Positions 1 to 64,000 of a DNA stretch of 64,000 nucleotides are shown piece after piece. The notes beneath the pieces were generated by a model, which searched no databases, was not told where the DNA came from, and was given only the letters and a program-made list of their open reading frames with translations. The translations under genes were made by a program, and so were the position numbers. Source of the stretch: Nitrospira sp. (GTDB taxonomy: Bacteria; Nitrospirota; Nitrospiria; Nitrospirales; Nitrospiraceae); NCBI GenBank assembly GCA_024331045.1, contig JANDJC010000008.1:7170-71169 (forward strand), in the 5' to 3' direction. How positions within the stretch are numbered: position 1 is the first letter of the stretch; each line of letters starts with the position of its first letter.

Positions 1-1342
1 TCGCCGTGCTCTGTCCCACCCCCAACTCAAAGACCTCTTCCCCTCTCGTCACCCGAGCTCGGCCGGCGATCACCACCCAATGTTCACTACGTTTGTGATG
101 CAATTGCAACGACAGCCGGCCTCCTGGATTGACCGTGACCCTCTTGACTTTGAAACCTGGTCCCTCTTCCAGCACCGTATAGGATCCCCAGGGCCGCTGA
201 ACGGTCACATGCTCCAAATGTTCCGGTGCTCCCTGCCGCTTGAGAATCTCGACCACTTTCTTGACGTCCTGGGCACGATGTTTTGGACACACCAGCGTCG
301 CATCCGGTGTATCCACGACCACCATATCTTTTAATCCGATCGTCGCCACCACCCGACGGTCGGCGTACACAATCGAGTCGTTGCAATCAAGATCGACAAC
401 TCGTCCCGTCAAGATATTGCCAGCTTTATTTTTGACGGCCACTTCGTCCAAGCTGCCCCAACTGCCGACATCAGACCACCGGAAGGAGACTGGTACCATC
501 GCGGCCCTCGATGACCGCTCCATCACGCCGGTATCGATCGAAATCGACGCCGCCCCACGATACGCTTCATCAACCGACGAGGCTGGTGCCCCCGTAGCCG
601 TGAGCTGTTGAATCTGATCCACAACCTTCGCCAGCCCCGGCTGATGTCGGCGAATCTCATCGAGAATCGTTGCTGCCTTCCAGACAAACATGCCGCTGTT
701 CCAATAATAGGAGCCGGCCTTGAGATACCGAGCAGCCTTGGCCGCATCGGGCTTCTCCACAAATTGGCGGACCCGATAGCCACGCAGCCCTCCTAGCCTC
801 CCCAGCACCGTTTTCTCATCAGGTTTGATGTAGCCATAGCCGGTTTCTGGTCTGATCGGTTTGATCCCGAATGTGACCAAGTAGTCCTGTTCGGCCAATC
901 GAGTCGCCAATGCAACGGCCATTTCAAATTCCCGCTGCCCCGTCACCACATGGTCGGCTGGCACCACCAGCATGAGGCCATGCTGGTTACGCGCCAACAC
1001 CTCAATCGCCGCTAACGCAATTGCCGGGGCCGTATTGCGGCCTTCGGGCTCCAACACATAATTGTCCTTCAAGTCGTCCTTCCAATCGGCCAGCTGAATC
1101 CGGATCAATTCAGCCTGAGGACCATTGGTTGAAATCAAGACGTTGCTGGCTGGCGCACAGCCCAAGACTCGGCGCATGGTTTGCCGAATCAGGGTATCCT
1201 CGCTACCGATCCGCAACAATTGCTTGGGGAATAGATGCCGACTCACCGGCCAAAATCGCGTGCCACTGCCACCCGCCATAATGACAGGAAACAACCGTGA
1301 TTTGAGTTCGGCCTCCCTCCGTTGTGGATTGCGATCCGCCAT
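1..1342 (-). CDS. manC: Mannose-1-phosphate guanylyltransferase/mannose-6-phosphate isomerase (3' end runs off window)
   Basis: Not in the ORF track. Manual translation from ATG 1342 (GGAG upstream) gives MADRNPQ...PVIMAGGSGTRFWPVSR and C-terminal cupin motifs RPWGSYTVL and LSLQLHHKRSEHWVV. Confidence 0.95.
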   Translation of the reverse strand, partial: MADRNPQRREAELKSRLFPVIMAGGSGTRFWPVSRHLFPKQLLRIGSEDTLIRQTMRRVLGCAPASNVLISTNGPQAELIRIQLADWKDDLKDNYVLEPEGRNTAPAIALAAIEVLARNQHGLMLVVPADHVVTGQREFEMAVALATRLAEQDYLVTFGIKPIRPETGYGYIKPDEKTVLGRLGGLRGYRVRQFVEKPDAAKAARYLKAGSYYWNSGMFVWKAATILDEIRRHQPGLAKVVDQIQQLTATGAPASSVDEAYRGAASISIDTGVMERSSRAAMVPVSFRWSDVGSWGSLDEVAVKNKAGNILTGRVVDLDCNDSIVYADRRVVATIGLKDMVVVDTPDATLVCPKHRAQDVKKVVEILKRQGAPEHLEHVTVQRPWGSYTVLEEGPGFKVKRVTVNPGGRLSLQLHHKRSEHWVVIAGRARVTRGEEVFELGVGQSTA

Positions 1343-1399
1343 ATCTCCACCCTCCGTCTCAACGTATCAAGCCAGTCTGCCAACCAGCACAGCCGTTAA

Positions 1400-1954
1400 T
1401 CAGCTCCTTCCCGTTTGCTGCGCCTCTAGAATCAGCTCGACGACTTCCCTGACCGCCCCTTCGCCTCCCTTTTTCCGGCACACATAATCGACCGCCCGCA
1501 ACACTTGTGGCATGGCATCAGCCGGCGCCGCGGAAAATCCCACGGTCTTGAGCGCTTCGAGGTCATTGACGTCATCACCAATATAGGCCACCTGATCGAG
1601 CGAAAGGCCATAGCGGGATGCCATGTCCTGGATCACAGACAACTTATCCATGACTCCCTGATGCACCTCGGAGATCGCAAGTTTTTCTGCCCGGCGCGCG
1701 ACCAACCTTGTTCGTTCCTGTGTCACGATGGCCGTAATGAGCCCGGCTTTTTGAAGCAGCTTGATCCCCATGCCATCGCGCGTGTTGAACTTCTTCCATT
1801 CATCGCCAGATTCGGAATAGTACATGCCCGCATCGGTCAAGACGCCGTCCACATCTGTAGCAAATAGACGAATCCGTCGGAGGTCAGCCTTGGCAGAGAA
1901 ACTCTCACGCGCACGCGATGGAACCGATGCTCTTGGGCGCGCTTGTTTATTCAT
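1400..1954 (-). CDS. kdsC: KDO-8-phosphate phosphatase (HAD, YrbI family)
   Basis: DVDGVLTD motif I, FNTRDGMGI, YIGDDVND, GGEGAVREV. Confidence 0.9.
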   Translation of the reverse strand: MNKQARPRASVPSRARESFSAKADLRRIRLFATDVDGVLTDAGMYYSESGDEWKKFNTRDGMGIKLLQKAGLITAIVTQERTRLVARRAEKLAISEVHQGVMDKLSVIQDMASRYGLSLDQVAYIGDDVNDLEALKTVGFSAAPADAMPQVLRAVDYVCRKKGGEGAVREVVELILEAQQTGRS

Positions 1955-2329
1955 CTCGATCCAATCAACGACATCACCATCACCGCGCCATTGACCCCTT
2001 AAAACTCCCCTTTTTGTTCTCTCATAGAGAGGACTCGACGAATCGTCCTACCACGCCTAAACGCTCGTCCTTGCCATTGACGAGGGGCATCTTGCAGACC
2101 TGCCGCCAGCGCACGGCGATGGTCCATTTCTGATGGTGTTCTGATGGCGCCAGTGTGGAAGACTCCACGATCTTACTGGAAAACCGCGTGTACGCCAATC
2201 GAGAATAACAAATCCCCCTTCTCCTGGCCGAGCTGATGGCCATGAATCAGCCCGCTATTTGTCGTCCTCCCCCCTTGCGCAGCGCTCACTACCGTCTCTG
2301 CCCAGGTAGCCCGTTGAGTCTTTAACCTT

Positions 2330-3229
2330 CTACAGACGGTCCCACAGTTGCCGCAACACATGCCGGACACCATCGCGCCAATCCGGAAGAGCCAGACCAA
2401 AAGTGTTGCGGAATTTGCTGGTATCAAGGCGGGAGTTGGCCGGCCGTGCGGCCGCCATCGGATAGTCAGAAGAGGGAATGGCTTTAATCGCGTCAGGTGA
2501 GAGTTTGAGTGGGCGACCAGCCACGAGAGCCTCCGCTACCACAAACCTGGCATAATCACACCAATTCGTTTCGCCCGCAGCCACAAGGTGATACAGTCCA
2601 TAGGGGAACTGCCCGTCCCTCCTGTACTGCCACTCACGAATCAAGTGTGCGGTACAATCAGCCAGCAGTGCGGCGGAGGTTGGCGCTCCCCATTGATCGG
2701 CCACAACATGAAGCATATCCCGCTCCGCCGCCAAACGGAGGATGGTCTTGGCAAAATTGGTCCCATGGGCCCCCACCACCCAACTGGTGCGGAGAATCAG
2801 GTGACGAGCCGTAGCCTCTTGCAGAGCAAGCTCGCCCGCTCGCTTGCTTTGGCCATAGACATTTAAGGGCTTCGTTTCATCCTCTTCGGTATAGAACCCT
2901 GGTTTACTGCCGTCGAAGACATAGTCGGTCGAATAATGAATGACCAAGGCGCCCAGCTTATTTGCTTCTTCGCCTATGACCCCTGGTGCGACCGCATTGA
3001 CGGCATGGGCGGCATGAGGCTCGGATTCAGCCCGGTCCACGGCTGTGTACGCGGCGGGATTCACGATCACGTCAGGTCGGACATGGCGCAGGAGGGCCCG
3101 GACGGAAGCCTCTGTAGCGAGATCACAGTCTTCCTGATCAACGGCGTACCCCTCCCCCAGCGGTGCCAGGGCACGTTGTAATTCAAACCCCACCTGCCCA
3201 TTCTTACCCGTCAAGAGGATCGTCAGCAT
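2330..3229 (-). CDS. rfbD: dTDP-4-dehydrorhamnose reductase
   Basis: TGKNGQVG, NPAAYTAVDRAE, YSTDYVFDG, YGQSK, RPANSRLD. Start trimmed to MLTILLTG (299 aa). Confidence 0.95.
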   Translation of the reverse strand: MLTILLTGKNGQVGFELQRALAPLGEGYAVDQEDCDLATEASVRALLRHVRPDVIVNPAAYTAVDRAESEPHAAHAVNAVAPGVIGEEANKLGALVIHYSTDYVFDGSKPGFYTEEDETKPLNVYGQSKRAGELALQEATARHLILRTSWVVGAHGTNFAKTILRLAAERDMLHVVADQWGAPTSAALLADCTAHLIREWQYRRDGQFPYGLYHLVAAGETNWCDYARFVVAEALVAGRPLKLSPDAIKAIPSSDYPMAAARPANSRLDTSKFRNTFGLALPDWRDGVRHVLRQLWDRL

Positions 3230-3359
3230 CTTCTTACGAACCAGCACACTGGACACGAATCCCCCTTTCCACCAACCGCACCCCCATCCCCTTTGCAAGT
3301 TTCACTGACAGGCCACTCCTGGCCACAGGAATGGCCTCGCCAGCTTTCTCTAGAACCCA

Positions 3360-5255
3360 CTAGGACACCCGCTCAGAAACCATCGGCTGAAATGTTGGCA
3401 CCACCTTCTTTAAATCTTGCAGCACGTCTTCGTCTTCACAATGAAGTAACCGATCGGGCAACTCCATGATCCATCGCTCAAGATCTCCCGACGGCAACGG
3501 CTGACTGAGCACCCGCTGAATTTTGGGATGAGGAGTTGGGACCACCTCTTCGCTCGCTTCATACAATTCCTCATAGAGTTTTTCGCCAGGCCGCAAGCCG
3601 GTATAGACAATCTGAATGTCTTTGCCTGGGACCAGACCGGATAAAACAATCATGTTCCTCGCCAAATCCACCACCTTGATCTGCTCTCCCATATCAAGCA
3701 CAAAGACATCGCCTCCCTGTCCCAGCACACTGGCTTGTAGAACAAGTTGGACCGCCTCCGGAATCGTCATGAAGAATCGCCTGATCTGCGGATCCGTCAC
3801 CGTCACTGGTCCGCCTTTGCGAATCTGCTCGGCAAAGAGAGGAACCACGCTGCCGTTACTTCCCAACACATTTCCAAATCGCACAACCGTGAACATGGTT
3901 GTGCCTGTGCCGTTGAAATTTCGTACCAGATGTTCGGCGACCCGTTTGGTCGCTCCCATCACGCTTGCTGGGTTGACCGCCTTGTCGGTCGAGATGAGCA
4001 CAAACCGCTCCACGCCGGATCTCACCGACTCTTCAGCCACCACACGAGTTCCCAGGATATTGTTCCGCACCGCTTCTTTAGGATTGAGTTCCATCAACGG
4101 CACATGTTTGTGCGCCGCCGCATGAAACACAAGATCTGGTTTGGTCTGGCGAAAGACTTCGGCCACACGATCGGGCATGGTGACATCCGCCACCACCGGG
4201 AGAACCCCAACATGGGGAAAGGCTGCTCGCAGCTCCAACAAGAGGGCATGAAGAGCATTTTCATACCGTTCGAACAGCACCAAGGATTCCGGCCGATACT
4301 GGGCAATTTGCCGGCACAGTTCCGAGCCGATCGAACCGCCGGCCCCTGTCACCAGCACGGTCTTCCCCTCCAGCAAGGGATGCAGTTCCCGGCAGTCGGC
4401 CTGAATGGGATCCCGTTGCAACAGGTCTTCGAGCTTCATCGGCCGGACCTGTTGGAGCAAGACAGGGTCGCCAAGAAGCCGTCTCACACTGGGCAAGATC
4501 TTGATAGGAACCGTGCACCCTTCTGCCGCGGCCAGAATCTTCCTCCTGATGTCAGGGGCAGCGGAGGGAATGGCCACAATGATCTCGTGGGCGCCCACAC
4601 GATCGGCCACAGCTTTCACCTCGGCCGTCGACCCCAACACGGGAATCCCATGGATCTGCATCCGCCGTTTCACCGGATCATCGTCCACAAAGGCAACCGG
4701 ACGGCAACGATAGTCGGGATCGGCGAGCATGGCGCGGGCCAACTGTTCACCCGCATTGCCGGCGCCGACGATTAAGACCTTCTTGGCAGTCGGCTCAATA
4801 ATACGGAGCCATTCCCGAAACCATCGCACAGCCAATCGGATACCGGCCAGATAAAGGGCGCTCAGCAGACCGGTGAGGATGATGACCGAGCGGGGATACG
4901 CTCTGACCCCTAAGAGAAGATGGACCAATCCATAAAAGATCACCGAGCTGGCGAGCGACGCCCAGAGAATTCTTCCCAAGTCGTGCAACCCCACATACCG
5001 CCACAGGCCCCGCTGAATACCAAACACCCAGAGACCGGCACCGAACACGAGCAAGGTCACTGGGAGATACTCCCACAGGATCCTTCGCTGGTCGCTGGGA
5101 ATATCACCATCGAATCGCAAAAGGAAGGCCGTGACATTCGCGGCAAGGATCAGGCTCAGTTGCGTGCCGACGACGAGCAGCAGCCGATGTTCAAGAAACA
5201 CCTGGCCATATCGGCTGGCGAGCGCATGGAATAATTGAGCCGTTCGTTGTTTCAT
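3360..5255 (-). CDS. Membrane-bound UDP-GlcNAc 4,6-dehydratase (PglF/WbpM/CapD family)
   Basis: N-terminal TM helices, VTGAGGSIGSELCRQ, HAAAHKHVP, ISTDKAVNP, VRFGNVLGSNGSVVP, GLRPGEKLYEEL. Confidence 0.95.
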   Translation of the reverse strand: MKQRTAQLFHALASRYGQVFLEHRLLLVVGTQLSLILAANVTAFLLRFDGDIPSDQRRILWEYLPVTLLVFGAGLWVFGIQRGLWRYVGLHDLGRILWASLASSVIFYGLVHLLLGVRAYPRSVIILTGLLSALYLAGIRLAVRWFREWLRIIEPTAKKVLIVGAGNAGEQLARAMLADPDYRCRPVAFVDDDPVKRRMQIHGIPVLGSTAEVKAVADRVGAHEIIVAIPSAAPDIRRKILAAAEGCTVPIKILPSVRRLLGDPVLLQQVRPMKLEDLLQRDPIQADCRELHPLLEGKTVLVTGAGGSIGSELCRQIAQYRPESLVLFERYENALHALLLELRAAFPHVGVLPVVADVTMPDRVAEVFRQTKPDLVFHAAAHKHVPLMELNPKEAVRNNILGTRVVAEESVRSGVERFVLISTDKAVNPASVMGATKRVAEHLVRNFNGTGTTMFTVVRFGNVLGSNGSVVPLFAEQIRKGGPVTVTDPQIRRFFMTIPEAVQLVLQASVLGQGGDVFVLDMGEQIKVVDLARNMIVLSGLVPGKDIQIVYTGLRPGEKLYEELYEASEEVVPTPHPKIQRVLSQPLPSGDLERWIMELPDRLLHCEDEDVLQDLKKVVPTFQPMVSERVS

Positions 5256-6379
5256 GCGTGACCCGAGATGAAAGGCGCCGGTATCTGGTGCCGTTGAAAT
5301 GGGTGTGACAGCATGGTCCGAACCGCCTCAATCACCAGTGTCGATGGTAACTGTTGGAGGCATTCGCTTAGGCTGTTGACATGACGATCGCACCCCTCCG
5401 CGTAACAGGGCACACAGTCGCCTTCTCCCTGGAGCAGCAGAACATTGCCCTGTCGCTGGGTTCCCTTGGTCTTCCACGGACTGTTTTGACCAAACGGAAA
5501 GTCCTTTGGCCACGGTCCCCATTTGACCGGATTCGATGGTCCAAACAAGACAACCGTGGGAGTCCCCACCGCCGCTGCCATATGGCTCACCGCCGTATCG
5601 GTCCCGACATAGACAACCGCGCGGCTCAAGAGACAGCCCAACGTCGCAAGACCACATCGCCCGGCGACATTGATCGAGCCACTCGGCAACTGGCTGGTAA
5701 CCTCCTGGCAATAAGTCTGCTCGGACGGCGTGCTCCCTCCCGTGACGATCACCGTCAGTCCCTGTTCTGTCAGCCAGGCTCCCAGAGCCGCCCATCCCTT
5801 TACTGTCCACATCTTGTATGGAAATTTCGGAGAGACATGAACAACGGCGTAGGGTCTGGCCATGTCGGAAATGAGCTCGCGAACCCGCTCCGCATCTTCT
5901 TCCTTCCATGAGACGACCGGCGTCGCCAGTGGGTGAATCCCCAACACTTCGACCAGCCGGAGATTCATAGCGATCGTATGGGTATCGCGATTGTCAAAGG
6001 GGATCCATGTGTTGAGCAGGCGCCGCTTCCACCAGGATTTCTTGTCAGGCAGCAACGTTCCCACCCGATACCGGCCCGCCGCCCATGCATAGATGGTCGG
6101 GCGATCGCCGGCCAATACCGAGAGGGCCAGATCGTACCGGCGCCAGAGAGACCGCAACAACCTCGCGTGGGCGGCAGTCGTCGGTTGTTCGGCCACCGTC
6201 CAGACTCGATCGATGTCGGGATTGGCCGAGACAACGTCCTCGGTTCCTTCGAAAACCAACATGTCGACCGTAGCCTTGGGATAGGCGGCCTTCAATGACC
6301 GGACCACCGGAGTCGCCAACAATACATCGCCGATGCGACGGGTACAGATCACCAGCGCATGGACAACAGGACCGTTCAC
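5252..6379 (-). CDS. GT9 LPS heptosyltransferase (RfaQ-like)
   Basis: RRIGDVLLATP, GTDTAVSHMAAAVGTPTVVLFGPS, C-terminal CVPC...C cluster. Confidence 0.9.
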   Translation of the reverse strand: MNGPVVHALVICTRRIGDVLLATPVVRSLKAAYPKATVDMLVFEGTEDVVSANPDIDRVWTVAEQPTTAAHARLLRSLWRRYDLALSVLAGDRPTIYAWAAGRYRVGTLLPDKKSWWKRRLLNTWIPFDNRDTHTIAMNLRLVEVLGIHPLATPVVSWKEEDAERVRELISDMARPYAVVHVSPKFPYKMWTVKGWAALGAWLTEQGLTVIVTGGSTPSEQTYCQEVTSQLPSGSINVAGRCGLATLGCLLSRAVVYVGTDTAVSHMAAAVGTPTVVLFGPSNPVKWGPWPKDFPFGQNSPWKTKGTQRQGNVLLLQGEGDCVPCYAEGCDRHVNSLSECLQQLPSTLVIEAVRTMLSHPFQRHQIPAPFISGHA

Positions 6380-7243
6380 TCACACCTTTCTTAAAAAGGC
6401 CAACATATCATGGCCCTTGTGGAACCACATGGCCGGTACATTCAACACTTCAGCCACGATCTTCAATGTCCGGTACACCGCACGAGAGACCTGAAACGAT
6501 TCCGCAAAGCGGACACGGCGGGTCTCCAGCCGCTCAATTCGAAAGCCGCACTGACCAGCCAACCGTTCAAGCGAGCGCGGGGTGAAAAAGCTGATATGCC
6601 CTCCATATCGCTCCATGTGAAAGTAATCCCAACGCTCGCGCATGACCGCCACGGTCCAACTGTCGGCATTGCCCGTGCCGACCACCAGGACTCCCGCCGG
6701 CACCAAGATATTCCAGATTTCTTTCATCGCGTCAATCGGCTGATGGAGGTGCTCGATCACTTCCATCATCGTCACGGCTTGAAAGTGTTCACGAGGATAG
6801 CGGGCTTCTTGCACCGTGCCAGCAAACACTGGCAATCCAACAGCCTGTGCCGCCTCCGCCGCCCGTCTGGCTGGTTCTACTCCTTGGGCCTCGATGCCTT
6901 CCTTCTTCGCGCTCAGCAGCAATGCGCCACTGGAGCACCCAACATCCAGCAATCGAAATGACGTACCAGGCCGCAGACCAAGCAGCTGTCGGACCCGTGC
7001 AAACAACCGCCTGGCCCGCTGATCATGACGTTTCTGCGAGAGAGGAGTCGGCAACGTGCCGCTTTCCGTGTCAAATTTAGCAAGCGCCGCATGATAGTCG
7101 ATTTCCTCAATCTGGCTCACAAGGTGACCACAGGCCTCGCACACCAGCAATGGCCCCTCCGGCATGCGGATGTCGCTTTCTCGAAACCCCGCCTCGCAAC
7201 CGACGGGACATGACGTCACGAAGGGCACGGCACCATCCTTCAC
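6380..7243 (-). CDS. Class I SAM-dependent methyltransferase with N-terminal CxxC zinc-ribbon
   Basis: CPVGC...CEAC, LLDVGCSSG, EVIEHL. Confidence 0.9.
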   Translation of the reverse strand: MKDGAVPFVTSCPVGCEAGFRESDIRMPEGPLLVCEACGHLVSQIEEIDYHAALAKFDTESGTLPTPLSQKRHDQRARRLFARVRQLLGLRPGTSFRLLDVGCSSGALLLSAKKEGIEAQGVEPARRAAEAAQAVGLPVFAGTVQEARYPREHFQAVTMMEVIEHLHQPIDAMKEIWNILVPAGVLVVGTGNADSWTVAVMRERWDYFHMERYGGHISFFTPRSLERLAGQCGFRIERLETRRVRFAESFQVSRAVYRTLKIVAEVLNVPAMWFHKGHDMLAFLRKV

Positions 7244-8055
7244 ACCATCTGATAGCGATCAAGTCCCTTGACCGCGCGAACCTGATCCGATCGGAGGAGC
7301 GCCTCCAACCGTGCCCAGTTCTCCGGCATTGCCGATCGATCCTGTTCCGGATGCCACAAATGAAACACCGGCGCCGCGAATCGGGCACTTTTGTGCTTGA
7401 CGCCGGCGCGGAGCAACCGAATGACCAGATCGGAGTCCTCGAGCCCCCAGCCTTCATACGATTCATCCAGCCCGTTGACGCGAGTCAAGTCATGCCGCCA
7501 GAGGGAGAGGTTGCAGGTCTTGATCCCTTCCCATCGATTTGGCGACCATTTGCGAAACGGCCAGTCGGGAACCGTGAGCAACGGCAACAGTCGATTGACT
7601 CCTTTTCGTCCCCACGCCCTCATCCACTCCTTCCACCCCCACCGATAGATTGGCAGGTGCTCGCGCAACACCCGTCCAGTTAACGCCTCACTCAGCAAGA
7701 TACGGTTGGAACCCAAAAAATAGCCATTCTCGGCCAGCATCTTATGGGCTCGGACGAAATGGCGGGACGGCACACAGTCGCCGTCAGTAAAAACAATGTA
7801 CTCGGCGTCCGTCGCCGCGACCGCGCGATTACGGATGGCCGCGGCCCGAAATCCGCGGTCTTCATGCCAGACGTGCGTGAGCGGCATGATCCCACGCTGG
7901 TGGAACGATCGAATGACCGCTGCCGTCTCTTCCGTCGAGCCGTCATCCGCCACGACCAGCACGAAGTCACGATCACTTTGATGAGAATACCCCTCCAGCA
8001 CACAGGCTAGAGCGTCAGGACGGTTATATGTCGTGACGATCACCGCGGTTTTCAT
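7240..8055 (-). CDS. GT2 glycosyltransferase
   Basis: TTYNRP, ADDGS, FTDGDC, WGLEDSD. Start ATG 8055 overlaps the upstream stop (ATGA). Confidence 0.9.
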   Translation of the reverse strand: MKTAVIVTTYNRPDALACVLEGYSHQSDRDFVLVVADDGSTEETAAVIRSFHQRGIMPLTHVWHEDRGFRAAAIRNRAVAATDAEYIVFTDGDCVPSRHFVRAHKMLAENGYFLGSNRILLSEALTGRVLREHLPIYRWGWKEWMRAWGRKGVNRLLPLLTVPDWPFRKWSPNRWEGIKTCNLSLWRHDLTRVNGLDESYEGWGLEDSDLVIRLLRAGVKHKSARFAAPVFHLWHPEQDRSAMPENWARLEALLRSDQVRAVKGLDRYQMV

Positions 8056-8852
8056 CCTGAAGAGAGGTGGTCCGGTCTCCGCAGCGGAGGCTGCTTGGGG
8101 ATGGCCCACTGTTCTTGTTGTTCGAATCGCTTCGCGTAGCGGTAAAAGGTACCTTCGAAGTTGCCGAAAGCGATGACAAAGCCGGGCCAGCCATCCAAAA
8201 ATCCCCGCTTGGCGATGTAATGTTTAAGAAAGGACCACATCGCATGCCAGAGCGCCGATCCCATTGATACCCGCTTGCCATTTAGCTTCTGCGCCCCGAG
8301 CGTGGAATATCGATTGGCCTTTTTGATCACTTCTTCAAAGTCTCGAAAGGGAACCTGCCAAATGGCGTGGCGCAATCGGCCGACCGGCTTGTCGGTCAAC
8401 AGTTCATACCCCTCATGGACGGGCAACTCCATGTACTTCATCGCGCCTTTCCGGAACAATTGCGGCTGGCGAAAATTGGGATACCAGCCAGAATGGTTGA
8501 TCCACCGCCCCATGAAATAATTCCGCCGCGGCACGAGATAGGCGTCGTGCGCCGGGGTCCTCGACAGAAGCGCCAGAATTTCGTCCCGCACGTCGGGCGT
8601 ACAGATCTCGTCCGTGTCCAGGCTGAAAATCCACTCATATTGACAGGCCTCAACCGCCCGATTGCGCAAATGCCCGAATCCTTCAAAGGGAATTTGGACG
8701 ATCTTGGCCCCGAGTGCCTGGGCAATGCGATCGGTGCCGTCCGTGCTGTGGGAGTCGGCCACCACCACTTCATCGGCCCAGAGGACGCTGTTGACGGCAT
8801 CGGCAATCCTATCAGCAGCGTTGTAGGCGATAATATAGGCCGCCACTTTCAT
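8052..8852 (-). CDS. GT2 glycosyltransferase (KdtX/WaaE-like core glucosyltransferase)
   Basis: DSHSTDGT, SLDTDE, PVHE, GFLDG. Start ATG 8852 overlaps the waaL stop. Confidence 0.88.
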   Translation of the reverse strand: MKVAAYIIAYNAADRIADAVNSVLWADEVVVADSHSTDGTDRIAQALGAKIVQIPFEGFGHLRNRAVEACQYEWIFSLDTDEICTPDVRDEILALLSRTPAHDAYLVPRRNYFMGRWINHSGWYPNFRQPQLFRKGAMKYMELPVHEGYELLTDKPVGRLRHAIWQVPFRDFEEVIKKANRYSTLGAQKLNGKRVSMGSALWHAMWSFLKHYIAKRGFLDGWPGFVIAFGNFEGTFYRYAKRFEQQEQWAIPKQPPLRRPDHLSSG

Positions 8853-10144
8853 AAGGTCTCCCCCATCCTGCCAGAAGAAAGAGTCGCAAGAGGATGACCA
8901 TCCTGATACCGGAGTTCCGGCGCCAACAAGACCCCCAGAAACGTCGTCACCAGATGGCCTTCGGCAAAGGTCCGAAAATGCGAACTGAACAGGCTGGTGA
9001 GACACCAGCCGCATAAGATGGCCATGGCCAGCCCTCGATAGGGACCAGCGGGGGCGGCCACGAGCGCACCTAGCCAGAGCACAAACACCAGAAGGCCCGG
9101 CAGACCGTGCTGAACCACAATTGCCAGATACTGATTGTGCGGATCACCCGTCACTTGTGACCGCCAGTCGTTTTGATCATACTTGCCGGCAATCTGCGCA
9201 GCGTACGCCCTTTTAAATCCTCCCGTGCCGACCCCCATCACCCAATGGTGCGCGGCAATCTCCAGGGTATGAACAAGGAACACCTTTCTCGCCCCCATCG
9301 AGGTTTCGTTCACCGCCTGATCCGCACTGTTCCATTCCTGCACAGCTTGGGTTACTCGCTGCTGCATGGGAGGCGAAAGAACAATGATCACAGCCGCAAC
9401 AATTGGCATTGCCAATCCGAGAGTCCGTCTTTGTTTACGCGTGACAGACCATATGCCCCATACGGCGACACCAGCGAACAGCGCGACATAGCCACTGCGG
9501 GAGCCAGAGATAAAAAGAACGTTACCCGCGAAGAGCGTTGCCAGCACCAGCAACCATTGTGTCCGCCCTTGCCATTGATGATTCCACGCCAGCCAGAGAC
9601 AGAGCAAGGTTGCGATAGCGAAACTCATGGCCTGGGTGACATTGTTGCGCAACAGCGCCTCTGGCGATTTCCAGAGGCTGATCCCGCTCAGCAGGCTGGC
9701 AAACGAAGCGGTCACTCCGATTGCTGCCCCAATTAAGAAAGCGTAGAGGAGCCGCCGTTTCCACAATTCACTGTCAAAGAGGGCAAACAGGATGATGAAC
9801 CAGAGGACCGTCCGCCATTTCAGCACATCGGTCCACCGTTCCTGCCAGGAAGCCGGTCCATAGGTCATCCCGACGATGACGAGACCGAGAAACGCCAGCC
9901 CCCAGTACACCGGCGGATAAGACGCTACGCCTTTCAACCGTGCCAGGGCCTCGCCACTGGCCAGAAACGCGATATAGGTTGCGACCAGACCGATGCTCGC
10001 CACCGTGGGAGAATACAAGAGGCCGACCACCGCTAGAATGGCGGAGCCCCTTGCCACATCTATCAAGTTGAGACGATTGGTCTCTGAGCGACCAACCACG
10101 GAGTCGAGAGGAGCAGGGGAATCCATGGTGTCTTGCTTAGGCAC
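8849..10144 (-). CDS. waaL: O-antigen ligase
   Basis: Multi-TM protein with SRSGY, GVGTGGF and the PHNQYL...GLPG ligase motif. Confidence 0.88.
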   Translation of the reverse strand: MPKQDTMDSPAPLDSVVGRSETNRLNLIDVARGSAILAVVGLLYSPTVASIGLVATYIAFLASGEALARLKGVASYPPVYWGLAFLGLVIVGMTYGPASWQERWTDVLKWRTVLWFIILFALFDSELWKRRLLYAFLIGAAIGVTASFASLLSGISLWKSPEALLRNNVTQAMSFAIATLLCLWLAWNHQWQGRTQWLLVLATLFAGNVLFISGSRSGYVALFAGVAVWGIWSVTRKQRRTLGLAMPIVAAVIIVLSPPMQQRVTQAVQEWNSADQAVNETSMGARKVFLVHTLEIAAHHWVMGVGTGGFKRAYAAQIAGKYDQNDWRSQVTGDPHNQYLAIVVQHGLPGLLVFVLWLGALVAAPAGPYRGLAMAILCGWCLTSLFSSHFRTFAEGHLVTTFLGVLLAPELRYQDGHPLATLSSGRMGETL

Positions 10145-10868
10145 GATAGAGATATTTCCTCCTCAGCTTCTGAAGCGCAAACTTGATCCGCTGCACGAAC
10201 TTGGGAGGAGCCGGCTCCAGTGCGGAGCGAAACGTCCCGTTTTTACTCCCTTGGACCGCCACCGGCTCTTCCAACCAATAGGACGCAATGCTCTGTTCGC
10301 GATCGATCCGTTCGAACAGGTTGTCGGCGGGCAAGACAATTCCGTGCTGTTCAATCCATGACACACGCAGTTCCGCAGCCCTCCTGCCCACGATATAGGC
10401 TTCGGCCAATCGTCCTCGTGACGATCGATAGAGCCGCCGCCCCGGCACCAGCCGACTGCGCGGTGTGTACAGATTGCCCCCGCTCCCAATGAACAACACG
10501 AAGGGCTCTTCATAACCAGACGATTCCGCCAAGGCGTCCCGCACACCTTGCACAAAGCCGGGCAAGAGGATCACGTCGTCTTCCAAAATCAATGCCCGAC
10601 GCCAGTTCCGCTCGATCAGGAGACGATGGGCCTGAACATGTTTCATCGCACAGGATTGTTGCGCCGGACTTAAACCTGGCCCCTGAAGATACCGCCGCGC
10701 CGCTTCATCCTGTAAGTCCGGCACGTCATAGTCATGAATGAATTCGTAGCGAAGCCCCAGGGGGTCCAACTGGCATTCCATGTGGCGGCGGCGCTCGATA
10801 AAACTTTTGACGTTGATGACCAAAATCCCATCAAGGCCCAAATTGTCACGATTCATCGTTGCGCCCAC
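10137..10868 (-). CDS. GT25 glycosyltransferase (LOS biosynthesis, Lex/LgtB-like)
   Basis: VINV...ERR, SCAMKH, LILEDD, AYIV...AA, PAD. Confidence 0.88.
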   Translation of the reverse strand: MGATMNRDNLGLDGILVINVKSFIERRRHMECQLDPLGLRYEFIHDYDVPDLQDEAARRYLQGPGLSPAQQSCAMKHVQAHRLLIERNWRRALILEDDVILLPGFVQGVRDALAESSGYEEPFVLFIGSGGNLYTPRSRLVPGRRLYRSSRGRLAEAYIVGRRAAELRVSWIEQHGIVLPADNLFERIDREQSIASYWLEEPVAVQGSKNGTFRSALEPAPPKFVQRIKFALQKLRRKYLYRA

Positions 10869-10892
10869 CGACGCTTACGGAGCTTCAACCTG

Positions 10893-11900
10893 TCAACTCC
10901 AACCAACCACGGTCCCGCGGCGAGCCGCCTCTCGTTCGACCAGCATGACAAGCCATCCTGTAACCAGAAACACCGCCGCCACTCCTCCGATGATGACGAA
11001 ACGAACCAGGCCGGACGTCGATTGAAACACCAAGGCGGACAACCCGCACAGCATCATCAGCCCATACGCGACATACGCCGTCTTGCGATGCCCCCATCCG
11101 GCCAGCACCAACCGCTGATAATAATGCGACCGGTGAGCCTGCCAAACTTTCTCGCCCCGTAGGAGTCGCCTGGCCAAGGTCACCGACGCATCAACAATGA
11201 AGGGCGAAAACACCAGCAGGGGAACCCCCAGCGACCAACTGCCGTTTTTCCACCCGATCAGCCCTAGACCAGCCGCGAGAAAGCCCAGCGTGGTCGATCC
11301 GGCATCGCCCAGAAAAATGCGAGCAGGGTGAAAATTAAACCACAAAAAGGCCCCCGCCGCCGCCGCAATGGACAGACTCACGAGCATGAGTGAATGGTCG
11401 CCGGCCGGCCATGCCGCCATAGCCAAAAACCCAAACCCTAAGAGCGTCATTCCGCCCGCTAATCCATCCATCCCATCCATGAAGTTATAAAGATTCACCA
11501 TCCACGCCACACCGAGGGTTGCGAGAGCCATTCCTGCCCATCCCAGATCATGGACCACAAGCCATCCCACCAGCCCCCCCGCCGCGAGCAGATGCACGAC
11601 CAGCCGCCCCCCCACCGGCAGCCCGACCAGATCATCAACAAAGGAAACTACAACGAGAACGCCGGCGCCGACCCACAGCGGCCACCATTCAAGCGGCGAC
11701 ACCAACAACGCGCTCACGGCAATACCGGCTGCGATGCCGATTCCCCCGGTTCTCGGCACAGGCTGCTGATGGAGCGACCGCTCATTGGGATGATCAAGGG
11801 CTCGGCCGGAAAACCAGCGCAGCAACAGGAGCACGGTCACCCACGTCACCAGGAATGAACCAACAGGAACCAGGTACGGAGAGGGCAACAACGCCATCAT
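10893..11900 (-). CDS. WecA/WbpL-like undecaprenyl-phosphate HexNAc-1-phosphate transferase (MraY family)
   Basis: PNERSLH..PVPRTGG, DD, NLYNFMDGMDG, FLGDAGS, AHRSHYYQRL. Confidence 0.93.
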   Translation of the reverse strand: MMALLPSPYLVPVGSFLVTWVTVLLLLRWFSGRALDHPNERSLHQQPVPRTGGIGIAAGIAVSALLVSPLEWWPLWVGAGVLVVVSFVDDLVGLPVGGRLVVHLLAAGGLVGWLVVHDLGWAGMALATLGVAWMVNLYNFMDGMDGLAGGMTLLGFGFLAMAAWPAGDHSLMLVSLSIAAAAGAFLWFNFHPARIFLGDAGSTTLGFLAAGLGLIGWKNGSWSLGVPLLVFSPFIVDASVTLARRLLRGEKVWQAHRSHYYQRLVLAGWGHRKTAYVAYGLMMLCGLSALVFQSTSGLVRFVIIGGVAAVFLVTGWLVMLVEREAARRGTVVGWS

Positions 11901-12003
11901 GCATATTCTTGAATCGTGGCCGCAAATGAGAGGATGAGTCGCTGCCACCCGAGAACCACGAGACACACGCTCATTATGGCCGGTCGATCAGTTCTGGGAA
12001 AGC

Positions 12004-12360
12004 TTAAAGCTCATGGAGCAGCTTGAAAAGCACATCCTCATGTCGGTCAGACGGGAGGATCAAATGTGAAATCTTTCTTGAAGAGTCACTTCGCCATAGA
12101 AATGAACCAGCCGGTTTCCAAGCCCCTCTCGCAGCAGACCGACCTCCTGTTTTCCCGACACCTCCATCTTCCGAAGTTGGAGGGGGATGTCTTTCTATTC
12201 CACCACGGCGCGGCCAACCCTCTCGGTCAAGATTGCCGGCCCAGGTTAAGCAGATCCTCAAGCCCTCTCCGCACATACGATCCAGCCGCCGCAATGGTTC
12301 ACGGATCACTGAGAAATGACTCCACGTTGTTAGCGGAAGGGACCGCAATTCCTCCCTCAT
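12004..12360 (-). pseudogene. Degenerate DUF86/HepT-like HEPN toxin
   Basis: Frame-hopping translation: ELRSLPL / ESFLSDP*TIAAAGSYVRRGLEDLLNLGR / ILTERVGRAVVE*KDIP / NRLVHFYGEV (remnant of the R-x4-H motif). Confidence 0.75.
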
Positions 12361-12738
12361 CCGCCGCCCGGCACAGCACAAACAATTCATACTCTGCCGA
12401 TTCGATCCACAGCGGCTTTGTACAGCAGCTCATCACGAACAATCTGCAAAGCCCAAAATGGCGGCGCTTCCATCAAGCTGGCACAATCGACCGGCCGATG
12501 CTCAACACATCTTCTCAGTCAGCCATCAACCGAACCTTCGCAGGTGGCGCAGGTGGATCAAGGGAGCAACTCTGGGCGGCAGCACGCCCCCCTCGACAAC
12601 CGAGCCGGTCGAATTAGTCAACGATCGCCCGCCTTTTATAGCACTAGCAGCCTCCGCAACACGGCTCCTAAACACATAGAGGGCATCGATGCCATGTCGA
12701 GCACAAATGGACCACGCACCACCGATCTCCTTGCTCAT
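12360..12738 (-). pseudogene. Degenerate MNT (MntA-like) nucleotidyltransferase antitoxin
   Basis: ICARHGIDALYVFRSRVAE (decayed FGSRA), VRLMAD*EDVLSIGR, EAPPFWALQIVRDELLY, AEYELFVLCRAAD across several frames. Confidence 0.75.
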
Positions 12739-12774
12739 CGCCTGTCTTCTGCACAGCATCGGAGGCCCCGCGTC

Positions 12775-12803
12775 ATTATGTGGAATCGGCCCTGCCCCGT
12801 CAA
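12775..12803 (-). promoter_or_regulatory. Sigma70-like promoter of the decayed MNT-HEPN pair
   Basis: TTGACG-N17-CATAAT, with the -10 box ending about 37 nt before ATG 12738. Confidence 0.55.
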
Positions 12804-12863
12804 CGGACAGCCCCATGCACTGACCGTTCGTGAGACCCAGCAGACACAAACAGAATCGGCTCT

Positions 12864-13374
12864 TCATCGGCGCATGAACCACGCCACGGTCTCCTCAATC
12901 CCCTGATCGACCGACCAGGGAGGCGACCATCCTAACTCTCGGCGAATCTTGGAGATGTCGATTTGCAAACTGCCAGTGAGCCGCTCAACAGCACCTCGTC
13001 GACCGACAAGGCCCCCTCCCCAACGGAGCAGCAAAACCGGCACCGGCCACAGTGGGACTGATCTCCCCATCGCACGAGCAATCCGCCGAATCAAGTCCGG
13101 CGTGGACAGGTCCTCGCCGTCACTCACGAGATAGGTCTGCCCGGCCACTCGTGCCCCTCGCATGCATGTGACGAGCCCCTCCACTAAATTCTCGCGGAAG
13201 ATCACGCTTCGGTGGTTGCGCACCGAGCCGAACGGCAGCGGAACGCCGGAGTGAATCAGTTTCAAAAGCGAAAGGAAATTTCCACCAACGCCCGGCCCAT
13301 ACACAAGCGGTGAACGGACGACCACCGTCTCCAATGAGATGAGACAACAGCCGCGCCTCTTCTACTTCCCACAT
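12864..13374 (-). pseudogene. 5'-truncated NAD-dependent epimerase/dehydratase (WbpK/WbpV-like)
   Basis: Only the C-terminal half remains (RSPLVYGPG..GNF, SDGEDLSTPDL, RLTGSLQID). No GxxGxxG. A WEVEEA remnant lies upstream in another frame. Confidence 0.85.
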
Positions 13375-13621
13375 CCGTAACAGCTCGTGAACCTTTCAGA
13401 CGGACGCCTTGTCTGTCTATTAGCTTTAGGTGGTTCAGTGAACAAGTGGTGAGGCATTGCTTCTGACTGTTGAAGCGGAAAACGACCTTTTATTAAGAGC
13501 AATGCCACACCTGATTGTCTGCGCATAGTTCAGTCTAATAAATCTCAGCACCGTGCCGCAGCCTACAAAGCTGCGGAGGGGGACAGGGGGGTTCCCTGAT
13601 GATGGCTTTTACAGTCTCTGA

Positions 13622-14311
13622 TCACGAAAATATACGCTTCAGGGCCAACTGAAGCACCTTTTGTACACATACCTCTAGAGATTCCCTGTTTGTCTCCAGC
13701 ACCAGATCCGCCTGGTCTGGCTCCTCATATGGCGACGAAATTCCTGTAAATTCCTTGATTAGCCCATCACGGGCCCGTTGGTATATTCCTTTTTTGTCAC
13801 GCGCCTCACAGACCTCCAATGGGCACCGGCAATAGATTTCTAAAAAATCTTCGCCGATCATGCGTTTTGCTAAATTGCGATGCTCCTTGAACGGTGAGAT
13901 GAAGGCGGTCAAGGCGATCACACCCGCGTCGAGAAACAATTTGACCATTTCGGCTACGCGCCGCACATTCTCCGAACGATCCTTGGCGGAAAAGCCTAAA
14001 TCGGAACACAGACCGTGCCGCACATTATCTCCATCGAAGACATACGTCCGACACCCTCTACGGTGCAGATGTTCCTCAACAGCATGGGCGATCGTCGATT
14101 TCCCAGATCCAGAAAGGCCGGTAAACCACAACACCAATGCTTTATGGCCATTAAGTTTCTCGCGATTTTCGCGTGTGATAGTCGCATTGTGCCAAACTGT
14201 ATTATTTGGTCCCGTCAATCTTAACCGTGCTTCTGTTCCCAAAGAGGAATGTGATACCAGAGTGCTCACACCTTGGCCTGGACTCGACTCACAAGGCTGA
14301 TTGGTTGACAT
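13622..14311 (-). CDS. cysC: Adenylyl-sulfate kinase
   Basis: WFTGLSGSGKSTIA, DGDNVRHGL, DLGFS, FTGISSPYE. Confidence 0.96.
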   Translation of the reverse strand: MSTNQPCESSPGQGVSTLVSHSSLGTEARLRLTGPNNTVWHNATITRENREKLNGHKALVLWFTGLSGSGKSTIAHAVEEHLHRRGCRTYVFDGDNVRHGLCSDLGFSAKDRSENVRRVAEMVKLFLDAGVIALTAFISPFKEHRNLAKRMIGEDFLEIYCRCPLEVCEARDKKGIYQRARDGLIKEFTGISSPYEEPDQADLVLETNRESLEVCVQKVLQLALKRIFS

Positions 14312-14319
14312 AGACTCTC

Positions 14320-15264
14320 CTAATCATAGGTCTGTTTGTACCATTGTGCCGTTTGTTTTAATCCTTGAGTGAGCGAAGTTTTAGCTGCCCAGCCCAAGAG
14401 ACGCTGCGCCTTATTACTGTTTAACACAAATGAATCTGTTAACCGTGCCATCACACTGCTTTGCCCAAGAAGGCTGGCACCAAGGCGAAGAAGAGTAACA
14501 GGACAAGGGAGGAGCCTGGCTTGCACCCCCAAAGAACACGCCAAGCGTTTGATCAACTCCGGTGTCGAAATCGCTTCATCGTCAGCCACAAGGAACACCT
14601 CATTTGCTGCTCGTGGGTGGGTAAGACTTATCGCCAAGAAATCAACCAGGTTATCAAGACCAATGAAGCTCCGTTGATTGTTGATACTGGCAAAAGGCGT
14701 GGGTAAGCCTTTATTAACCCAATGCAACAGCCGGAGAAAGTTACCAGGGTTTCCAGGACCGTAGACCAACGGCGGGCGGACAATAACAATTTCCAGTCCT
14801 GTTGCCTTTGCCACTTCCTGTAAAGCCTGCTCTCCTGCCAATTTAGACCGCGCATAAAGGCTCTGGGGACAAGGGGGGGACTCCTCCGTGAAGACCCCCT
14901 GATTGCCCATGACGCCTGCCGAGCTGACATAGACAAATCTCTTCACGCCCGATTCAGCCACCTGCTGGGCTAACCGACGTGTCCCCTGAACATTGACCTT
15001 AGAAAAAGTATCGGCCACATCAGAAGCTCGATCATTCATCACATGAGCATGTGCAGCAAGATGAACGACACAATCTATGTCGATGAGTATGGAGGACCAC
15101 GCTGTTGCTGGCCCGATGTCACCGATAACTACATATTCAATACCCTGGTTCTCGCACATGGGAGTAGTCCGAATAGCTCCCCGCACACCAAAGCCATGTT
15201 CGACAAGGTAGCGGACCAGCGCCTTACCGATAAATCCATTTGCACCTGTAACTAGAATTCTCAT
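14320..15264 (-). CDS. NAD-dependent epimerase/dehydratase (WbpK/WbpV-like)
   Basis: MRILVTGANGFIG, VVHLAA, YARSK, RPPLVYGPG. Start trimmed to 15264. Confidence 0.92.
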   Translation of the reverse strand: MRILVTGANGFIGKALVRYLVEHGFGVRGAIRTTPMCENQGIEYVVIGDIGPATAWSSILIDIDCVVHLAAHAHVMNDRASDVADTFSKVNVQGTRRLAQQVAESGVKRFVYVSSAGVMGNQGVFTEESPPCPQSLYARSKLAGEQALQEVAKATGLEIVIVRPPLVYGPGNPGNFLRLLHWVNKGLPTPFASINNQRSFIGLDNLVDFLAISLTHPRAANEVFLVADDEAISTPELIKRLACSLGVQARLLPCPVTLLRLGASLLGQSSVMARLTDSFVLNSNKAQRLLGWAAKTSLTQGLKQTAQWYKQTYD

Positions 15265-15331
15265 GCGATCTGTAGGAGCAGCGTCTTCGTTGGCTTTGGG
15301 CAATACCCCACGAGATAAGCAGCCATCCTTG

Positions 15332-16087
15332 TCAAAACCTCGCATACTTGAGAACGCCGTTGACCGCATAGTTGGCGAAACACCAGGATGCCTCTGCGAG
15401 ACTAAGCCTCTCAACATCGCGATAGACTCGCCATACCCAGTAGGCGGAACGCCACTTGTTGCGGGAGACAGATTTGCCCACAACGCGATAACGCATGAGA
15501 TCTTCCTGCAGACCGTGGGCAATAAAGCCACGCCGAAGAAGACTTAACCATAAAGCATAATCATCATAGTAAGTGCGAGTCATTCTGAAGTCACCCGTCA
15601 AGTGCCGATCAACGATCACTGTCGAAGTGGCGATAGCCGTCCGCTTGAGCAGACCTCGATAATCGAGACAATCCGGTATGGAAACGAGATGACCAATGCG
15701 AGTGCCATCTGCCGATATACGACGGAATTGCGTGAAGCTGATGGCGGCATGCCTTTCCCGCATGAAGGCAAGCTGGCGATCGAGTTTCTGGGGCAACCAA
15801 AGATCGTCAGCATCAAGGAAAGCGATATACCGCCCTTGAGCCGCATCTAAGGCCTGCTGACGGGCCATCGCTGGCCCGCTGTTGCGTTGCCGGATCAATC
15901 GGATGCGCGAATCATGTCGCGCAAGATCGGCCACAAGCTCGGCCGTTTTATCGGGCGATCCGTCATCGACGACCAGCATTTCCCAATTGACATAGCTCTG
16001 CACCTGGACAGAGCAAATTGCATCGCCGATGAATAGGCGAGCCTTATATGCCGGCATCACCACTGATACGAGTGCCTCGCTGGTCAT
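15332..16087 (-). CDS. GT2 glycosyltransferase (TuaG-like)
   Basis: VSVVMPAY, VDDGSPD, FLDADDLW, DYALWL. Confidence 0.92.
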   Translation of the reverse strand: MTSEALVSVVMPAYKARLFIGDAICSVQVQSYVNWEMLVVDDGSPDKTAELVADLARHDSRIRLIRQRNSGPAMARQQALDAAQGRYIAFLDADDLWLPQKLDRQLAFMRERHAAISFTQFRRISADGTRIGHLVSIPDCLDYRGLLKRTAIATSTVIVDRHLTGDFRMTRTYYDDYALWLSLLRRGFIAHGLQEDLMRYRVVGKSVSRNKWRSAYWVWRVYRDVERLSLAEASWCFANYAVNGVLKYARF

Positions 16088-16108
16088 TATTTGTACGTGT
16101 CTCCTTAT

Positions 16109-18658
16109 TTAGAACACCTCATTGGCGTGCACCGGCACAATGATTGCGCGCTCACCGAAAACGAAAGCCTGGCACTGGTTCTGCATCCTCTTGATTAGAT
16201 CAGTTGGCAGCGGTTCCAAGCCGTTCAGGTACGGACGAAGCTGACCCGTCTGGAGCCATTTATATGTCCTTGAAGAAATCACTATGGTGAACAATGGATG
16301 TTCCTTCACCATCCATTCGTGAGTTTGCCCATGCGTGGCGCCACGCGTGAGGTTGAGCTCCCCGTCACGATGTTCCTTCACCACCCATTCGTGAGTTTGC
16401 CCATGGGCTGCACGATTGCGACCTCTCAAAAGTAAACCATCGCTGTAATCAAAAACGGCAAGGACCTGTTCCCCTGTTGCAGAAGTATTCAAGGTCCGGA
16501 ACAGTGCGTAGTTCGCCTCTGGAGAGACACCGTCCCAGGCCATAAACTCTTTAAATTGCTTGGAATCATAACACCCCGAGACTCGCGGAACCATCTCGAT
16601 CAGGCTTGTACTGCCATTTGTCAACAGGTTTTTCAGCCGTTGTTTCACCGAAGGCGGCATGGTATCAAGGTTGGAAAAGGACACAATGCTATTCAGGCCA
16701 GCGAATGCACGTAAATTTGCCATCGTAATGGGATCCGATACCAGGATCGTCTGTCCACCATGTTTTTGTAACCAGCCAGCTATCTCAAGATCCGCATGGT
16801 CGTAATGGGTAATGACCTTTGAACCTTCATTCTCCACCATTTCCCCATACGCGTAAGACATAAAATATGCTTTCGTAAGCACGCGATCAAACGTTAAAGC
16901 TCCTATAAGCATCACTGCGAGCATCCACCTTGCGCGATGCTTCGTCCATCTGTGCATATAGAGGAGGACAGTGGCAATCAAAGCAGCTGCCACCCCCAGC
17001 AAGTACAGTTTCAGCCATCTGATAAATAGGGCCTTTTCCAATAAATGTGTTACCCCATATACGAACGCCAATGCTGCCGCCATGAATGCAACTAAGAGCA
17101 ACAAGAAGCGGCTTTCCATCCGCTGCTCGTACACCCTTTCAGTCCAAACGGTAGCCAGCAAGATAACCACTAAAAAGCCAGCACGATACACGAATGGAAT
17201 TCCAAGCAATATGATTAGTGTGATCAATGCTGTGGCACCGAAAGGCCACATACTCCGTCGCCCCTCATCATGCTGGACTAAGCTACCCTCACGTCCGAAC
17301 ATTCCTACACCAGGTGATAATGCTGCCAACACTAACCATGCGCCCACGCTGCGCGCGATCTCGAACAAGGCGACTTTGCTACCTGCACCGAGAGCAGCGT
17401 CGGTATTGACGGGTGAGAAGGATTGATTGAACTGTGTGAGCAAGGGTCCTATCCAATACGACTCCTCGATACTTAGACGGAACACCCCGTTCACGGCCGT
17501 GATCGCTATGCCCCCCAAGAAGACGAGCGCACTTGCTGTCCATGTGATGGCCATACAGGGCCGCAGCCAGCGACCGGCGATAGCTCGCCATATAGTGATC
17601 CCAGCCACCAGCGGCAGGAACGCCAACGTCGATCGATGCAGGGGTGCAATCGCGAGCGCCGCTTGCAGAAGAACCACCAATTGGCAACCATTCTGATAAC
17701 TCGTAGAAAGCCCCCCAAGCCCTACCGCCATCCCGATCACTAACAAGGGCACGGCCCAGACGGTATCTTTCGCAAGAGTGTAGCCACCCACCACACCCAC
17801 CGACACAACAGCGAATCCCGTGAATGCTTGAGACAAGGACGATGAGATATCCCTCTGGGGCAATAGTAAGGCAAGGATAAGGACCGCCGCGAGCATGGCA
17901 AGATCGCCATTCGTCGGGGGGAGACACCCAGAGAACACAATAAGCACCGCCACAAAGAAGATACGCTCGTTTCGAGCAGTGAACAGCTTGCGTGCGAGGA
18001 CATAATAAATGATTGTCCGAAAAGGAAGCGCGATCCACGGCAATACCCAGAATTCGCTCAGCAAATCGACTTCGAACAACCGCTTCAAAATTCCCAAGGT
18101 GGTCTGCCATATAGCGAGATAGGAATCTGCGGTGAATGGATTCAATCGGTCAAAGCGAGCCAACTCATTGGCTCCTTTCATCAGATGGGTGTACTGAAAC
18201 AGATCGGTGTACGGATATTTCGAAAAGATGCCAAAGTGGACAAAGTACAGAGGGGCAAACACTCCAAGCGCTGCGGCTAAAACATAAAGAAATTCAGGGT
18301 TATCAGGAAAGCCATTTCCAAGACGAAAAAGACGCATGAAACCAAGTGCCGACACCACCATGGTTCCCCACATCCAATCATCTAAACTCCCAAGCGTCAG
18401 CATTCCTCTTTCACGGGCCACAAAGACCGCAACGAGGCACAGAGCACCGGTAAAAAACGCCACCGCAGTAAGCTCAAGCCGTCCCAATCCAAGATTTTTC
18501 AATACCGTCCGGTGTGGGATCAACCCTAGCCCAATCCCCATGGGGATCAAGAAAAACATCGGCCCGACCAGCAAAGACCGCACGATCCCTTCGGGCAACA
18601 TATATCCGCCAATGACCATCAAGGCATAGTACCCAACGATGGTGCACGAAAGGCTCAC
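16109..18658 (-). CDS. Large polytopic membrane protein of unknown function (possible GT-C fold)
   Basis: 849-aa ORF with many hydrophobic helices, a polar loop YPYTDLFQYTH and a soluble C-terminal domain. GGAGGA RBS upstream. Confidence 0.7.
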   Translation of the reverse strand: MSLSCTIVGYYALMVIGGYMLPEGIVRSLLVGPMFFLIPMGIGLGLIPHRTVLKNLGLGRLELTAVAFFTGALCLVAVFVARERGMLTLGSLDDWMWGTMVVSALGFMRLFRLGNGFPDNPEFLYVLAAALGVFAPLYFVHFGIFSKYPYTDLFQYTHLMKGANELARFDRLNPFTADSYLAIWQTTLGILKRLFEVDLLSEFWVLPWIALPFRTIIYYVLARKLFTARNERIFFVAVLIVFSGCLPPTNGDLAMLAAVLILALLLPQRDISSSLSQAFTGFAVVSVGVVGGYTLAKDTVWAVPLLVIGMAVGLGGLSTSYQNGCQLVVLLQAALAIAPLHRSTLAFLPLVAGITIWRAIAGRWLRPCMAITWTASALVFLGGIAITAVNGVFRLSIEESYWIGPLLTQFNQSFSPVNTDAALGAGSKVALFEIARSVGAWLVLAALSPGVGMFGREGSLVQHDEGRRSMWPFGATALITLIILLGIPFVYRAGFLVVILLATVWTERVYEQRMESRFLLLLVAFMAAALAFVYGVTHLLEKALFIRWLKLYLLGVAAALIATVLLYMHRWTKHRARWMLAVMLIGALTFDRVLTKAYFMSYAYGEMVENEGSKVITHYDHADLEIAGWLQKHGGQTILVSDPITMANLRAFAGLNSIVSFSNLDTMPPSVKQRLKNLLTNGSTSLIEMVPRVSGCYDSKQFKEFMAWDGVSPEANYALFRTLNTSATGEQVLAVFDYSDGLLLRGRNRAAHGQTHEWVVKEHRDGELNLTRGATHGQTHEWMVKEHPLFTIVISSRTYKWLQTGQLRPYLNGLEPLPTDLIKRMQNQCQAFVFGERAIIVPVHANEVF
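16297..16405. repeat. 37-bp direct repeat (1 mismatch), 72-bp period, in frame within the CDS
   Basis: gatgttccttcacca[t/c]ccattcgtgagtttgcccatg at 16297-16333 and 16369-16405. Encodes HGQTHEW(V/M)VKEH twice. Confidence 0.95.
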
Positions 18659-19002
18659 TCTAGCATCCTCCTCAAATTATCGAGTGTAAAATCAGGCTTC
18701 TCGTCTTTTGCCTCTCGTCTGCTCAGTGCTCTAGGGTTGTGCGTGAGGAGAACATTTGTGATGATCTCTCATGATCGCTAACTAGGATCCCGCAGAGATA
18801 TCTTCAATATGGCAAAGGCCTTGCGGTGATGACCCACAATAGCGTTATGATAATCCTTAGAGGAAAATTTCCAAGCACGTCTATTGACGAGTAAAGACTG
18901 CCAGAAGGATAGACTGTCTCTACGAAAGAAAGGAACCACCAGTCCCCACAACCAGGCTAATTCCAGCCCATCTCAGGCCAAGCACTGGTGCTTGTTTCCT
19001 TT

Positions 19003-20382
19003 TCACGAGACACTCACAACACTACGCAGAGACTGGGCAAACAGCAGCACATTGTCCTTTGATACATCATAGAGTTCGCCAGGATAGGAAACCTCCCATA
19101 CATCCTGGAAGTACCGATGAATATTGAACGGGTCTAGTTGCGGCGGTGCGTTAAGAATTTCTCGCAAGATCTCTGGTAATGCCAACAAAGAGTCAAGCTT
19201 TCGCACCAGTGCACAGTCTGTGTAGAACGCATCTCCCAACACGATCACGGGGCGACCAAGGAGTAGTGCCTCTGCCCCTGACTTGGAATTGACCGTCACA
19301 ACCGCATCCGCCCGACTGAGCACCTCATAATTATTAATCCGCGGATCCAGTAGTCGTACATTGTCACACCGTACGAGCAGCTCTCGCATACGTCGACGAT
19401 CGGCAGCACCGATAAGTGCAGGATGTTCCTTGATGAGGAGCAGGTAGCCAGCAGGGAGGGAGCGCGCCAGATAGTCAATCAGCGTGTACTGGTCGAGATA
19501 TTGCGGCGATCGAAAGGTCAGCGCCACATCTGCGGGAACGTGCAGAGGGTAGTAGACGAATCGTTGGCCAGGGTGTGGGATCGGGTGATAGTAACGACTA
19601 AACTCTTGGGCGTTGCGCCACATGCGCAGATGGCGCATTACGTGGCCACTCAAATGGGAAAACTCTTCCTGCTTTCCCAGCAAATGCTTGTCCACGAACT
19701 TTTCGATTAACCGTCGCAAATTGTGAGCATCGGTCAATTTTTCAAACGGACCTCGATAATGCCGCATATCCTTCACGGGAATGACCGCCCGCTGGCGGGC
19801 AATCGTATCTGCCAGATACTGTGTCACCTCTGGACGAATCACCTGGCTAAATGGGCCTGGTACGCGACAGGCCCCAAAGCCATTACGAACAAAAAAAACC
19901 CGCCCTCGAAAGAACGAGGGTTCTACAAAAAAATTGTCGATGCCGCGGCGGCGCGCCACATAAAAACAAGCGACATTCGATAAGAATCCGCCCAGTTCCT
20001 GAACCACGATCACTTCGGTTGAAGTCTCCGCACACAATTCTTCCAAGACAGTTTCACAGGCTTTGAGGTAGCTGCACAGCTTGGCCTCAAGACGTGCACT
20101 GTCGTAGCTTTCAAAAGCGGCCATTTCATGGCTCAGGATAAACCTTAAACTGGGCCATTTGTAGATCGACAGATCTACACCCTCTCGACGTTCGGTATGG
20201 AAATCAAACATGTTAAACGAGCGCTTGCCGCGCATAGTCAGGTATTCGTGACTGCGCTCATGAAAACACAGAAACGCTACACGCCAGCCGACGTCTTCGA
20301 GCGCTTCTCCTACAGCCTCGAAAAACAGCGTCTGATTCATGGCGAGGGTAGCAAAAACAATGGCCGTCTTCTCTTTGCTCAT
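19003..20382 (-). CDS. Capsule polysaccharide biosynthesis/export family protein (KpsS/LipB-like, probable ulosonate transferase)
   Basis: YYPLHVPAD, IKEHP, VTVNSKSGAEALLLGRPVIVLGDAFY. Confidence 0.8.
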   Translation of the reverse strand: MSKEKTAIVFATLAMNQTLFFEAVGEALEDVGWRVAFLCFHERSHEYLTMRGKRSFNMFDFHTERREGVDLSIYKWPSLRFILSHEMAAFESYDSARLEAKLCSYLKACETVLEELCAETSTEVIVVQELGGFLSNVACFYVARRRGIDNFFVEPSFFRGRVFFVRNGFGACRVPGPFSQVIRPEVTQYLADTIARQRAVIPVKDMRHYRGPFEKLTDAHNLRRLIEKFVDKHLLGKQEEFSHLSGHVMRHLRMWRNAQEFSRYYHPIPHPGQRFVYYPLHVPADVALTFRSPQYLDQYTLIDYLARSLPAGYLLLIKEHPALIGAADRRRMRELLVRCDNVRLLDPRINNYEVLSRADAVVTVNSKSGAEALLLGRPVIVLGDAFYTDCALVRKLDSLLALPEILREILNAPPQLDPFNIHRYFQDVWEVSYPGELYDVSKDNVLLFAQSLRSVVSVS

Positions 20383-20383
20383 G

Positions 20384-21802
20384 TCACGATTTTAGGACAA
20401 GTTCGATACTGGCCATAGGTAACCCCGTGTGCGGATGCTTGGCCCTTCGGCACTCGATTGGGAGGGCAATTCTAGCTAGACGCATAAAGGCTTGAGCACG
20501 TGCGTGAACGTCGTTGACTGTGACGGCTTTCGCCCAGCGTGCCCGCTCGAAGACATTCCCAGCGCACGTTGTCACAGCGGTGCCCAACAGGTTTCCAAAC
20601 AATCCGAAGGTAAAGCGCCGAAGATTGGTTCGCTGTCGACTAGCACGTAGCGAAGCAACCCATGACCGTTTGGCAGGATCTGTTCTACCAGAGGACATCT
20701 CGATCAGCCCTTGCGCAACACGCGCTGCCGCCTGCCCATCCAAAACACCAAACCACCGTGTGAGATGAGTTGTACAGACTTCTGTCGGCTGGTGGCGCGC
20801 TTCCCGCCTCCGTGCATCGCTTATCAGCATATTGAGATCTGCATAACTTTCGGCCCGACAACTTATCTCTGACGGCAACGGCGAGTGGCGGCGTAGGACT
20901 TCGGTATTGAGAAACTCCATGGAGATAGGCACTTTTGCCAATAGATTGCATTCGACTGAAGTGCCACAATTTAAATGTATGACACAGTCTGCATTGGCGA
21001 TGGCATGCAACACGTTCCCTTCGCCACTCACAATTAAGTTCCTGATACCGGCAAATCGCTTTTGATAAAAGTGCTGATTCTCAAACGGATGGGGGCGCAC
21101 AATAAAGCGACGTTCTGGATTGTCCACGGCAAGTCGTTCAATCTGTTGGAGATAGCGTGGAAAGACTGCTTTCATGTCGGCAAACAATTGCTCCACGTAG
21201 GAAGGATCCCAGCCTAGCTTATAAAAAATTCTTTTTTCGTCTTCTTCGGATCGAGTAAACGCTGGATTGATGGCGGAGAAATTTGTATTCACCAAGACAT
21301 AATCTCGCCAGGGATAAGTGAGCACGCCACGCCACGGAGACAAACACACGTCATAGCGCGGGCACCCACTGATCTGTAGTGTGTCGGGCGGAAGGCCGCC
21401 TCTCAAGCGGAACGCCTCATAGAGTTCGGCTCCCCAGAAGAAATATCGATCAACGACTCGGAAAAAGCCGTCTTCGTAGAATGCCCTCGCCCATCGATGA
21501 GGTGAATCTGCACCGTTTTCGGATAGCACTCCTCCTTCTGTATCCAGAATGGCAACACGGATGCCTAAATCCTTGTAAGTTTGCAGCAATTCCTTGTTGT
21601 TACGCCTTGCATAGTTGACGAGGACAGCACGAGGTGCAAGGAGAGGAAGATCGTAGCCTTGCTCGTACATTGGAGTCAGAAGCACAGACGCTCCTCGCTG
21701 CAACAAGTGCAACGCCACCAACACCAGTCCGTCCAAATCTCGCTTAGGATGGTCTAGAACAAGCGCGATACGCTCCGGGGGGGGCATGGATCTATCAACC
21801 AT
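20384..21802 (-). CDS. Surface carbohydrate biosynthesis protein (GT-B-like)
   Basis: DHPKRDLDG, LDTEG, GCPRYD, LVNTNF, VRPHPFE. Start ATG 21802 overlaps the upstream TGA. Confidence 0.7.
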   Translation of the reverse strand: MVDRSMPPPERIALVLDHPKRDLDGLVLVALHLLQRGASVLLTPMYEQGYDLPLLAPRAVLVNYARRNNKELLQTYKDLGIRVAILDTEGGVLSENGADSPHRWARAFYEDGFFRVVDRYFFWGAELYEAFRLRGGLPPDTLQISGCPRYDVCLSPWRGVLTYPWRDYVLVNTNFSAINPAFTRSEEDEKRIFYKLGWDPSYVEQLFADMKAVFPRYLQQIERLAVDNPERRFIVRPHPFENQHFYQKRFAGIRNLIVSGEGNVLHAIANADCVIHLNCGTSVECNLLAKVPISMEFLNTEVLRRHSPLPSEISCRAESYADLNMLISDARRREARHQPTEVCTTHLTRWFGVLDGQAAARVAQGLIEMSSGRTDPAKRSWVASLRASRQRTNLRRFTFGLFGNLLGTAVTTCAGNVFERARWAKAVTVNDVHARAQAFMRLARIALPIECRRAKHPHTGLPMASIELVLKS

Positions 21803-22566
21803 CAATTGATATGGTGAATATGGAAATCTCCGCTGCGATGGAGTTCCACGGTCAATGGCTCGACAAGATTGCATCCGCTCACCTTGACCCCGACGTGTTG
21901 ATGCCTGCTCAGCCAGCCTTCAAATTCGGCAAAGAGATCATTCAAGAACACGAGTCGACTACCCATAGGAGAGACAGGATCAAGGGACGTCTTTCCTAAA
22001 GTTTTTCTGTCGGGTGTGTAGCAGGTAATGTTCGCTTGCAACGTGCCGTGCTTGTGTGCAATGGGATTAACAAAAACAAGGCCATGACGTGCAATGGCGC
22101 CCATGGCTTGATCAAAAACCATATAATGAGTTCGCTCAGGCAAACACCCTCGTTCCACCGGCATCCATTCATGCATTGTGTCCACATGTCCAACCTTGTC
22201 GTGCCAGACAATGTAGAATCCAGTCCCAACCATTTTCTTAAGTTTGATGCGCCCCTCACTGTATCGAACCAGATCAAAGTCCGGTACGGCGACAACCGCA
22301 ACAAGGCCTGGCCCCCAATAACCCGCATCTGCAACCTCGATTTGGACGCTATCGGCCGTCTCCACATATTTTTCAAACGCGGCAACTTGCCTCCCCTCTT
22401 CATTGAAGAAAAGGAGGAGAAGACAAACTGGCGTTTGCAGGTCAGGAAATATTTGTTGATAAAAATTATGAAAGCAAATTCGACTCGCTGCCAAAGCTGG
22501 TGGTGTACAATATTGTGTTGACAGAGCATGGCTCGGGTATTTGGTGAACAATTCGTCAAGTGTCAT
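21802..22566 (-). CDS. Hypothetical protein (254 aa)
   Basis: Tightly packed in the operon (3-nt gap upstream, 1-nt overlap downstream). No recognised motif. Confidence 0.7.
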   Translation of the reverse strand: MTLDELFTKYPSHALSTQYCTPPALAASRICFHNFYQQIFPDLQTPVCLLLLFFNEEGRQVAAFEKYVETADSVQIEVADAGYWGPGLVAVVAVPDFDLVRYSEGRIKLKKMVGTGFYIVWHDKVGHVDTMHEWMPVERGCLPERTHYMVFDQAMGAIARHGLVFVNPIAHKHGTLQANITCYTPDRKTLGKTSLDPVSPMGSRLVFLNDLFAEFEGWLSRHQHVGVKVSGCNLVEPLTVELHRSGDFHIHHIN

Positions 22567-22569
22567 CTT

Positions 22570-23481
22570 CTACCCTAGATAATCAATAACGTTGGTGAAT
22601 GCTGGACGAGAATGATCGATTCCGACGGAAATTCCTCCCCGTGCACGCAGGATGTGCAATGAAGCTAAAGAAACACCTTTAGCCTGCGCAACGGTAAACC
22701 CCTTTCCCCCGGTCGATGCAAGAAATTGTTCGGCTTCTGGAAACAGATCCGTCATCGATCTCTCAAGCGCTCCATGAGGATGAATTTCCCCGAATTTCTC
22801 CTCTAAGTATTCTTGTGGGCTCCGATACAGGCGAATCGTCGGTGTCACAATGCGGTCATACTCCGGATCAGAGGAATGGTTGATGAGCAGAATGCTCGCA
22901 ACCAAGCGGTCGTCGATCACAATCTGCGGGTTGAGCCCTGTGAACCCAAAGTGCTTCTTACCATGAATCGGATTGAGTGGCCGAGCAAACAACCCCGTCC
23001 GATATCCACCAATGAACCCGTCTCCTACATAACGCACAGTCGCACTGCCTGGCGAAGAGCTCCACATATCGTTCTGCCCCCAGCTCGCTAGCAAGATGAA
23101 CACACCATCGCCTAGTTTCATGCCCTCGTTCTCGGCTAGTCGATTAATTTCTACACTGATGAAATCGCCAGGGTGTCTGATTTCTCCAAGCTGCCATTGA
23201 CCAATATAGTGCCCCTTCCGATCTAGCGCGATGCCTCGCAAGCGCATTGGTTTCCTGAACACGGTACTAATGTAATCGCGGATAACCTGAGGGAGGCTTT
23301 TTTTTCTCTGCCAAAGGTAATAGATGGGGCGCACAAACTCCTTCACGGACTGACAACGCACACTATCTTGAGCGATAAAGTCAATCCATGTTCTCGCTTC
23401 GGTGAACAATGGAAACACCGCTTTGGGTTCCCAAGATTTCCATAACGTCCGATCCAACATACTGCCCTCATTTATCGACAA
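22570..23481 (-). CDS. Hypothetical protein (303 aa)
   Basis: Tightly packed in the operon. No recognised motif. Confidence 0.7.
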   Translation of the reverse strand: MSINEGSMLDRTLWKSWEPKAVFPLFTEARTWIDFIAQDSVRCQSVKEFVRPIYYLWQRKKSLPQVIRDYISTVFRKPMRLRGIALDRKGHYIGQWQLGEIRHPGDFISVEINRLAENEGMKLGDGVFILLASWGQNDMWSSSPGSATVRYVGDGFIGGYRTGLFARPLNPIHGKKHFGFTGLNPQIVIDDRLVASILLINHSSDPEYDRIVTPTIRLYRSPQEYLEEKFGEIHPHGALERSMTDLFPEAEQFLASTGGKGFTVAQAKGVSLASLHILRARGGISVGIDHSRPAFTNVIDYLG

Positions 23482-23487
23482 GGACCA

Positions 23488-24951
23488 TCATGCTTCCCTT
23501 AGCCAACTACGGACAACAACAGCAGTTTTTTGAGGCCCCAATACAGCCAATACCATAAGGACCGCCCCTATGAGAACAAGGGTGCACTTGAGGAGGACCG
23601 ACAACCAAAGGGACGAATCTTCGATCCGTATTCCAAACCAGACAATTACCAAAGCCAGGATCCAGATCACCACAAGACGCATGAAGGGAGAAGGCCTCGG
23701 ATAGAAGTGGTGAGAAAGCCAAATTTGCAGCGCGACCCGCAGCAACGCTGCCACGCCGAGCGCTGCTAGCGCACCATGCACTCCATAAGATGGCACCCAT
23801 TGAGACATCGCGATAACACTTACAATTAACGATGCCGCTGACACCAGCGGCCAGACCGCTGTTTTCTTGGCAAGGTCCATCCCCCGCCCTAATGCAGCAG
23901 CCATGGATTGAATGTAGTACACCAGCACAAACCATGGGACCAGGTCTATCACGGCAAAATACCGAGCGTCGCCGTACAGCCTGATGAAGTCGCGAGCAAG
24001 GAGAACCACGGCCATGGCAGACAAGGTAAGCACCAGAACATAAACCATGGAAAAACCCGATAACAATATTGGGACATCTTTTCGCTCTGTGCTCAGTCGG
24101 TAAAGAAACGGCAGCCACGACGTCTTCAGGCCTGTATTGACGAGGTTGAACGCCATTCCAAATTGATTACCAATGTTGTAGAGGCCAATCTGACGTAGCG
24201 AAACATACTTGTCCAAAAAATACCGGTCGAGGACGCCTGCGAGACTGTCCAGAAAACCAATTGGGACCATGGGCAAGCCATAGCGAAGAGGATCTGTAAG
24301 GTGCCAGGGAGAAAAGCGAAGTTGACATTCCGACACTAAACAAATTGCAAAAAATGCTGCCCATGCCCCCGCGTTCAGAAACACGCCAAGCAGATACCCT
24401 GTGGGGCCCATATCCATACCAAGCACAAGAAACAAGGTCAACGCAGCCTGCCCCATAAACATAAGCGTGTTATAAACAGTAGCCTTTGCTGCCTCCTCTC
24501 GAATTCGCAAAATAGCCTGATAGAAAAAGCTGATGTTGGAGAAAAATGCCGACCACACCGCCAGCTCGATATGCGGGCGAAAAGAGGCTTGTGAAAATAG
24601 GCGCGCGAACACATGATCCCCCACAACCTCAAGCACGAGGCATACGGTGAACCCCCAAGTCTGCGAAGTGAGCCACAGCGCGGCTATGTGCCGCGGACGC
24701 TCAACATCATCCCACTCGTGAAAATAACGTTGGACCGAATCGTGGAGACCAAGGCTAAAGACCGCATTGAGCACAGTCTGAACGCCCAGGGCGATGCCGA
24801 TGATCCCATAATCGTCGGGGGACAACCTCGTCCAGAATAAAGGTAGCAGAAAGATCCACCCGCCGCGGGTCAACACAATGCCGCCGCCATATACAACTGC
24901 GCCGGACAAAAATCGTCCTAAGAGCTGATGCGGATGTTGACTGGAGTACAC
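23488..24951 (-). CDS. wzx: Wzx-type oligosaccharide flippase
   Basis: About 12-14 TM helices. TRLSPDDYG, LRYGLPM, DRYFL...IGLY. Confidence 0.88.
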   Translation of the reverse strand: MYSSQHPHQLLGRFLSGAVVYGGGIVLTRGGWIFLLPLFWTRLSPDDYGIIGIALGVQTVLNAVFSLGLHDSVQRYFHEWDDVERPRHIAALWLTSQTWGFTVCLVLEVVGDHVFARLFSQASFRPHIELAVWSAFFSNISFFYQAILRIREEAAKATVYNTLMFMGQAALTLFLVLGMDMGPTGYLLGVFLNAGAWAAFFAICLVSECQLRFSPWHLTDPLRYGLPMVPIGFLDSLAGVLDRYFLDKYVSLRQIGLYNIGNQFGMAFNLVNTGLKTSWLPFLYRLSTERKDVPILLSGFSMVYVLVLTLSAMAVVLLARDFIRLYGDARYFAVIDLVPWFVLVYYIQSMAAALGRGMDLAKKTAVWPLVSAASLIVSVIAMSQWVPSYGVHGALAALGVAALLRVALQIWLSHHFYPRPSPFMRLVVIWILALVIVWFGIRIEDSSLWLSVLLKCTLVLIGAVLMVLAVLGPQKTAVVVRSWLREA

Positions 24952-24954
24952 CGG

Positions 24955-25845
24955 TTATTTCCAGACCGAGAGATCAAGACCGGTCAAGTCTTCGGTACGC
25001 TCAATATCTTCTCTGTAGCGCAGCAACAGATGTGCACGTGTCGCGGGATCCAACTTCGGTTTTTCATGATTGGCATAGCGAACAAGGTTGATCTGATGAA
25101 GCATCTGTGCAAGACGACTGCGCAGGACAACGCTCGGAATCAATGGATGCAATACCTTACGTAAGAACCGGTATCGAGGATGATACATGGCGCGTGCTAG
25201 GACTTTTAGACGCGGTCGACCTGTTTCATTATCCCAAACCCCCTCGATCCGGCATGGTGTCAGATCCAGCCAGCTTTGAAGCTTTAAGAATTCATCCCCT
25301 TGGCGTCGTATAAATTCTTCAAAGAGAATAAAATACACTTGTTCGCGCTGGAAATATCGGTAGATATTCTCGATTTGCTCAGCATATCTGCCACGTGTCA
25401 GCAAGCCATACTCAGCCAACGCATTCGGAATCCCTGATGCAATCCGCTCCTCCTCACATTGACACATCTCGACAAAAGATTCGCCATGGCGGCCATAATA
25501 AGAACGGTAGGTATAAAGAGAAAACGCCAAATCAACAGGATTTCTAAGCATCACGACAATTCGGGCAGTGGGGAAATATCGATAAATTCGGGCGATGCAT
25601 TCTGCATAAAGCATGTAGATCGGGTCGGCCTCGAACAACACCTTCTTGCCAAATGAGGACGGGAAACACTGCTCCACATACCAAGAAGGGCCTTTGGAGA
25701 ACTTCGAATCGTCGAAGAAAAAATTTGTCTCCTTGTATTTCGTGACACAGACTTCTGGATGCTGTTCCATCAACCGATAGAGCGTCGAGGTTCCTGCTTT
25801 TGCTGCACCGACGCATACGACGAGGTTGTCCTTGCTCACAACCAC
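24955..25845 (-). CDS. PAPS-dependent sulfotransferase
   Basis: 5'-PSB loop GAAKAGTSTLY, KETNFF, 3'-PB motif LRNPVDLAFSLY. Confidence 0.92.
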   Translation of the reverse strand: MVVSKDNLVVCVGAAKAGTSTLYRLMEQHPEVCVTKYKETNFFFDDSKFSKGPSWYVEQCFPSSFGKKVLFEADPIYMLYAECIARIYRYFPTARIVVMLRNPVDLAFSLYTYRSYYGRHGESFVEMCQCEEERIASGIPNALAEYGLLTRGRYAEQIENIYRYFQREQVYFILFEEFIRRQGDEFLKLQSWLDLTPCRIEGVWDNETGRPRLKVLARAMYHPRYRFLRKVLHPLIPSVVLRSRLAQMLHQINLVRYANHEKPKLDPATRAHLLLRYREDIERTEDLTGLDLSVWK

Positions 25846-26428
25846 CTTCCTCTTCTCATTAACTGCGGCGGGCTAGCCACTTCGGCACTCTGTTATCGAA
25901 GAGCAGCCTCCCTCCTTTCGTGGAGGCTTGACCAGCAGTACGTACGGTTAACTAGAGACACTAGAGTATGGTTCACCCAAGATAAAGCTGAGCATCACCA
26001 GATATTTGTAATGAGCCCTGCGCTGATTTTTTTCTGCTGCATATGACACTGTTGGACTAAACTCTACAAGTCCCTGTCGCTACGTGGTCAATTGAAATAA
26101 CTGAGCCGTGTAACTAAAAAATTTTTTCAACCCCTTCCGTCTCGCTTCAGCAGCATATTACCGGCAGCCTTAATTCCAAAACATGTGGCGAGATAGCCTA
26201 TGGCTGCATCAAGATAGATATCAATTGAACATACCCAACGGTTTCACCCTTCAGTCACAGCTCGCAAGTAGCACGCAACCTCGAACCCAATGCCTCGAGA
26301 AATAAAATTAAATAGGACGCTCCTTTTCCCTCATGATCACTGACACTACCTCCACCACTCTAGAGACCTCCTGACACGTGATATGCTCTGGGGCGGGGAG
26401 GGGCTAAGATCCAAAACTGGGAGCCTGG

Positions 26429-27076
26429 TCATTCTATCTGCAGAAAGGAAGTCAGTATCCCGAGTCCTACTTTCCCGCTCTTTTCCGGATGGAACTGGCA
26501 GCCGTATATCTGGCCCCATTGCACCGCTGCACAAATCTGCTGCCCACCGTAGTAAGCATCTGCAAGACGGTTAGACTTATCCGCTGGCACCGCCATAAAC
26601 GAATGGACGAAATAAACCGACTCCCCCTCTTCCACATTAGCCAGGATCGTACCGGCCCATGAGTGCCGGTTGACCGGCCGTCGAAGCGCACTCCACCCCA
26701 TATGGGGAATCTTATGAGGTTTGCCATCAACATCAGTTTCGGGAACGGCAACAACACGGCCAGGCAAAAGACCTAAACCGCGATGCTCACCAAACTCTTC
26801 ACTCGCCTCAAACAGCAATTGCATCCCTAAGCAGATGCCAAGCAAAGGCCGCCCGCTGGCAATGTACTTCTTGAGCGGCTTGATTAGCCCGCGCCTTTCC
26901 AGCTCGCGCATGCCATCCGCGAATGCCCCAACACCTGGTAGTACCAATCGGTCTGCCTCTTCAATGCTCTCAGCAGTATCACTTATCTGTACCGAAGCAC
27001 CCAGATGTTCGAGCGCGCGCCCGATGCTGTAAAGGTTTCCCATTCCGTAATCAACAACCAAAACGCTGCTTGTCAT
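26429..27076 (-). CDS. HisH-like glutamine amidotransferase (LPS-cluster paralog, WbuY-like)
   Basis: DYGMGN, LPGVGAF, GICLGMQ, QFHPEKS. Not in a his operon. Confidence 0.93.
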   Translation of the reverse strand: MTSSVLVVDYGMGNLYSIGRALEHLGASVQISDTAESIEEADRLVLPGVGAFADGMRELERRGLIKPLKKYIASGRPLLGICLGMQLLFEASEEFGEHRGLGLLPGRVVAVPETDVDGKPHKIPHMGWSALRRPVNRHSWAGTILANVEEGESVYFVHSFMAVPADKSNRLADAYYGGQQICAAVQWGQIYGCQFHPEKSGKVGLGILTSFLQIE

Positions 27077-27834
27077 ACCTCTCGCACCTCAATGCCCGCA
27101 CGCGCCGCAGCCTTTTTCAACTCAGCGATGGAATGCTTTTGGTAATGGAGCACATGGGCGACAGCGACCGCATCAGCGCCGCCGTCATGCACAGCTCGCA
27201 CGAAGTCATCCGGCGTGCCGAGCCCCCCACTTGCAATCACCGGCACGGGGACCGCGGCAGTAACCGCCCGAATCAAATCAAGATCAAACCCTTTGGTCGT
27301 GCCCTCGCAGTCTACAGAGGTAAGAAGAACCTCACCTGCGCCAAGACTCACCCCCTGGGCCACCCACTCAACAACGTCAAGACCAGTTCGCTCCCGACCA
27401 TTATCGGTATAGGCCTCCCAGCGTTTTGGCCCAATACGCTTAGCCTCGATCGAAAGCACCGTGCACTGAGAGCCGAAGCGACGGGAAATTTCTGTGATAA
27501 GCTCAGGACGGCGGACGGCGGCAGTGTTGATCGCTACCTTGTCTGCCCCAGCCCGTAGCAACATCTTTACATCGTCTGGACTACGTACTCCTCCCCCAAC
27601 AGTCATAGGGATGTACACGTCTCGCGCCGCCTTGCTGACGATGTCGGTCAGATTATTACGGCCATACAGGCTCGCCACCGTATCCATGTATAGCAATTCG
27701 TCGGCACCATCCTCGTAGTACCGCCGCGCGTATTCGTTTGGATCGCCAATCACCCGTAGCCCCTCAAGATGGACGCCCTTAATTAGGTTTGGTCCTTTTA
27801 TGTCGAGTCGGGCAATCAAGCGAACAGTGGGCAT
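27073..27834 (-). CDS. HisF-like cyclase (LPS-cluster paralog, WbuZ-like)
   Basis: RLIARLDIKG, GADEL, VGGGVR, GAGEVLLTSVD, PVIASGG. Confidence 0.93.
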   Translation of the reverse strand: MPTVRLIARLDIKGPNLIKGVHLEGLRVIGDPNEYARRYYEDGADELLYMDTVASLYGRNNLTDIVSKAARDVYIPMTVGGGVRSPDDVKMLLRAGADKVAINTAAVRRPELITEISRRFGSQCTVLSIEAKRIGPKRWEAYTDNGRERTGLDVVEWVAQGVSLGAGEVLLTSVDCEGTTKGFDLDLIRAVTAAVPVPVIASGGLGTPDDFVRAVHDGGADAVAVAHVLHYQKHSIAELKKAAARAGIEVREV

Positions 27835-27843
27835 GCCTGGAAG

Positions 27844-29187
27844 CTACTCCTTGTGCCAGACAGCATACCGAAGCTTCCATTCACCGCCCTCGTATTTCCA
27901 GAGGTGTGGGGACCGGAACCGGTCGGCCAGGCGCATAAAGTACTCATGATCCATGATTGGCTGTTCAAACATGGCCGATGCCTGGGGGAACTCCTTGGGA
28001 TCCAAGCTCAGGTAGCGAAAGATTTCGTCGGCAAAACGTTCAGGGAACTCACCATCGAAACGCCTTGCCAACGCGATCCCCTCCTCCCGAGTTATGTCCC
28101 CCGACCGAATCTCCTGCGCCGCATCATATGTCGCACGGCCGATTCCAAACTTGATGTAGGTCGTGTAGTAATGAAAGTCGTCGATGCGATCATCTATACT
28201 GTTATATTTGCTATAGGTGCCAGGCGTGCGTTCGGGTGATGCCTGAAAACCACCATGTTCAACCGCATAGTAGTAACAACTTTGTGGATGCCACTTGAGA
28301 TAATAGCCGAGATAATGCACTTCAACCCCTGCCTTCTCGATATCGTGGGGATCCGCTGGCATATAGACGCGAAGATCATTTTCGTCAACGCCGAAGTATT
28401 GCTTGAGATTGGCCACCGAAACACCACCGAGGAAAATCGTTGATTTATCCTCGGCAGCAAAATATGACCAGCTTCGTTTAGCGCTTTCCATATCTTGGAT
28501 TGGATTACCATACTCTGCCTCATTCTCGCCGTAAAACACGAGGGGGATTTTGTGCAACAGAGCCATTTTGGGCGCGAAGGCCTTCTGCCCAATGATGAAT
28601 GGTTGAAACGGATGAAAAAGATTCTCAACAGCAAGCCGCGTCAACAGCCTGTGAATACGACCATTAGGCGTGCACAAATAATTGTCGAAGCCCGCATGGA
28701 TCCAGGATTGCAAATTCTTCCAGCCCCAATCAGTATAGATATGAGGAGCCCACGTGACGGTAAGGGGATGCATGCCATATTTGTATTTTAGGATGTGCGC
28801 AGCATAGAAGCTGTCCTTGCCTCCTGATCCCGGAACAATACAATCATAGGAGCCGTCATTTTTTCTGAAACGGTCGCATAAATCCCTCAGCTCACGCTCC
28901 CGTTCTGCCCAGTCAATCCCTTGGCGCTTCTTCTCTGCTAGGCGGCACGCATCGCACACCCCTTTGTCATCAAAGTGTATCGTCTGTTTGCGGCTCGCGG
29001 GGGTGTGCTGATATTCGATTGCAGAATTAGGCCGCTGATTCGAAATGATGCAACGCCTGCAGAAATCAACTTTCGGCGGCAAGCCGTATTTGACTTCCAG
29101 TTCTTCAGAATTTTGCTTCTCGTATGGTCGAGTATCGATTTGATCAGGGTACGGGTATTTGTTCATGCGAATCTTGCTCTTGTTCAA
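27844..29187 (-). CDS. N-acetyl sugar amidotransferase (WbuX/WbpG/PseA family)
   Basis: CxxC...CxxC, PP-loop SGGKDS, YGEN, IKFGIGRAT, IRSGDITREE. Confidence 0.93.
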   Translation of the reverse strand: MNKSKIRMNKYPYPDQIDTRPYEKQNSEELEVKYGLPPKVDFCRRCIISNQRPNSAIEYQHTPASRKQTIHFDDKGVCDACRLAEKKRQGIDWAERERELRDLCDRFRKNDGSYDCIVPGSGGKDSFYAAHILKYKYGMHPLTVTWAPHIYTDWGWKNLQSWIHAGFDNYLCTPNGRIHRLLTRLAVENLFHPFQPFIIGQKAFAPKMALLHKIPLVFYGENEAEYGNPIQDMESAKRSWSYFAAEDKSTIFLGGVSVANLKQYFGVDENDLRVYMPADPHDIEKAGVEVHYLGYYLKWHPQSCYYYAVEHGGFQASPERTPGTYSKYNSIDDRIDDFHYYTTYIKFGIGRATYDAAQEIRSGDITREEGIALARRFDGEFPERFADEIFRYLSLDPKEFPQASAMFEQPIMDHEYFMRLADRFRSPHLWKYEGGEWKLRYAVWHKE

Positions 29188-29194
29188 GCCAAAG

Positions 29195-30688
29195 TTAGCT
29201 GAGTCTGACCTTCATCGGTTGGAAAAGCGAATTGACAACACGGATGACACGTTCTTGTTGCTCGGCGGTCATGTTCGAACCAGACGGCAGGCAAACACCC
29301 GTCGCGAACGCCTCGTCAGAGAAACTGTAATCCGGTTCGTGTGGATAGTACGCACACCCATCAAACAAAGGCTGGCGGTGCATTGGTCTCCAGACGTGTC
29401 GAGCCTCTATCCCACCACGAGAGAGGACTGAAATCATCTCTCCTGGAGTAATAGAGGTCCGCTTCACATCAATAACGCAAACGCTAAGCCAGCGAGTGCT
29501 TCGACCATAAGGTGCTTCCGGCATCCATCCAAGTGCCTCTATCGCAGCCAGTCCCTGTCGATACCGTTCAAAGATCACTCGTCGTAACCGAACGCGATCC
29601 TCTAGCACTTTGAGTTGCCCACGGCCGATACCAGCAAGGACGTTACTCATACGGTAGTTGTAGCCGACCTCGCTGTGGGAATACCATGGTGCCGGTTCTC
29701 GCGCTTGTGTGGAGAGATAGCGCGCCTTATCAATCAAGGCTGCATCGTTTGAGACCAACATGCCGCCGCCTGAAGTGGTGATAATCTTGTTTCCGTTGAA
29801 CGAATACACGCCTAGCCGGCCCCATGTGCCGCTGGCGCGCCCCTTGTAGGTTGCGCCTAATGACTCCGCAGCATCCTCAATCACTGGTACTCCGTATTGG
29901 TCGCAGAGCGCATTGATTTGCTCCATATCTGCGCTTTGGCCATACAAATTCACAACGATCACTGCCTTAGGTAATTGGCCGACCGTGGCGGCATCAGCCA
30001 GAGCCCGGGCAAGCGCCCCAGGTGACATATTCCAGGACTCTGGCTCAGAATCAATAAAAACAGGACAGGCCCCTTGGTACAGAATCGGATTGGCACTGGC
30101 CACGAAGGTCAGTGTTGAACAAAAGACCGTGTCACCACGATCGACACCGAGCACCCGTAATGCTAGATGCAAGGCGGCCGTACCGGACGAGACCGCCACC
30201 GCGTGACTAACACCCACATAGGCAGCAAGTTCGTGCTCAAATGCATCTACATTTGGGCCAAGTGGTGCCACCCAGTTGGTACGGAACGCCTCCTTGATAA
30301 ATCTCATCTCGTATTCACCCAAGTGCGGCGTGGAAAGGAGGATCCGCTGATCCAGTTCACGACGAAGGAGGACTGCGACTGGTCGGCCCATCGCGTCTAC
30401 CACCGGCAAATGATCCAACTGCCGTTCATTTAATAATTCCAGTGCAGAGTCCGGGGAAATACCCTCACACGCCACCAAAGAATCCATCGCGGGTAAGGTA
30501 CCAAGTCTGTCGCCTAGCAAGTGGCCCGCCAACAACAACCGCCGAATGTCGCCGTCGGTGACCGTGCGCAACAACTTGCCTGCCGCGTCTACTAGCAACA
30601 AGATACCCTGGCCGGTCTCGTTCAGTTGACGCAGAGCATCATGCAACGTGGCCTCAGCCGAAATGGTTAGTCGACTGATATCGTTCAT
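29195..30688 (-). CDS. CBS-pair fused to PglE-like DegT/DnrJ PLP aminotransferase
   Basis: N-terminal ~115 aa CBS pair (TVTDGDIRR, HLPVVD), then NWVAPLGPNV, SSGTAALH, EDAAESLG, SFNGNKIITTSGGG. Confidence 0.92.
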   Translation of the reverse strand: MNDISRLTISAEATLHDALRQLNETGQGILLLVDAAGKLLRTVTDGDIRRLLLAGHLLGDRLGTLPAMDSLVACEGISPDSALELLNERQLDHLPVVDAMGRPVAVLLRRELDQRILLSTPHLGEYEMRFIKEAFRTNWVAPLGPNVDAFEHELAAYVGVSHAVAVSSGTAALHLALRVLGVDRGDTVFCSTLTFVASANPILYQGACPVFIDSEPESWNMSPGALARALADAATVGQLPKAVIVVNLYGQSADMEQINALCDQYGVPVIEDAAESLGATYKGRASGTWGRLGVYSFNGNKIITTSGGGMLVSNDAALIDKARYLSTQAREPAPWYSHSEVGYNYRMSNVLAGIGRGQLKVLEDRVRLRRVIFERYRQGLAAIEALGWMPEAPYGRSTRWLSVCVIDVKRTSITPGEMISVLSRGGIEARHVWRPMHRQPLFDGCAYYPHEPDYSFSDEAFATGVCLPSGSNMTAEQQERVIRVVNSLFQPMKVRLS

Positions 30689-31311
30689 TCCTTCCTCTCT
30701 CGCGCCGGTACACCAATAACGGTGGTACCAGCTGGCACATCATGCGTGACGACGGCGCCTGCAGCCACCACCGCCCAATCACCAACGCGCCTTCCTGGCA
30801 AGACAACAGCGCCAGCACCAATTAGAACACCTTCTCCAAGTATTACCCCTCCTCCCAGCACTGCACGGGGTGCGATATGACACCAATTTCCCACACAATT
30901 TTCGTGATCTACCACTGCTCCATGATTGACGATTACTCCCATGCCAAGACAAGCTTCCGGTCCCACAATAGCGCCGGCGGCAATTAAGCAGCCGGGGGCA
31001 ATTGTCGCACTGGGTGACACCACCGCGGTAGGATGCCGTACCGTGTGCATGATGGCACCTCTTTCTAGACACGTTCGGGCAATGCGCATGCGCGTTCGGT
31101 TATCCCCGATAGCAATGTGTACAGATTGTTTATCAGAAAACTCCGATGGAGCAGGAGTGGTAATTTGCCTGCCTAGCAAAGACATTCCATTTAAACAAGC
31201 GTTGTCATCAAAGATCTGAACTTCCAGATTCGGGTGTTCCAAATGCACTGCTTCACACACCACTTTGCCGTGACCGCCCGCGCCAATCAAAATAATCGTG
31301 TTAGTAGACAT
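30685..31311 (-). CDS. NeuD/PglD-like sugar N-acetyltransferase
   Basis: GAGGHG, AIGDN..R, hexapeptide repeats, VVDHE, GVPAR. Confidence 0.93.
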   Translation of the reverse strand: MSTNTIILIGAGGHGKVVCEAVHLEHPNLEVQIFDDNACLNGMSLLGRQITTPAPSEFSDKQSVHIAIGDNRTRMRIARTCLERGAIMHTVRHPTAVVSPSATIAPGCLIAAGAIVGPEACLGMGVIVNHGAVVDHENCVGNWCHIAPRAVLGGGVILGEGVLIGAGAVVLPGRRVGDWAVVAAGAVVTHDVPAGTTVIGVPARERKE

Positions 31312-32431
31312 TTAGCTTGCACAGCACATCGGGATCTAAAGAAACTTCCGACAGCAGGCGAACAATCCGTGCCGATGCATGACCATCTCCATAGACGTTC
31401 GGTCCCCAATAGCGCCCCATTGCGAGCGTCCGTTTGAGACTCGCACAGATGAGACCGCGTTCAGGTTTGACATCGAGCACGTTTGCACTGCGCTCACGAA
31501 GCCTTTGCCTTATTCCAACATTCACAACTCTCAGCCCCACACTCGCCGCCTCAATGATGCCGCTGCTTGAATTACCCACCATCACATCTGCAGCGGCCAT
31601 CCAGGAAACAAAATGTGGGCGCGAGAGATGCGTGACCAGCCGAATATCAGGATGATGTTCGTAGCGCATGAGAACATCTCGCACAAGTTGGCCACCGGCA
31701 TCAGCATTCGGCATAAAACAGAGCGCTTGTACGCCAACATCGAGCACGGCCTGCATAATCTCGCCCGCATGCATGCCAGCTGCTGTCGCCTCTTGCAGCA
31801 CAGGATGAAACAATACGAGCGCAATCGGGCGCTTAGGATCAAGTGCGGCCTGCGCACAGAGTTCCTCACGAGACCGCTTCGTAAGTTCTCTCAGACCGTC
31901 AAGGCCTGGTGCTCCTGTGACGAACACACACTCGGGAACCTCCCCCATTTGAATGAGCCGCCGGCGTGCCCCCTCGGTCGCAACGAAGTGATAATGCGCA
32001 AGCTTCGAGATGGCATGTCGCACTGGCTCATCCACTGTCCCAGAACGTTCACCGCCATGAATGTGGACGATGGGAATATTTAGGTGAACGGCGGCGATCG
32101 CACCAGCGAGCATTTCCCCGCGGTCACCAAGCACCACCACTACATCAGGACGTTCCTGTTCAAACGCATCCACCATTCCAGCAAGCTCATCTGCAATTGC
32201 ATGCGCCATAACGGCGCCCGAGGAACCATCAAGATGTACCGGGATGCGAGCACAAATTCGCAAACCATCGGCTTCGATCTCTCTCACTGTCTCGCCATAT
32301 TGCGGGATCAGATGTGTCCCCGTCACACAAATAGTTACGTCAAGCTGTTTGCTGTCATGCGCAAGTTTCAGCGTACGCGACATCAAGCCGTAGTCAGCTC
32401 GCGTGCCAGTGACGTAGCAAACTTTCCTCAA
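31301..32431 (-). CDS. neuC: Hydrolysing NDP-diacetamido-sugar 2-epimerase (NeuC/LegG)
   Basis: TGTRADYG, LGDRGE, HIHGGE, RHAISKLAH, GNSSSGIIEA. TTG start overlaps the neuB stop. Confidence 0.93.
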   Translation of the reverse strand: MRKVCYVTGTRADYGLMSRTLKLAHDSKQLDVTICVTGTHLIPQYGETVREIEADGLRICARIPVHLDGSSGAVMAHAIADELAGMVDAFEQERPDVVVVLGDRGEMLAGAIAAVHLNIPIVHIHGGERSGTVDEPVRHAISKLAHYHFVATEGARRRLIQMGEVPECVFVTGAPGLDGLRELTKRSREELCAQAALDPKRPIALVLFHPVLQEATAAGMHAGEIMQAVLDVGVQALCFMPNADAGGQLVRDVLMRYEHHPDIRLVTHLSRPHFVSWMAAADVMVGNSSSGIIEAASVGLRVVNVGIRQRLRERSANVLDVKPERGLICASLKRTLAMGRYWGPNVYGDGHASARIVRLLSEVSLDPDVLCKLNVY

Positions 32432-33468
32432 GATTCCAAGTCCTCCCATGTCAGCACGGTACCGGCTGGCAGGGTACGGACCACTCGACGTCCCACAACA
32501 ATGTCAAGGTACCGAGGCTCAATACCAACACCAGGGCGCAATAGCGTCAGGTCATTGCGCGACAGCCTCTGTCCCTCGGAAATAGTATGACGGAGCACGA
32601 TACTGCGTCGCACGAGAGCACGAACCGGTAACTCGGCAGGACGGGGAGCTTTGATGCCGTCACCCAGTGCCTCTTCGACAGCCCGAATATCTTTTACCAT
32701 GATAGCGAATTCGTCAGGAGTCAAGGATGTGTGGTGATCCGGCCCCGGTAGGTTGCGATCCAGCGTAAGGTGCTTCTCAATGATTGTAGCTCCCAAGGCA
32801 ACAGCCACAGGTGCGATCAATGTGCCTTGCGTGTGATCCGAATAACCAACGGGTAATCCAGTTTCCTGCCTAAGAGTCTGCATAGCACGAAGGTTAACGT
32901 CTGCCATTGCCGTCGGATAGTTGGAAGTGCAATGGAGCAGGGCGATCCTTCCCCCTGACAAATCATCCACACCGGTTAACCTAACGGCCGCACACACTAC
33001 CATTATCGCTTCCTTGACCTCATCCAGAGAAGCCATACCGGTCGAGAGAATAATCGGTAACCGTTTGGTTGCAGCATACCTCAGTAGAGGGAGGTTCGTG
33101 ATTTCCCCTGAAGGGATTTTGATTCGCATCATACCCAGGCCAACGAGCATATCCAGGGCCTCTTCGTCAAATGCTGTGGACATGAACTCGATACCCAACG
33201 AACGGCACCTTGCGATGAGAGCAGGATACGAGGCCCAAGACAGCTCAAGGGTTTTGAGCATCGCGAACTGATCCCCCGTACCGGTGTGTGCTTTCTGGTA
33301 CTCGGCTTTGGATGTACCGGGGAGACAGAGCGTTTCTGAGCGAAAGGTCTGGAATTTGACGGCATCGGCGCCCGCTGCAGCTGCGGCCTCGATAAGCTGC
33401 AGCGCCATTTCCTCGGAACCGTTGTGGTTGACCCCAGCTTCAGCAATAATGAAGCAAGAACTTTTCAT
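32428..33468 (-). CDS. neuB: Nonulosonate synthase, legionaminate-type (NeuB/LegI) with SAF domain
   Basis: IIAEAGVNHNG, VKFQTF, KIPSGE, GYSDHT, IEKH, GPDH, C-terminal RPGVGI. Confidence 0.94.
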   Translation of the reverse strand: MKSSCFIIAEAGVNHNGSEEMALQLIEAAAAAGADAVKFQTFRSETLCLPGTSKAEYQKAHTGTGDQFAMLKTLELSWASYPALIARCRSLGIEFMSTAFDEEALDMLVGLGMMRIKIPSGEITNLPLLRYAATKRLPIILSTGMASLDEVKEAIMVVCAAVRLTGVDDLSGGRIALLHCTSNYPTAMADVNLRAMQTLRQETGLPVGYSDHTQGTLIAPVAVALGATIIEKHLTLDRNLPGPDHHTSLTPDEFAIMVKDIRAVEEALGDGIKAPRPAELPVRALVRRSIVLRHTISEGQRLSRNDLTLLRPGVGIEPRYLDIVVGRRVVRTLPAGTVLTWEDLES

Positions 33469-33540
33469 TAAGATCGTACGAGCTAAATAGCTAAATAAGG
33501 ATAGGGCGTTTGACACAAGTCCTAAGGGACGAGCTGTCGA

Positions 33541-34031
33541 CTACCCTGCCTGCTGGTTATCCAGACTGCCGCCTCCTCTTGCCACACATAGTCCTGCTCC
33601 TTCTGTCGGCAGGTTTAGTGGTGGGCAGGCCTTGGCTTCCGAAATGTGCAATTGTCCGTTGGTCAGACGCATAACCGATCGGGGTTCCCACGTGATGAAA
33701 TCTATGTCACCTCGATTGGTTTTCATTTGCATACCATCACACGTGCTTTCTGATACCAGAAATGCGTGATTACGACTCAGGCTTCTATCAATATCAAATG
33801 GATCATCATAGTTGCTACCTGTGGTACCGAGGTCGTTCACACACCCTTTATCGTTAATGGCTCTGATATCCCTCATTGCATATCTCCCACCGATTGATTG
33901 TAAACAACGACCTCAAGAGGCCCATTCCACGAATCCTGTAAAAATAAGAGCCGCTTCTCAGCCCGATCACGAGCATCAGTCCATGAATAGCTGAGCAGTA
34001 TTGCAGCAGCCAAGAAGCATTGTTTTTTCAT
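33541..34031 (-). pseudogene. Probable frameshifted small secreted protein
   Basis: Strong RBS (GGAGGAGGAG) then signal-peptide-like MKKQCFLAAAILLSYSWTDA. The frame breaks at ~33876 and continues as MRDIRAINDKGC. Confidence 0.5.
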
Positions 34032-34075
34032 CGCTCCTCCTCCCCCTTGACGCGGCTGAGAGCATATCGAATCTC

Positions 34076-34879
34076 TCACCACACGGTCAGTCCGCCATCC
34101 ACGATGATGTTCTGCCCTGTGACATAGGAAGAAGCTCTAGAGGCAAGGTAAATCAATGCACCGGACATCTCGTCTGGTTCAGCCATACGGCCCATGGGAA
34201 CTCGCGCGCTATAGCGTCTGACGAACATATCATTCTGTCCACTGAATACGCCTCCAGGGCTGATGGCATTGACACGTACACCATGATTTCCCCAATAGGT
34301 TGCAAGATAGCGGGTCAACCCCCAGACCGCCGCTTTGCTGGTGCTGTAAACAGCAGGGGTATTGATAGCCCGTCCCTCATACCAAGAGCCTTCATAGATT
34401 CGCTGATCCGGAGCCACGACACCATAAATGGATAGAATGTTAATGATGCTGCCGTATCCACGCTGAGCCATTGTAGGACCGAATACCTGGCACCCCAACA
34501 TGACACCGGTCACATTGACATCCATAACCTGATCCCAATCTTCCAGCGGGAAATCCTCAAATGGCGCGAAGAAATTCGGACTTTTCGCCGCAGCATTATT
34601 GACTAAGACGGTGACCTGGCCCAACTCAGACTCGACCTGCTGCCCAAGGGCAACCATCTGTTCTGCACTTGCCACATTGGCAATGTAAAAACGGACTTCC
34701 CCGCTAAGCTCCTCGGTGATCATTCGTGCCAGCGCCTCAAGTTTCAACCCATCACAGTCTACCAGTGCTACACGCGCACCATAGCGGACCAAGGCTCGCG
34801 CGAACTGTGACCCAAGTATCCCAGCAGCTCCGGTCAGTACCACGAGCTCTTGCGACAGATCAAATTCCACCTTCGGCAT
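34076..34879 (-). CDS. SDR oxidoreductase (PtmA/ElaC-like)
   Basis: TGAAGILG, SIYG..APD.RIY, YSTSK, SPGGV. Confidence 0.9.
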   Translation of the reverse strand: MPKVEFDLSQELVVLTGAAGILGSQFARALVRYGARVALVDCDGLKLEALARMITEELSGEVRFYIANVASAEQMVALGQQVESELGQVTVLVNNAAAKSPNFFAPFEDFPLEDWDQVMDVNVTGVMLGCQVFGPTMAQRGYGSIINILSIYGVVAPDQRIYEGSWYEGRAINTPAVYSTSKAAVWGLTRYLATYWGNHGVRVNAISPGGVFSGQNDMFVRRYSARVPMGRMAEPDEMSGALIYLASRASSYVTGQNIIVDGGLTVW

Positions 34880-35564
34880 GGCCGAACCTCTCTCGCAACA
34901 GCAACTCAACGAGCTTGAAATCGAGCGGAGTGTCTATGTCTACCGATCGCTCACGTGGCATGATGTGGAGTTTTACCCTTCCCCCCCACAGTCCCTTGCC
35001 AAGCGTTCGACGGTGCCATACATAAATGGAGGCGTTCATAGCATATACCGTAGGCGCCAACTGCCGAGCTTCGACCGGATATGGCGGAGGTTTGACCAAA
35101 GCCACGCTGCCATCAGGGCGACACTCTACCATGTTGAAGTAAGGGTTTTTCTCAGCTTCGTATCCCGTGATGACAACGTCCGTCTTCTCGTCAAGGAGGC
35201 ACATACATGCCTCAATATCCTCAACGGTACGCAACGGTGAGGTGGGGTCGAGATCGACAATCCTGCCAACCCGCACGCCTGCGCACTCTATGTGCTCAAC
35301 CAAATGTTGGATAACGGGGATTTTGGGGGCAGTTGCAGTGGCCAGTTCAGCAGGCCGCAAAAACGGAACCTGTGCTCCAGCAGCACGTGCGATCTCCGCG
35401 ATCGTAGGATCGTCAGTCGAAACGTACACTCCATCGATACCAGGACAGGATCTGGCTTGCTCGATGGTATAAACAATCAACGGCTTACCGAGTAACGGCC
35501 GGATATTCTTTCCCGGCACTCCTTGTGAGCCGCCACGAGCGCAAATCGTGACAATTGTATTCAC
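34860..35564 (-). CDS. CMP-nonulosonate synthetase (PtmB/ElaB/NeuA-like)
   Basis: CARGGSQGVPGKN, TSPLR, NPYFN, DID..LDF. Confidence 0.93.
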   Translation of the reverse strand: MNTIVTICARGGSQGVPGKNIRPLLGKPLIVYTIEQARSCPGIDGVYVSTDDPTIAEIARAAGAQVPFLRPAELATATAPKIPVIQHLVEHIECAGVRVGRIVDLDPTSPLRTVEDIEACMCLLDEKTDVVITGYEAEKNPYFNMVECRPDGSVALVKPPPYPVEARQLAPTVYAMNASIYVWHRRTLGKGLWGGRVKLHIMPRERSVDIDTPLDFKLVELLLRERFGHAEGGI

Positions 35565-36538
35565 AAACCGATAGCCTCTCGTAGTCGGAGAGTAAGATCC
35601 ACGCTACGCATGCCTTCGAAAATATCCTGCGACGTCGGGCAGTTATGTTCAACACCTTCAACGAATTCTCGCATCGCCGTCACGTAGGTCTTGCCCATGT
35701 CAAAATCATCATTGGTGCACTTGATCGGTGTTACGCTACTATTCGTAATGAGCTCTAACCGAGCCAAAGAGAAATCCCAGATCAGAGTACCTTTCTCTCC
35801 GATGATTTCATAACGACGCAGTCGACACCGCGAGACATAATCCAAGCCGATCGTAACAACAGGGCCACCAGTTCTCTTGCCAAGCACCAGGCACGCTGTG
35901 TCTTCTGCTGAGATGTCCAGACTGCTCAGCTTTCCGGCTATGCCGAAGACTCGATCAAAATCGCCAAACAACCACCGTGCAGCATCGATCTCGTGCATCA
36001 GATCTAAAACGACACCGCCCCCTTCGCTAGACTGTGCACTGTAGGTGGCCCGATAATCCCTTCCAGGCCTCCAATCCGGCAACCACTGACCCGCCTGCAG
36101 CGAGGCGCGTACAACGTTGCCAATTACACCATCCACAACGAGCTGACGCAATTTCAATAAGGAAGGCATATAGCGAAGATTGCACCCGGCGTGTGTAATC
36201 GGCACATCGGTGAGTCCGGCTAATAGAGATGCCAACTTCCTCAGATCATCGCGCCGACTGACTATGGGTTTTTCCACATAACAGGGAACTCCTGACTCTA
36301 GTAATGGAAGAAGCACATCAATATGTCGTGCTGATGGTGTGGCTACGACGGCGAAATCCGGACGGCTATTAAGCGCCGTTTCGAGATCTTTCACGACATA
36401 GGCTCTAAGATCACGGATAGCTGAGTCCATGCGGCCTTCGCGCCGCAACACAACAAGTTCCACAGGATTTAGAATCGCCCGCAAATTAGTTGCATGTCGT
36501 TGTCCAATCGAGCCAAAACCTATGATTAACGCCCGCAT
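35561..36538 (-). CDS. Gfo/Idh/MocA oxidoreductase (PtmF/ElaA-like)
   Basis: GFGSIGQRH, VEKP, WLPDWRP..DYR..YSA, GGGVVLDLMHEID. Confidence 0.92.
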   Translation of the reverse strand: MRALIIGFGSIGQRHATNLRAILNPVELVVLRREGRMDSAIRDLRAYVVKDLETALNSRPDFAVVATPSARHIDVLLPLLESGVPCYVEKPIVSRRDDLRKLASLLAGLTDVPITHAGCNLRYMPSLLKLRQLVVDGVIGNVVRASLQAGQWLPDWRPGRDYRATYSAQSSEGGGVVLDLMHEIDAARWLFGDFDRVFGIAGKLSSLDISAEDTACLVLGKRTGGPVVTIGLDYVSRCRLRRYEIIGEKGTLIWDFSLARLELITNSSVTPIKCTNDDFDMGKTYVTAMREFVEGVEHNCPTSQDIFEGMRSVDLTLRLREAIGL

Positions 36539-36553
36539 TTGAAAATGTTTCCT

Positions 36554-37411
36554 CTACCAGACACTGCGTCCGCCATCCATCACAATATTTTGCCCTGTTA
36601 AATAGCTTGAGGCGTCAGAGCACAAGAACTGTACCGCAGCGCGGTACTCGTCGCGCCTTGCTATCCGTCCTATCGGGATAAGGGTTGTAAGCTTGCCGAC
36701 AAACTCGTCGGACTGGTTGACATATACCCCCCCCGGAGACAATGCGTTAACTCTGACTCCCTTATTCGCCCAGTAGGTCGCAAGATACTTCGTCAGACCA
36801 ATGAGACCCGTTTTGATGACGGAATATGTCACCGGCTTGACTGGTTGTCGGTCATCAGGCAAATCGTCCCGCCGGTAGATACGCTGATCTGGGGCAATCA
36901 CGGAAAGATCCGAGGCGATATTTAGAATGACGCCACCACCGTTTTTTGCCATCCAACCTCCAAATGTCTGACTACAGAGAAACGCCCCGGTCAAGCCGAC
37001 ACGGATCTGTAAGTGCCATTGCTCCAGCGGAAAGTTCTCAAAACGAGAGGTCTCAACGAGCATGTTGTGCGTGACCTTGGGATCGATGGCAGCATTGTTA
37101 ACCAACATGTCCACGCGTTGCCAACGCGCCAGTATCTCCTCACTCGCAGCATGCACCGATCTGGGATTCGAAACATCCATTATCGCGGTGAATATGCGCA
37201 TTCCTCCATACTCAGCCCTGAGTCTGCCAGCCGTCTCTGCTAGTGCCGCCTCTCGTACATCGGTGAGCACAACAGTAGCTCCACTCTCAAGCAGAGCGGC
37301 AGCATGCTCAGAACCAAGCAGTCCTGCGGCTCCAGTGATGATTGCGATTCGACCGTCTAAGCGAAACCGGCGGTATGTGCCCACTTCGACATCCACGTGG
37401 CGATCGCTCAA
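36554..37411 (-). CDS. SDR oxidoreductase (second PtmA-like)
   Basis: TGAAGLLG, NNAAIDP, APDQRIY, YSVIK, SPGGV. Confidence 0.9.
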   Translation of the reverse strand: MSDRHVDVEVGTYRRFRLDGRIAIITGAAGLLGSEHAAALLESGATVVLTDVREAALAETAGRLRAEYGGMRIFTAIMDVSNPRSVHAASEEILARWQRVDMLVNNAAIDPKVTHNMLVETSRFENFPLEQWHLQIRVGLTGAFLCSQTFGGWMAKNGGGVILNIASDLSVIAPDQRIYRRDDLPDDRQPVKPVTYSVIKTGLIGLTKYLATYWANKGVRVNALSPGGVYVNQSDEFVGKLTTLIPIGRIARRDEYRAAVQFLCSDASSYLTGQNIVMDGGRSVW

Positions 37412-37412
37412 C

Positions 37413-37440
37413 TCTATGAGAGCTTTTCTATGAGAGCTTT
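37413..37440. repeat. 14-bp perfect tandem duplication
   Basis: tctatgagagcttt x2, immediately upstream of the SDR start at 37411. Confidence 0.9.
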
Positions 37441-38233
37441 CCCGGTTCTCACACGATCAGCGCAGACGTGTGGCGCAACGTAGGTGCGTACCAAAGGCGT
37501 TCCCGGGCAATGGCTCGCAATGTACCACTCTACTCTCGCTGCTGCAAGTTGGTGAGGAGATTATCGGGATAGTCCACGGGAAGTGAATACACGATACAGT
37601 TCAGATCAAGCAGACGGAAAGGGTTAAGCAGTTCTCGCGCCGGTTCAATATGAATGACACGTCTAGAACGCGCTTCCAAGATCGCATCGATCACTACACC
37701 CATGTAGTACCACAACTGTTCAAGGCAATGGTACGCAAAGACTGGTTTCCATTCCAACGCGTGAAAGGCTGGATATGCTTCGTCAAACAGATCAATGTGT
37801 CGAAGTCCACATCTGGGATTCGGAAATGCGCCACAATTTCTCGCGCGGTTTGGAGTGCTGTGAACAACCCCTCCAATCCCCAGTAGTCTACGAAAGATGG
37901 CAGGGACGCTCCGCAGCGAGAAGAGATTAGTCCCCACCTCCATAACCAAGTTCCACCCACTCGTCTTTCTCCCACGCACATCGCGGCAACTCGGCCACAA
38001 CATTGTCACGCCGGAACCGGTAACAGTCCTCTTGGGTAATGTGCTGGACCTGCCCAGCAATCAGACAAGTGAACAAGCGACGATTGCCTCTCTCACAGAG
38101 GTAGTCTTCAAGACCCTCCTACTGCTTCCAGGGCTTTTCCAACACGATGTGCTGCCAGCTCTCCTCGTCGTCCTCCATGTGGGGTGCCGACTGATCGCGC
38201 TTTGGTTGCGTGAACAGGCAGCGCGTCAGGCAT
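37430..38233 (-). pseudogene. Degenerate class I SAM methyltransferase
   Basis: Stitched frames give VELGYG..GTNLFSL, LQTAREIVAHF, HCLEQL, VIHIEP, with several stops and frameshifts. Confidence 0.75.
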
Positions 38234-38268
38234 AAGAGGGAATTCCGCGCTATCTCCTTATTCGATCA

Positions 38269-39024
38269 CTAGGATCGCACCTGACCACCATCAATCACGA
38301 AGACTGCTCCAGTCGCAAACGAAGCCCGAGGAGAAGCAAGAAAGACGATGAAATCGGCGATCTCCTCTGGCCGCCCTAGTCGTTTGAGCGCCACTTCTCG
38401 ATCAAGCATCTCCTTCACAACGTGGGGAGACTCCGCCAGCTTCCGCTCCCATACAGACCCTTCAAACAACAGATTGCCAGGTGCCACAGCATTTATACGA
38501 ACGCCTCGAGCTGCTAATGGACGGGCAATACCCCGCACATACGCATTGAGCGCCGCCTTTGCCGCCGAATACGTCACCGGCGCGCCCAAGGCCTCAATGC
38601 CGCAGATCGAAGAGATGCAGACGATCGCTCCACCCGTGCAGGCCAGGCTGTCCGCCGCTGCCTCGACCATGTTGGTGGCGCTGGCGAAATTGAGATCGAA
38701 TACGCGACGCCATTCCTCAGGAGTCTCCTGGCCTGGCGAAACGGAACGACCGCTCCCAACATTGCAAATAAGAATGTCCAATTGTCCGAAACGCTTTTTC
38801 GTTTCTTGTACGAGATCGCGACAGGCCACTGGGTCAGTCACATCAGCGGCCATCCAGGCGGCAGACTCACCTAGGATCTTCGCCCGCTGCACCAGCGATT
38901 CGCAGTCGCGCCCATTGAGCATCACATTGCAGCCTTCCCTGCAAAGGGAAGTAGCAATTGCAAAGCCAAGGCCGCGCGAAGAACCGGTCACGAGGGCTAC
39001 CCTACCGGAAAGTCCAAGATCCAT
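38269..39024 (-). CDS. SDR oxidoreductase
   Basis: TGSSRGLG, CNVGSG, YSAAK, VAPGN. Confidence 0.92.
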   Translation of the reverse strand: MDLGLSGRVALVTGSSRGLGFAIATSLCREGCNVMLNGRDCESLVQRAKILGESAAWMAADVTDPVACRDLVQETKKRFGQLDILICNVGSGRSVSPGQETPEEWRRVFDLNFASATNMVEAAADSLACTGGAIVCISSICGIEALGAPVTYSAAKAALNAYVRGIARPLAARGVRINAVAPGNLLFEGSVWERKLAESPHVVKEMLDREVALKRLGRPEEIADFIVFLASPRASFATGAVFVIDGGQVRS

Positions 39025-39026
39025 GA

Positions 39027-39851
39027 TCAAGCTGCCTTCAACCACTCCCAAACCATGTCTCGGTAGTGGCATAGCGTGCCTGCGTGATCACCATCGGCTG
39101 CGCGAGCAGTCTGCAAAATAAAATTACCGCTATACCCGCAGTATTTGAGCGCTCGGAAGACCGCACGGAAATTCGCGTGACCGCTGCCGAGAGGAACCGT
39201 CGTTCCCCCCAGAATGCGGTCTTTGACATGTACATTCACGATGCGATGACCGTAGGCACCTATTTCTTCTTCGGGGTCGAAACCCAAGGATGCACTGTTG
39301 CCAATGTCATAGTTAATGCCGAAACGTGCCGCAGGGAACCTATCGATAAAATCCGCTAGCTGCGTCGGTGGATAATCAGATTCGAAGATGATTTTCATCT
39401 CACCTCGCAACAATGGCTCAATTTCCTTCAAGCCAGCAATCAACGACTCTTCCTGGGCACTGTTTTCCAATCTTCCGTTGTCCACAAGTGGAACGACGAT
39501 ATACTTGATGCCAATCTGCGCACAGGCCTCAAGGACTTTGCGGAAATCAGCGAGTAATGCATCCCGTGCAGTGCCAAACGCCTTGTAGAAAGGTGCTTGC
39601 ATGAAACAATCGCCGGTGAGCGACTCTATCTCAACACCATAACGAACAGCGAGCCGACGCACCTCATCGCGCCCAGTGGGCGTCATGAGAGGATTTTCGT
39701 GAAGGCGGTCCTTGTCAAGAGTCCATTCCATGAGCGTAAAACCCAGTCGCTCGGCTTCGGCAAATTCCTCACGCCAGCGCCGCCAGGGGAAAGCTTGTAT
39801 CTTGCCATCCACCGGTTCAGAAAGGCGTCCTTGCATGAACCCAATTTTCAC
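39027..39851 (-). CDS. Xylose-isomerase-like TIM-barrel sugar(-phosphate) epimerase/isomerase
   Basis: IGFMQGRLS, EW, FESD, NYDIGN, VHVKDR metal-binding residues. Confidence 0.88.
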   Translation of the reverse strand: MKIGFMQGRLSEPVDGKIQAFPWRRWREEFAEAERLGFTLMEWTLDKDRLHENPLMTPTGRDEVRRLAVRYGVEIESLTGDCFMQAPFYKAFGTARDALLADFRKVLEACAQIGIKYIVVPLVDNGRLENSAQEESLIAGLKEIEPLLRGEMKIIFESDYPPTQLADFIDRFPAARFGINYDIGNSASLGFDPEEEIGAYGHRIVNVHVKDRILGGTTVPLGSGHANFRAVFRALKYCGYSGNFILQTARAADGDHAGTLCHYRDMVWEWLKAA

Positions 39852-39852
39852 T

Positions 39853-40614
39853 TCACAGTCCTTTAGCGGTCCAACCACCATCTACATACAAATCTGTACC
39901 CGTGACGTACGTGCTGGCATCGGAAGCAAGAAAAATGGCGGCGCCAACCAGATCATCTGGCGTTCCCCAGCGTTTAAGCATCATACGGTTCAATCGCTCC
40001 TGATGTCGTTGGTGATCCCTAAAGCTTCTATCCGTCATCGCAGTGTGGATGTAACCCGGAGCCAAGCTATTGACACGGATCCGCTTGTCCGCCAAGTCCA
40101 AGGCCAGTGCCTTGGTCATCATCCGAAGACCACCTTTAGATGCAACATAGCCCGGATTGCCGGGAAAACCTTGAACAGCACCAATACTGGTCACCGTGAT
40201 AATAGAGCCTCCGCCACTTCGTTCCATGTATGTGCTGACCGTCCAGCAACATCGATAGGCTGCCTTGAGATTAACGTCTATCGTCCTGTTAAAGATATCA
40301 ACGGGATTTTCAGCGCCATCGCCCGCTAAGGATATGGCTGCCGCGTGAAGATAAACGTGCAAAGCACCGTGCTCACGATAGATCGATTCGCATAGTGCCT
40401 GGAAACCGTCGGCATCGGTAACGTCGCATTGGGCATAAGAGAAATTTCCTCTTGGAACCTCAACGGGCTTGGCGGATGTTCCAATGCCAACCACAAGGGC
40501 ACCTGCTTGTTCGAAGCCACGTGCGATGGCCATCCCAATCCCACGCGATGCGCCGCTCACAAGCGCAATGCGTCCGCGGAGTGAAAAAAGTGTTTCAATA
40601 ATTGAATCGCTCAC
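39853..40614 (-). CDS. SDR oxidoreductase (gluconate 5-dehydrogenase-like)
   Basis: SGASRGIG, YVASK, PGYIHT, VDGGW. Confidence 0.92.
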   Translation of the reverse strand: MSDSIIETLFSLRGRIALVSGASRGIGMAIARGFEQAGALVVGIGTSAKPVEVPRGNFSYAQCDVTDADGFQALCESIYREHGALHVYLHAAAISLAGDGAENPVDIFNRTIDVNLKAAYRCCWTVSTYMERSGGGSIITVTSIGAVQGFPGNPGYVASKGGLRMMTKALALDLADKRIRVNSLAPGYIHTAMTDRSFRDHQRHQERLNRMMLKRWGTPDDLVGAAIFLASDASTYVTGTDLYVDGGWTAKGL

Positions 40615-41303
40615 TTATCAAGTCCGTACCCTCTCATGATCACTTCACAAAGCGCGATATCTTGCGGGCTATCAATCTGAAACATTTTGTACTTTTCCAT
40701 CACGTATAATCCGATTTTTCCACCCAGTCGATTCTTGTAATGTCGGAGAATACTGGGCTTGAAGATATAAAACGATCCATTCTCAAGGTAACGCTTTTCT
40801 ATAAGCTGGCGTCGACGACGGTTCCGATAGTCATGATTGACGCTCTCAGGTCGGCCATCTCCACCGTATTTCCACATGAAAAAATCTTCGATTTCACAAC
40901 AACTCAGTAGAGAGTCGAGACCATCTCGTTCAAACTGCACAAGGGCTTTCGAAATATCAGATAATTCACGGATTGGCGACGTAGCTTGCATACCGACGAT
41001 TTGCCCTACGTCCACCCCCTCAGATTCGATGACATCCAGAGCATGAAGCCAAGCAGACTCTGAACTTGCCTCGTCCCCCGAAATCTCCGGAGGGCGTACA
41101 ATGATTCGAGCTCCTGCCTGTTGGGCAACTTCGAGTATTTCCTCGCTGTCGGATGAAACCCAGACTGAATGGATAGCGCTGCACCCACGTGCTTGAAGGA
41201 TCGACCACACAAGCAGTGGTCTGCCACACAGCCTTACCAAGTTTTTTTTCGGGATGCCCTTGGAACCACCTCGTGCAGGAATGATTGCGACAGTTGTTCC
41301 CAC
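40611..41303 (-). CDS. Second CMP-ulosonate synthetase (NeuA family)
   Basis: IPARGGSKGIPKKN, QATSPIR, ENGSFY, QID. Confidence 0.93.
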   Translation of the reverse strand: MGTTVAIIPARGGSKGIPKKNLVRLCGRPLLVWSILQARGCSAIHSVWVSSDSEEILEVAQQAGARIIVRPPEISGDEASSESAWLHALDVIESEGVDVGQIVGMQATSPIRELSDISKALVQFERDGLDSLLSCCEIEDFFMWKYGGDGRPESVNHDYRNRRRRQLIEKRYLENGSFYIFKPSILRHYKNRLGGKIGLYVMEKYKMFQIDSPQDIALCEVIMRGYGLDK

Positions 41304-41366
41304 GGTAGCTGCTATTACCGGTTATGACCGCGCTTTGGCCAGATGCTTGCCATGATTGAACCGTCA

Positions 41367-42245
41367 TCACTTCTTAGGCTGATATACCGTCCCCTCAAGG
41401 GAATCCGATTCCCACGCAAGGTGAGCACGAAGTTTTTTGGCAACAGACACTTCCTTGGGGTTCATATTCAGCGAGCCATCTCCCAGGGCCTTCTCGATTT
41501 TTCTGACCGCACCTACCAGTTGCCTAAAGCCCGGAGGCTCTACCGACGCAGCCTGGTCGGAACCATACATCGCACGACTCAGCGTTATATGGCGCTCAAG
41601 GGACGTAGCTCCCAGCGCTACTGCCGCATACGAAATGGAAAGCCCTACCTCATGACCGCTATAGCCAACTTTGCAACCGTATCTTTCCCTCAACTTGACG
41701 ATTCTTAGCAGGTTGGCATCCTCATCAGCCATAGGGTATGTCGACACGCAATGCATAAGCTCGAATGGGCAACCAACCTTTGTAAAAATTTCCACCGCGC
41801 GATCAATATCGCGGATAGTACTCATCCCTGTTGAAATAAAGGTATATTTTTTCTCTGACGCGACTTCATTAAGAAGTTGTTCGTGGACAATCATTGCTGA
41901 CGCAATTTTGTTATATGGCAAATCGAAGCGCTGGAGAAATCGCTGGCTCTCTAAATCCCACGCAGAAGCAAACCACGGGATTCCTTTTTGTTTACAATAT
42001 CTATCTATCTCATGGTATTCATCAAATCCAAATTCGAGGCCTTCCTTCTGATGACGCTGCGTCGTGCCCCACGGGCTCTCGCGCGGTGAGTCGAGGAATT
42101 CCTTCGTATAGACTAAATCTATAGTGCGCTTTTGAAACTTGACGGCATTAGCGCCTGCATCGACTGCGACATCGATAAGCTGCTTGGCAATGTCCACATC
42201 GCCGTTATGATTGATGCCGATCTCCGCTATTATGAATAAGCTCAT
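41367..42245 (-). CDS. Second NeuB-family synthase, short form without SAF domain
   Basis: IIAEIGINHNG, VKFQKR, GYSGHE, ERHITL, GSDQAAS. 292 aa. Confidence 0.93.
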   Translation of the reverse strand: MSLFIIAEIGINHNGDVDIAKQLIDVAVDAGANAVKFQKRTIDLVYTKEFLDSPRESPWGTTQRHQKEGLEFGFDEYHEIDRYCKQKGIPWFASAWDLESQRFLQRFDLPYNKIASAMIVHEQLLNEVASEKKYTFISTGMSTIRDIDRAVEIFTKVGCPFELMHCVSTYPMADEDANLLRIVKLRERYGCKVGYSGHEVGLSISYAAVALGATSLERHITLSRAMYGSDQAASVEPPGFRQLVGAVRKIEKALGDGSLNMNPKEVSVAKKLRAHLAWESDSLEGTVYQPKK

Positions 42246-42786
42246 ACAATTCCTCCCTATTCATCTGGCCTAACCGAAGCAGGCGTTCAACAAATTCTCG
42301 AACGAACCCGCATCCGCCCAGTGTGTTCAGTACCACCGATGCTGCTGATCGCAACAAGGGATGTGCATCAGCAGGAACTACCGAGAATCCTGCACATTCA
42401 ATTGCCGGCAAATCGTTCAAGTCGTTTCCAAGGTAAATAAGTCCGGTAAAAGGGGCTATATCGTGAGGTCGCGTGCTCTCAAAAAACGTTTTCAGCCAGT
42501 TCAACTTATGATCCTTCCCAGAGACACATCTGATCCCAAGTTTGCGGGCTCGCGCAGCCACAACTGGATTTTTCTCTTTAGAAAGGATGATCATTTGAAA
42601 GTCGAGGGCTCTAACTCGCTTGTAGCTTCGCAATAAATCTATTGCCAAACCGTCAGCACGATCACAACGAACGTGCTCCATGCCCGTCTCGCTGACATAA
42701 ACTTTGTTGTCCGTAAAGACCCCGTCAAAATCAAAGGCTATAGTGTGGATTGCTTCAAGCTGGGGCCACGGAATATTGGTTTTCAT
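42205..42786 (-). CDS. HAD (YrbI/KdsC-like) ulosonate-phosphate phosphatase
   Basis: FDFDGVFTDN, RADG, YLGNDLND, GGCGFVRE. Confidence 0.9.
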   Translation of the reverse strand: MKTNIPWPQLEAIHTIAFDFDGVFTDNKVYVSETGMEHVRCDRADGLAIDLLRSYKRVRALDFQMIILSKEKNPVVAARARKLGIRCVSGKDHKLNWLKTFFESTRPHDIAPFTGLIYLGNDLNDLPAIECAGFSVVPADAHPLLRSAASVVLNTLGGCGFVREFVERLLRLGQMNREELYELIHNSGDRHQS

Positions 42787-42898
42787 GACACAGCCACGAA
42801 CACCGAAAATAAGTTGGGTTATAGCCTAAGAAACAGAGAAGACACAACACCGCTACCCGGAAGGCAACCTGCGTCTCTTTCACGCCTATACTCACGCA

Positions 42899-42927
42899 AT
42901 AAGCTGGGTTTTACAAACCCAGCTTAT
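42899..42927. promoter_or_regulatory. 13-bp perfect inverted repeat (operator or hairpin)
   Basis: ataagctgggttt-tac-aaacccagcttat in the leader of the ulosonate module. No clear U-tract. Confidence 0.5.
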
Positions 42928-43268
42928 CGAGGACGTGATCAGTCAACAGGGGAGGCACCCGCCTCTCTATACCAAGAGGGAGAAAAGTAGAGCCCGAAGG
43001 ACTTAACACGTTGACGGAAGATACGAAGCAACAGACATCGCACCGAGTTGGAATAAGCGAAGGACTTGTCTCATTCCCGAATTAAAATGATCTTCATCAT
43101 TAACGCAAATCGCTTTTAGCCAGCTAGCTCAGCGGCAGCTATAGTGTTGCGAAAATCGCAATGGCAATAATAATGTTTGTGGCTTTCAGTCTTGGTCGAG
43201 GACTGGCAACAATCTTGTGCTGAGAGGCTTTTCCATAAAAGATGGCTGAGGCATTTTATTGTCAGTTT

Positions 43269-44345
43269 TCACGACGACACCATGAAAAAACTCGTATATG
43301 TGCAACGAAGACCATCGGCTAATGTTGTCTTTGCCTCCCACCCCCGCGCATACAATCGGCTCACATCCAACAGTTTCCTCGGCGTCCCATCTGGTTTGCT
43401 CGTATCGAAGACGATCTCGCCTTGATAGCCGACGACATTTTTCAGCATCCCGGCCAGCTCGCGGATGGTGACATCTTCTCCCACACCAATGTTGATGAGC
43501 GGGGGCAGGCTGTCGTTACGCTCCTGCTCTAACAAAGGCAGAAATTGTTCATCCGTCAGGTTCATAAGGAACACGCAGGCATCGGCCGTGTCGTCCGAAT
43601 ACAGGAATTCCCGTCGTGGAGCACCTGTACCCCACAAGGTGACGCGGGGTGCAAGGCACCCTCGACAAATGTCAACCAACTCCTGGCGCAAGGGGGCAGG
43701 AATCTAACCATGGCAGCGCTCGTCGGCTTCGATTGTAGACCAGTTTCTTTCCGCCGCCAGCTTCGCCAAATGGAACTTGCGGATCATGGCTGGAATGACG
43801 TGGGAGGTTTCGAGGTCATAGTTGTCACCCGGACCATAGAGGTTGGTGGGCATGACGGCAAGAAACTGCGTACCGTATTGCGGGTTATAGGCCCAGCACA
43901 TCTCGATTCCTGCAATCTTCGCCACTGCATAGGGACGGTTGGTGGGCTCCAGTGGACCGGCGAGCAAATATTCCTCCTTGAGTGGCTGTGGCGCCTGTTT
44001 AGGGTAGATGCAAGAGGAGCCTAAGAAGAGAAGGCGTTTGACTCCCACACGCCAGGCCTCGTGGATGACGTTCGTCTGGATGGCGAGGTTGTCGCGGATG
44101 AATTCGGCCGGATAGGTGTCGTTGGTATGAATGCCGCCGACCTTAGTGGCGGCGAGAAAGACATATACGGACCGTTCCTGCTCAAAGAAGTTCCCTACGG
44201 CGAATGGGTCTATAAGATCGAGCTCCGCATGGCTAGGGGTGATGAGATGGGAATACCCTTTCGACGTCAGCACCCGCAGAAGGGCGGAGCCAACTAGGCC
44301 CCGGTGACCAGCAACATAGATTGCCGCGTCTCGCTCCAGGGTCAC
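43269..44345 (-). pseudogene. fcl: GDP-L-fucose synthase, in-frame TAG at 43704-43706
   Basis: [45 protein letters not shown]. The two ORFs are in the same frame and split by one stop. Confidence 0.92.
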
Positions 44346-44352
44346 CCCCTGT

Positions 44353-45443
<1,091 letters not shown>

Positions 45444-45639
45444 CTTGCATCACCTTTCGGTCATCGTGCCGACACGATAGTTACGCAGGTAGCCGGATTG
45501 CCTCGCTTCTCTGCTTGCACGAGCTCCTGTCAACCGCCAGCGATAAGAACCTCTCTTTTTTATTTCTTCTATCGAAGGCATCCCATCGAAGCACTCTCTC
45601 GCACGATGGTTGTCCAACAGATCCAGATCCTCATGTGAT

Positions 45640-46056
45640 CTACCGTCCAGCGTTGACCACCTGGCGAGCCGTTTGGAGAACCAGCTCGGCACCCCGATAT
45701 GCTTGGCTGGCCTCTTGCACCGTGTATTCTTCCGTTGGAATGAAATCAATGTCTCCGTAGAAAGCCAGCTCCCATTCTTTTCGCAGCCGTTTTGAAATGT
45801 GAGCCAGATCATCAAGGACAGAGCGCACATCTTTTGGAAAGCGATCGTGAAGGTCCCGCAATAATCGTCCCACAACATGGAGCTTCGGCGGTTCAATCCC
45901 TACCGCTCGCAACATGCCTTTGAGCGCCAATTACACAAGCTCCTGCGCTTCCCAGACGACGTCCGAGCACGCTCCCTTCTTGAGCAGAAGATTGAGAACA
46001 TCCACATGGTCGGCGGCTTTCTTCAGATAGCTTCGGGCCAGCGATTCGTTGGTCAT
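45640..46056 (-). pseudogene. HEPN domain toxin, in-frame TAA at 45931-45933
   Basis: MTNESLARSYLKKA...EAQELV*LALKGMLRAVGIEPPKLH...LRKEWELAFYGD. Confidence 0.88.
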
Positions 46057-46545
46057 AGTTCAAACACCTCGCCCGGCCGAAAATCCGGCTTGAGATCCCA
46101 ATACCAGGTATTGCCCTGCCACAGACGTTTGACCCCCCGTTGGGTCAGGCGCTCTCGCAGCCGAACAAGCCGCTGAGCAAAAACCCGTCTCGGTCGTACA
46201 GGATCCGCGCATCCTCCACCATGTCTAGAAACAGCGGGCCGCCAGCCGTCACTTCTGCTGGCGTTTTCAGAACCGGCGAGAGTTCGGTATGCACACCCCC
46301 GTGGCGTGCCTGTTCGAGGTCGCCCGCGATTGCCGCTTCCACCGCCTCGAACTCTCTGACCTGATTGATTCGGCCACGTGGCACATCATGCGCGCCAATC
46401 AGAAGATCAATATCAGAGTCCTGCGCATGGCCGTCCTCCCGACGGAACCATTACAAGACAACCGAGACCAACCGGTCGCCATAGACCTCGCTGATGGCGG
46501 CAACCGCTTGATCGATCAGGGCAGCAAACGTGTCTTTCAGCAGAA
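46053..46545 (-). pseudogene. MNT nucleotidyltransferase antitoxin, frameshifted
   Basis: VYGDRLVSVVL / GSVGR / DSDIDLL / PLFLDMVEDARILYD / WYWDLKPDFRPGEVFEL*. Its stop overlaps the HEPN ATG. Confidence 0.88.
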
Positions 46546-46615
46546 TCGGACGTCTTTCAGGATCTTGATCTTGGAGCGTCAGCCGTTCCGCTGCCGATCA
46601 CACCCCCACCGACCA

Positions 46616-47161
46616 TTACTCAAACCACTCCGCCCGATCGAACGTGACCCCCTGACGGTCCTTTGAGGACAAAATTGGCGCTCCCTCCAACGGCCATGTG
46701 ATCCCGACCGTCGGATCGTTCCAGATGAGACACCGCTCGTGCTCCGGTGCGTAATAGTCGGTCGTCTTGTACAAACATTCGGCGACCTCCGACAGGACGA
46801 CAAAGCCATGCGCAAAGCCTTCTGGAATCCAGAGCTGCCGCTTGTTCTCGGCCGAGAGGATCTCACCGACCCACTGTCCAAATGTCGGCGACGAGCGGCG
46901 CAGATCAACCGCCACGTCGAAGACGGCTCCCACTACGATGCGCACCAACTTCCCCTGCGGTTGCCGAATCTGATAATGCAACCCCCGCAAGACTCCCTTA
47001 ACCGATCGGGAGTGGTTGTCTTGGACAAAGGTGATGGGTTTGCCGATCGCCGCCTCGAAACGAGCCTGGTTGAAACTCTCAAAGAAAAACCCCCGGTCAT
47101 CTCCGAAGACCTGTGGTTCAAGCAAAACCACATCGGGAATGGCAAGTGGCGTGGCCCGCAT
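46616..47161 (-). CDS. rfbC: dTDP-4-dehydrorhamnose 3,5-epimerase
   Basis: DDRGFFFE, VQDNHS, LRGLHYQ, GFAHGF, LSSKD. Confidence 0.97.
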   Translation of the reverse strand: MRATPLAIPDVVLLEPQVFGDDRGFFFESFNQARFEAAIGKPITFVQDNHSRSVKGVLRGLHYQIRQPQGKLVRIVVGAVFDVAVDLRRSSPTFGQWVGEILSAENKRQLWIPEGFAHGFVVLSEVAECLYKTTDYYAPEHERCLIWNDPTVGITWPLEGAPILSSKDRQGVTFDRAEWFE

Positions 47162-47189
47162 CAGAACACGTTTTCTTTGATGATCCGCA
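47133..47189. repeat. 57-bp direct repeat, copy 1 (rfbA/rfbC junction duplicate)
   Basis: tcgggaatggcaagtggcgtggcccgcatcagaacacgttttctttgatgatccgca, identical to 47866-47922. Confidence 0.97.
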
Positions 47190-47268
47190 TGTCGATCGTG
47201 ACACTGCCGTATGGCTTTGCATTCAGATCTTTCTCGATATGTCCCTGACGATGACCAGACAGACTCAT
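47161..47268 (-). other. 35-aa linker ORF ending in the duplicated RfbA C-terminus
   Basis: [38 protein letters not shown] overlaps the DUF2283 stop (ATGA) and TGA overlaps the rfbC ATG (TGATG). Confidence 0.55.
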
Positions 47269-47507
47269 GTCAAGTCTTGTGCCCGAAGAGCAATCTCTTG
47301 GCGTTTTCCTGCCAATTCCAGAATCAGATTTCCTCTATCTTCCGCCAACTGCTCGTTGGCGTTGAGAAGCTCAATGCCGTAGACGGTCCCGTCTGGTGCC
47401 ACATCAACATTCATCTCGTCGCTGATCTTAAGGGTGGTCACCGGAGCCGTTTTCTCGTGGAGTCGGATATACGCAACATTGTACGCAGGATCGTATGTCA
47501 GCCTCAT
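47265..47507 (-). CDS. DUF2283 protein (putative antitoxin)
   Basis: MRLTYDPAYNVAYIRL...VDVAPDGTVYGIELLNA signature. GGAG RBS. Confidence 0.88.
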   Translation of the reverse strand: MRLTYDPAYNVAYIRLHEKTAPVTTLKISDEMNVDVAPDGTVYGIELLNANEQLAEDRGNLILELAGKRQEIALRAQDLT

Positions 47508-47522
47508 TTCGCGGTCTCCGAA

Positions 47523-47774
47523 TTAGAAATATTTCACGAGTACCGTAATGACGACCCAGTCGCTCCCCTCCTGCACAGCATAGGCTTCTATCTGCCTGTT
47601 TGCATAGATCTTTCCTTGCCAGGTCCCCGCAAACGGGAAGTTGCGGCGAAAGCCTATTCGACCGAACTTCGCCTGAAAACGCTCGCCGGTCTCCACGCTC
47701 AGCCTCACCTCTTCCTCCGTCCCACCTCGTTCTCGTAGTCGTTCCAACGCGTGAGGATGCAGTCGAACAGCCAT
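47523..47774 (-). CDS. DUF4258 protein (putative RelE-like toxin)
   Basis: HPHALERLRERG..EEEV...WVVITV signature. Confidence 0.82.
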   Translation of the reverse strand: MAVRLHPHALERLRERGGTEEEVRLSVETGERFQAKFGRIGFRRNFPFAGTWQGKIYANRQIEAYAVQEGSDWVVITVLVKYF

Positions 47775-47789
47775 TGGCGCTCTTTTAGT

Positions 47790-47894
47790 CTAATCGCATG
47801 AAAACAACTCCGCTTCCCTTAACCGCGCATGTCTCTTCGACCATTTTCCGACAGGGGACCGTTCGTCGGGAATGGCAAGTGGCGTGGCCCGCAT
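47790..47894 (-). other. 34-aa leader ORF beginning with the duplicated RfbC N-terminus
   Basis: [37 protein letters not shown] overlaps the rfbA TGA and the stop lies 15 nt before the DUF4258 ATG. Confidence 0.5.
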
Positions 47895-47922
47895 CAGAAC
47901 ACGTTTTCTTTGATGATCCGCA
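47866..47922. repeat. 57-bp direct repeat, copy 2
   Basis: Identical to 47133-47189. Confidence 0.97.
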
Positions 47923-48820
47923 GCAGATACTGGCCGTAGCCGTTTTTGGCCAACGGTTGCGCTAGCCGTTCCACTTGAGCCGCATCAATCCAGCCCTGCC
48001 GATAGGCGATCTCCTCAGGACAGGCTACCTTGAGGCCCTGGCGGTGTTCCAGCGTGGCGATAAACTGGCCGGCATCCAACAATGACTCATGGGTGCCAGT
48101 ATCAAGCCACGCATAGCCCCGCCCCATGACCTCCACATGCAGCAACCCCTCTTGCAGATACAGCCGATTGAGATCCGTAATCTCTAACTCGCCACGGGCG
48201 GACGGTTTGAGACGCTTGGCGTACTCGACCACCCGTCGATCATAGAAATACAGACCGGTCACGGCATAGTTCGATTTGGGCCTCTGGGGTTTTTCCTCCA
48301 GTGACAAAACCCTGCCCTGCCCATTGAATTCGGCAACGCCATACCGTTCTGGGTCCTGCACATGGTAGGCAAAGATCGTGGCTCCGTCGGTGCGGGCCAT
48401 TGCGCTGTCCAGCAACCGTTGAAAATCATGGCCGTAGAAAATGTTGTCCCCCAGTACCAAGACTGAGGCATCATCCCCTATAAATGATTCACCGATTAAA
48501 AAGGCCTGCGCCAATCCATCCGGAGACGGCTGAACCGCATAGTGAATCCTTATTCCCCACTGATCACCTCTACCAAGAAGCTGTTCAAACCGTGGCGTAT
48601 CCTGAGGGGTGGAAATGACGAGTATCTCTCTGATCCCCGCTAACATCAGCGTGCTGAGGGGATAGTAAATCATCGGCTTATCGAACACCGGCAACAACTG
48701 TTTGCTGATCGATAGAGTGGCCGGATGGAGCCTGGTGCCGGCTCCCCCGGCGAGAATGATACCTTTCCGCTTCACCGTTTGGCCTACGCGATCTCCCTTG
48801 CCCATTGAGTTTTTCTCCAC
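47894..48820 (-). CDS. rfbA: Glucose-1-phosphate thymidylyltransferase
   Basis: [40 protein letters not shown]. Confidence 0.97.
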
Positions 48821-48845
48821 TCAATCCATTGAGAGGCTTCCCCTG

Positions 48846-49910
48846 TCATCGGCTATAGTGTTTCTCGATCCATCGACGATAGTCGCCACTGGTCACGTTT
48901 TGCACCCACGCGTCATGGTCTAAATACCAGCGAATGGTTTTTCTGATGCCGCTTTCAAAGGTCTCAGCCGGCTTCCAGCCAAGTTCCCGTTCGATCTTTG
49001 TTGCGTCGATGGCGTACCGGCGGTCATGACCAGGACGATCTTTGACGAATGTCACTTGAGCTCGATACGACCGTCCATCTCGACGCGGGCACCACTCATC
49101 CAAGATATCGCAAATCGTATGCACAACATCGATGTTCTGCTTTTCGCTCCAGCCACCGATGTTGTAGGTCTCGCCCGGTACCCCTCGCTCAAGCACCAAA
49201 CTGATCGCCTGACAATGGTCCTCAACATATAGCCAATCGCGCACCTGCCGGCCATCGCCATAGATCGGTAACGGCTTGCCGCGTAGGGCATTGTGAATCA
49301 CGAGCGGAATCAGTTTTTCAGGAAACTGATAGGGCCCATAGTTGTTGGAACAATTCGTGGTCAATGTCGGCAAGCCGTACGTGTGATGGTAGGCCCGCAC
49401 GAGATGGTCGCTTGCAGCCTTGCTGGCTGAGTAGGGACTATTGGGGCGATAGGGGTTCGTCTCCTGGAAGGCTGGCTCATGTGGAGCAAGCGACCCATAC
49501 ACTTCATCCGTCGAGACGTGAAGAAACCGAAACGAGGCTTGCGCTGCCGCATCAAGCTTCATCCAATGGCCCCGTACTGATTCCAGCAGGTGAAACGTGC
49601 CGACAACATTGGTGCGAATAAAATCGTCCGGTCCATGAATTGATCGATCAACATGACTCTCAGCGGCAAAGTTCACGACAGCTCGTGGCCGATAGCGATC
49701 GAGCAGCGACGTGACCAACGTCGTGTCACCAATGTCTCCGCGCACGAAGATATGCCGCTCATCGCCCTGGACATCGGCGAGATTCTCCAGATTCCCGGCG
49801 TAGGTGAGCTGGTCGAGATTGACCACCGGCTCAGCACTATGTTGGAACCAGTGCAGGATAAAATTTGATCCGATAAATCCCGCTCCGCCCGTCACCAAAA
49901 TCATGGACAA
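48846..49910 (-). CDS. rfbB: dTDP-glucose 4,6-dehydratase
   Basis: TGGAGFIG, AAESHVDRSI, STDEVYG, YSASK, DRPGHDRRY. Confidence 0.97.
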   Translation of the reverse strand: MSMILVTGGAGFIGSNFILHWFQHSAEPVVNLDQLTYAGNLENLADVQGDERHIFVRGDIGDTTLVTSLLDRYRPRAVVNFAAESHVDRSIHGPDDFIRTNVVGTFHLLESVRGHWMKLDAAAQASFRFLHVSTDEVYGSLAPHEPAFQETNPYRPNSPYSASKAASDHLVRAYHHTYGLPTLTTNCSNNYGPYQFPEKLIPLVIHNALRGKPLPIYGDGRQVRDWLYVEDHCQAISLVLERGVPGETYNIGGWSEKQNIDVVHTICDILDEWCPRRDGRSYRAQVTFVKDRPGHDRRYAIDATKIERELGWKPAETFESGIRKTIRWYLDHDAWVQNVTSGDYRRWIEKHYSR

Positions 49911-50015
49911 CCTTTTTCTTGTGGGCTCTGATCTGCCTTCCAGCCAGCTGCCAACTCAACGCCCATCCGTCAAGGTCCTTCCCTTTCAATGGGTTTCACA
50001 GTTCAGCCTACAAGG

Positions 50016-51170
50016 CTATCTCCTCGCATTCCGTTCCGCATAAAACGACGCGATCGCTTCAACCACTTGAGTTTGCTGATCGACGGTGAGTTCAGGATAG
50101 ATGGGAATCGCGAGGGTCTCCTTCGCCGCCCGCTCCGCTTCGGGGAAGTCTCCTTCGCGATAGCCCAGGTATCCGAAACATTCTTGGAGGTGAAAGGGAA
50201 CCGGATAGTAGATTTCGGCTCCGATCTCGTTTTGTTTCAGATGCGCCATCAGCTCGTCGCGCCGCTCGACCCGGAGTACGAACTGGTTGTAGATGTGGTG
50301 ATGCTTCACACCGGACTCGCGATACACGGCTTCGGGTAGCCGGACGACTCCCCGCCGCACCAAGCCGCTCTGCTGAAACAACGAGCGATACCGCTCCGCA
50401 TTGTCCTGCCGGCGCTTCGTCCATCCATCAAGATAATTCAATTTGACGTTCAACACCGTGGCCTGAATCGTGTCGAGCCGGAAATTGCCACCAATCATTT
50501 TGTGGTAATACTTGGGGTGGCTTCCGTGAACGCGCAGAATTTTCAGGCGATTCGCCAGGTCGCGGTCGTTTGTGACGACCATTCCGCCATCCCCCAAGCA
50601 CCCCAAGTTCTTGCTGGGGAAAAACGAGAGGCAGCCGACCGTCCCCATGCTGCAGGCCCTCCGGCCATCCTTATACTCCGCCCCGATCGCCTGAGCGGCA
50701 TCTTCGATAACAAAGAGACCGTAGCGCCGCGCCAGGTCAAGAATCGGCTCCATCTCAGCACACTGACCGTACAGATGCACGGGAATGATTGCTTTGGTCT
50801 TCGGCGTCACCGCGGCTTCAATCTTCGACGGGTCGATGTTGAAGCTCACGGGATCGATGTCGACGAACACGGGCTTGGCGTGAAGTCGGGCGACGACGCC
50901 GGCCGTCGCAAAAAATGAATAGCAGGGGGTGATGACTTCGTCGCCCGGGCCAACTCCCAGCGCCATGAGCGACAACAACAACGCATCGGTACCCGACGTC
51001 ACGCCGATGCCATGCTGGGCTTGACAGTACGCGGCCACCCGCTCTTCCAACTTGCCGACATCCGGCCCCAGGATGAACTGGCTGCTGGCAAACGTTTGCT
51101 CGAGAGCGTTCAAGATCTGCTCGCGGATCGGCTCATGATGAGCCTTCAGATCAAGTAAGGGGACCGCCAT
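50016..51170 (-). CDS. DegT/DnrJ/EryC1/StrS PLP aminotransferase (WbpE-like)
   Basis: SGTDAL, VHLYGQ, EDAAQAIG, SFFPSKNLG, GGNFRLD. Confidence 0.94.
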   Translation of the reverse strand: MAVPLLDLKAHHEPIREQILNALEQTFASSQFILGPDVGKLEERVAAYCQAQHGIGVTSGTDALLLSLMALGVGPGDEVITPCYSFFATAGVVARLHAKPVFVDIDPVSFNIDPSKIEAAVTPKTKAIIPVHLYGQCAEMEPILDLARRYGLFVIEDAAQAIGAEYKDGRRACSMGTVGCLSFFPSKNLGCLGDGGMVVTNDRDLANRLKILRVHGSHPKYYHKMIGGNFRLDTIQATVLNVKLNYLDGWTKRRQDNAERYRSLFQQSGLVRRGVVRLPEAVYRESGVKHHHIYNQFVLRVERRDELMAHLKQNEIGAEIYYPVPFHLQECFGYLGYREGDFPEAERAAKETLAIPIYPELTVDQQTQVVEAIASFYAERNARR

Positions 51171-51768
51171 ACTCACTCCTTGCTTCAAATGAACTACTCA
51201 CCAGCTCCACATCTCTCGCATCGATTTCCACCGCTGCCGCCTGTTGAATCAGCTTCACTCCCACCACTAAACGATGACGTTTGTCTTTGCGCAGCAAGAT
51301 GCCACGCACCCCCTGCAATGGACCGCGAACAACTTCGACCATCATGCCCTTTTGTAAATAGGGATGGGCGTCGTATGGCAGCACACTCGACATCAACCTT
51401 TTGAGGTTTTCGATTTCACAATCCGGAATCGGCTCCGGCCGGCCACCGCTTCCAACAATCTCAACCACACCACCGACTCTCTGAATCGCCGACTTGGCCG
51501 TTTGACCAAACCGCACAAAGCAGTAGCCAGAAAACAGCGGCACCTCGATCTCTTTTTTGCGATCTTTCCATTGACTCAACCGACGGACGGTCGGAAGGAG
51601 CGGCTCGATTCCTTGTTTATACAATTGGTCCCGTACCACTTTCTCATGGCGCGGTCTGGTGCGCAGAACGTACCAATAGAGAGGCTGGTTAGCCTGATCC
51701 ATTGCCCGACCCATTGGTGATTGGTTGGTTTTCGCTCCACGGTCATTGCCCCGGCTTAGGGTCGACAC
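51151..51768 (-). CDS. UpxY/RfaH-like NusG-paralog antiterminator
   Basis: WYVLRTRPRHEK, PLFSGYCFV, KOW motif VEVVRGPLQG. The true start may be ~51702. Confidence 0.92.
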   Translation of the reverse strand: MSTLSRGNDRGAKTNQSPMGRAMDQANQPLYWYVLRTRPRHEKVVRDQLYKQGIEPLLPTVRRLSQWKDRKKEIEVPLFSGYCFVRFGQTAKSAIQRVGGVVEIVGSGGRPEPIPDCEIENLKRLMSSVLPYDAHPYLQKGMMVEVVRGPLQGVRGILLRKDKRHRLVVGVKLIQQAAAVEIDARDVELVSSSFEARSEYGGPLT

Positions 51769-51853
51769 AGCTTCGCCCTCTCACTTACAGTTCCCTCCGT
51801 CGGCCACTGCAAGCGCTTCCCTGCTCCTCGTCCGGCGACACACTCGGCGTCCC

Positions 51854-52252
51854 TCAAGACGCAAGGCCGGCTATGTATCGATCAACGGCCGCTACGAACT
51901 CGTCCGCCTCTTGGACGGCGCGACGCGCGGTTTCTTCGTCCAAGTAGGACAAGGCGTCGTAGTCGCCGGTTTCGCGATCGTCTTTCAGGTTGCTCAACAG
52001 CTTTCCCCACCGTTTGTCCAGCTTGCCGGTTTTCACCAGCAACAGGCCGAACAGGGTCACAACACCCTTGTGGGGATCCGCGCATTGTCCTTCCGTCAAG
52101 AGAGCCGCCTGCGCCGCGTGGTAGGCGGCATAGTAGGCGCGGGAAATCGCGTCGTCCCACTCTCCCTTGGCGTACAGGTCGCGGGCCACCCGCGACTTCT
52201 CGCGCGCCTTGGCCAGATAGCCGCGGATGAGTTCCTGTTGCGCCCTATCCAA
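51854..52252 (-). CDS. HEPN domain protein (UPF0332-type), intact
   Basis: AISRAYYAAYHA, HKGV...FG, RETGDY. Confidence 0.9.
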   Translation of the reverse strand: MDRAQQELIRGYLAKAREKSRVARDLYAKGEWDDAISRAYYAAYHAAQAALLTEGQCADPHKGVVTLFGLLLVKTGKLDKRWGKLLSNLKDDRETGDYDALSYLDEETARRAVQEADEFVAAVDRYIAGLAS

Positions 52253-52574
52253 TGAGCACTCCTTCCCGATTCACGTGCTCCATGAAGGGACTCTTCAACG
52301 ATTGCAATCTGGAAAACTCCCGTTCCGGAAACACCTTCAACGACACCAACCGCCCGTGCTCCAACAGGATGTCCATCACCGCGTCATAGAGGACATCGAA
52401 CAACGCGTCATCTTTCCGAGAGACGACAAGGAGCACGTCATAATCCGAGTCGGATCGATGGGTTCCCCTGGCGCGTGAACCAAACAGGACGATCCGTTTG
52501 ATCAACGGACGGACTGAAGCGATTCGTTCCAAGAACGCACGGAGGATGGGATCCGACTCAATCGATGCAGTCAC
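52245..52574 (-). CDS. MNT nucleotidyltransferase antitoxin, intact
   Basis: LFGSRARG....DSDYD (GS-x10-DxD). Overlaps the HEPN start. Confidence 0.92.
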   Translation of the reverse strand: MTASIESDPILRAFLERIASVRPLIKRIVLFGSRARGTHRSDSDYDVLLVVSRKDDALFDVLYDAVMDILLEHGRLVSLKVFPEREFSRLQSLKSPFMEHVNREGVLIG

Positions 52575-52587
52575 AGGTCTCTCCGGT

Positions 52588-53238
52588 CTATCTTTGTCGT
52601 TCTCGTGCTTCTTCGACGCGTTTCACGTCGCAAGAGGCGGATGCGCCGTCGGCGGCGAGGCCAATGCTGACAATCTTCGTCTTCGGAATCCCTTGCCGCA
52701 CCAGCCGGGCCAGGATTTGCGAGCCATGCTCCAAATCGGCGATCAACAGGCCGTCATATTCCCACTTGCCCAGTGAGGCAACCGGCCAAACCGGATATGA
52801 CAAGAAAGTTCCTGTCACGTGATCATCTACGAACCCCACCAGGGTAAGCCCCATTTCCCGCGCCGTCAGGTACGCAAGTTCGGCTAGTTCGCCCGTCCCT
52901 ACAATGGCCAGCTTCCTTACCCCCGCCCGAACCGGCCGTTCCAACACCGCCTTGAGCCGTCCTCGCATGTCGCGGTAATACGACAGCGAATACTTCATGT
53001 ACTCTCTCGTCAATCGAGATTTCTCAGCAATCCCCTGTGGCGTGAGCAGATACCGAACGCGGTGCGGAGGAATCGTCGTGACTTTGATGTAGCCTTTTCG
53101 TACCAGCCGTTTGAGATAGAGATTAGTCAGTCCCAGCGCAACCCCCAACTTGGTTGCAAGCAAACGCTGGGTAACCGCCTCTCCTCGCTCCAATTCCGTC
53201 AATAGCAGAAGGTCTCGCTGGCCTTGCAGGTCCATCAT
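52588..53238 (-). CDS. EPS-associated MarR-type winged-helix regulator with C-terminal Rossmann-like domain
   Basis: TQRLLA..LGVALGLTNLYLKRLVRKG, YLLTPQGIAEK, IVGTGELAE. Confidence 0.88.
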   Translation of the reverse strand: MMDLQGQRDLLLLTELERGEAVTQRLLATKLGVALGLTNLYLKRLVRKGYIKVTTIPPHRVRYLLTPQGIAEKSRLTREYMKYSLSYYRDMRGRLKAVLERPVRAGVRKLAIVGTGELAELAYLTAREMGLTLVGFVDDHVTGTFLSYPVWPVASLGKWEYDGLLIADLEHGSQILARLVRQGIPKTKIVSIGLAADGASASCDVKRVEEARERQR

Positions 53239-53269
53239 GGACAAGTACAGCAACCCACACACTTCTCAC

Positions 53270-53305
53270 GTTCACGATATGAACATAAGTGCGACCAGCC
53301 GTCAA
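53270..53305 (-). promoter_or_regulatory. Putative promoter with palindromic operator GTTCA-N5-TGAAC
   Basis: TTGACG at 53305-53300. The inverted repeat at 53270-53284 overlaps the expected -10, about 32 nt upstream of the MarR ATG. Confidence 0.55.
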
Positions 53306-53401
53306 GGGAAAAAACTGCGATCAACTGGCGTCTTAGGGAAAACCATCCCCCCACGCAGGCAAGCTCTCATATTATGAAGGAACCCCCATTACAGAACCTT
53401 T

Positions 53402-54421
53402 TTAGAGATGGACCACCGACAGCGGTAACCGAGTCCGCCCCACCTGTTGAACAGCCTCCACAACCTGAGCGACAGTGACTCGATCCAGACAGTCCCAAAA
53501 AGGACACGTGGTGCCGAGACATTTTTCGCAGGTGGGGACGTCGGGACGGAGCAACAGACCGGCCCCCAATGGCCGCCATCTGGTCGGTAGATTGTTGCGA
53601 CGCGGATCAAAGAGACTGACCACCGCCGTCCCCAGCGCGGCCGCCATGTGCGCCGGTCCAGTCGCGCCCGACACCACCACATCGGCCGTGGCAATGACCA
53701 TCATCAGTTCTCGAACAGAGAGACGGCCCATGAGATTGGCGATGCCCATCGGAAGAGAGGTTTGCAACGCCACCTCTCCTTCAAACTGATTGCGCTCCCT
53801 CTCGCTGCCGGTGAGAACAACCCCCATTTCCCGTTTCGCCAACTCGACGGCCAGATCGCGAAAATGCTCAAGCCGCCACCGGCGCGCCGAATGGCCACCC
53901 GGATGAACAACCACGCGAGGTTTCGGCAACCCTTGCCAGCGTTGTTCACCACCTTGCCGTTCCTCCTCACTTACGACCAAAAACGGAAGGTTTCCCGTTT
54001 GCGGATACAAGCCCAATCCCTTGAGCATCTCCACGTTGTATTCTGACTCGTGCTTCAAAAATTCGCTGCGGTGCTCGTAAATCCGCCGATTGGCTAAGAA
54101 ACTGTACCAGCGAAACCCAGTCGCCACACGGGTCGGCACACGCGCCAGGAAGGCCGCCCACATAAGCCGCTGAAACGGCTTGAGGAATACTGCGGCATCC
54201 ACGTCGTTGGAAAATGCCGTGCATAAGGTGCGGAGCGAATCCGTCCAGCGGACCGTGCGGACATAATCCACCGCAGGATGGTAATCGAGAATGGGCGCGG
54301 CCAATGGGCTGGTCAGGAACCCGATTTTCACACCGGAAACGAGTCTCCTCAATTCCATGGCAACCGGAATCGACAGGATCAGATCACCGATGCCGTCCGG
54401 CCTCACAATCAGCACGTTCAT
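53402..54421 (-). CDS. GT9 glycosyltransferase
   Basis: RPDGIGDLIL, HPGG, TGPAHMAAALG. ATGA-coupled start. Confidence 0.9.
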   Translation of the reverse strand: MNVLIVRPDGIGDLILSIPVAMELRRLVSGVKIGFLTSPLAAPILDYHPAVDYVRTVRWTDSLRTLCTAFSNDVDAAVFLKPFQRLMWAAFLARVPTRVATGFRWYSFLANRRIYEHRSEFLKHESEYNVEMLKGLGLYPQTGNLPFLVVSEEERQGGEQRWQGLPKPRVVVHPGGHSARRWRLEHFRDLAVELAKREMGVVLTGSERERNQFEGEVALQTSLPMGIANLMGRLSVRELMMVIATADVVVSGATGPAHMAAALGTAVVSLFDPRRNNLPTRWRPLGAGLLLRPDVPTCEKCLGTTCPFWDCLDRVTVAQVVEAVQQVGRTRLPLSVVHL

Positions 54422-55491
54422 CGAGAAACCAGCGTGGCTGCCCAGACGCGCCGAACTGCTTCGGCCACTTCGGGGGGAGTGATGAGGCTCAAACACTCAC
54501 GTTCCGGATCGTGTCGGCAGACGCGGCTCAGGCAGGGGCGGCAGGGCACAGGTTTCGTCAACACATAATGAGCCGCTCCATAAGGGCCGGTGCGCGTTTC
54601 GCTCGTTGGCCCAAAGAGGGCGATGACACGAACACCCACCGCAGCGGCGATATGCATCGGACCGGAATCGTTGGTGATTAGAAGAGTCGCTTTCGAAAGA
54701 AAAGCCGGCAGACAACCTAGCGGAATCCTACCCGTCAAATCGATGAATGGACTACTGGTGATCGCCCGCAGTTGCTCTACCTCAGATCGATCGCCGGTAC
54801 CCCCGATCACCACCACTGGCCCCATCCCCTCTTGGTGCAAAAGATCCAACAACTCGGCAAACGACGAGAGCATCCACCGTTTGGTCGGCCAGCGAGCCGA
54901 AACAGTCATAGCAATCCACGGCCGATCAAGCGAGAAGTTTTCGCGCGCACAGAGATCTCCTATGATTTCCCGGTCGCGGTCGGAGAAAACAAACGAAAAC
55001 GGAGGTGTGGGAGGCAACGACAGCCCCAGCGACTGGGCCACGAGCAGGTACCGGTCGACCGCATGCATCTCCGCCGATGGAACACGGATTCGCCTTGTAT
55101 AAAACCACGGGCTGCCTTCTCGCCCGTTAGCAAAGCCGACTCGCGTCGGAGCACCACTGAGCCATGCAAGCGCACCGCTGCGGAACAGCCCCTGCAAATC
55201 AATCGCGAGATCGAACCCCTCCGCCCGCATGCGTCGTCCCTGCATCACCCAATCGCGAACTGTTTCGTTGACCTGCCATACCCGATCGATTCCCGCGATC
55301 CGCTCAACCAATTCCGCCCATTGACGCTTGACAACCCATGTCACACGACTCTGGGGCCACTCCCGCTTAATCACCGACACCACCGGCATCGCATGGACGA
55401 TATCGCCAAGAGAACTCGGTTTGATCAAAAGTATGCGATCAAAACGTGGCTTAGAAACAGAGAGCGGAACATCGGCGAGTTCGGCACGCAC
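54418..55491 (-). CDS. GT9 heptosyltransferase I-like (WaaC-like)
   Basis: IKPSSLGDIVH, DLQGLFRS, NDSGPMHIAAA, FGPT. Confidence 0.9.
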   Translation of the reverse strand: MRAELADVPLSVSKPRFDRILLIKPSSLGDIVHAMPVVSVIKREWPQSRVTWVVKRQWAELVERIAGIDRVWQVNETVRDWVMQGRRMRAEGFDLAIDLQGLFRSGALAWLSGAPTRVGFANGREGSPWFYTRRIRVPSAEMHAVDRYLLVAQSLGLSLPPTPPFSFVFSDRDREIIGDLCARENFSLDRPWIAMTVSARWPTKRWMLSSFAELLDLLHQEGMGPVVVIGGTGDRSEVEQLRAITSSPFIDLTGRIPLGCLPAFLSKATLLITNDSGPMHIAAAVGVRVIALFGPTSETRTGPYGAAHYVLTKPVPCRPCLSRVCRHDPERECLSLITPPEVAEAVRRVWAATLVSR

Positions 55492-55543
55492 AACCCACTC
55501 CTTCCGTCACATTGACGAGGGAGGTCGGCAGAATCGACCTGGT

Positions 55544-56629
55544 TCACATACACACACCGCCTGCCCCTGACCCGCTCGGTGCAGCCTTGGCTCCAAACCG
55601 ATCATCTCCCTTTCGAGCGTAGAGGGTATCCAGCAGTTCTTTCCCACTGGCTGACCCGGCGGTCTCACGCCGTTCTTCAATTGATCGACACAACCGTTGC
55701 CATACCCGTACATAGGGCGCCGCTGTAAGGTGATGCCGCCATGTCCGGTGTCCTTGTACAATGCGGGCAATCCACTCGTAATTACCCGGGATGACCAGCT
55801 CCGCCTGAGTTGCGAGTGGAGAACCGTCCCTTGCAAATACCATCGTGATATTGCCACCGTCGCGAGAAATGACGTGCCGGACCTCGCGCAATCCCTGTTT
55901 CTTGGCCAGCCGACGCAGCGTCAGGACATTGAAATTGTAGAGATGCGCCTCATGGAACGTGTTCTTGGGGGCCTGGCAGGTCGCCTCCACGTTGGGCACT
56001 TCGACGACCACCCTCCCATCAGGTTTGAGCCAGGATCCAAGCCGCGCCAAGACGGCACCAGGATCTTCCATATGTTCGAGCACATGCCAAATCGTCACCA
56101 CATCGAACGACGCGGACGGGAAGATCACGTCTTGCACAAAGCCGACTGTGACCGTCAACCCATACTCGCCGATTGAGTACTCGGCGTAGCCCCGGTTGGG
56201 TTCAATGCCGTGGACCCGATGACCCAGCAAGTGCAGCAGGTACGCAAACTCCCCTCCGCCACTACCTACATCCAACACGGCCTTCGGGCTCGCCAGCAGG
56301 TCCTTGATCTTTTCAAAGCGAGAGAGCGCCACTTTCCCAGCCCGCAGCACATGTTTGGGCTTTGGCCGATACGTGTGTTTATAAGAAAGACGATACTCTT
56401 CTTCGTAGAACTGCCTGGCGTCATGGGGTCGAGGATCGGACCAGACCAACCCACAAGCGCGACAAATGACGGTCCGCAGCGCCTTTCCACTGCGGCTACG
56501 ATTCGACAGCGAGACAACCTCCGTCCCGCCACATAAGTTACAGGGAATCGAACAGGGCTCCGCCTGCTCTTTGACCTGTTTGTTGAGTGACTCCTCAAGC
56601 GACTGAATCATACCAAGCCATTTTTCCAC
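55544..56629 (-). CDS. Class I SAM methyltransferase with CxxC zinc-ribbon
   Basis: CNLC..CRAC, LDVGSGGGEF, HVLEH, EVPN. Confidence 0.9.
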   Translation of the reverse strand: MEKWLGMIQSLEESLNKQVKEQAEPCSIPCNLCGGTEVVSLSNRSRSGKALRTVICRACGLVWSDPRPHDARQFYEEEYRLSYKHTYRPKPKHVLRAGKVALSRFEKIKDLLASPKAVLDVGSGGGEFAYLLHLLGHRVHGIEPNRGYAEYSIGEYGLTVTVGFVQDVIFPSASFDVVTIWHVLEHMEDPGAVLARLGSWLKPDGRVVVEVPNVEATCQAPKNTFHEAHLYNFNVLTLRRLAKKQGLREVRHVISRDGGNITMVFARDGSPLATQAELVIPGNYEWIARIVQGHRTWRHHLTAAPYVRVWQRLCRSIEERRETAGSASGKELLDTLYARKGDDRFGAKAAPSGSGAGGVCM

Positions 56630-56675
56630 GTGATCTCATCAAGGAATACCCTGGCCAGGTTCCAGCCAGGATTGC

Positions 56676-58496
56676 TCAGGCACCCTGGTGTCGCTGCAAC
56701 GCATCGGCAGTCTTCTCATGGCGTCTGTCATCGTTGTCTCCACACCCGCGGGGTTCGGACCGACTGTAGAGGGCGGGGGGATCAGGATCCTTGTCTTCCC
56801 ATGCCCTCGTCCCTGAAGCAAACCTGGCTTGCACATCCGCCAGAATCCACTCCACCGCCTCTCCAAGCGAAGACGCCACCCGATCGGGAACAAGGCCGGC
56901 GTCACGAAGGTCGTTCACTTGCATCGGACCAAGAACACCAGTAGTCACCAACACGGCCCGTGCCCCTACTCGTTTGGCCAATTCCAGATCCCGCCCCTGA
57001 TCTCCAATCAAGTACGAACGAGACATGTCGATCGCATGATCTCGGACGGCCCGATCAATCAGGCCAGTGTTGGGCTTCCGACATTCACAGCCGTCATCGG
57101 GATGGTGCGGGCACACATACATGCCATCGAGAATCACCCCCGCTTCACCGAGGAGGCGGGCAAGTTTTTCGTGAATCGCCTCCAAATCCCTCTCCGACAG
57201 AAATCCCCTGGCAACTCCTGATTGATTCGTCACCACAATCAATCGCGCACCAGCCCGTTTGAGTCGTGCCAACCCCTCCGCCACACCGGGAAACAGCTCG
57301 TACTGATCCGGCGAACGAATATAGCCCGGGTCAGGGTTCAAGGTTCCATCCCGGTCCAGAAACACCGTGACCCCTTCCAACAGAGAGGGGGCATTCCCAC
57401 CCTTACTGTCGGGATGCGCTGCCACCAGCGAGCGTGCACCATTCCACCTCGCAAGCTGTGCAATCGCCGTTTCACAAACTCGATCAACTGACACGTTGGT
57501 CATACAGCGATGATCGATGGGACATTCTCTCAACAGACAGGGAGCACACTCAACAGATTCGCGCACGATGCCGCTTTCTTGTCCATAGGGAGCCGTCGTC
57601 CTCCAATCCGTCGGCCCAAAGATCGCCACCACGGGCACGCCAAACGCCGCGGCAATATGCATGGGACCAGTATCATTGGTTAACAACAGCCGACATCGCT
57701 TGATCACGGCCATCACATCTCGAATCGTAGTCGTTCCGGACCAGACCACCGTTCGGGCGTTGATCTGTTCCGCGATCTGGCGGCCCAACACTTCTTCCCC
57801 TTTGGCGCCGATGATCACGACCGCTGTCTCCTTTTTTTGATCTTCGCCCAGCCATCGGGCCAGTCGTCGGGCGACTTCCGCGAAACGATCGGGAAGCCAT
57901 CGCTTGGCCGTTCCATAGGTAGAGCCAGGGTTCAGCCCGATGACACAATCCGACGGCCGGACGCCTGCCGACATCAGTCTCTCTCGTATCATCTGTTCCT
58001 CAGCCAGCGAGACCGTCAACGTCGGAGCCAGCGGTTCGCCATTCAACCCCAGCGGTTTGAGCAGGTTCCAATAATAGGCGACTTGATGAACGAGCAACCG
58101 GTCGTCCGGTACCGCCACCGGATCGGTAAGCAATAACGAACGCCCATCGGTGGCATATCCATACCGACGCGGGATGCCGGCCAGCCAAGCCAGGAACGCA
58201 GCCTCAAACGCATTTTGAAAGAGCACGGCCAGGTCAAACCGATGCCGACGCAACGTTTCGGCAAGCACCCATTTTCCGGTTACACCCGCGTGAAGGCGCT
58301 GATCGTCATAGAGCACGACATGGGTGACGCTTGCATGGCCTACGAACAGCTCTGCCACTGGAGGTTTTGCCAGCAAGGTCAGTTCCGCCTGGGGAAACAG
58401 AGACCGAAGCCCGCGCAGCGCCGGCTCACACATGACGGCGTCGCCAATCCAATTCGGCGCCCGCACCATCAGCCGTTTGATTTGGTCCGTTCGCAC
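56676..58496 (-). CDS. waaF: Heptosyltransferase II fused to heptose-1,7-bisphosphate phosphatase (WaaF-GmhB)
   Basis: PNWIGDAVM, NPGSTYGTAKRW, NDTGPMH, then FLDRDGTL, TNQSG, CPHHPDDGCECRKP. Confidence 0.93.
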   Translation of the reverse strand: MRTDQIKRLMVRAPNWIGDAVMCEPALRGLRSLFPQAELTLLAKPPVAELFVGHASVTHVVLYDDQRLHAGVTGKWVLAETLRRHRFDLAVLFQNAFEAAFLAWLAGIPRRYGYATDGRSLLLTDPVAVPDDRLLVHQVAYYWNLLKPLGLNGEPLAPTLTVSLAEEQMIRERLMSAGVRPSDCVIGLNPGSTYGTAKRWLPDRFAEVARRLARWLGEDQKKETAVVIIGAKGEEVLGRQIAEQINARTVVWSGTTTIRDVMAVIKRCRLLLTNDTGPMHIAAAFGVPVVAIFGPTDWRTTAPYGQESGIVRESVECAPCLLRECPIDHRCMTNVSVDRVCETAIAQLARWNGARSLVAAHPDSKGGNAPSLLEGVTVFLDRDGTLNPDPGYIRSPDQYELFPGVAEGLARLKRAGARLIVVTNQSGVARGFLSERDLEAIHEKLARLLGEAGVILDGMYVCPHHPDDGCECRKPNTGLIDRAVRDHAIDMSRSYLIGDQGRDLELAKRVGARAVLVTTGVLGPMQVNDLRDAGLVPDRVASSLGEAVEWILADVQARFASGTRAWEDKDPDPPALYSRSEPRGCGDNDDRRHEKTADALQRHQGA

Positions 58497-59590
58497 AGGT
58501 CCCTTGCCTCCCCACTCGCCTGTTTCGTTTGTTGCGGGGTCCCCAACACAAGCCGTTGCAATTGCTCAATTCCGCTGGTAACGTTCGCGCGAATCCGCAG
58601 AGCCCACCAGTACTCATTCGGCTCAAGGAGCGTCGACAGTTTCCCCGCATCTTTTTCCGTTGTGAGCACCAACTCGGCACCACCGGCCTTTGCCTCAACT
58701 TCAATCCGATGGACTTCGTCCATGCGATAGTGGTGGTGGTCGTCCAACACCGTCTCGCCGACAACGGTGCTTTCGATCGCCTCGGCAGACCGGCGAAACG
58801 ATTTACTGTTGCCGATGCCGCTGACCAACCACACTCGTTTCCCTTGGACCCCTTCCAGCGGCCGATTTTCTCCATTCACCACCGACACCAGCGATTCCGG
58901 TTTGAATGTCACCTGAACCAGGTCCTTCACGACAAGGCCTGCGTTCCGCAGTCGACTCCTCACCGCCTCAATGTCTTCTTGGGAATCCGCCCTTGTTAGG
59001 GCCACCACCGTCGCGCGAGCCAGGCTCTCCAATGGCTCGCGCAGGCGGCCAGCCGGCACCAGCGCATCGAGGCCCCCTGCGTCGGTCGCATCAAGCAACA
59101 CCACATCTACATCCCGATGCAGTCCTCGATGTTGAAATCCGTCGTCCAAGACCACGCAATCGACCTTGTATCGATCGAGGACCCAGCGGCCCACGTCGCT
59201 TCGCTTCGCCCCCACCGCCACAATCGCAGAAGGGCATCGCTTCGCAATGAGATACGGTTCATCTCCCGCTTCCAACGGCCCCGCCAGCAACCTGACGCCA
59301 TCGGAAACCAACAATCGATCGGCTCCCTGCAAACGTTTATAGCCTCGACTCAGCACCGCGACATTCATGCCTTGAGCCACCAACCACTCCACCAGCAAAA
59401 TGACAACGGGCGTCTTGCCGGTTCCTCCCAGGGTGAGGTTGCCAACGCTCACAACCCGACAGGGTAAGCGAGCCGGTTCCGCCCACCCTCGATCGTACCA
59501 CCACCCCCACACCCGTACGACCATCTCATAGAGGAAGGCGGCCCCCAACAGCCACTTTCGGATCGGCTGCCCGGGCTCTAAGAGCGCCAT
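58469..59590 (-). CDS. lpxK: Tetraacyldisaccharide 4'-kinase
   Basis: VGNLTLGGTGKTP, LSRGY, GDEP, LDDGFQH, PAGRLRE, TTEKD. Confidence 0.96.
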   Translation of the reverse strand: MALLEPGQPIRKWLLGAAFLYEMVVRVWGWWYDRGWAEPARLPCRVVSVGNLTLGGTGKTPVVILLVEWLVAQGMNVAVLSRGYKRLQGADRLLVSDGVRLLAGPLEAGDEPYLIAKRCPSAIVAVGAKRSDVGRWVLDRYKVDCVVLDDGFQHRGLHRDVDVVLLDATDAGGLDALVPAGRLREPLESLARATVVALTRADSQEDIEAVRSRLRNAGLVVKDLVQVTFKPESLVSVVNGENRPLEGVQGKRVWLVSGIGNSKSFRRSAEAIESTVVGETVLDDHHHYRMDEVHRIEVEAKAGGAELVLTTEKDAGKLSTLLEPNEYWWALRIRANVTSGIEQLQRLVLGTPQQTKQASGEARDLCERTKSNG

Positions 59591-59812
59591 ATCAGATTGC
59601 GATACCCATGAAATGGGAAACAGGAATCAAGACGCGAGGGGAAACGTACCCGCCCCCACCCTCAATCGCCTTGCTTCGGATTGGCCGCTCCTGTTTCTAC
59701 GGAAGATAGCGGGTTTGCTATTTACACCAGCGACCGGGCACGTGGCCACCGACATCCCTTCTTCCCCCATTTCTCAAACGGCCAGGGCCAAGGAGCGGAA
59801 CAGTGCTCTCTC

Positions 59813-61102
59813 TCAATGACGACTGACTGAAGCTAGGCACGATTCGATCAGATCCAGACTGCGCTTTAATGCTCCTTGATTTTCCAGCACGACACGCCGC
59901 GCAGCCTGCCCGGCCTGTTCGCGCACCTGTGCCTCGGCGAGCCATTCGTCGCATACACGGATCAACTCCTCCATGTTCCGTACGCGCTTGCCTCCTCCTG
60001 CCTTTTCCAGCATGGTCGCCACTTCTGCACAGTGATCGGTATAGGGCCCAAACAGAACCGGTTTGCCCCACGCCGCTGGCTCCAGCAAATTATGGCCTCC
60101 CACCGGCACCAATGTGCCACCCACAAAGGCTACCGCCGCCTCACGATAGGCATGAGCCAATTCTCCCCTGGTATCCAGGATGATCACGCGAGGTCCTTTT
60201 CCCATGGCATTGATACGGCTCTTCCGTTCCACGGCCAGCCCTCTTTCGCGGATCATGGATTCCACCTGTCCCACCCGCTCGATATGACGAGGCGCCAACA
60301 TCAGAACTGCCGACGGATGAGTGTCCAGCATTCGGCAATAGGCAGTCACCAGCATGTCTTCTTCCCCGCCGTGCGTACTCCCGGCCAAAATCAGCATCTC
60401 CGATCGGCCCAACCCAAAGTCGCGATCCCTTGTTTCCCACACCTGTTCAACCGGCAGAGGTTGATCAAACTTGATATTGCCCGTCGTGTGCACACGGGTT
60501 GGATCAGCGCCCAAGGCGATGATGCGCTGTCGATCCCGCTCCGATTGCATCAAGCACAAGGTGATTGACTGGACAACCGACCGATACAACGAGCGCACAC
60601 CCAGTAGGTTTTGCCGACCGAACGAACGCGAGGAAAGCCGTCCATTGACCAGAATCACGGGAACCTGCCGATCGCGCAACGTCCAGAGCACATTGGGCCA
60701 CAACTCGGTTTCAATAAATAGGTAGGCAGTAGGCCGCCACCGATTGACCATGCTCGCCACCGCCCAGGGAAAATCAAGTGGCGCGTACCGGTGCTCCGCT
60801 ACTCCCATCAATCGCTGCTCGACCGCCTCCCGCCCCGTTTCCGTCACCGTCGTGACGATATACCGGAATTCGGGGCGACGTTCTCGTAGCGCCTTGACAA
60901 GCGGTGTAGCCGCAACCGCTTCTCCCAGGGAAACGGCGTGCACCCAGATGACTGGCCGATCTTCGTGGAATTTGTCTCCTGCGTGGGCTTGCCACCCCAT
61001 CCGTTGAAGAAACCCCCGGCGGCAGCGTGGCTTCGCAAGCAACAGAACGACCACGATCGGCATCGAGGCCAGAAGACCAAGATTGTAAAGAAGACGCCAC
61101 AT
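59813..61102 (-). CDS. kdtA: Kdo transferase
   Basis: WVHAVSLGE, ETELWPN, NGRLS, GNIKFD, AGSTH, GGHNLLEPA. The homologous start is MWRLLYN at 61102, but the frame is open further upstream. Confidence 0.95.
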   Translation of the reverse strand: MWRLLYNLGLLASMPIVVVLLLAKPRCRRGFLQRMGWQAHAGDKFHEDRPVIWVHAVSLGEAVAATPLVKALRERRPEFRYIVTTVTETGREAVEQRLMGVAEHRYAPLDFPWAVASMVNRWRPTAYLFIETELWPNVLWTLRDRQVPVILVNGRLSSRSFGRQNLLGVRSLYRSVVQSITLCLMQSERDRQRIIALGADPTRVHTTGNIKFDQPLPVEQVWETRDRDFGLGRSEMLILAGSTHGGEEDMLVTAYCRMLDTHPSAVLMLAPRHIERVGQVESMIRERGLAVERKSRINAMGKGPRVIILDTRGELAHAYREAAVAFVGGTLVPVGGHNLLEPAAWGKPVLFGPYTDHCAEVATMLEKAGGGKRVRNMEELIRVCDEWLAEAQVREQAGQAARRVVLENQGALKRSLDLIESCLASVSRH

Positions 61103-61218
61103 GGCAGCCGCCGGCCACCGATTGGGCTGTACGCCCGACGTTGTCTCCGCCCCTGTACCGCGCCGTCGCCTGGAGGCTGAGGTTCTGCTCTGAACCACTT
61201 CGCGCTCTGCCTGCTCCG

Positions 61219-61872
61219 TCAGCCGATTGAGCGTGTGTTCCAAAGCCAAGCGGGCTGTTTCGAGCATCTCGTCGTCCGCCTCCTTGGGAACCCAGAGGGG
61301 CTCTCCATAAAGAAACAACCCTTTTGAGAATGGATAGGGGACCATGTATCGATCCCAACTCGCGAAGAGTTTTTTTTTGAACAGGCAAAGGCGAGGGGTA
61401 TGATCGGCAAACCGGTCGCCTTGGCCAACTGAATGACGCCCAGCTTCGCCACCTGGCGAGGCCCCTTGGGACCATCCGGCGTTACGACCACGTCTCGTCC
61501 CGATCGACCCACTTTGATCAAGGCACGAAGCGCGCCGGCGCCTCCCCGCGTGCTCGATCCCCGCACCGCTTGGTGACCAAAACGAGCAATGATGCGCGCG
61601 ATGATCTCTCCATCCCCATGTTGGCTGATCAACACATGGGACCCCGTCCCCCGGTAGCCCATCGGAATCATCAACTGTTGGGCGTGCCAAAAGGCGAGCA
61701 CGATGTGACGACCATCTCGGTAGAGGGCATCGACTGCCTCATGGCCACGGGTTTCGCAGCGCATGGTGCGGAACAAGACACGAATCAAGACCGCCGCGAT
61801 TGGAGGCAGCAACGAACAAGCCGCCCACCGTCCAATCCGCTTGCGCAAGCCGTTTTTCTTCTCCCTACTCAA
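61219..61872 (-). CDS. DUF374 lysophospholipid acyltransferase-like protein, frame-split at an A9 tract
   Basis: FWH, ISQHGDGE, RGSSTRGG, TPDGPKGP in frame 0. The conserved C-terminal SWDRYMVPYPFS is in the -1 frame. Confidence 0.88.
   Translation of the reverse strand: MSREKKNGLRKRIGRWAACSLLPPIAAVLIRVLFRTMRCETRGHEAVDALYRDGRHIVLAFWHAQQLMIPMGYRGTGSHVLISQHGDGEIIARIIARFGHQAVRGSSTRGGAGALRALIKVGRSGRDVVVTPDGPKGPRQVAKLGVIQLAKATGLPIIPLAFACSKKNSSRVGIDTWSPIHSQKGCFFMESPSGFPRRRTTRCSKQPAWLWNTRSIG
61369..61378 (-). other. Slippery site TCA AAA AAA AAC (A9; A_AAA_AAC heptamer)
   Basis: T9 at 61370-61378 on the + strand, located exactly at the frame switch. Confidence 0.7.
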
Positions 61873-63635
61873 TACTCAGCCCTTGTCATGCTCTCGGATG
61901 TGATGTCTTGAAACTGCATGGTATAGAGGCGATGGTACATGCCTCTCCGCCGCAACAGTTCCTCATGAGTTCCCATTTCTACGATCGACCCGCGATCCAG
62001 CACGACAATACGGTCGGCATTTTGCACGGTGGACAACCGATGGGCGATGACGAGCGTTGTCCGATTTTTCATCAAATTCACCAACGCCAGTTGTACCATC
62101 CGCTCGGATTCCGTATCCAACGCCGACGTCGCTTCGTCAAGAATCAGCAAGGGCGGATCCCGCAGAATCGCCCGCGCGATCGCCAGCCGTTGCCGCTCAC
62201 CGCCCGATAACTTCACCCCCCGTTCGCCAATGACCGTATCGTAGCCCTGGGGAAGACGCACGATGAAGTCGTGGGCATAGGCCGCCTTGGCCGCCTGTTC
62301 GATCTCGATCATCGTCGCCCCCGTTCGCCCAAAGGCCAAATTGTTTTTCACCGTGTCGTCAAACAGAACCACATCTTGGGACACAACGCCGATCTGCGCA
62401 CGCAACGACCGCAACTGATAGTCCGTGAGGGGCCTGCCATCCAACAGAATCCGGCCCTCCGTCGGCTCATAAAACCGCGGCAACAAGCTGATCAACGTCG
62501 TCTTGCCGCTTCCGCTGCTCCCCACCAATGCCACGACCTCGCCGACTTTGATCGAAAGGTCGATCCCCGCAAGAGCGGGGATCGCGTGATTGTCGTAGCG
62601 CAACGATACCTTCTGAAATTCGACACCAGTGTTGATCTTCTCAAGCGGAATAGCCCCCGGCTCCTGCAATCGCTCGGTGGGAAGATCCATCACGTCGTAG
62701 ACCCGCTCGGCAGCAGCCAACGCCTGCTGGATGATATTGTTCGCGCCAGACAGTTTGCGGATCGGGGTATAGGCCATCAGCATGGCAGCCATAAAAGAAA
62801 ACAAGGAGCCAGGAGTCATGTCGCCGTGAATCACTAGATATCCCCCGTACCAAATGATGCCCGCCACCCCGATCACCCCGATCACTTCCATGTGCGACGA
62901 TCCGATCGACCAGACTTGATTCGCCTTTAACGTGGTCGCCAAGAACGCTTTATTGTACTCCTTGAATCGGGCTGCCTCGGCATCCTCTCTCCCAAACGCC
63001 TTCACCATCTTGATTCCCGCCAGCGTCTCTTGCAACATGGATGAAAGGTCGCCCATCTGCTCCTGTCCGCTTGTCGCCAGTTTCCGCAACCGTTTGCCGA
63101 TCCTGACCATCGTCGCCACCGACAGGGGAATGACGATTGCTGAAATCGCCGCCAACTTCCAATTTTGATAGAAGATGACACCCACCATGGCCACGAACGT
63201 TAACGCGTTCTGAAAAATATCCTTCAAGACGTTTGACGCCGCGCCGGCCATCAAGTTGACGTCATTGACCACTCGCGACACCAAGCGCCCTGACGTATTG
63301 GCGTCGTGAAATCCAACCGGCAGCCGGACCAGATGATGCACCAGCTCCTGTCGAATGTCGGCCACAATGCGATTGGTGACATAGGCCATGAGATAGCCAA
63401 CACCATAGCTGAAGAGTGCTTTGAACACTGCAACACCCATCAACACCACGGGCAAGAGCAACCACAGACGTTCGTTCTTCTCGATAAAGATGCCATCCAG
63501 CACCGGCTTTGCAAGCCAAGCATAGACTCCACTTAACAGAGCCACCATACCCGAGCAAACCAACGCCCCGATGAACCGGCCCCGGTAGGGCTTGACGTAC
63601 CGCAACAGTCGTTTGAATCGATCTATGCTCGACAT
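61869..63635 (-). CDS. msbA: Lipid A export ABC transporter
   Basis: TM domain plus GSSGSGKT, LSGGERQR, LDEATSALD. Lies next to lpxB and lpxK. Confidence 0.94.
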   Translation of the reverse strand: MSSIDRFKRLLRYVKPYRGRFIGALVCSGMVALLSGVYAWLAKPVLDGIFIEKNERLWLLLPVVLMGVAVFKALFSYGVGYLMAYVTNRIVADIRQELVHHLVRLPVGFHDANTSGRLVSRVVNDVNLMAGAASNVLKDIFQNALTFVAMVGVIFYQNWKLAAISAIVIPLSVATMVRIGKRLRKLATSGQEQMGDLSSMLQETLAGIKMVKAFGREDAEAARFKEYNKAFLATTLKANQVWSIGSSHMEVIGVIGVAGIIWYGGYLVIHGDMTPGSLFSFMAAMLMAYTPIRKLSGANNIIQQALAAAERVYDVMDLPTERLQEPGAIPLEKINTGVEFQKVSLRYDNHAIPALAGIDLSIKVGEVVALVGSSGSGKTTLISLLPRFYEPTEGRILLDGRPLTDYQLRSLRAQIGVVSQDVVLFDDTVKNNLAFGRTGATMIEIEQAAKAAYAHDFIVRLPQGYDTVIGERGVKLSGGERQRLAIARAILRDPPLLILDEATSALDTESERMVQLALVNLMKNRTTLVIAHRLSTVQNADRIVVLDRGSIVEMGTHEELLRRRGMYHRLYTMQFQDITSESMTRAEY

Positions 63636-64000
63636 GACGCCAACACAATCTCTGCCGCTCTAAGCGACGCCCCTGGCTGGCCGAGCGCCGCGCGCACCTT
63701 CGCCAAGCCGCGCTTCATTTCATCATAGGCCCATCGATCTTCCAAGAGGCGTCGGGCCTCCTCGTACAACCGCTCGCCAGTCGCATCCCACTGAATCAGC
63801 TCCGGCACGACGGTCCGGCCTGCCACCAAGTTGACCAACCCAATCCATTTCACCCGGATCAGCACACAGGCCAGCCAGAACGTAAGGGCATTGGTCCGGT
63901 AGATCAAAATCAACGGCGTGCCGATCACTGCCGCCTGAAGGGTAGCAGTGCCCGATGCGACCCAGGCCAAATCCGCCGCTGCCATGACGTCACCGGCCCG
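63623..64000 (-). CDS. lpxB: Lipid-A-disaccharide synthase (3' part; starts beyond window)
   Basis: ASGTATL, IGLVNLVAG..VVPELIQ, LGQPGAS.RAA. Confidence 0.93.
   Translation of the reverse strand, partial: RAGDVMAAADLAWVASGTATLQAAVIGTPLILIYRTNALTFWLACVLIRVKWIGLVNLVAGRTVVPELIQWDATGERLYEEARRLLEDRWAYDEMKRGLAKVRAALGQPGASLRAAEIVLASCRA

What the first reader, a model, noticed from the sequence alone, without database searches (positions are those of the whole stretch)
47133..47922. TA-like cassette inserted inside a perfect 57-bp duplication of the rfbA/rfbC junction
Seen: DUF4258-DUF2283 is flanked by identical 57-bp repeats (47133-47189, 47866-47922) made of the last ~9 codons of rfbA and the first ~9 codons of rfbC. 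Both host genes remain intact, and removing 733 bp restores a normal TGATG junction. Known: IS target-site duplications are usually 2-14 bp, whereas long duplications resemble attL/attR of integrative elements. No integrase, transposase or terminal inverted repeat is visible. Inference: a minimal non-autonomous circle integrated by recombination at a conserved sugar-gene junction. The perfect identity suggests it is recent, and it may still excise.
Basis: partly seen in the sequence, partly recalled or inferred. Interest (0 to 1): 0.85.

Follow-up and report, generated by a model that had tools for sequence, protein, structure and literature searches.

The report
Toxin cassette riding duplicated gene junction
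A two-gene, likely toxin-antitoxin cassette sits between two copies of a 59-base sugar-gene junction in five related hot-spring-type bacterial species; the copies likely serve as built-in handles for ordinary homologous recombination, so the cassette would spread between species without any enzyme of its own.

Summary
The repeat is real (57/57; 58/59 against the empty junction of relative G023), unique in the genome and no assembly artefact. The insertion is not recent. The same insert, with the same breakpoints, is in five species of the genus (cores 73-95% identical to the window's). Strains of the window's own species carry copies differing at 1 or 3 bases, so the perfect match was likely produced later, by recombination between the copies. 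The core is far closer across species than housekeeping genes (94.5% versus gyrB 76.7%), which points to horizontal transfer. Homologous cassettes sit between long, variable duplications of at least eight unrelated gene ends. Relatives stack several toxin-antitoxin cassettes behind rfbC or wecB, each followed by a copy of the gene tail. There is no integrase, terminal repeat or evidence of a circle. DUF4258 has a RelE/BrnT-like fold and is predicted to bind DUF2283. This works like 'insertion with long target duplication', published for restriction-modification genes, here with toxin-antitoxin cargo. The scan noted similar architecture earlier in other genomes. How the first duplication arose is unresolved.

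The parts
47894..48820 (-). rfbA (glucose-1-phosphate thymidylyltransferase), intact host gene upstream
   Evidence: ORF; TIGR01207 over cut-off
47864..47922 (-). Copy A of the 59-bp duplicated junction: working rfbA tail and stop, plus an unused rfbC head. The perfect 57-bp part is 47866-47922
47790..47894 (-). 34-codon reading frame that starts at the duplicated rfbC ATG and ends 15 nt before DUF4258; open in G000, G085 and G015, 24 codons in G018; role untested
47523..47774 (-). DUF4258 protein, 83 aa, RelE/BrnT-like (BECR) fold, predicted RNase toxin
   Evidence: Pfam; model pLDDT 97; fold search
47265..47507 (-). DUF2283 protein, 80 aa, predicted antitoxin that covers the conserved face of DUF4258
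   Evidence: Pfam; complex prediction; pairing in 56 of 75 homologous loci with enough upstream DNA
47161..47268 (-). 35-codon reading frame overlapping the DUF2283 stop and running in frame through the duplicated rfbA tail to the TGATG of rfbC; open in 4 of 4 full carriers; possible translational relay, not significant on its own
   Evidence: chance of staying open 0.59
47131..47189 (-). Copy B of the 59-bp duplicated junction: unused rfbA tail plus working rfbC start. The perfect 57-bp part is 47133-47189
47190..47863 (-). 674-bp unique core of the insert; no terminal inverted repeats, no promoter- or terminator-like consensus hit, single copy in the genome
46616..47161 (-). rfbC (dTDP-4-dehydrorhamnose 3,5-epimerase), intact host gene downstream
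   Evidence: ORF; TIGR01221
46920..48020 (.). Approximate tract of raised identity to G085 (88-97% per 100 bp, against about 80% over most of the window): core plus 100-200 bp of each flank; read as a horizontally acquired tract

Best explanation
A likely toxin-antitoxin pair (DUF4258-DUF2283) is inserted between two copies of the 59-bp rfbA/rfbC junction; it is shared at identical breakpoints by five species and likely spreads by the host's homologous recombination, with the duplicated junction acting as a built-in homology arm. Step 1 (inferred, mechanism untested): a single illegitimate event, probably a template switch or repair event during DNA uptake, put the cassette in and re-copied 59 bp. 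Insertions that span gene ends survive because the host genes stay whole. Step 2 (transfer shown by incongruent identities, route inferred): linear DNA carrying host gene + cassette + duplicated end recombines into relatives by a double crossover, probably after natural transformation (comEC and dprA are present). Because the duplicated end is itself homologous to the recipient's gene end, no shared downstream gene is needed and units can stack into arrays. Step 3 (polymorphism shown, direction inferred from outgroups): recombination between the copies, or with a working junction, overwrote two bases of the unused rfbC head in copy A and gave today's perfect match. Step 4 (inferred): pop-out between the repeats is possible, and toxin-antitoxin addiction would penalise it.
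For: Same insert and breakpoints in G000, G085, G015, G018 and (cut by a contig end) G082, out of 134 genus genomes searched. Of 24 loci with both gene ends, 12 have the direct junction, 4 this insert and 8 other spacers or inserts. Transfer: gyrB G000/G085 is 76.7% but the core 94.5%; G018/G082 gyrB is 75.0% but their cores are 100% identical over the overlap and rfbA 99.5%. Fourfold-site differences G000/G085: core 7/73, rfbA 3' half 22/71, rfbC 29/80, rfbB 73/153 (Fisher p 0.002, 1e-4, 7e-9). Homogenisation: both G000 copies share two silent changes. Copy A of G085, G015, G018 and G082 and the empty G023 junction lack them. Strains in runs X6 and X11 (two studies) have the older bases at 47871 and 47880. 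No fixed target: homologous cassettes sit between duplications of 35-231 bp at the ends of GreA/B, Aldedh (proA-like), CCG/Fe-S, FTCD, HicB-like, MoxR-like, Memo-like and UDP-GlcNAc 2-epimerase (wecB) genes. Tight flanking repeats occur in 8 of 64 eligible genome loci, against 0 of 400 random G000 windows and 3 of 117 neighbouring positions (p 9e-8 and 0.018), and in 4 of 25 eligible metagenome loci. Arrays: four rfbC-tail copies in G085 separate VapBC, AAA_14-DUF4143, PIN and nucleotidyltransferase-HEPN cassettes; four wecB-tail copies occur in G057. Copy boundaries differ between cassettes (-99 to -140 from the stop for rfbC, -159 to -248 for wecB) but stay with a given cassette across genomes. 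Second site in this genome (contig C109, methylase tail): G000 is G023-like on both sides but G085-like from the start of the second tail copy, and that copy is perfect, whereas in G023 and G084 it is diverged. comEC and dprA are in 5 of 5 genomes. Toxin-antitoxin nature: best fold matches are RelE (Z 7.7, rmsd 2.7, 68 aligned) and BrnT (Z 7.1); complex score 0.63 against best control 0.01, contacts at least 90% in agreement, partner pLDDT at least 78; that mark was reached by 116 of 157 solved and 2 of 215 mismatched pairs.
Against: Most homologous cassettes have no tight flanking repeat (56 of 64 and 21 of 25), including the closest outside relatives that had enough flank (L207-L209, 77-78% aa). 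Of the 8 genome hits only 3 are clear host-gene tails; 1 is intergenic and 4 are multicopy or REP-like segments. Nothing here shows how the first duplication arose. The X6 and X11 variants lie on contigs of depth 3.7 and 4.5, and some of their other alleles match G015 or G018, so these strains may themselves be recombinants. G018 and G082 carry the locus on 8.5- and 10-kb contigs, which could be misbinned. Array copies do not decay strictly with distance (G085 87, 84, 79, 88%; G057 87, 89, 80, 83%). Competence genes are nearly universal (10 and 11 of 14 control genomes) and do not prove transformation. Fold Z-scores under 8 are modest. Toxicity is untested, and DUF4258 has an in-frame stop in G018.
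Confidence: 0.6

Rival explanations
1. One reading: the unit travels as a 733-bp non-replicating circle that pops out between the repeats and integrates by a single crossover at the 59-bp junction of another cell.
For: The geometry allows it. The raised identity to G085 is centred on the core. G023, sister to carrier G085 at gyrB (97.5%), has a clean empty junction that could be a precise excision. The copies do recombine with each other.
Against: A simple out-and-in cycle swaps segments between the copies and does not make them identical (reasoning). 59 bp is short for a single crossover (general knowledge). Long stretches of flank moved together with the core (G018/G082 97-98% over about 7.3 kb). 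Core and flank depth are equal in the deepest run (315 against 314 and 313), though contig depth is a poor measure.
Confidence: 0.15
2. A dedicated enzyme acting in trans (an IS1549/IS1634-type transposase or an unknown factor) inserts such cassettes and makes long, variable target duplications each time.
For: Duplications are long, variable and at unrelated genes. IS1549 and IS1634 make 8-514-bp duplications by an unknown route (PMC2266710, passages). A broken IS1634-type transposase is in G018. Some enzyme or repair route must explain the first insertion.
Against: No terminal inverted repeats and no shared end motif seen in 9 bracketed cores (3-10 of 30 matches). The core is single-copy. No IS1634 match in G000, G085 or G015 (80-88% complete). 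The same breakpoints recur across species rather than new sites within the genus.
Confidence: 0.12
3. One old insertion was inherited vertically with occasional gene conversion; the apparent transfer comes from misbinned contigs.
For: Breakpoints are identical in all carriers. Two carriers lie on short contigs.
Against: The window's contig is 72 kb and about 80% identical to G085 and G023 over most of its length, while the core is 94.5% identical to G085's. The contrast lies within one contig, and G085's contig is 585 kb.
Confidence: 0.07
4. The cassette is the remnant of a larger integrative element or prophage whose attL/attR are the repeats and which lost its integrase.
For: Integrative elements often duplicate gene ends (general knowledge). 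One homologue lies between tRNA-like repeats 3.1 kb apart (L107).
Against: All carriers have the same 733-734-bp unit, and no larger form was seen. At least eight different target genes would each need their own integrase and the same precise shrinkage. The viral collection gave only 1 weak 18-residue hit. Tyrosine recombinase matches in G000 lie on other contigs.
Confidence: 0.06

Closest known systems
Insertion with long target duplication of restriction-modification genes (Nobusato et al. 2000, seen only as a reference entry; Furuta, Abe and Kobayashi 2010, PMC2853133: abstract, introduction, section 15, discussion and passages read)
   Same: Small insert, duplication over 30 bp and variable in length, empty site in a relative, no mobility gene, repeats spanning a start or stop so the target gene stays intact, cargo that is probably addictive. 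The paper also notes that most examples are in naturally competent species.
   Different: The cargo is a predicted RNase toxin-antitoxin pair, so the paper's suggestion that DNA breakage by the cargo drives insertion does not obviously apply. Added here: inter-species transfer at fixed breakpoints, within-species homogenisation of the copies, and stacking into arrays.
Minimal mobile elements of Neisseria (definition read in passages of PMC3787668; Saunders and Snyder 2002 seen only as a reference entry)
   Same: Variable content between conserved genes, spread by homologous recombination in the flanks, distribution at odds with the species tree. The rfbA/rfbC junction holds different inserts in different genomes.
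   Different: The definition read does not involve a target duplication; here the duplication supplies a homology arm and would allow additive stacking.
IS1549/IS1634 long variable direct repeats (PMC2266710, passages)
   Same: Long, variable-length duplications with no mechanistic model.
   Different: No transposase, no terminal inverted repeats, single copy.
Integrons and tRNA-anchored island arrays (recalled, not read)
   Same: Arrays of small toxin-antitoxin or defence cassettes separated by a repeated site.
   Different: The repeated site is a plain copy of a protein gene's tail with cassette-specific boundaries; no integrase or attC-type site was seen or is required by the model (attC was not searched for).
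Type II toxin-antitoxin modules with BECR-fold toxins (PMC11980606 and bioRxiv 10.64898/2026.08.28.747851, passages)
   Same: DUF4258 is listed there as a BECR family of unknown activity (RelE/ParE superfamily in the first, Colicin-like branch in the second).
   Different: Neither main text mentions DUF2283. Here the order is toxin first, and DUF2283 is the predicted partner.

Membership tests
Insertion with long target duplication (Furuta 2010 criteria) | Target duplication longer than 30 bp, matching a single site in an empty relative | tested here: met
   59 bp; the G023 junction differs from the two window copies at 2 and 3 positions
Insertion with long target duplication (Furuta 2010 criteria) | Insert under 20 kb with no other mobile-element gene | tested here: met
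   674-bp core with two small genes
Insertion with long target duplication (Furuta 2010 criteria) | Duplication length and target vary between insertions | tested here: met
   35-231 bp at eight or more different gene ends
Insertion with long target duplication (Furuta 2010 criteria) | Insert carries restriction and modification gene homologues | tested here: not met
   Cargo is DUF4258-DUF2283; filed as working like the class, not as a member of the RM set
Minimal mobile element | Variable gene content between conserved flanking genes among relatives | tested here: met
   24 junctions: 12 direct, 4 this insert, 8 other spacers or inserts
Minimal mobile element | Spread by homologous recombination in the flanks (incongruent with species tree) | tested here: met
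   Core and flank identities against gyrB; the route of DNA uptake is not shown
Insertion sequence / MITE | Terminal inverted repeats | tested here: not met
   3 of 30 terminal bases match; no inverted repeat at the core ends
Insertion sequence / MITE | Own transposase, or multiple copies if non-autonomous | tested here: not met
   No transposase in the core; single copy in an 85%-complete genome
IS1549/IS1634 long-repeat elements acting in trans | Cognate transposase in the genome | tested here: inconclusive
   No match in G000, G085 or G015 (incomplete); broken copy in G018
Integrative element (attL/attR) | Integrase in or beside the element | tested here: not met
   None in the core; PF00589 matches of G000 are on other contigs. 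Serine recombinases were not searched for
Integrative element (attL/attR) | One preferred attachment site for the family | tested here: not met
   Unrelated targets and variable boundaries
Integrative element (attL/attR) | Excised circular form | tested here: inconclusive
   Only contigs covered the site; the raw-read run had no reads
Type II toxin-antitoxin module | Two small adjacent co-oriented genes conserved as a pair | tested here: met
   Paired in 56 of 75 loci with enough upstream DNA
Type II toxin-antitoxin module | Toxin of a known toxin fold | tested here: met
   Top ranks are RelE, BrnT and ParE-type toxins, Z 6.5-7.7; modest scores
Type II toxin-antitoxin module | Direct protein-protein binding | tested here: inconclusive
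   Prediction passes (0.63 against control 0.01); it supports but does not show binding
Type II toxin-antitoxin module | Toxicity and neutralisation in cells | not testable with these tools
   Needs expression tests

The most novel reading that the evidence does not exclude
These bacteria run an integrase-free, integron-like cassette system. Copies of the tails of surface-polysaccharide and methylase genes act as recombination anchors; each 'cassette + gene tail' unit is a portable module that RecA adds behind the gene in any relative; arrays of toxin-antitoxin and defence cassettes grow, collapse and are swapped between species about 23% diverged at gyrB. The window's insert is a one-cassette, double-sided case.
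Probability: 0.45. Interest if true: 0.72.

Novelty: new variant of a known kind. Interest (0 to 1): 0.5.

Why it matters
Chromosomal toxin-antitoxin modules are patchy and usually lack mobility genes, and 'insertion with long target duplication' was still without a demonstrated life cycle in the 2010 paper read. This locus supplies what such cases usually lack: an empty site, five carrier species, within-species variants that catch the repeat copies being homogenised, a second site in the same genome where a crossover maps to the duplicated tail, and multi-cassette arrays. Together these give a simple, testable idea: the duplication is a portable homology arm. It also shows that identical flanking repeats cannot be used to date such an insertion. 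DUF2283 gains a predicted role as the antitoxin of a BECR-fold DUF4258 RNase.

Tried and rejected
Circle or empty-site detection: 8 of 24 listed runs were laid. The raw-read run X21 had no reads on the locus, and contigs cannot span the repeat, so there was no test. Terminal inverted repeats or shared end motifs: none seen in 9 cores. Origin of the two spacers: matches only in carriers among all loci fetched up to then and in the genus search. Promoter or terminator consensus in 47100-48000: none. The 35-codon frame as a conserved coupling device: 16 substitutions would leave it open 59% of the time, so this is not evidence. DUF2283 fold: best Z 4.5 (a CdiI immunity protein), not distinguishable from background. 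Foldseek for DUF4258: no match at E 0.001 or better. NCBIfam: no family for either cassette protein. Phage vector: one weak 18-residue hit in viral contigs. Other gene-tail duplications among 62 minus-strand ORF ends in the window: only this one, apart from three weak scores, one of them a match between two similar gene ends. rpoB as species marker: missing from G000 and G085, so gyrB alone was used. Literature: five searches combining toxin-antitoxin or transformation terms with duplication or array terms gave nothing on point (the two reviews that I opened cite the concept only in their reference lists); one search gave one unrelated paper. The library lacks most subscription papers, and no supplements were opened.

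Full report
Observation. The two 57-nt copies are identical and 733 bp apart. They span the rfbA stop and the rfbC start; both genes are open and correctly named. The complete genome G023 of the same genus has the single junction. Against it the duplication is 59 bp, and the window's copies differ at one silent position, 58. Single contigs from three independent studies run from one copy to the other through the core, so the structure is real. The genus is probably Nitrospira (inferred from the likeness of same-genus loci to titled records). Most runs that hold the stretch are hot-spring metagenomes.

The cargo. The core holds DUF4258 and DUF2283, paired in 56 of 75 homologous loci with enough upstream DNA. 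The DUF4258 model (pLDDT 97) matches RelE, BrnT and ParE-type toxins at Z 6.5-7.7, in line with its listing as an uncharacterised BECR family (PMC11980606 and the 2026 bioRxiv preprint, passages). The predicted complex scores 0.63 against a best control of 0.01, with contacts at least 90% in agreement and partner pLDDT at least 78. That mark was reached by 116 of 157 solved and 2 of 215 mismatched pairs. The interface covers the conserved H6, H8, R12, R16 and T77. A toxin-antitoxin role is therefore likely but untested.

It is not a recent insertion. Among 134 genus genomes, the insert lies at the same breakpoints in G000, G085, G015, G018 and, cut by a contig end, G082. Cores are 94.5, 92.7, 76.0 and 72.5% identical to the window's, and G018's toxin has an in-frame stop. 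The copies differ at 1, 5, 7 and 8 of 59 positions in G000, G085, G015 and G018. Of 35 loci examined, 24 had both gene ends: 12 direct junctions, 4 with this insert, 4 with another gene of about 490-550 bp and 4 with short spacers.

The perfect match is derived. Both window copies carry two silent changes that are absent from copy A of all four other carriers and from the G023 junction. Near-identical strains in runs X6 and X11 (two studies; contig depth 3.7 and 4.5) have the older bases at 47871 and 47880 and a further change at 47150. Strains in X1, X3, X8 and X14 differ at 47165, and X2's core contig shows no difference. So the unused rfbC head in copy A was likely overwritten from a working rfbC head, over a tract that stops short of position 58. 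Gene conversion, amplification and collapse, or recombination with an empty junction could each do this; a plain excision and re-integration would swap segments and not equalise them (reasoning). A caveat: some X6 and X11 alleles match G015 or G018, so they may be recombinants, but the outgroups give the same direction.

It moves between species with its flanks. gyrB of G000 is 76-77% identical to G085, G015, G018 and G023 and 90% to G082. Most of the window is about 80% identical to G085 and G023, yet the core differs from G085 at 7 of 73 fourfold sites, against 22 of 71, 29 of 80 and 73 of 153 in the rfbA 3' half, rfbC and rfbB. rfbC of G000 follows G023 at most informative sites, so the locus is a mosaic of several events. 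G018 and G082 share about 7.3 kb at 97-98% despite 75% at gyrB, though both contigs are short and could be misbinned. comEC and dprA are present in 5 of 5 genomes, which permits but does not prove transformation.

The pattern is general but not universal. Of 80 DUF2283 loci from other taxa, 64 had 400 nt on both sides, and 8 of these had tight flanking repeats, against 0 of 400 random windows and 3 of 117 neighbouring positions. Three of the 8 are host-gene tails, one is intergenic and four are multicopy segments. Of 48 metagenome loci, 25 were eligible and 4 were tightly bracketed. Looser or shorter loci add GreA/B, FTCD and wecB tails. Targets are unrelated, lengths run from 35 to 231 bp, and in the GreA/B case the cassette faces the host gene. 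Most homologues, including the closest with enough flank (L207-L209), show no repeat.

Arrays and a second site point to the duplication as a homology arm. G085 has four copies of the rfbC tail separating VapBC, AAA_14-DUF4143, PIN and nucleotidyltransferase-HEPN cassettes; G008, G023, G069 and G097 have one or two. G057, G063 and G094 have wecB-tail arrays (L046 was not counted separately). Each cassette keeps its own tail boundary across genomes, and in one case appears at different array positions, which fits a unit of 'cassette + tail' and not a fixed recombinase site. On contig C109 of this genome a methylase tail is duplicated perfectly over 57 bp around tcmP-DUF5131. G023 and G084 have that cassette with a diverged second tail, and G085 lacks it. 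G000 is G023-like on both sides but G085-like from the first bases of the second tail through the following DUF4160 cassette. There the perfect copy was apparently supplied by a crossover at the tail.

Mechanism. Shown: structure, age, polymorphism, incongruent identities, variable targets, arrays. Inferred: RecA-type double crossover of linear DNA using the duplicated end as one arm, uptake by transformation, retention by addiction, and selection for duplications that span gene ends. Unknown: the first, illegitimate event. Rivals are the circle route (0.15), a trans-acting long-duplication transposase (0.12), vertical descent with misbinning (0.07) and a shrunken integrative element (0.06).

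Relation to what is known. [quoted passage not shown] PMC3457768 (passages) notes the mechanism for 'other DNAs' too and offers tandem duplication plus recombination as an alternative route. My searches found no paper describing it for toxin-antitoxin cassettes or gene-tail arrays, within an open-access library. Earlier, unchecked notes of this scan report the same architecture with other cargo; they are leads, not support. Verdict: real, a new variant of a known kind, interest 0.5.

Noticed in passing
G000:C109:42137-42193 and 44118-44174 (L193, L194): Second perfect 57-bp duplication in this genome: a methylase gene tail flanks tcmP-DUF5131 and is followed by a DUF4160-type toxin cassette. 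G085 lacks the cassette; G023 and G084 have it with a diverged second tail.
   Followed up: yes
L154:1288-6450 (G085); L026:7796-11177 (G008); L021:10847-11923 (G023): Arrays of toxin-antitoxin and ATPase cassettes behind rfbC, each followed by a copy of the rfbC tail. G008 also has a perfect 43-bp repeat at 10153 and 11135 around DUF433-DUF5615, cut by the contig end.
   Followed up: partly
L160:8358-12764 (G057); L159; L161; L045: wecB-tail arrays carrying DUF2442, DUF433-DUF5615, PIN, DUF4258-DUF2283 and ParE-like cassettes.
   Followed up: partly
L029:2036-3831: In a record titled Burkholderiales, the closest outside DUF2283 (82% aa) lies alone between rfbA and rfbC, the same junction, without toxin and without a detectable repeat. 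It may be a decayed version of the same insert across phyla.
   Followed up: partly
L169, L170, L176, L177 (G008, G069, G048, G014): A different gene of about 117 aa (four-helix-bundle-like; label recalled, not scanned) with low-complexity flanks occupies the same rfbA/rfbC junction, with no long duplication detected.
   Followed up: no
window 43269-45400: The gmd-like and fcl-like genes (labels recalled) are broken into several short reading frames, and the nucleotidyltransferase-HEPN pair at about 45640-46580 also appears interrupted, whereas G085 has an intact pair.
   Followed up: no
window 51854-52574: Another intact nucleotidyltransferase-HEPN pair in the same polysaccharide cluster, with no flanking duplication found.
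   Followed up: partly
window 46404, run X1: The high-depth strain in X1 diverges from the window just downstream of rfbC, inside the nucleotidyltransferase gene, so that slot varies within the species.
   Followed up: no
L074:99-903 and L215: Cassette facing a greA/greB gene with a 103/104 duplication; a TATAAT hexamer begins exactly at the junction. In L097 the same hexamer ends exactly at the other junction. Not tested against chance.
   Followed up: no
G000:C107:1-127 and 4105-4231: Perfect 127-bp repeat at a contig start, 4.1 kb apart, within what looks like a gene end; it could be a third case or an assembly edge.
   Followed up: no
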